10,589 nt of DNA from a candidate division CSSED10-310 bacterium (GTDB lineage Bacteria; CSSED10-310; JAFGJC01), in the NCBI GenBank assembly GCA_016929305.1, contig JAFGJC010000471.1:1-10589 (forward strand). Reading direction: 5' to 3'. Shown one piece after another: positions 1 to 10,589 of the stretch. The notes below the pieces were generated by a model. It saw only the letters and a list, made by a program, of their open reading frames with translations, was not told the origin of the DNA and did no database searches. The position numbers were made by a program, and so were the translations under genes. Numbering within the stretch: the first letter of the stretch is position 1; the number at the start of each line of letters is the position of its first letter.

Positions 1-218
1 AAATAACACTTCGTGGCAATGTTCTTCCGGTCGGGGGTATTAAAGAAAAAATACTTGCCGCCTATCGAAGCAATATTGAAATGGTGATTTTACCGAAGCG
101 AAACAAAAAAGATCTCGATGAAATACCGGAATACGTAAAGAAAAAATTGAATTTTAAATATGTTGAAACTATCGATGATGTACTGAAGATCGCATTTCCA
201 AAAGTTGAGGAAATCTAA
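1..218 (+). CDS. lon: ATP-dependent Lon protease, C-terminal fragment (5' partial; the gene begins upstream of the window). Stop codon TAA at 216-218.
   Basis: Reading from position 3 gives [71 protein letters not shown]. This matches the conserved Lon proteolytic-domain C-terminus (…LRGxVLPIGGLKEKxLAAhRxGIKxVxIPxxNxxDLxEIP…). It is not in the ORF track because it has no in-window start. Confidence 0.9.
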
Positions 219-1129
219 ACTCTCAATGCGACAAGAGCGCGGAACAGCTTAAAACGCTGTTCTACCTCTGAACCGGTTATTTCTGCGAGTTTCCACGGAC
301 CAAACGATGTGATATTGAAGGATGCCATCACCGATCCATAAATCATGGCTTTTTTAAGAGTCCCAGTCGTTACCTTTCCCGAACGGGCTAAAGATCCCAT
401 GAACCCGCCTGCAAATGAATCTCCCGCACCGGTTGGATCAACAACAAGCGATTCCGGATAACCAGGCACATAAAACCACGATTTATCATGATACATTAGC
501 GAACCGTATTCGCCCCGTTTAACGATAACTGTTGACGGTCCCATTTTTTGTACTGAAGTTACAGCTCTCGTTATATTAATCTCACCAGAAAGCATCCGGA
601 TCTCATTTTCATTTATTATCAGTAACTGGACGTGCTTTAAGGTTTTTCGAAGCATTTGCAGATAGCCGTCAATCCAGAAATTCATTGTATCCAGAGCAAA
701 AAGCTTGGCATTTTCTATTTGTTCAATAACGCGGAGCTGAAGCTCAGGGTGAATATTACCCAGGAAAACCCATTTTGAATTTCGATAATGGCGGGGTATG
801 ACCGGGCTGAAATTTTGAAAAACGTTGAGTTGGGTATCTAGAGTTCTGGCTTCGTTCATCGAACCGCTGTATTCCCCTTTCCAGCGGAAAGTTTTACCTT
901 TGGAAATTTGAATTCCCGTTATGTCGATTTGGTTTTTCATCAACAAGTTTTTATAGGTTTCCGGGAAATCTTCGCCAACAACACCGACGACATTTACCGG
1001 AGAAAACCGTGAAGCCGCCAGGGAAAAATATGTCGCTGATCCACCAAGCATCTCGTTATGCTGCCCTGTCGGTGTTGTTACACTATCAAGAGCAATCGAA
1101 CCGACAACTAGTACTGACATACGTCTCAT
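215..1129 (-). CDS. PfkB/ribokinase-family carbohydrate or nucleoside kinase. The likely true start is the ATG at 1120 (MSVLVVGS…), which has an AAGGAGG Shine-Dalgarno at proper spacing. The ATG at 1129 sits only ~2 nt after the SD.
   Basis: The N-terminal [10 protein letters not shown]…[12 protein letters not shown] and C-terminal [15 protein letters not shown] (the DTxGAGD motif of the ribokinase/PfkB superfamily) are both present. The 3' end overlaps the lon stop by 4 bp, tail-to-tail. Confidence 0.85.
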
Positions 1130-1148
1130 TCCTCCTTTACATTGCAGT

Positions 1149-1994
1149 TTAACTCAAATAATCCTTGAGTTTTCTGCGTGATGCCACACGCTTTAATTTT
1201 TGGATAGCTCGTTGCTCAATTTTTCTTATTCGCTCTCGAGTTAATCCATATTTATTGCCTATTTCCTGTAATGTTTTTGGTTTGCCATCAAACCCATAGT
1301 GCATTTTCAATATTTCAGTTTCTCTGTCATCAAGACACGCCATCAACAACTCCACCTCATCAGCAAATGCATCTTCCATCACCTGGTCTTCAGCGGAAAC
1401 TGTTTCATAGTCCATTAGATCTATAAATTTTAAAGATTCATCTTCGTTATCAGAATGTGGTTCAATGGGGAGTGAAGCGCGGGTAGTCCGAAGTAAATTC
1501 TCTATCTCATTTTCAGGAATACCCATTGAATCTGAAAGTTCAGTGATTGTTGGCTCATGCCCTAACTCCTGTGTCAATGTCTGGATTCTTTTATTAATAC
1601 TGCTAAGTAAATTGGCTTGACTTTGCGGAAGTTTAACAATTCCAGACTTTGCTGAGATGGCATAAAGAATAGCCTGACGCACCCACCACACAGCATAGGT
1701 AATGAATTTGACACCCCGTTCTGGATTGAACCGCTTGGCAGCCTCAATGAGTCCGATTGTACCTTCATTGATAAGATCTTCCAGGGGCATGCCTGATCCG
1801 AGGTATTTTTTTGCTATAGAAACAACAAATCTGAGATTCGCTTTTACCAGTTCCTGGATCGCCGATTCGTCTCCCTCCTGAATTCGACGAGCGATTTCAG
1901 CTTCTTCCTCCTTGTCAAACATTCTGTATTTATTTATTTCCTGTAAATATTTCGAGAGGGAATTCTGATCTTCCATTGGCTTGTCAGTCCTCAT
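1149..1994 (-). CDS. RNA polymerase sigma factor, sigma-70 family. It is a short (281 aa) RpoD-like form lacking region 1.1, which resembles the compact primary sigma of the Bacteroidetes/FCB group.
   Basis: Region 1.2 (LSKYLQEI), region 2 (ANLRFVVSIAKKY…LEDLINEGTIGLIEAAKRFNPERGVKFITYAVWWVRQAI), region 3, and the region 4 HTH (LQEIGNKYGLTRERIRKIEQRAIQKLKR) are all recognisable. The start ATG overlaps the upstream hspR-like stop (ATGA) and is preceded by AAGGA 8 nt upstream. Confidence 0.9.
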   Translation of the reverse strand: MRTDKPMEDQNSLSKYLQEINKYRMFDKEEEAEIARRIQEGDESAIQELVKANLRFVVSIAKKYLGSGMPLEDLINEGTIGLIEAAKRFNPERGVKFITYAVWWVRQAILYAISAKSGIVKLPQSQANLLSSINKRIQTLTQELGHEPTITELSDSMGIPENEIENLLRTTRASLPIEPHSDNEDESLKFIDLMDYETVSAEDQVMEDAFADEVELLMACLDDRETEILKMHYGFDGKPKTLQEIGNKYGLTRERIRKIEQRAIQKLKRVASRRKLKDYLS

Positions 1995-2401
1995 GACGTT
2001 TCCTTATCATCCGATCTTTTTTCTATATGTATTACCGTTTTATAGGGAGATTTGATTAGGATACTTTCGAATCGATTCCGCAATTCCTCATCGCTTCGAC
2101 ATAATTCCTCCTGAATGTATCGAATTAATGTTTTAAATTCAGCCTGCATACTTTCAATTTCGCGTTTAAGACGCAGAATGATTTCTGTTCCCGCAATATT
2201 TACTCCCAGTTCGCGTGTCAGGGTAATAACACGGCGTATATCATCGATATCATCTTCGGAATAAAGCCTGGTATTCCCGTCTGAACGGGATGGTTTGATC
2301 AACCCTGATCTTTCATAATTCCGAAGTGTTTGGGGATGAATATCAAGTATTTTCGCGATTGCTGAAATCAAGTATTTAGGTTCATCGCGTTCGGGTTTCA
2401 A
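1991..2401 (-). CDS. hspR: MerR-family transcriptional regulator, HspR-like (heat-shock repressor type). It appears to use a TTG start at 2401, preceded by GGAGAGTGAGG.
   Basis: YLISAIAKILDIHPQTLRNYERSGLIKPSRSDGNTRLYSEDDIDDIRRVITLTRELGVNIAGTEII aligns closely to the Streptomyces/Helicobacter HspR winged-HTH (…[32 protein letters not shown]…RRYSxxDIELLRQVQQLSQDEGINLAGIKRII…). A C-terminal coiled-coil follows. The identification is from memory of the HspR family. Confidence 0.8.
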   Translation of the reverse strand: MKPERDEPKYLISAIAKILDIHPQTLRNYERSGLIKPSRSDGNTRLYSEDDIDDIRRVITLTRELGVNIAGTEIILRLKREIESMQAEFKTLIRYIQEELCRSDEELRNRFESILIKSPYKTVIHIEKRSDDKETS

Positions 2402-2408
2402 TTTGACC

Positions 2409-2828
2409 TCACTCTCCTAACAATTGTGTAACGACACATCGATGCCGGGATTTGTTATCGAAATCCAGCAGTAATATCTGCTGCCACGTCCCAAGTATAA
2501 GACGATTACCTTTTACGGGAATGGTAATATCCGGTCCGATCAAAGCTGCACGGACGTGGGAATGTCCATTACCATCATGCCATTTCAGATTGTGATGGTA
2601 GGATATCGTTTCTGGAGCCATCCGATCAATTGCCAATTGGAGATCTTTTACGGCGCCCGATTCAAATTCGATAGTCGTAAGTCCGGCAGTAGCACCGGGG
2701 ACAAAAACAACGGCAATGCCATTGATGAGTCCAGATTCAGTAATGATCTTCTGGACATCTGATGTGATATCTACGGCATGGCCATGACCTTTAGTTTGAA
2801 TATGAATCTCGGCTGTATGAACAATCAT
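2409..2828 (-). CDS. yjbQ: YjbQ/UPF0047-family protein (annotated as 'secondary thiamine-phosphate synthase enzyme').
   Basis: The family hallmarks are present: DITSDV…GIAVVFVPGATAGLTTIEFESG…DLQ…HHNLKWHDGNGHSHVRAALIGP…TIPV…G.LILGTWQQILLLDF. The size (139 aa) is typical. Confidence 0.85.
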   Translation of the reverse strand: MIVHTAEIHIQTKGHGHAVDITSDVQKIITESGLINGIAVVFVPGATAGLTTIEFESGAVKDLQLAIDRMAPETISYHHNLKWHDGNGHSHVRAALIGPDITIPVKGNRLILGTWQQILLLDFDNKSRHRCVVTQLLGE

Positions 2829-2846
2829 GCACGATTCGCATCAAAA

Positions 2847-3872
2847 TTATTGGGATGCAGACGGTTTAGATTTTGGAAACATGGAACCGAGTACACCGGA
2901 AAGATCCATCACGGAAGTGCTGGTATCGCCCGTCGGGATTCCCCAGACTTGGAAGCTTTCGCCCAGATGTTTCGCAAATTCCATTCGCACCAGCTGTTCA
3001 GCACCGTTTCCGGACAATGCTTCTACCAGTGCTTTTTGAGCTTTAGCCTGAGCCAGCCCGACCTCTTCAATACCCAACGCTTCACGCTGTTTTGCATATA
3101 GGTTTGCATCAGCCGATAACTCGATTTTTTTAGCTTCACCCTGGGCTTTCTTTACCATCGCCAATCGTTCACCTTCTGCTTCAGCTTCCGTTTTCTTCGC
3201 AAGTTCTTCTGCTGCCAGACGCTGTTCCACAGCAATACGCTTCATTTCAATTGCAGCCTGATACTCCTCGGTAAATTCAAATCTTCTGAACAGAATCTCC
3301 GTAATAATCAATCCAAATTCCGTTGTCCCGGTTTGTGTTTCAGTACCGCTATTTACAAGTTCTCTTATTTCTTTTGCTACTTTCTGCCTTGTTCTTCCAT
3401 CATATATTTCTTCCGCTGAATATTCGCCAAGTTTGTTATTGATCAGGGATCGTACGGTGGGTCGCACTATATTCGTAATAAACGTTTTTCCATATCGGCG
3501 GTGAAGTTCGGGAAGTTTTTCGAAATCCAGTCTATATCGAACAGTCACATCAATCCAGGCTTTTTGACCGTCTTTTGTTTTAAAAGAAACATCATCGCGA
3601 CCTCCATCCTGATCCTGGAACATGTCATAGTGCATTTCCTGTACCGGATAAATATCAACGATGGTTAGATGCGGAATATTTATATACAGACCGGGTTCGA
3701 GCGGTACGGGAACAATACCCTGTTTGAACCAACCGCTCTTTCCAAATCCCTGTCCAAAACCCAGCATATTCGTTCGGACACCACCTTCCTGCGGTCCAAC
3801 CTCAGAACATCCAAAAATAAAACCGATGATAGCGATGACTACAATTACAATCAGTATTGAAAGTTTTCTCAT
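2847..3872 (-). CDS. SPFH/band-7 (stomatin/prohibitin/HflC-like) membrane-anchored protein. The N-terminal signal/anchor carries a possible lipobox-like FGC. The ORF track's GTG start at 3878 is probably an extension; the ATG at 3872 has an AGAGAGG SD 7 nt upstream.
   Basis: An N-terminal hydrophobic segment MRKLSILIVIVVIAIIGFIFGC is followed by a band-7 core (…FKTKDGQKAWIDVTVRYRLD…IVRPTVRSLINNKLGEYSAEEIY…RQKVAKEIRE) and a long Ala/Glu/Lys-rich coiled-coil (EQRLAAEELAKKTEAEAEGERLAMVKKAQGEAKK…), which is typical of HflK/C-type SPFH proteins. Confidence 0.85.
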   Translation of the reverse strand: MRKLSILIVIVVIAIIGFIFGCSEVGPQEGGVRTNMLGFGQGFGKSGWFKQGIVPVPLEPGLYINIPHLTIVDIYPVQEMHYDMFQDQDGGRDDVSFKTKDGQKAWIDVTVRYRLDFEKLPELHRRYGKTFITNIVRPTVRSLINNKLGEYSAEEIYDGRTRQKVAKEIRELVNSGTETQTGTTEFGLIITEILFRRFEFTEEYQAAIEMKRIAVEQRLAAEELAKKTEAEAEGERLAMVKKAQGEAKKIELSADANLYAKQREALGIEEVGLAQAKAQKALVEALSGNGAEQLVRMEFAKHLGESFQVWGIPTGDTSTSVMDLSGVLGSMFPKSKPSASQ

Positions 3873-3894
3873 GATCACCTCTCTTTTAATTCAA

Positions 3895-5157
3895 TCATAA
3901 ACTATCCTGCAATTCAGGAACACTTTCAGGATGTGTATAATTCCCGGGAAAAAATGACGGATCCATATGCTCTTTTCTTAAATGAACAGTCTGAATATCA
4001 TCTTTGGTTCTGGGTTCGCCGTCTGCACCTTTGCTGCTGAGCATGTAACCTTCCGCTGTTTTTGTATACACAACAAGATTGCCCCAGCTGTCAGTCAAGT
4101 CATCATCGGATAAATAGCCGTTTTCAACAAACTCATTGGAAAAATCGGGATATTGATTGTAAATCAGTCGATAAGTAGAAAGCGCAAACTGTATTTGATC
4201 CATTTTTGCTTTAGTCCGTATTTTATGCTCTGTTTCCAATCCCTGCCATTCAAACATGAGGAAAAGTCTGAAAGGCATAAGCCATAAGAAAATCAAAAGC
4301 ACTATGGCAACACCCGGAATAATCAAATACTTCAGTTTTTCCTGGATTACCTGTAGATGTGAATGCCATTTTGTAACCATCTCTGATTTCGGCTTCTCCG
4401 GCACAGGAATGAGGACAACGCCCAAGTCTTCCAGATCCACGAGAGCTTGGTAACTGTAACCAGGAAACTGATGACAGCTTTGAACGATTTCATTAACCGT
4501 GAACAGACCATTTACATAGTTATATACTCTTTCCTGCAATGCAGACAACATAATGGTATTGTCAGGCAGCTGTTTTTCGGAAACTTCCGCACGTTCCGGA
4601 ACAACTCTGATTTCCGGAATTAAACGGGGAATTGCGTCAAAATCAGGAATCTGCTGCTTGATCCAATCCCATGTTTTCAGGAAAGTGTCGCCCGTTTCTG
4701 CATATTCCATTAAATCAATGGGGCGAGCAGTCTCCCTATCATAAGTAACATTCTCCTCCGATCTGAAAACAAAGAATCCATGCTGCCAAATAAAACATGG
4801 AAAAATAATCAATAGCATCTGATCTTCCAAAACATCCATAAGTTGTTCCAGATTGACCAAATTTTCTTCCAAAGCAAGATATCCGAATTTTCTGAAAACG
4901 TTGTTCTGGACATCCAGTAGATGCAACAGTTTTTCCTCTGTAAGTAATCCTCTTTTGCATAGAAGCTGCCCTATCCGAATTTCCTCCTGTGGATAATGTG
5001 ATTCTGCTCCCACACATAACCCAAACTCAAATACCATGACAACGGTATCAGTTTCACCTTGAATCGTCAGAACTCCAGTAGCCTTATCAAGAACGATTTC
5101 TTTGACAAGTTGATAAAACAGATGGTCCCGAAGACTCCCTTCCAAAGGAAAATTCAT
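3895..5157 (-). CDS. Multidomain membrane protein of unknown function. It has a cytoplasmic DUF4388-like domain containing two tandem MshEN-type putative c-di-GMP-binding motifs, one TM helix (~4252-4335), and a periplasmic domain that resembles the type II secretion pseudopilin GspG C-terminal domain (~3985-4227) without any prepilin leader. The ATG at 5157 overlaps the upstream stop (TGATG); the ORF track's first codon at 5160 is TTG.
   Basis: Motifs: RIGQLLCKRGLLTEEKLLHLLDVQ – NNVFR – KFGYLALEENLVNLEQLMDVLEDQ, versus the published MshEN consensus RLGxxLLxxGLIxxxxLxxALxxQ – 5 aa – repeat. TM helix: KYLIIPGVAIVLLIFLWLMPF. C-terminal domain: AKMDQIQFALSTYRLIYNQYPDF…DSWGNLVVYTKTAEGYMLSSKGADGEPRTKDDI, which aligns to GspG …DIVALENALDMYKLDNSVYPTT…[38 protein letters not shown]. 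Confidence 0.8.
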   Translation of the reverse strand: MNFPLEGSLRDHLFYQLVKEIVLDKATGVLTIQGETDTVVMVFEFGLCVGAESHYPQEEIRIGQLLCKRGLLTEEKLLHLLDVQNNVFRKFGYLALEENLVNLEQLMDVLEDQMLLIIFPCFIWQHGFFVFRSEENVTYDRETARPIDLMEYAETGDTFLKTWDWIKQQIPDFDAIPRLIPEIRVVPERAEVSEKQLPDNTIMLSALQERVYNYVNGLFTVNEIVQSCHQFPGYSYQALVDLEDLGVVLIPVPEKPKSEMVTKWHSHLQVIQEKLKYLIIPGVAIVLLIFLWLMPFRLFLMFEWQGLETEHKIRTKAKMDQIQFALSTYRLIYNQYPDFSNEFVENGYLSDDDLTDSWGNLVVYTKTAEGYMLSSKGADGEPRTKDDIQTVHLRKEHMDPSFFPGNYTHPESVPELQDSL

Positions 5158-7040
5158 CAATCTGTCTCCCTAATAATCAGCAATAGAGAAAAACAATAAA
5201 TGATCAGCATTAAACTAATGAGAATGACTGTTTCATAAAGTTGACCCAACTGAGGAACCAACCAAGACACTGGAAGCCACGTTTGAGCGGTTATCAGAGT
5301 TGACAGCGAAAACGACCAAAGCAGAGCCAGTATAAATCCTGAAGTCAATCGACCATCATAGACTGCTCCCATACCGGGAAACAGCACCGTAAGGCAGATT
5401 TTCGTCAGTTTTCTTCTTCTGACTCTTGTATTGACATCACGCAGATTTTTATCCCTGTCTTTCGGATCGACCTGCCCCTTTTTGGTAATCATCATTTGGC
5501 AATGAGAACAGAATTTTTTCGAGTCCGAATTTTTTTGACAACGAGGGCACATGGATGCACCACATTTTATACAAAATCGGCTGACATTCATTCGTTTTGA
5601 AATTGCCGGGATGATTAAAAAAATAACAAAAACCGAAAAAAGAACTGTAAGAGCACTCCGCATTCCCAGTCCCGGTCCTAATTTTCGCCAGTGATTTTCC
5701 TGTTCAGCGAACGATCTTTCATAAAATTGCTCAAATTCCTGCCAAATCCATTTTTTAGGGAAAAGACCATCCAATAACATGCGGTTCGGATTGGATGATA
5801 GATTATCTGTGAATTTCGAAACGAGTTTTGGATTAAGGTCGTTCGCCTTCTTCAACATACTGTCCATTTGCTGAAACTTGAACTGATGTGAGTAGGCTTT
5901 CGATAAATTACAATAGATAGCTGCATTATTAGGGTCCGTATTTTCTGCTTTGCGATATTCCGCAATTGCTTCTCCAATATTGTTTAAAATAAAATAGATA
6001 TTACCCAAGTTGAGATGTCCTATCGCATCTGATCGTTCAATTCGTGTGTATTCCATATATTCTTTTAGTGCGTCGAAGTAATAACCACCCCGTTTATAAA
6101 GCATTCCCTTCAGGAAATGCATATGTGCTTTTGATGATGATCTATCAAGATGAGCTGACAAACGGTCAATACTTTCCGCAGAATATCCCGCACCATGATA
6201 GGTATATGCCATAACCTGAATCAGCCCATCATCGTGTGCAAGCAAAACGGCAACACGAAAAACATTTAGGGGAAGGATAGCGAATAAAAACAGATATGAA
6301 AGCATCAACAGAGTGCGCTCACGCTTTCCAATATAGAACGAAAGCAAGAGCAACCACCAGAGAAACATCCAAAAAACACCAAAACCAAGCAAAAACGGCA
6401 AAACCAGTATTAAAATCACAAATATCCAAATTACTTTGGGCGGTACTTTCAGTGGCAGCCGTTCGAGTATTTCATGATGAAATAAATTGCTGTAACGAAC
6501 CACCAAAGCTGTCACGAGAATAACCATATTTATCAGAAACGTTAAAATAAGAGTGTTGCTGAGGTTACCGAGTAAAATAAGCTGTTGGTAAATATTTGAA
6601 AAAGCTTTCCAATAGGTAAGAAAACTTGTTAAAAAAGGTCCGAATACCGAAAAGATGTTTTTCTTGAAGGATACAACAATGCGTCCTCTGGCAGCAGGAA
6701 TAAAACCACCATCCATCTCTAAAGCACTCTCTAACGCCCAGAGTGCGGCGTCATAACGTTCCTGCTGGACAAGTTTCTGAGCGGAAACGACATAAGCTGC
6801 AGCAAGCTGAGGACTTAACGTTACTCCGTTGTTAAGGTTATAGTCGATGAGTGTCTCTTTGGCAGCAGCCATTACAATAGCGTTTGCATAACGATCGAAA
6901 AGACGCTCCGCCTGGATCTGCCAGAGCTCGTCGATACTCTGAGTGTTCTCAGCAGCACTGCATACGTTTGCTAACACAAACGTAAAAAGCAACATTAAAC
7001 ACACGATACCCGTTGGTAAAGAAATCCGATTCCATTTCAT
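5157..7040 (-). CDS. Large polytopic membrane protein with a cleavable signal peptide. It has a periplasmic helical N-domain, a ~5-TM bundle, TPR repeats (~5865-6152), a treble CxxC zinc-ribbon (5499-5573), and a C-terminal TM hairpin with a PG-x-G-x-x-Y-x-G motif. The ATG at 7040 (MKWNRIS…) is the likely start; the ORF track's TTG at 7049 is an extension.
   Basis: Signal peptide: MKWNRISLPTGIVCLMLLFTFVLANVCSA|AE. Hydrophobic helices lie between residues ~130 and 270. TPR-like repeats: AHMHFLKGMLYKRGGYYFDALKEYMEYT…AIGHLNLGNIYFILNNIGEAIAEYRKA…AAIYCNLSKAYSHQ. Zinc ribbon: CIKCGASMCPRCQKNSDSKKFCSHC. C-terminus: LFPGMGAVYDGRLTSGFILALLW plus a final TM. I could not assign a confident family. Confidence 0.8.
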   Translation of the reverse strand: MKWNRISLPTGIVCLMLLFTFVLANVCSAAENTQSIDELWQIQAERLFDRYANAIVMAAAKETLIDYNLNNGVTLSPQLAAAYVVSAQKLVQQERYDAALWALESALEMDGGFIPAARGRIVVSFKKNIFSVFGPFLTSFLTYWKAFSNIYQQLILLGNLSNTLILTFLINMVILVTALVVRYSNLFHHEILERLPLKVPPKVIWIFVILILVLPFLLGFGVFWMFLWWLLLLSFYIGKRERTLLMLSYLFLFAILPLNVFRVAVLLAHDDGLIQVMAYTYHGAGYSAESIDRLSAHLDRSSSKAHMHFLKGMLYKRGGYYFDALKEYMEYTRIERSDAIGHLNLGNIYFILNNIGEAIAEYRKAENTDPNNAAIYCNLSKAYSHQFKFQQMDSMLKKANDLNPKLVSKFTDNLSSNPNRMLLDGLFPKKWIWQEFEQFYERSFAEQENHWRKLGPGLGMRSALTVLFSVFVIFLIIPAISKRMNVSRFCIKCGASMCPRCQKNSDSKKFCSHCQMMITKKGQVDPKDRDKNLRDVNTRVRRRKLTKICLTVLFPGMGAVYDGRLTSGFILALLWSFSLSTLITAQTWLPVSWLVPQLGQLYETVILISLMLIIYCFSLLLIIRETD

Positions 7041-7190
7041 CCTGCTCAAATTACCATAGATAGTAGTCGTTATTCAATCGTGATAATTCCATATGGTCCC
7101 ACTCATTGGGAAACCAATAAAAACCACAAGCTGAGAAGCAATTGCCACCTCTAGATCTTCTCTGACTTTTCCGGCATAGCGTAAGGATTC

Positions 7191-7204
7191 ATTCAATATT
7201 GAAT
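7191..7204. promoter_or_regulatory. Perfect 14-bp palindrome ATTCAATATTGAAT, a candidate operator, in the 209-bp divergent intergenic region between the 7-gene minus-strand cluster and the plus-strand small gene.
   Basis: The sequence is its own reverse complement and sits ~55 bp upstream of the ATG at 7259. It is flanked by the partial repeat GGATTC…ATTGAT. Confidence 0.4.
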
Positions 7205-7258
7205 ATTGATTTCACATTGTCGATTTCTATAAAATTTAACATAGAATCAGGAATTTTG

Positions 7259-7540
7259 ATGAAAAAAAAGCGGGATGAAGCCGAACAGGAAAGATTAGGA
7301 CAAGAACTTAGTAAAGTCATCGCCGACCTGGTCTCTAATTCACATGAAGTTCAGGACATCGTTTATGCCATGCATAAAAAGGGTTATAAACCAAATATTT
7401 GGCTATCTGTTTATATTCTTCTTTCCGACAGCAATCCCAATGATACCTCTTTAGAAATGATAGATTACAATCTTTCAGCACAGGACATAAAATGGCTGCG
7501 ATCCATTAATATTGATGCTAATAACAAATCTGCAGAATAA
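7259..7540 (+). CDS. Small hypothetical protein (93 aa) that I could not assign to a family. The ORF track's 7199 start is an upstream extension; the ATG at 7259 has AGGAA 8 nt upstream.
   Basis: MKKKRDEAEQERLGQELSKVIADLVSNSHEVQDIVYAMHKKGYKPNIWLSVYILLSDS… is an open frame of plausible coding composition with an SD-like element. No motifs were recognised. Confidence 0.5.
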   Translation: MKKKRDEAEQERLGQELSKVIADLVSNSHEVQDIVYAMHKKGYKPNIWLSVYILLSDSNPNDTSLEMIDYNLSAQDIKWLRSINIDANNKSAE

Positions 7541-7963
7541 TTAGAGTGCTTTAATGCCGGGAATGTGTTTCATTCCGTCGACTTTTTCGTTTAATTTGCA
7601 CCTGATTTTAAATTCGGGATTTCTGAAAACAATTGAAAACCCGTGATCTCGCTGGAAAAGTTTCACATCATCAAGCGTTTTCTGAGTATTATCGGAATCT
7701 ATCTTGGCAACAGTACCTTCCTTTAAATTTACAATGAATACACCAAACTTAGTTGTTGTAATTTTTAAATTCAATCCTTCTTTATCACGGAAAATTTTAC
7801 CTTCTTCATCGGTTAACCAACCATCTTCATTCGCAGGATTAGCAAGAATCTGGTCTGTAACATCAATCCATTCCGAAGATTTCACATTTTCTTGAGCAAA
7901 AGAAGGTGAAGTCAGCAAGAATGTGCTCAAAACTAACATAACAAGTAAAAGCTGCCGTTTCAT
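7541..7963 (-). CDS. Secreted hypothetical protein (~140 aa) with an N-terminal signal peptide. The real start is the ATG at 7963 (MKRQLLLVMLVLSTFLLTSPSFA|QE), preceded by a strong AGGAGG SD. The ORF track's 8056 start is an extension.
   Basis: The reverse complement of 7961-7986 reads GTTTTTATTAGGAGGTTAGGTATG. The signal peptide is typical (positive n-region, hydrophobic core, AxA-like SFAQ). The mature part is beta-rich and Lys/Asp-rich with no recognised domain. Confidence 0.6.
   Translation of the reverse strand: MKRQLLLVMLVLSTFLLTSPSFAQENVKSSEWIDVTDQILANPANEDGWLTDEEGKIFRDKEGLNLKITTTKFGVFIVNLKEGTVAKIDSDNTQKTLDDVKLFQRDHGFSIVFRNPEFKIRCKLNEKVDGMKHIPGIKAL
7559..7587 (+). terminator. Possible weak intrinsic terminator for the 7259..7540 gene. 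The stem is GGAATG/CATTCC with loop TGTTT, followed after 6 nt by a TTTTT run. It lies inside the 3' end of the convergent minus-strand CDS.
   Basis: Inverted repeat at 7560-7565 and 7571-7576 with a T5 run at 7583-7587. The U-run is not immediately adjacent, so this is weak. Confidence 0.25.
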
Positions 7964-8068
7964 ACCTAACCTCCTAATAAAAACAACTGTTCTGCTGGTG
8001 CAACATAACATGGTTGTCTTGTGATGTCCAGGCACTTGAGTTGAGATGCAGAGCATTCCTGTCAGTTG

Positions 8069-8097
8069 CTTGACAGACAGCCCAAAATGTTATTAGT
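8069..8097 (+). promoter_or_regulatory. Candidate promoter for the methyltransferase/glycosyltransferase operon. A TTGACA -35-like hexamer (8069-8074) is embedded in an inverted repeat CTGTCA-N6-TGACAG (8058-8075). TATTAG follows ~16 bp downstream (8091-8096).
   Basis: The sequence itself. The -10 lacks the terminal T, so it is weak. If real, it implies the CDS starts at the ATG at 8111/8117 rather than the TTG at 8066. Confidence 0.25.
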
Positions 8098-8110
8098 TCT
8101 TGAGCTGAGA

Positions 8111-9247
8111 ATGATAATGAATCCTACTGCATTACCACCGGACAAATACCAGCGCTACCGTCAGGCAGCCCAGATAATCCATGCAAATTGCGATATGCAG
8201 TCTGCCGTCAGTATTCTGGATATCGGTGCCAGTGAAAATTTACTGGCAATGTTCCTGCCCGGAGCAAACGTCATTCAGCTTGACAAATCCCCAGGTAAGA
8301 ATTCAAAACACATAATATGTGGAAATGCTCAGCAGCTTCCTTTTTCCGACAATACTTTCTCCTTCGCTATCGCACTCGATCTACTTGAACACTTGCCAAA
8401 ATCGGATCGCCAGCAGGCGGTACGTGAAGCCGGGAGAGTCGCTCAGAATGGTCTCATTATCGCGTTTCCTGTTCAATCCAACACCACCGAAAAACTGGAA
8501 AACATCCTTAACGCGATTGAAGTATCTACGCGAGGTCAGACCAATCCATTTCTCGATGAGCACCATCTTCACGGGTTAGTTGAAGAAGCACCATTGATTC
8601 AATATCTCAAGACTGTTTATCCCTTCGTCATATCACTTCCCAATTATAATCTTACCGCGTGGTTTCTAGGCAGTATTTGGGAAGAAATTTTCGCTATGCT
8701 TCCATGTTCAGAAAGGTTAAAGGTTTCGATATATGAGTTATTCAATAGATTGTATTTCGATACGAATTTGAAGCATCCGGTTTATCGCTTAACTGTTGTT
8801 GCGAGTAACAGCCAAATGAAACTACCCGAACCATCTGATGTTTCTGCCGATCTGGTGAAAACCGCTGAAATGCTTCAATCCGATGTGACACGTACTTTTG
8901 AATCCCTAAAATCCCTTGATACGTATGCCAGGAAAATGCAACTGGAACTTGACGACAGTTCTACCTCACGAAAATCTCTTGAAAACGCCTATCTTCGCTT
9001 GGAAAAAGAAATACACCAGAAAACTCGGGAACTCAGCGAATTGACACGATCCAACCATCTTCTCCAAAAAGAATATGATTCAACAAAAAAATACGTTGAA
9101 AAAGTTGAAATTGCGTATCGTCACAGTCTAAGTTTAATCTCATCGCTAGAACAGCATATCACTGATCTTCAGAATGAGTTGATACGTATACTGACGGATC
9201 CTTCCGGTTCAAGAAAATCTGACAACCGTGATGATGAAGTCCCATGA
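8111..9247 (+). CDS. Class I SAM-dependent methyltransferase (Methyltransf_11-like) with a ~120-aa C-terminal coiled-coil. The start is uncertain: candidates are TTG 8066, ATG 8087, ATG 8111, and ATG 8117.
   Basis: Motif I is ILDIGASENLL, the acidic post-I motif is VIQLDKSP, and motifs II/III are ICGNAQQLPFSDNTFSFAIALDLLEHL. The C-terminal heptad-rich segment runs KTAEMLQSDVTRTFESLKSLDTYARKMQLELDD…LEKEIHQKTRELSELTRSNHLLQKEYDSTKKYVEKVEIAYRHSLSLISSLEQHITDLQNELIRIL. Confidence 0.8.
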   Translation: MIMNPTALPPDKYQRYRQAAQIIHANCDMQSAVSILDIGASENLLAMFLPGANVIQLDKSPGKNSKHIICGNAQQLPFSDNTFSFAIALDLLEHLPKSDRQQAVREAGRVAQNGLIIAFPVQSNTTEKLENILNAIEVSTRGQTNPFLDEHHLHGLVEEAPLIQYLKTVYPFVISLPNYNLTAWFLGSIWEEIFAMLPCSERLKVSIYELFNRLYFDTNLKHPVYRLTVVASNSQMKLPEPSDVSADLVKTAEMLQSDVTRTFESLKSLDTYARKMQLELDDSSTSRKSLENAYLRLEKEIHQKTRELSELTRSNHLLQKEYDSTKKYVEKVEIAYRHSLSLISSLEQHITDLQNELIRILTDPSGSRKSDNRDDEVP

Positions 9248-10589
9248 AACGTTTACTTGTTTTTGGATTAAGCCCGTTACCTTTCGAAAACACCACTAAG
9301 AATTTCGGCCCCGGAATACGTGCCTGGCAATTCATTCAACCGCTTCTTCAGCATGACTGTGAAGTCATGCTTCTCGCTAATCGAATTCCATATATTTATC
9401 CTGAGAATACGCCTCCGGAGGTCACCATATCGAAAGGCTCTTTCAACTACACACACATGTCAGATCATGTGTTTCGAAATCAGCAAAAAATTCAAGCATA
9501 TTATGATCGTTTTAAACCCGACGCCATATTATCTGCAACAATTTTCGCATCTCCACCGTTGAAGACGTTAAAAACGGATCTGCCAATCTGGATTGATCTT
9601 TTTGGACATGTCATGGCAGAAGCTCAGGCAAAAGCGTACAGATATCAAAGTAACGATTACCTGGAACATTTTTGGAAACACGAAATTTCAGCTTTGGAAA
9701 CCGGTGATATTTTCTCAACCGTCTCGAAAGCACAGGAATATGCCACTATCGGTGAGCTGGGTCTGCTGGGAAGACTGAGTGCTCAGACAACAGGCTATCG
9801 ATTTACACGTGTCATTCCATGTGCTATGGATCCAGATCCACTTGAACATAAAACGCAAGCTTTTCGTGGCATCGACGTTCCCGAGGATGCATTTGTTGTT
9901 TTATGGAGTGGTGGATATAACACTTGGACCGATATTGACACGCTTTTTGAAGGTCTAGATAAGGCAATGTCTAAAAATCCGGATATCTGGTTTGTGTCGA
10001 CAGGAGGACAAATAGACGGGCACGATGAAAAAACCTATCCAAAATTCCTTCGCAAAATAGCCAAATCCAGGTACAAGAATCGATTCATAATGAAGGGATG
10101 GATCCCTAAAATAGGAGTGACCGATTATTATTTCGAAGCAGATATTGGCATTAACATTGACTTGTTCATGTATGAGGGAATGTTTGGTTCCAAGAATAGA
10201 GTTCTTGACTGGATGCGCGCAGGATTGCCCAGCCTTATTGGAGAATTATGTGAGCTTTCACATGATCTTCCAGAAAAAAAACTTGCATTCAATTATCCGC
10301 TTCAGAATGCAGACGCGCTTGCCGAAAAACTGCTATATCTAGCTAAAAACCGAGATATGGTGCGGGAAACAGGACAACGTGCAAAGGAATTCGGTCTGAA
10401 ATATTTAACTTTCGAAGCATCTACCAGAATGTTTCAGAATTGGCTGATCTCTCCTGAAAAATCACCCGATCATAGCAACAAGAATATAAAAACACCTTCG
10501 TTCATATCATCCAGAACGAAGATCAACAGTGATACGTTGACCTCTCTGCAAAACGCTCACGATCATATCCTTGAACTCGAAAACTATAT
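9244..10589 (+). CDS. Glycosyltransferase, family GT4 (group 1, GT-B fold), 3' partial. It runs off the window and starts at an ATG overlapping the methyltransferase stop (ATGA). It is not listed in the ORF track.
   Basis: My translation gives MKRLLVFGLSPLPFENTTKNFGPGIRAWQFIQPLLQHDCEVMLLANRIPY…VVLWSGGYNTWTDIDTLFEGLDKAMSKNPDIWFVSTGGQ…FEADIGINIDLFMYEGMFGSKNRVLDWMRAGLPSLIGE…. It contains the GT4 EX7E-type motif (E…G.FGSKNRVLDWMRAGLP) and the C-terminal Rossmann-half architecture. Confidence 0.8.
   Translation, partial: MKRLLVFGLSPLPFENTTKNFGPGIRAWQFIQPLLQHDCEVMLLANRIPYIYPENTPPEVTISKGSFNYTHMSDHVFRNQQKIQAYYDRFKPDAILSATIFASPPLKTLKTDLPIWIDLFGHVMAEAQAKAYRYQSNDYLEHFWKHEISALETGDIFSTVSKAQEYATIGELGLLGRLSAQTTGYRFTRVIPCAMDPDPLEHKTQAFRGIDVPEDAFVVLWSGGYNTWTDIDTLFEGLDKAMSKNPDIWFVSTGGQIDGHDEKTYPKFLRKIAKSRYKNRFIMKGWIPKIGVTDYYFEADIGINIDLFMYEGMFGSKNRVLDWMRAGLPSLIGELCELSHDLPEKKLAFNYPLQNADALAEKLLYLAKNRDMVRETGQRAKEFGLKYLTFEASTRMFQNWLISPEKSPDHSNKNIKTPSFISSRTKINSDTLTSLQNAHDHILELENY

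What the first reader, a model, noticed from the sequence alone, without database searches (positions are those of the whole stretch)
3895..5157. Putative c-di-GMP receptor fused through one TM helix to a leaderless pseudopilin (GspG-like) periplasmic domain
**What the sequence shows.** The cytoplasmic half carries two consecutive 24-residue motifs, RIGQLLCKRGLLTEEKLLHLLDVQ and KFGYLALEENLVNLEQLMDVLEDQ, separated by exactly 5 residues (NNVFR). They are encoded at ~4819..4977.

**Match to the MshEN consensus.** The published MshEN (T2SSE_N) c-di-GMP-binding signature is RLGxxLLxxGLIxxxxLxxALxxQ, then 5 aa, then a repeat.
- Motif 1 matches at R1, G3, L6, G10, L11, L12, L17, L21, and Q24.
- Motif 2 is degenerate, with K1, A6, and N10, as second motifs often are.

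**Embedding domain.** Both motifs sit inside a DUF4388-like domain (GSLxD…TGVLTI…FEFG.CVGAES … FIWQHGFFVF).

**Periplasmic half.** After one TM helix, the C-terminal ~80 aa carry the GspG pseudopilin C-domain signature (YxxxxxxYP … D-x-WGN … GADG-x-P … DI). The protein has neither the prepilin leader/GFTLIE cleavage site nor the N-terminal pilin helix.

**Inference.** A pseudopilin globular head anchored by an ordinary TM helix and wired to a second-messenger-binding domain suggests inside-out or outside-in coupling between c-di-GMP and a T2SS/T4P-like pseudopilus, or a pilin-fold periplasmic sensor. I do not recognise this architecture as a described one.
Basis: partly seen in the sequence, partly recalled or inferred. 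Interest (0 to 1): 0.8.

Follow-up and report, generated by a model that had tools for sequence, protein, structure and literature searches.

The report
Membrane c-di-GMP receptor with pseudopilin head
This gene encodes an inner-membrane protein whose cytoplasmic half carries a well-preserved binding site for the bacterial signal molecule c-di-GMP and whose outer half is a pseudopilin that can no longer be cut or polymerised; it belongs to a large, unstudied family that always sits next to one particular membrane partner gene.

Summary
The gene at 3895..5157 (-) encodes a 420-aa protein with four parts:
- a PATAN/DUF4388 domain;
- a complete 53-residue MshEN_N-type c-di-GMP motif inserted in it (encoded at 4819..4977);
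- one transmembrane helix;
- a GspG-like pseudopilin domain.

1. The membrane helix is not an ordinary one. It aligns with the pilin α1N helix from residue 5, so PATAN replaces the prepilin leader. The cleavage site and Glu5 are gone.
2. The architecture is not unique. It defines a family of hundreds of sequence clusters in Nitrospirota, Acidobacteriota and CSSED10-310. The c-di-GMP contact residues are its most conserved positions.
3. In 84 of 86 loci the gene directly follows, and overlaps, a gene for a polytopic TPR and zinc-ribbon membrane protein. No T2SS, type IV pilus or GGDEF genes lie nearby.

The best reading is a non-polymerising c-di-GMP receptor that works in a two-protein inner-membrane complex. 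What it controls is unknown. NCBI's name for it, "GspG", is wrong. I found no description in the literature. It is a new variant of a known kind.

The parts
3895..5157 (-). Gene for the 420-aa PATAN(MshEN_N)-wH-TM-pseudopilin protein (MBN1552765.1). The ATG at 5157 is the likely start. The TTG at 5160 is the mechanical ORF start.
4705..5142 (-). PATAN/DUF4388 core (residues 6-151, 420-aa numbering). The β-strands flank a four-helix insertion.
4819..4977 (-). 53-residue MshEN_N-type c-di-GMP-binding module (420-aa numbering). Motif 1 is RIGQLLCKRGLLTEEKLLHLLDVQ (residues 61-84). The spacer is NNVFR. Motif 2 is KFGYLALEENLVNLEQLMDVLEDQ (residues 90-113).
4405..4572 (-). Acidic winged-helix-like subdomain (about residues 196-251), the C-terminal part of the full PATAN region.
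4252..4329 (-). Single transmembrane helix (about residues 277-302). It is homologous in position to the pilin α1N helix but lacks Gly-1/Phe+1/Glu+5.
   Evidence: Hydropathy. Alignment to PulG 5WDA from residue 5. No class III signal motif in the family: one off-site match at residue 90 in 270 proteins. One continuous helix 259-333 in the model.
3994..4221 (-). Periplasmic GspG-like pseudopilin domain (residues 313-388): α1C, DSWGN, the β-sheet and the SSKGADGEPRTKDDI loop. The GspG αβ-loop of roughly 25 residues is missing.
5157..7049 (-). Conserved partner gene. It encodes a 630-aa polytopic membrane protein with a TPR domain inferred to be periplasmic and a Cys-rich zinc ribbon inferred to be cytoplasmic (invariant C490, C493, C511, C514). 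Its stop codon overlaps the target's start codon.
   Evidence: Pfam TPR hits. Directly upstream on the same strand in 84 of 86 loci. 23% identity, E 2e-24, to the Nitrospirota orthologue. Invariant cysteines. Topology inferred from hydropathy and charge.

Best explanation
**What it is.** The gene encodes a bitopic inner-membrane c-di-GMP receptor.
- The cytoplasmic part (residues 1 to about 255) is a full PATAN domain. Its α-helical insertion is an intact MshEN_N four-helix module that binds one c-di-GMP.
- It is joined through one long helix to a periplasmic domain descended from a GspG-type major pseudopilin.
- PATAN sits exactly where the prepilin leader peptide would be.
- The prepilin peptidase site and Glu5 are gone. 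The protein therefore stays anchored in the membrane and cannot be built into a filament.

**How it most likely works.** It forms a 1:1 complex with the product of the translationally coupled upstream gene. That partner is a polytopic protein with a TPR domain inferred to face the periplasm and a zinc ribbon inferred to face the cytoplasm. c-di-GMP binding changes the PATAN conformation or its contacts. This changes what the complex does at the membrane or in the periplasm.

**Shown here.** The domains, the fold, conservation of the ligand-contact residues, loss of the processing signals, the family and the partner linkage.

**Inferred.** The topology, actual c-di-GMP binding, physical contact with the partner, the direction of signalling and the process controlled.
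For: **Domains and fold.**
- Profile hits to PATAN, the MshE-type c-di-GMP motif and T2SSG.
- The AF2 model has pLDDT 87.

**The c-di-GMP site is under selection.**
- All positions that Wang et al. 2016 (PMC5013675) describe as ligand contacts, or as lost in the non-binder XpsE, are kept: R61/I62/G63, L77, L81, Q84, K90/F91/G92, L106, L110, Q113.
- Across 120 diverse relatives these 12 positions average 3.38 bits against 1.5 bits for the x positions (Mann-Whitney p 6e-7). The spacer is 5 residues in 119 of 120.
- All 120 match NF053729.

**Not a filament subunit.**
- The membrane helix aligns with PulG from residue 5.
- No class III signal motif occurs at the expected site in the family. The only match, in 1 of 270 proteins, lies at residue 90, inside the cytoplasmic domain.

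**Partner linkage.**
- The partner gene is directly upstream on the same strand, with overlapping stop and start codons, in 84 of 86 loci from three phyla. All other neighbours differ by phylum.

**Scale of the family.**
- 568 clusters at 50% identity have E < 1e-30.
- 231 species genomes hold a relative.
Against: - No binding experiment exists.
- This protein's own NF053729 score (35.1 bits) is just below the 38-bit cutoff.
- Motif 2 has Ala at position 6 and Asn at the turn position 10, where most relatives have Leu and Gly.
- The partner model is poor (pLDDT 64) and shows only generic TPR similarity, so nothing is learned about the output.
- No complex was modelled, so the interaction rests only on gene order and overlap.
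- The only apparent fusion of partner and target (P0259) looks like a frameshift artefact.
Confidence: 0.6

Rival explanations
1. It is an accessory or regulator of a type IV pilus or T2SS encoded elsewhere in the genome. The prepilin-like membrane helix and head would dock among pilins at the assembly platform. The PATAN domain would bind the extension ATPase (PilB/GspE) and PilC/GspF. c-di-GMP would then start, brake or localise fibre assembly. This may coexist with the partner complex of the main explanation.
For: [quoted passage not shown] PATAN alone reverses phototaxis (bioRxiv 10.1101/2021.06.11.447907).
- PATAN proteins were among the candidate proteins listed in a Myxococcus study of type IVa pilus regulators.
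- The C-terminal half is a true GspG homologue, including the α1N-equivalent helix.
- The same α-clip/MshEN_N module regulates MshE/PilB-type ATPases (PMC5013675).
Against: - No prepilin-like N-terminus, GspE/PilB/PilT-type Walker A protein or other pilus gene was seen within ±8 kb (up to 10 kb for five loci) in 85 loci, or anywhere in the window.
- The one conserved neighbour is a TPR/zinc-ribbon membrane protein with no specific pilus-family match. Its PilW, Tgl and PilF similarities are generic TPR hits far below cutoffs.
- Whether these genomes encode pili at all was not testable here.
Confidence: 0.2
2. It is an outside-in sensor. The pseudopilin-fold domain, possibly with the partner's periplasmic TPR, detects a periplasmic ligand or envelope state. 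It passes this to the cytoplasmic PATAN/winged-helix part, with c-di-GMP as a second input. One variant of this idea is a ToxR-like membrane-tethered transcription factor using the winged helix.
For: - The layout is cytoplasmic winged helix, one membrane helix, then a periplasmic domain.
- JGI names relatives 'predicted transcriptional regulator'.
- TrmB/MarR-type hits occur in 10 and 6 of 120 relatives.
Against: - The winged-helix region is acidic: net charge -5 here, with family medians of -9 and -4 and only 6 of 120 positive. That is unfavourable for DNA binding.
- Its structural neighbours include peptide-binding RRE domains as well as DNA binders.
- No ligand pocket is known for GspG domains, as far as I know.
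- Han et al. argue against DNA binding by PatA-type proteins.
Confidence: 0.12
3. It is a genuine major pseudopilin GspG, as NCBI names it, that is processed and polymerised.
For: The NCBI product name is 'type II secretion system protein GspG', and Pfam T2SSG scores above its cutoff.
Against: - TIGR01710 (GspG equivalog) scores 15.7 bits against a cutoff of 88.85.
- There is a 276-residue cytoplasmic domain in place of a short leader.
- There is no G/F-T-L-I-E motif and no Glu5.
- The αβ-loop is deleted.
- No T2SS genes are nearby.
Confidence: 0.02
4. The α-clip insertion is only a structural or protein-binding element, as in the non-binding XpsE/GspE N1 domains, and the protein does not respond to c-di-GMP.
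For: - Some MshEN-like domains have lost binding (XpsE; PMC5013675).
- This protein scores slightly under the NCBIfam cutoff and has A and N substitutions in motif 2.
Against: - None of the XpsE-type disabling substitutions is present.
- The ligand-contact residues are the most conserved positions of the whole cytoplasmic part across the family.
- The modelled module superposes on c-di-GMP-bound MshE at 0.8 Å.
Confidence: 0.1

Closest known systems
MshEN / MshEN_N c-di-GMP receptor domain (V. cholerae MshE, PDB 5HTL; Wang et al. 2016, PMC5013675)
   Different: Only the MshEN_N half is present. It is inserted inside a PATAN domain rather than at the N-terminus of a T2SSE ATPase. The PATAN + TM + T2SSG architecture is not among those listed in Supplementary Table 4 of that paper. 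Binding is untested.
PATAN (PatA N-terminal, DUF4388/PF14332) domain with α-clip insertion (Makarova et al. 2006; Synechocystis PixE/PixG/LsiR)
   Same: It has the same core domain and the same two-repeat α-helical insertion. The full PATAN region is about 250 residues, as in PixE 1-258.
   Different: PatA-type proteins are soluble and carry a C-terminal receiver domain. Here the C-terminal partner is a membrane helix plus a periplasmic pseudopilin domain, with no REC.
T2SS major pseudopilin GspG/PulG/EpsG (PF08334; PDB 4LW9, 5WDA, 2KEP, 3G20)
   Different: It has no class III signal peptide, no Gly-1/Phe+1 and no Glu5. A 276-residue cytoplasmic domain stands in place of the leader. The αβ-loop of roughly 25 residues is deleted. 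TIGR01710 is far below its cutoff. It is not in a gsp operon.
Other membrane c-di-GMP effectors that signal across the inner membrane (for example LapD, and NfrB with its MshEN domain)
   Same: The concept is shared: a cytoplasmic c-di-GMP receptor domain tied to a membrane or periplasmic output. NfrB also uses an MshEN module.
   Different: There is no sequence or fold relation in the output part. LapD uses degenerate GGDEF-EAL with a periplasmic LapG-binding domain. NfrB is a glycosyltransferase. The comparison is by analogy and from my own knowledge.

Membership tests
MshEN_N-type c-di-GMP-binding module | Two tandem 24-residue motifs [RKPN]hGxxhhxx[GAS]hhxxxxhxxxhxx[Q...] separated by 5 residues (Wang et al. 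2016) | tested here: met
   Residues 61-84 and 90-113 (420-aa numbering) with the spacer NNVFR. The deviations from the relaxed pattern are Cys at core position 7 of motif 1 and Asn at turn position 10 of motif 2. NF053729 matches 53/53 positions at E 8e-9.
MshEN_N-type c-di-GMP-binding module | Score at or above the curated NCBIfam NF053729 cutoff (38 bits) | tested here: not met
   The score is 35.1 bits, narrowly below the cutoff. All 120 sampled relatives match at E < 0.01, with a best E of 1.3e-18.
MshEN_N-type c-di-GMP-binding module | Four-helix bundle fold superposable on c-di-GMP-bound MshE | tested here: met
MshEN_N-type c-di-GMP-binding module | Binds c-di-GMP with nanomolar to micromolar affinity | not testable with these tools
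   This needs ITC or DRaCALA on the purified cytoplasmic domain.
PATAN / DUF4388 (PF14332) | Pfam profile match above the gathering score | tested here: met
   48 bits against a cutoff of 25, residues 7-151 (421-aa numbering). 120 of 120 relatives match.
PatA-type response regulators | PATAN followed by a receiver (REC) domain | tested here: not met
   There is no REC hit. The C-terminal half is a membrane helix plus T2SSG.
T2SS major pseudopilin GspG (TIGR01710 equivalog) | Equivalog model score at or above 88.85 bits | tested here: not met
   15.7 bits, covering only the last 44 residues of the domain.
T2SS major pseudopilin GspG / type IV pilin class | Class III signal peptide: short basic leader, Gly-1, Phe/Met+1, Glu+5, cleaved by prepilin peptidase | tested here: not met
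   A 276-residue domain precedes the helix. The helix aligns with PulG from residue 5, with Leu in place of Glu5. The motif is absent from the expected site: 1 of 270 family members has a match, and that lies at residue 90.
T2SSG domain (PF08334) / pseudopilin fold | Pfam match above the gathering score, and an α1C plus β-sheet fold | tested here: met
T2SS / type IV pilus gene cluster component | Encoded with GspD/E/F or PilB/C/Q and prepilin genes | tested here: not met
   None in the window. None within ±8 kb (up to 10 kb for five loci) in 85 related loci by motif scan. None in the called genes of five loci or in the Pfam scan of nine neighbouring ORFs in L006.

The most novel reading that the evidence does not exclude
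The gene pair is a previously unrecognised trans-membrane c-di-GMP signalling device. A pseudopilin has been converted, by replacing its leader peptide with a c-di-GMP-binding PATAN domain, into a permanently anchored 'prepilin mimic'. Together with its TPR/zinc-ribbon partner, it would gate or nucleate a pilus-like or other envelope machine from inside the cell in response to c-di-GMP. That would be a new mode of second-messenger control, acting at the level of the fibre subunit rather than the ATPase.
Probability: 0.2. Interest if true: 0.8.

Novelty: new variant of a known kind. Interest (0 to 1): 0.6.

Why it matters
**More c-di-GMP receptors.** Known c-di-GMP receptors are few compared with the many cyclases and phosphodiesterases. 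PilZ, MshEN and ComFB are the only widespread receptor families (PMC12448109). This family adds hundreds of candidate receptors in Nitrospirota, Acidobacteriota and candidate phyla, where c-di-GMP outputs are essentially unknown.

**A testable physical link.** The family physically joins three elements that are each tied to type IV pilus or T2SS biology:
- PATAN, which binds PilB and PilC;
- the α-clip/MshEN_N module, which regulates MshE/PilB-type ATPases;
- a pseudopilin.

That gives a concrete, testable handle on what PATAN domains do at the membrane. Han et al. noted that membrane localisation of PATAN proteins needs partners that are still unidentified.

**An evolutionary example and an annotation fix.** It shows how a filament subunit can be turned into a membrane-anchored signalling protein. 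It also corrects a misleading public annotation ("GspG").

Tried and rejected
**Searches and models that gave little**
- Single-sequence phmmer of the C-terminal 147 residues against PDB found no GspG. Only profiles and structure detect it.
- The search for related loci with the diverse alignment A4 failed because it has no conserved stretch. The A2 run worked, but its search patterns favoured Nitrospirota, so the taxonomic spread it shows is biased.
- The afdb50 fold library was unavailable, so UniProt names and taxonomy for structural neighbours could not be obtained.
- The Rfam and tRNA scans of the window found nothing, so there is no c-di-GMP riboswitch there.
- PADLOC gave no defence-system hits for the pair.
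- The promoter and terminator scans were at background level.

**Readings considered and rejected**
- P0259 (834 aa) looked like a Rosetta-stone fusion of partner and target. I rejected it as evidence because residues 340-450 read like out-of-frame sequence and the partner's zinc ribbon and last membrane helices are missing.
- A ToxR-like DNA-binding reading of the winged helix is disfavoured because the region is acidic.
- The weak Wzy_C_2, PilW, Tgl and MamA hits of the partner were dismissed as generic TPR similarity far below cutoffs.
Full report
**1. The observation**

The window has a 421-codon ORF at 3895..5160 on the minus strand. The biologically likely start is the ATG at 5157. It is preceded by AGGGAG and overlaps the stop codon of the upstream gene as TGATG. 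This gives the 420-aa protein that NCBI holds as MBN1552765.1, 'type II secretion system protein GspG', from a candidate division CSSED10-310 bacterium. The window is that record's whole 10,589-base contig.

- Pfam DUF4388/PATAN scores 48 bits against a cutoff of 25.
- Pfam T2SSG scores 28.1 bits against a cutoff of 21, over residues 314-389.
- The dedicated NCBIfam model NF053729 ('cyclic di-GMP-binding domain, MshE-related') matches end to end (53/53 positions) with E 8e-9. At 35.1 bits it falls just short of its 38-bit cutoff.

**2. Structure**

I built an alignment of 122 relatives (A2). From it, AlphaFold2 gave a confident model with mean pLDDT 87. Its parts are:
- PATAN β-strands at 6-53 and 128-133;
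- a four-helix insertion at 58-123;
- a small winged-helix-like subdomain at about 196-251;
- one uninterrupted helix at 259-333 that contains the only strongly hydrophobic segment (about 277-303);
- a small β-sheet at 363-393.

**3. The c-di-GMP site looks functional**

Wang et al. 2016 (PMC5013675) describe which motif residues contact the ligand: R1, L2, the G3 backbone, L17, L21 and Q24 of each motif. They also list the substitutions that disable XpsE.

This protein has R61-I62-G63, L77, L81 and Q84 in motif 1, and K90-F91-G92, L106, L110 and Q113 in motif 2. None of the XpsE-type changes is present.

Across 120 diverse relatives the spacer is 5 residues in 119. The twelve contact positions are the best conserved positions of the module, at a mean of 3.38 bits. 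Helix-core positions average 2.45 bits and the 'x' positions 1.5 bits (Mann-Whitney p 6e-7). All 120 match NF053729.

The caveats for this particular protein are Ala at core position 6 and Asn at the turn position 10 of motif 2, and Cys at core position 7 of motif 1. Binding itself is inferred, not shown.

**4.

A profile of the C-terminal region (A7) aligns with GspG/PulG/EpsG across four elements:
- α1C (the ..YKL..G.YP.. stretch);
- the DPWG motif;
- the β-strands;
- the terminal SxGxDG..T.DDI loop.

From my own knowledge, that loop holds the Ca2+ site in GspG. Against full-length PulG (5WDA) the alignment starts at residue 5 of the mature pilin. The membrane helix is therefore the counterpart of pilin α1N.

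What is missing:
- the short leader;
- Gly-1/Phe+1 and Glu5, with a Leu aligned to Glu5;
- roughly 25 residues of the αβ-loop.

A class III signal motif is absent from the expected site throughout the family. The single match, in 1 of 270 proteins, lies at residue 90, inside the cytoplasmic domain. The GspG equivalog model TIGR01710 scores 15.7 bits against 88.85.

The simplest evolutionary reading is that a PATAN domain replaced the cytoplasmic leader peptide of a GspG-like prepilin, keeping the N-in topology. Without a cleavage site and with a 276-residue cytoplasmic domain, the protein cannot be extracted into a fibre. The NCBI name is therefore wrong.

**5. It is a large family**

The word-indexed search with the single protein found only five close relatives, at 41-45% identity. 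The profile search found hundreds of roughly 349-aa Nitrospirota proteins carrying PF14332 + PF08334.

The exhaustive representative search gave 568 clusters (50% identity level) with E < 1e-30. Most of the top 150 are covered nearly end to end by the profile.

Of 120 sampled representatives, 120 match DUF4388 and 52 match T2SSG. A subgroup has a more degenerate tail ending in ...GDFLLDPEFL...PLVLLD.

In one-genome-per-species contigs, 231 genomes encode a relative. They are mostly Thermodesulfovibrionales and other Nitrospirota, plus Acidobacteriota. The search patterns favoured the Nitrospirota subfamily, so this spread is biased.

**6. A conserved partner and no pilus genes**

In 84 of 86 loci (85 fetched loci plus the window), the gene directly upstream on the same strand is a homologue of window gene 5157..7049. 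Its stop usually overlaps the target's start by 4 or 10 nt. Three further loci where the initial BLAST against the window's partner found none are cut at the contig edge, next to the target gene. In L079 the upstream 614-aa ORF is a divergent TPR/zinc-ribbon protein of the same layout.

The CSSED10-310 and Nitrospirota partners are 23% identical over about 500 residues (E 2e-24). The partner has these features:
- an N-terminal signal or anchor segment;
- four membrane helices;
- a TPR domain;
- another membrane helix;
- a Cys-rich zinc ribbon (C490, C493, C511 and C514 invariant; C498 and C501 nearly so);
- a very basic stretch;
- two or three final membrane helices.

By the positive-inside rule, the TPR domain is periplasmic and the zinc ribbon cytoplasmic. 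This is inferred.

All other neighbours change with phylum:
- SPFH, YjbQ, MerR, a sigma-70 family factor and PfkB in CSSED10-310;
- a HAD hydrolase, a CDP-alcohol phosphatidyltransferase and PlsY upstream, with QueC downstream, in Nitrospirota;
- purine biosynthesis genes, DUF1844, an aminotransferase and a class A PBP in Acidobacteriota.

A motif scan of all ORFs in the 85 loci and the window found none of the following:
- a prepilin-type N-terminus;
- a GspE/PilB/PilT-type Walker A;
- a GGDEF motif.

**7. How it most likely works**

- *Shown here:* a PATAN domain with an intact-looking MshEN_N module, a pilin-derived membrane helix and head without processing signals, and strict, translationally coupled pairing with a TPR/zinc-ribbon membrane protein.
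- *Established elsewhere:* MshEN_N modules bind c-di-GMP at 14 nM to 0.5 µM in many contexts (PMC5013675). PATAN domains are output modules that localise to the inner membrane and bind PilB1 and PilC (bioRxiv 10.1101/2021.06.11.447907). The same paper notes that the PATAN insertion is the α-clip also found at the start of T2SS and type IV pilus ATPases.
- *Inferred:* the protein is a membrane-anchored c-di-GMP receptor that forms a complex with its partner. Both proteins have cytoplasmic and periplasmic parts. Ligand binding alters that complex's activity or its contacts.

I put about 0.6 on this core reading. The output is open. A link to a pilus or T2SS machine encoded elsewhere is attractive on domain logic but unsupported by gene context (about 0.2, and not exclusive of the core reading). 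An outside-in sensor, or a transcription-factor reading, is less likely because the winged helix is acidic. A true GspG is excluded.

**8. Comparison with what is known, and novelty**

The parts are known: MshEN_N, PATAN with an α-clip, and the T2SSG fold. Automated pipelines already label some relatives 'DUF4388 / T2SS protein G'.

I found no paper that describes or discusses this architecture or the gene pair:
- full-text searches for DUF4388, PATAN + pseudopilin and MshEN + pseudopilin;
- the architecture table of Wang et al., which does not list it.

It is therefore a new variant of a known kind: an MshEN-type receptor with a new, pilin-derived membrane output and a new conserved partner. 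It is not categorically new. Interest is moderate to high (0.6). The architecture is real, widespread and unstudied, and it gives a concrete route into PATAN function and c-di-GMP outputs in poorly known phyla. However, function and binding remain predictions, and MshEN is already known to be a promiscuous module.

Noticed in passing
window 5157..7049 (-): The upstream TPR protein is itself an uncharacterised conserved family. It is a polytopic membrane protein with an invariant four-Cys (nearly six-Cys) zinc ribbon and a conserved LPG...IYAG motif in the following membrane segment. Public records call it only 'tetratricopeptide repeat protein'.
   Followed up: partly
P0141, P0163, P0166 (not in the window): Proteins of about 1,450-1,490 aa give 5-6 matched stretches to the family profile. 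In P0141, Pfam finds five DUF4388/PATAN repeats. No membrane helix was detected, and the C-terminal ends look TPR-like by eye. They are a soluble multi-PATAN relative of this family.
   Followed up: partly
P0259 (834 aa, metagenome): This is an apparent single ORF joining the partner's N-terminal two-thirds to a PATAN-pseudopilin protein. The Arg/Gly/Pro-rich middle part and the missing zinc ribbon suggest a frameshift across the overlapping gene junction rather than a real fusion.
   Followed up: partly
window 215..3878 (-): Five genes follow the target on the same strand with short gaps: SPFH/Band 7, YjbQ/UPF0047, a MerR-family regulator, a 281-aa sigma-70 family factor and a PfkB kinase. 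The order is the same in two CSSED10-310 relatives whose target proteins are only about 40% identical. It is not kept in other phyla.
   Followed up: partly
window 8066..9247 (+) and 9244..10587 (+): Transcribed divergently from the pair are a methyltransferase with a long coiled-coil tail and a group 1 glycosyltransferase. The glycosyltransferase ORF runs off the right end of the contig, so the ORF listing does not list it. In L001 and L005 the methyltransferase and a group 1-type glycosyltransferase lie in the same relative position, with a family 2 glycosyltransferase between them.
   Followed up: partly
window 7541..8056 (-) and 7199..7540 (+): Two small ORFs (171 aa, with a hydrophobic N-terminal segment, and 113 aa) lie between the pair and the methyltransferase. 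Neither has a significant family match. ORFs of similar size sit at the same place in L001 and L005.
   Followed up: no
L003, L004 and about 70 other Nitrospirota loci: In Nitrospirota the pair is preceded on the same strand by HAD hydrolase, CDP-alcohol phosphatidyltransferase and PlsY genes. The PlsY stop overlaps the partner's start, which hints at co-expression with phospholipid synthesis genes.
   Followed up: partly

What the first reader, a model, noticed from the sequence alone, without database searches (positions are those of the whole stretch)
5157..7040. TPR + treble-CxxC zinc-ribbon polytopic membrane protein translationally coupled to the pseudopilin-like fusion protein
**Gene coupling.**
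- The stop of this gene and the start of the fusion gene overlap as TGATG (5155-5159), so the two are co-translated as a pair.
- They are the first two genes of a tightly packed minus-strand cluster.

**Domain mosaic.** The 627-aa product combines:
- a signal peptide and a ~90-aa periplasmic helical domain;
- about five TM helices;
- a TPR array;
- another TM helix;
- a CxxC-x4-CxxC-x9-CxxC zinc ribbon;
- a C-terminal TM hairpin with the motif FPGMGAVYDGRLTSG. This recalls the PGxGQxYxG membrane motif seen in some zinc-ribbon/TM families.

**Interpretation.** This mosaic, paired with a putative c-di-GMP-binding pseudopilin-fold protein, looks like a two-component envelope module of unknown function. 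It could be a scaffold or sensor for a pilus-like or surface-polysaccharide machine.
Basis: partly seen in the sequence, partly recalled or inferred. Interest (0 to 1): 0.6.

Follow-up and report, generated by a model that had tools for sequence, protein, structure and literature searches.

The report
Conserved TPR/zinc-ribbon membrane protein gene pair
This gene encodes an unstudied membrane protein with a zinc-binding part inside the cell and TPR repeat domains outside; in many bacterial phyla it sits directly in front of one partner gene, so the two probably form an unknown cell-envelope signalling or scaffold complex.

Summary
Window 5157-7040 (-) encodes a 627-aa polytopic membrane protein. 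Its TGA stop overlaps the ATG of the next gene (TGATG, 5155-5159).

Predicted layout: signal peptide, periplasmic TPR-like N-domain, 4-TM core, periplasmic TPR array, TM5, cytoplasmic Cys6 zinc ribbon, basic linker, then a PGxG[HQ] motif and two TMs.

It belongs to a large, unnamed family. At least 126 of the 150 best 50%-identity cluster representatives are full-length members. All are metagenomic and are labelled only 'TPR protein' or 'hypothetical'.

In every locus with downstream DNA (about 20 distinct loci; CSSED10-310, NC10, Nitrospirota, TA06, Edwardsbacteria and others), a PATAN / MshEN-like / TM / GspG-like gene follows within -11 to +13 nt. Flanking genes differ. The pair is an obligate module.

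New here: the middle CxxC co-varies with an invariant H189-x3-[E/H]193 on the cytoplasmic end of TM1. This predicts a second zinc site that clamps the ribbon to the TM core.

No match to LapB, GT-C enzymes or O-antigen ligases, prepilin peptidase or anti-sigma factors. Function is inferred: a two-protein trans-membrane signalling or scaffold complex, possibly c-di-GMP-responsive.

The parts
5157..7040 (-). Target gene: 627-aa polytopic inner-membrane TPR / zinc-ribbon protein (NCBI MBN1552766.1, 'tetratricopeptide repeat protein', candidate division CSSED10-310). The stop codon is at 5157-5159.
6954..7040 (-). Residues 1-29: signal peptide or N-terminal anchor (MKWNR, then a hydrophobic stretch, then ANVCSA|AE).
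   Evidence: Hydropathy. pLDDT is low at residues 21-33. N-terminal signal-like segments are also present in long homologues.
6591..6953 (-). Residues 30-150: periplasmic all-helical, TPR-like N-domain.
   Evidence: Helices H36-147 in the AF2 model. Profile positions 65-140 hit TPR proteins in the PDB.
6231..6590 (-). Residues 151-270: four-helix TM core (TM1 ~158-184, TM2 ~201-217, TM3 ~221-238, TM4 ~244-268). Conserved P215, G221, Y236 and E241.
6462..6476 (-). Residues 189-193 (H-E-I-L-E): the H-x3-[E/H] motif on the cytoplasmic extension of TM1. It is predicted to supply ligands for a second zinc site together with C498/C501.
   Evidence: Among the 132 members with the middle CxxC, H189 is present in 132/132 and position 193 is E/H/D in 131/132. 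Both tend to be lost together with the CxxC.
5676..6230 (-). Residues 271-455: periplasmic TPR array.
5583..5675 (-). Residues 456-486: TM5, which returns the chain to the cytoplasm.
5487..5582 (-). Residues 487-518: cytoplasmic Cys6 zinc ribbon (C490, C493, C498, C501, C511, C514).
   Evidence: Sequence. Conservation. Weak Zn_Ribbon_1 and DZR hits. Small beta hairpins in the model.
5406..5486 (-). Residues 519-545: basic cytoplasmic linker helix (K+R about 0.28 per residue across the family).
5160..5405 (-). Residues 546-627: PGxG[HQ]hYxG[RK]xxxG motif followed by two TM helices. A DUF6677-like C-terminal module.
   Evidence: DUF6677 scores are below threshold: 14.1 bits in the window protein, and 6 of 18 members hit with a best score of 20.8 bits against a cut-off of 24.3.
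5155..5171 (-). Coupling junction: AGGGAG (5171-5166), an 8-nt spacer, then the partner ATG (5157-5155), which overlaps the target TGA (5159-5157).
   Evidence: The same tight junction (-11 to +13 nt) is seen in all 24 other loci with the pair (25 counting the window).
3895..5157 (-). Partner gene: 420 aa (MBN1552765.1). Cytoplasmic PATAN/DUF4388 domain with an MshEN/GSPII-like helical insertion (RIGQLLCKRGLLTEEKLLHLLDVQ-NNVFR-KFGYLALEENLVNLEQLMDVLEDQ, residues 61-113), one TM helix (~275-295), and a periplasmic GspG-like pseudopilin domain (313-388) with no prepilin leader.

Best explanation
**What it is**
The gene encodes one half of an obligate two-protein inner-membrane module.

**Layout of the target protein (inferred topology)**
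- Periplasm: two TPR-type protein-binding domains.
- Membrane: a 4+1+2 TM scaffold.
- Cytoplasm: a conserved surface made of a Cys4 zinc ribbon plus a second predicted zinc site. That site would use C498 and C501 from the ribbon and H189 and E193 from the extension of TM1, and would clamp the ribbon to the TM core.

**Layout of the partner**
- It is translated from the overlapping downstream gene.
- Cytoplasm: a PATAN domain carrying an MshEN/GSPII-like insertion that may bind c-di-GMP.
- Membrane: it crosses once.
- Periplasm: an unprocessed GspG-like pseudopilin domain.

**Proposed mechanism (inferred, not shown)**
- The two proteins form a heteromeric complex.
- The zinc-ribbon face of the target docks the PATAN/MshEN domain.
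- The TPR domains and the pseudopilin-like domain together form a periplasmic binding platform.
- A cytoplasmic signal (c-di-GMP or a PATAN-binding partner) is thereby coupled to a periplasmic or outer-envelope ligand, or the reverse.
- The logic resembles inside-out c-di-GMP signalling by LapD.

**What is shown and what is inferred**
- Shown: the gene, the domain composition, the size of the family, the strict pairing and tight coupling, and the co-variation of H-x3-[E/H] with the middle CxxC.
- Inferred: the topology, the second zinc site, the physical complex, nucleotide control, and the envelope target.
For: **Gene and junction**
- The ORF and the stop/start overlap are in the sequence.

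**Family**
- An exhaustive profile search returned at least 126 full-length, single-stretch members among the top 150 representatives (E <= 1e-92). The list was truncated at 150.
- The names attached to them are only 'TPR protein' or 'hypothetical'.

**Pairing**
- The partner is immediately downstream in the window, L001-L007, L009-L018, L089-L095.
- The stop-to-start distance is -11 to +13 nt.
- Flanking genes are unrelated between phyla.
- TPR-only loci from the same scan lack the partner.

**Topology**
- Hydropathy.
- AF2 model with pLDDT 83.5 and pTM 0.74.
- K+R density is 0.12-0.29 per residue in the predicted cytoplasmic loops and 0.02-0.10 in the periplasmic ones, over 149 members.

**Zinc sites**
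- Cys conservation.
- With the middle CxxC present (132 members), H189 is present in 132/132 and position 193 is E/H/D in 131/132.
- With it absent (16 members, at least 8 lineages by my grouping), H189 or the residue at 193 is lost in all but two sequences. Fisher p=1.4e-9.

**Partner anatomy**
-.

**Precedents**
- PATAN domains are output modules that bind membrane machinery (PilB1/PilC) (bioRxiv 10.1101/2021.06.11.447907).
- Cytosolic zinc ribbons of membrane proteins act as docking switches: GltJ and ZitP (PMC11135422).
- The MshEN motif is defined in PMC5013675.
Against: - No experimental data exist for any family member, and all members come from uncultured organisms.
- No complex prediction could be run. 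The models give no coordinates, so neither the second zinc site nor the interface was checked geometrically.
- The co-variation test is not corrected for phylogeny. Independence rests on my grouping into at least 8 lineages.
- The MshEN motif is degenerate in many partner homologues: only 12 of 39 match the relaxed motif. The window protein's second motif has N where G/A/S is required, and its NCBIfam score is just below the cut-off. c-di-GMP control therefore cannot be a family-wide property.
- No consistent third gene identifies the envelope target.
Confidence: 0.55

Rival explanations
1. It is an accessory or regulator of a type IV filament machine (type IV pilus or T2SS). In this reading the PATAN domain of the partner binds the PilB/GspE ATPase or the PilC/GspF platform. 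The anchored pseudopilin-like domain engages the assembly site. The periplasmic TPR domains act like the PilF, PilW or TadD pilotin-type TPR proteins.
For: - The partner's C-terminal domain is GspG-like: T2SSG 28.1 bits. Foldseek hits 3g20, 3gn9, PulG and XcpG with probability 0.96-1.0.
- The insertion is homologous to the GSPII/MshEN domains of PilF, PilB and MshE.
- Cyanobacterial PATAN domains bind PilB1 and PilC (bioRxiv 10.1101/2021.06.11.447907).
Against: - None of the roughly 20 distinct loci has pilus or T2SS genes adjacent to the pair, where flanking genes were inspected.
- The partner has no prepilin leader or cleavage motif, and it carries a 270-aa cytoplasmic N-terminus, so it cannot be incorporated into a filament like a pseudopilin.
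- The TPR similarity is not specific.
Confidence: 0.2
2. It is a functional analogue of LapB/YciM. In this reading a membrane TPR + zinc-domain protein balances lipopolysaccharide and phospholipid synthesis, for example by controlling proteolysis or activity of a committed enzyme, with the partner as a co-regulator.
For: - In four Nitrospirota loci the pair closes an operon of kdsA-kdsD-kdsC, a lipid A acyltransferase, a CDP-alcohol phosphatidyltransferase and plsY. The target start overlaps plsY.
- In a TA06 locus a heptosyltransferase-like gene follows the pair.
- LapB also combines TPRs with a Cys4 rubredoxin-like domain (my knowledge of PDB 4ZLH and the LapB literature).
- In CSSED10-310 an SPFH (HflK/C-like) gene and Lon lie nearby.
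Against: - No LapB model matched at E<=0.1 in NCBIfam.
- The architecture differs. Here a TM helix separates the TPR array from the zinc ribbon, and the topology places the TPRs in the periplasm. In LapB both are cytoplasmic and contiguous.
- The lipid/LPS gene context is confined to some phyla. Other loci show unrelated neighbours: mevalonate genes, PhoH, DUF1844, a sigma factor and tRNA synthetases.
Confidence: 0.12
3. It is a membrane-embedded enzyme, for example a GT-C-type glycosyltransferase or O-antigen-ligase-like protein with a C-terminal TPR domain, or a metal-dependent hydrolase. H189, D/E190 and E/H193 would be catalytic residues.
For: - The polar residues H189, D190, [E/H]193, Y236 and E241 are strongly conserved at one membrane face.
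- Many polytopic GT-C enzymes carry TPR tails. Some TPR hits in the searches are annotated as protein O-mannosyl-transferase.
- DUF6057 gave sub-threshold hits in 4 of 18 members.
Against: - Only four TM helices form the core.
- The conserved polar residues lie on the predicted cytoplasmic side, not in a periplasmic loop as in GT-C enzymes or ligases.
- No Pfam or NCBIfam match to Wzy_C, PMT or peptidase families.
- H189 and position 193 co-vary with a CxxC knuckle. Four protein ligands make a structural site rather than a catalytic one.
- The residue after PGxG is H or Q, not the Asp of GxGD proteases.
Confidence: 0.07
4. It is an anti-sigma-like membrane regulator of the neighbouring alternative sigma factor. 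The zinc domain would hold the sigma factor and the TPR domains would sense envelope stress.
For: - An RpoS/RpoH-like sigma-70 family gene lies four genes downstream in the window (1149-1994). A similar sigma gene directly follows the partner in the NC10 locus L012.
- An HspR-like repressor and Lon are nearby.
Against: - In the loci whose flanking genes were annotated, a sigma gene was seen only in CSSED10-310 and in the NC10 locus L012.
- Known zinc anti-sigma factors have an N-terminal HxxxCxxC domain followed by a single TM helix, and they target ECF sigmas. No zf-HC2 hit was found.
- The sigma here is a group 2/3-like protein with regions 1.2 to 4.
Confidence: 0.04

Closest known systems
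LapB (YciM), the LPS assembly regulator of Enterobacteria
   Same: - It is an inner-membrane protein that combines TPR repeats with a CxxC...CxxC zinc domain.
- In Nitrospirota the family is encoded within a kds/lipid A/phospholipid operon.
   Different: - No sequence match to the LapB models.
- LapB has one N-terminal TM helix, and its TPR and rubredoxin domains are contiguous in the cytoplasm.
- Here there are seven TM helices plus a signal peptide, the TPRs are predicted to be periplasmic, a TM helix separates the TPRs from a Cys6 ribbon, and there is an obligate PATAN/pseudopilin-like partner.
LapD-type inside-out c-di-GMP signalling (Pseudomonas fluorescens LapD/LapG)
   Same: Same logic only. 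A cytoplasmic c-di-GMP-binding domain is connected through the membrane to a periplasmic protein-binding output domain.
   Different: - The domains are unrelated: degenerate GGDEF/EAL plus HAMP in LapD, against PATAN+MshEN-like and GspG-like here.
- Two polypeptides are involved here.
- c-di-GMP binding is untested here.
- This comparison rests on my knowledge of the LapD literature. It is not a tool result.
MshEN / GSPII c-di-GMP-binding domains of MshE, PilB and PilF (partner protein)
   Same: - The family profile of the partner hits PilF GSPII (E=3e-17), PilB, and MshE 5HTL (E=1.4e-8).
- Motif 1 of the window protein matches the strict RhGxxhhxxGhhxxxxhxxxhxxQ pattern. A second motif follows after the canonical 5-residue spacer (PMC5013675).
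   Different: - The domain is inserted in a PATAN domain rather than sitting at the N-terminus of a secretion ATPase.
- Motif 2 has N at the G/A/S position.
- The NCBIfam score is 35.2 against a cut-off of 38.
- The motif is degenerate in most homologues.
GspG/PulG major pseudopilins (partner protein)
   Same: Pfam T2SSG scores above its cut-off. Foldseek gives TM-score 0.62 (normalised to the target) to 3g20 and 3gn9 with probability 1.0.
   Different: - No prepilin leader or G|F-T-L-x-E processing site.
- The hydrophobic helix is preceded by about 270 cytoplasmic residues.
- It is therefore a permanently anchored domain, not a filament subunit.
PatA-type PATAN-REC regulators (PixE, PixG) and the cytosolic zinc ribbons of GltJ and ZitP
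   Same: - PATAN acts as an output domain that docks onto membrane machinery (bioRxiv 10.1101/2021.06.11.447907).
- Cys4 zinc ribbons of membrane proteins act as switchable docking sites for cytoplasmic regulators (PMC11135422).
   Different: - There is no REC domain here.
- GltJ has an N-terminal ZnR+GYF, one TM helix and a periplasmic TonB-C domain.
- There is no detectable sequence relationship to the target.
Pfam DUF6677 (PF20382)
   Same: The C-terminal PGxG[HQ]hY motif plus TM segment gives consistent weak matches to profile positions 2-70 in 6 of 18 members.
   Different: - All scores are below the gathering cut-off: 14-21 bits against 24.3.
- DUF6677 itself has no known function.

Membership tests
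TPR repeat superfamily | 34-residue helix-turn-helix repeats that score above the Pfam gathering thresholds and adopt a TPR fold. | tested here: met
Zinc ribbon (Zn_Ribbon_1 / DZR) | Two CxxC knuckles on short beta hairpins, with an HMM match above the cut-off. | tested here: inconclusive
   C490/C493/C511/C514 are conserved in 99-100% of 149 members, and the model shows small hairpins. The Pfam scores are only 15-19 bits against cut-offs of 25-27. Metal binding cannot be tested here.
LapB / YciM | A match to the LapB family model. A single N-terminal TM helix, followed by cytoplasmic TPRs that are directly fused to a rubredoxin-like Cys4 domain. | tested here: not met
   No LapB model appears among the NCBIfam hits at E<=0.1. 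A TM helix (456-486) separates the TPRs from the zinc ribbon, and there are seven TM helices in all.
GT-C glycosyltransferases / O-antigen ligase (Wzy_C, PMT) | Eight or more TM helices with conserved acidic residues in a periplasmic loop, and a match to the family HMM. | tested here: not met
   No Wzy_C, PMT or GT-C hit for the whole protein, for the N-terminal 295 aa, or for 18 members. The core has four TM helices, and the conserved polar residues lie on the predicted cytoplasmic face.
Prepilin peptidase (Peptidase_A24 + DiS_P_DiS) | A cytoplasmic CxxC...CxxC, two catalytic Asp residues including a GxGD motif, and an HMM match. | tested here: not met
   No Pfam hit. The residue following PGxG is H (72) or Q (34) in 132 members and is never a conserved Asp.
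Zinc-binding anti-sigma factors (zf-HC2 / ZAS) | An N-terminal HxxxCxxC domain, a single TM helix, and an adjacent ECF sigma gene. | tested here: not met
   No zf-HC2 hit. The zinc domain is near the C-terminus. The neighbouring sigma is RpoS/RpoH-like, not ECF, and no sigma gene was seen in most loci whose flanks were annotated.
Pfam DUF6677 | A score at or above the gathering cut-off of 24.3 bits. | tested here: not met
   The window protein scores 14.1 bits. The best score among 18 members is 20.8 bits, and 6 of 18 hit below threshold. Remote homology is possible, but membership is not established.
New family defined here (627-aa TPR/Cys6/PGxG membrane proteins) | A full-length, single-stretch match to the family profile, with the hallmark residues H189, Y236, E241, C490/493/511/514, P555, G556 and G568, and a PATAN-TM gene immediately downstream. 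| tested here: met
   The window protein is the top hit at 834 bits over positions 1-625. All hallmark residues are present. The partner overlaps the stop codon.
MshEN c-di-GMP receptor domain (partner) | Two 24-residue motifs [RKPN]hGxxhhxx[GAS]hhxxxxhxxxhxx[QNKRYWST] separated by 5 residues (PMC5013675), and demonstrated c-di-GMP binding. | tested here: inconclusive
   Motif 1 is a strict match. Motif 2 fails at one position (N in place of G/A/S), although the spacing is correct. NCBIfam c-di-GMP_motif scores 35.2 bits against a cut-off of 38. PDB profile hits to PilF, PilB and MshE range from E=3e-17 to 1e-8. Binding itself cannot be tested here.
GspG major pseudopilin (partner) | The T2SSG globular fold, plus an N-terminal prepilin leader with a G|F(T/S)LxE cleavage and methylation site. 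| tested here: not met
   The fold criterion is met: Pfam 28.1 against 21 and Foldseek hit 3g20 with probability 1.0. The leader and processing motif are absent, and the hydrophobic helix is internal at about residues 275-295. The partner is GspG-like in fold but is not a pseudopilin.
PATAN / DUF4388 (partner) | PF14332 scoring above its cut-off. | tested here: met
   48 bits against a cut-off of 25, E=1.5e-12. PatA_N is also called in all partner homologues.

The most novel reading that the evidence does not exclude
The pair is a previously unrecognised, widespread trans-envelope signalling device. A PATAN/MshEN-type cytoplasmic sensor is fused through the membrane to a non-polymerising pseudopilin domain. 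Together with a dedicated TPR membrane protein carrying two zinc sites, it would transmit second-messenger or PATAN-partner status to the periplasm or outer membrane, or the reverse. This would be a new class of inside-out signalling module, and a new use of the pseudopilin fold outside type IV filament machines.
Probability: 0.3. Interest if true: 0.75.

Novelty: new variant of a known kind. Interest (0 to 1): 0.55.

Why it matters
- The family is large. At least 126 clusters at 50% identity appear in a list that was truncated at 150.
- It spans many mostly uncultured phyla: CSSED10-310, NC10, Nitrospirota, TA06, Edwardsbacteria, Acidobacteriota, Leptospirales and delta-proteobacterial MAGs. 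It is annotated only as 'TPR protein'.
- Recognising it as half of an obligate gene pair gives both genes a testable context. The partner, currently mis-annotated as 'GspG', should be re-annotated.
- The pair may add a new output route for PATAN and c-di-GMP signalling at the cell envelope. In Nitrospirota it points to a link with LPS and phospholipid biogenesis.
- The predicted composite Cys2-His-Glu/His zinc site is a concrete structural hypothesis. It can be checked quickly by metal analysis or by inspecting model coordinates.

Tried and rejected
- **Word-indexed homologue searches** found only about 11 members and were swamped by generic TPR proteins. They badly underestimated the family. 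The exhaustive profile search corrected this.
- **The search for related loci with the 11-sequence alignment** failed because no stretch was conserved enough. A 6-sequence alignment worked, but its pattern (NLGNIYF) mostly returned TPR-only loci. These then served as negative controls.
- **Pfam and NCBIfam on the isolated N-terminal and C-terminal parts, and on 18 members,** gave nothing above threshold. DUF6677 and DUF6057 were below threshold.
- **N-terminal extensions of longer members** were checked for informative domain fusions. They are only charged, low-complexity segments after a signal peptide.
- **A consistent third gene** was sought but not found. DUF1844 is directly upstream in only 3 loci. 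kds/lpx/pls genes occur only in Nitrospirota. A sigma factor occurs only in CSSED10-310 and NC10.
- **My recollection that GltJ has periplasmic TPRs was wrong.** The paper describes a TonB-C domain, so GltJ is cited only as a precedent for a zinc ribbon.
- **Rfam** found no RNA family in the window. Promoter and terminator scans were at chance level.
- **Literature searches** for DUF4388, PATAN plus pseudopilin, DUF6677 and CSSED10-310 found no description of this pair.

Full report

Yes. The ORF listing finds a minus-strand ORF from 7049/7040 to 5157. The ATG at 7040 gives the 627-aa protein that NCBI already holds as MBN1552766.1, 'tetratricopeptide repeat protein', from a candidate division CSSED10-310 MAG.

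The sequence around the 3' end reads ...AGGGAGACAGATTGATGAAT.... The TGA stop (5159-5157) shares its A with the ATG (5157-5155) of the next gene. An AGGGAG box lies 8 nt upstream of that ATG.

Downstream genes follow with gaps of -4 to +19 nt. One correction applies here. A further minus-strand gene (7541-7963) lies about 500 bp upstream. It encodes a small secreted protein that is conserved in the phylum. The target is therefore the first gene of the tight block but not of the strand.

**2. Anatomy of the protein**

- Pfam detects only TPR repeats above threshold (residues about 320-403), plus weak zinc-ribbon matches.
- Hydropathy and an AF2 model built on 11 sequences (pLDDT 83.5, pTM 0.74) give this order of elements:
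  - signal peptide or anchor, 1-29;
  - all-helical N-domain, 36-147. It is itself TPR-like, because family profile positions 65-140 hit TPR proteins in the PDB;
  - four TM helices at about 158-184, 201-217, 221-238 and 244-268;
  - TPR array, 273-452;
  - TM5, 460-484;
  - a small beta-hairpin Cys cluster, 487-518;
  - a long basic helix, 526-553;
  - the PGMGAVYDGR motif;
  - two final TM helices, 565-583 and 600-626.
- Over 149 family members, K+R density is 0.12-0.29 per residue in the loops assigned to the cytoplasm and 0.02-0.10 in those assigned to the periplasm.
- The inferred topology therefore places both TPR-type domains in the periplasm. The Cys cluster, the basic linker and the C-terminus are placed in the cytoplasm.
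The rest of the mosaic is confirmed.

**3. The family is large and unnamed**

- The word-indexed search found only a handful of relatives.
- The exhaustive HMM search against 1.84 billion cluster representatives returned 150 rows, the maximum. At least 126 of these are 545-830-aa proteins that match the whole profile in one stretch with E <= 1e-92. The true family is therefore larger than the list.
- Twenty sampled clusters carry only the names 'tetratricopeptide repeat protein' or 'hypothetical protein'. They come from MAGs of Nitrospirota, Acidobacteriota, 'Deltaproteobacteria' and unclassified bacteria.
- A scan of GTDB species genomes added members in NC10, Nitrospirota, TA06, Edwardsbacteria and Leptospirales MAGs.
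- No solved structure and no Pfam or NCBIfam family covers the TM core or the C-terminal module. The only recurring hint is a sub-threshold similarity between the PGxG-plus-TM segment and DUF6677. DUF6677 is itself uncharacterised.

**4. The gene pair is obligate**

- In the three CSSED10-310-type loci the whole neighbourhood is syntenic. The order is target, PATAN protein, SPFH, YjbQ, MerR, sigma, PfkB, Lon. That alone says little.
- The decisive evidence comes from distant members at 19-26% identity whose flanking genes are entirely different. Examples are L005, L006, L007 and L012-L018.
- In every such locus where DNA continues downstream, the next gene on the same strand matches a profile of the window's partner over its full length.
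- Starting instead from partner homologues, three independent look-ups each found a 667-675-aa family member directly upstream.
- The most divergent clade (P0020) also has the pair.
- Across the 24 other loci with the pair (25 with the window, about 20 distinct), the stop-to-start distance is -11 to +13 nt.
- The roughly 70 TPR-only loci returned by the same scan have no such neighbour.
The pair is a conserved two-gene module.

**5. What the partner is**

- Pfam gives PATAN/DUF4388 (residues 6-150, E=1.5e-12) and T2SSG (residues 313-388, 28.1 bits against a cut-off of 21).
- The helical insertion inside PATAN (residues 61-113) is homologous to MshEN/GSPII c-di-GMP-binding domains.
  - The family profile hits T. 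thermophilus PilF (E=3e-17), PilB, and V. cholerae MshE 5HTL.
  - NCBIfam's c-di-GMP motif scores 35.2 bits, just below its cut-off of 38.
- The window protein carries RIGQLLCKRGLLTEEKLLHLLDVQ. This is a strict match to the 24-residue motif of Wang et al. (PMC5013675). The canonical 5-residue spacer follows, and then a second copy with N at the G/A/S position.
- An AF2 model (pLDDT 74.9) has major pseudopilins (3g20, 3gn9, PulG, XcpG) and PilF GSPII domains as its best Foldseek matches.
- There is no prepilin leader. The hydrophobic helix lies at about residues 275-295, after a 270-residue cytoplasmic region.
- The partner is therefore a bitopic protein with a cytoplasmic PATAN/MshEN-like domain and a periplasmic, non-polymerising GspG-like domain. 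The database name 'GspG' is misleading.
- One caveat applies. Only 12 of 39 partner homologues match the relaxed motif at all. c-di-GMP binding is plausible for this protein but cannot be a universal property of the family.

**6. A new structural inference: a second zinc site**

- In the 149-member alignment the outer four cysteines are essentially invariant. The middle C498-x2-C501 is present in 89% of members.
- The other outstanding conserved residues lie on the cytoplasmic side of the TM core. They are H189 (93%), D/E190, position 193, Y236 and E241.
- Among the 132 members that keep the middle CxxC, H189 is present in all 132. Position 193 is E (92), H (36) or D (3) in 131 of them.
- Sixteen members lack the CxxC. 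By pairwise identity they fall into at least eight lineages.
  - Nine of these members have lost H189 (to N, Y or F).
  - Five others have lost the E/H at position 193.
  - Only two keep both.
  - Fisher p for CxxC against H189 is 1.4e-9, not corrected for phylogeny.
- H-x3-[E/H] on one face of a helix plus a CxxC knuckle is a classical four-ligand zinc site.
- TM5 ends only six residues before C490, so the ribbon must lie against the membrane surface, next to the extension of TM1.
- I therefore predict two sites. Site 1 is C490/C493/C511/C514. Site 2 is C498/C501/H189/E193, and it clamps the ribbon to the TM core.
- The window protein has all the ligands. This is an inference. The tools give no model coordinates, so the geometry could not be checked.

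**7. Genomic context and function**

Only the pair itself is universal. Recurrent but lineage-restricted neighbours are as follows.

- Nitrospirota (L006, L008, L013, L016): kdsA, kdsD, kdsC, a lipid A acyltransferase, a CDP-alcohol phosphatidyltransferase and plsY. The target start overlaps plsY.
- TA06: a heptosyltransferase-like gene.
- L005, L012 and L095: DUF1844 directly upstream.
- The L007 clade: PhoH and a mechanosensitive-channel-like gene downstream.
- CSSED10-310: SPFH, YjbQ, an HspR-like repressor, an RpoS/RpoH-like sigma, Lon, and a divergent methyltransferase / glycosyltransferase operon.
- NC10: a similar sigma gene immediately after the partner.

No pilus, T2SS or polysaccharide-export genes are linked in any locus.

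The evidence therefore supports an envelope-associated two-protein complex but does not identify its client. The mechanism I consider most likely (confidence about 0.55) has three parts.

- The zinc-ribbon face of the target docks the partner's PATAN/MshEN domain.
- The TPR domains and the pseudopilin-like domain form a joint periplasmic binding platform.
- The complex couples a cytoplasmic signal to an envelope process, or the reverse.

Two precedents support this. PATAN domains are output modules that bind membrane machinery (bioRxiv 10.1101/2021.06.11.447907). The cytosolic zinc ribbons of GltJ and ZitP are switchable docking sites (PMC11135422).

**8. Rivals**

- An accessory of a type IV filament machine (0.2). 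It is favoured by the domain ancestry of the partner and disfavoured by the absence of linked machine genes and of a prepilin signal.
- A LapB-like regulator of LPS and phospholipid balance (0.12). It is favoured by the Nitrospirota operons and the TPR+zinc combination. It is disfavoured by topology, the lack of any LapB match and the unrelated contexts elsewhere.
- A membrane enzyme (0.07). It is disfavoured by the small TM core, the cytoplasmic position of the conserved residues and their co-variation with a CxxC.
- An anti-sigma-like regulator (0.04). Among the loci whose flanks were annotated, a sigma gene was seen in only two phyla, and the architecture is wrong.

**9. Novelty and verdict**

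- All the constituent domains are known.
- The 627-aa architecture, its strict pairing with a PATAN-TM-pseudopilin-like protein and the predicted composite zinc site are, as far as the searchable literature and family libraries show, undescribed.
- I rate it a new variant built from known kinds of parts. It is not categorically new, because no new mechanism has been demonstrated.
- Interest is 0.55. It is a solid, widely distributed and experimentally tractable lead, but its function is unknown.
The suggested link to a pilus or polysaccharide machine remains unsupported.

Noticed in passing
window 3895-5157 (-): The partner protein is annotated in NCBI as 'type II secretion system protein GspG'. 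In fact it is a bitopic PATAN / MshEN-like / TM / GspG-like fusion with no prepilin leader. The alpha-helical insertion of its PATAN domain is an MshEN/GSPII-type module, with tandem 24-residue motifs and the canonical 5-residue spacer.
   Followed up: yes
window 7541-7963 (-); L001 9373-9819; L002 5714-6226: A small secreted protein (about 140 aa after the signal peptide, with no Pfam family) is conserved at 39% identity upstream of the pair in CSSED10-310 genomes. It has invariant QRDHG and GMK..GIK motifs. It is absent from the other phyla examined.
   Followed up: partly
window 7041-7540: A 500-bp AT-rich gap (GC about 0.36) lies upstream of the target. It contains only a non-conserved 113-aa plus-strand ORF (7199-7540). 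There is no Rfam hit, and promoter-like matches are at chance level. It is probably the promoter or regulatory region of the block.
   Followed up: partly
window 1149-2401 (-); L012 6554-7417: An HspR-like MerR regulator (104.3 bits against a cut-off of 105) overlaps by 4 nt an RpoS/RpoH-like sigma-70 family gene of 281 aa. A similar 288-aa sigma gene directly follows the partner gene in an NC10 genome. Lon (C-terminus at window 1-215, +) and an SPFH/HflK-like gene (2847-3878) are also in the block, which suggests a stress or proteostasis neighbourhood.
   Followed up: partly
window 8066-9247 (+) and 9238-10589 (+): A divergently transcribed SAM-methyltransferase with a long C-terminal coiled coil is followed by a glycosyltransferase-like gene that runs off the window. 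It gives a weak Glyco_trans_1_4 hit. In related genomes the operon is methyltransferase, then GT2 (about 780 aa), then GT1. This may be a polysaccharide or glycoconjugate operon, and it is syntenic only within the phylum.
   Followed up: partly
L006 895-8673, L008 2-4345, L013 1-3864, L016 1331-3011: In Nitrospirota the pair is the distal end of an operon containing kdsA, kdsD, kdsC, a lipid A acyltransferase, a CDP-alcohol phosphatidyltransferase and plsY. The target start codon overlaps the end of plsY.
   Followed up: partly
L005 7876-8325, L012 2886-3215, L095 5648-5905: A DUF1844 gene (unknown function) sits immediately upstream of the target in three very distant members. In L005 and L095 a divergent MazG gene lies beside it. 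It was not found in the other loci.
   Followed up: yes
P0100, P0122, P0127, P0133, P0147, P0149, P0172, P0210 (family members of 720-830 aa): A subgroup carries an insertion of 100-200 residues right after the signal peptide. The insertion is highly charged (K/E/D-rich) and of low complexity, so these members have a long, presumably disordered periplasmic tether.
   Followed up: partly
P0159/P0228/P0229/P0020 clade (for example L095 6001-7674): A divergent clade has replaced PGxG[HQ] with PGLNLNF and lacks both the middle CxxC and the E/H at position 193. It still keeps the PATAN partner, but that partner is shorter (321 aa) and has no detectable T2SSG domain.
   Followed up: partly
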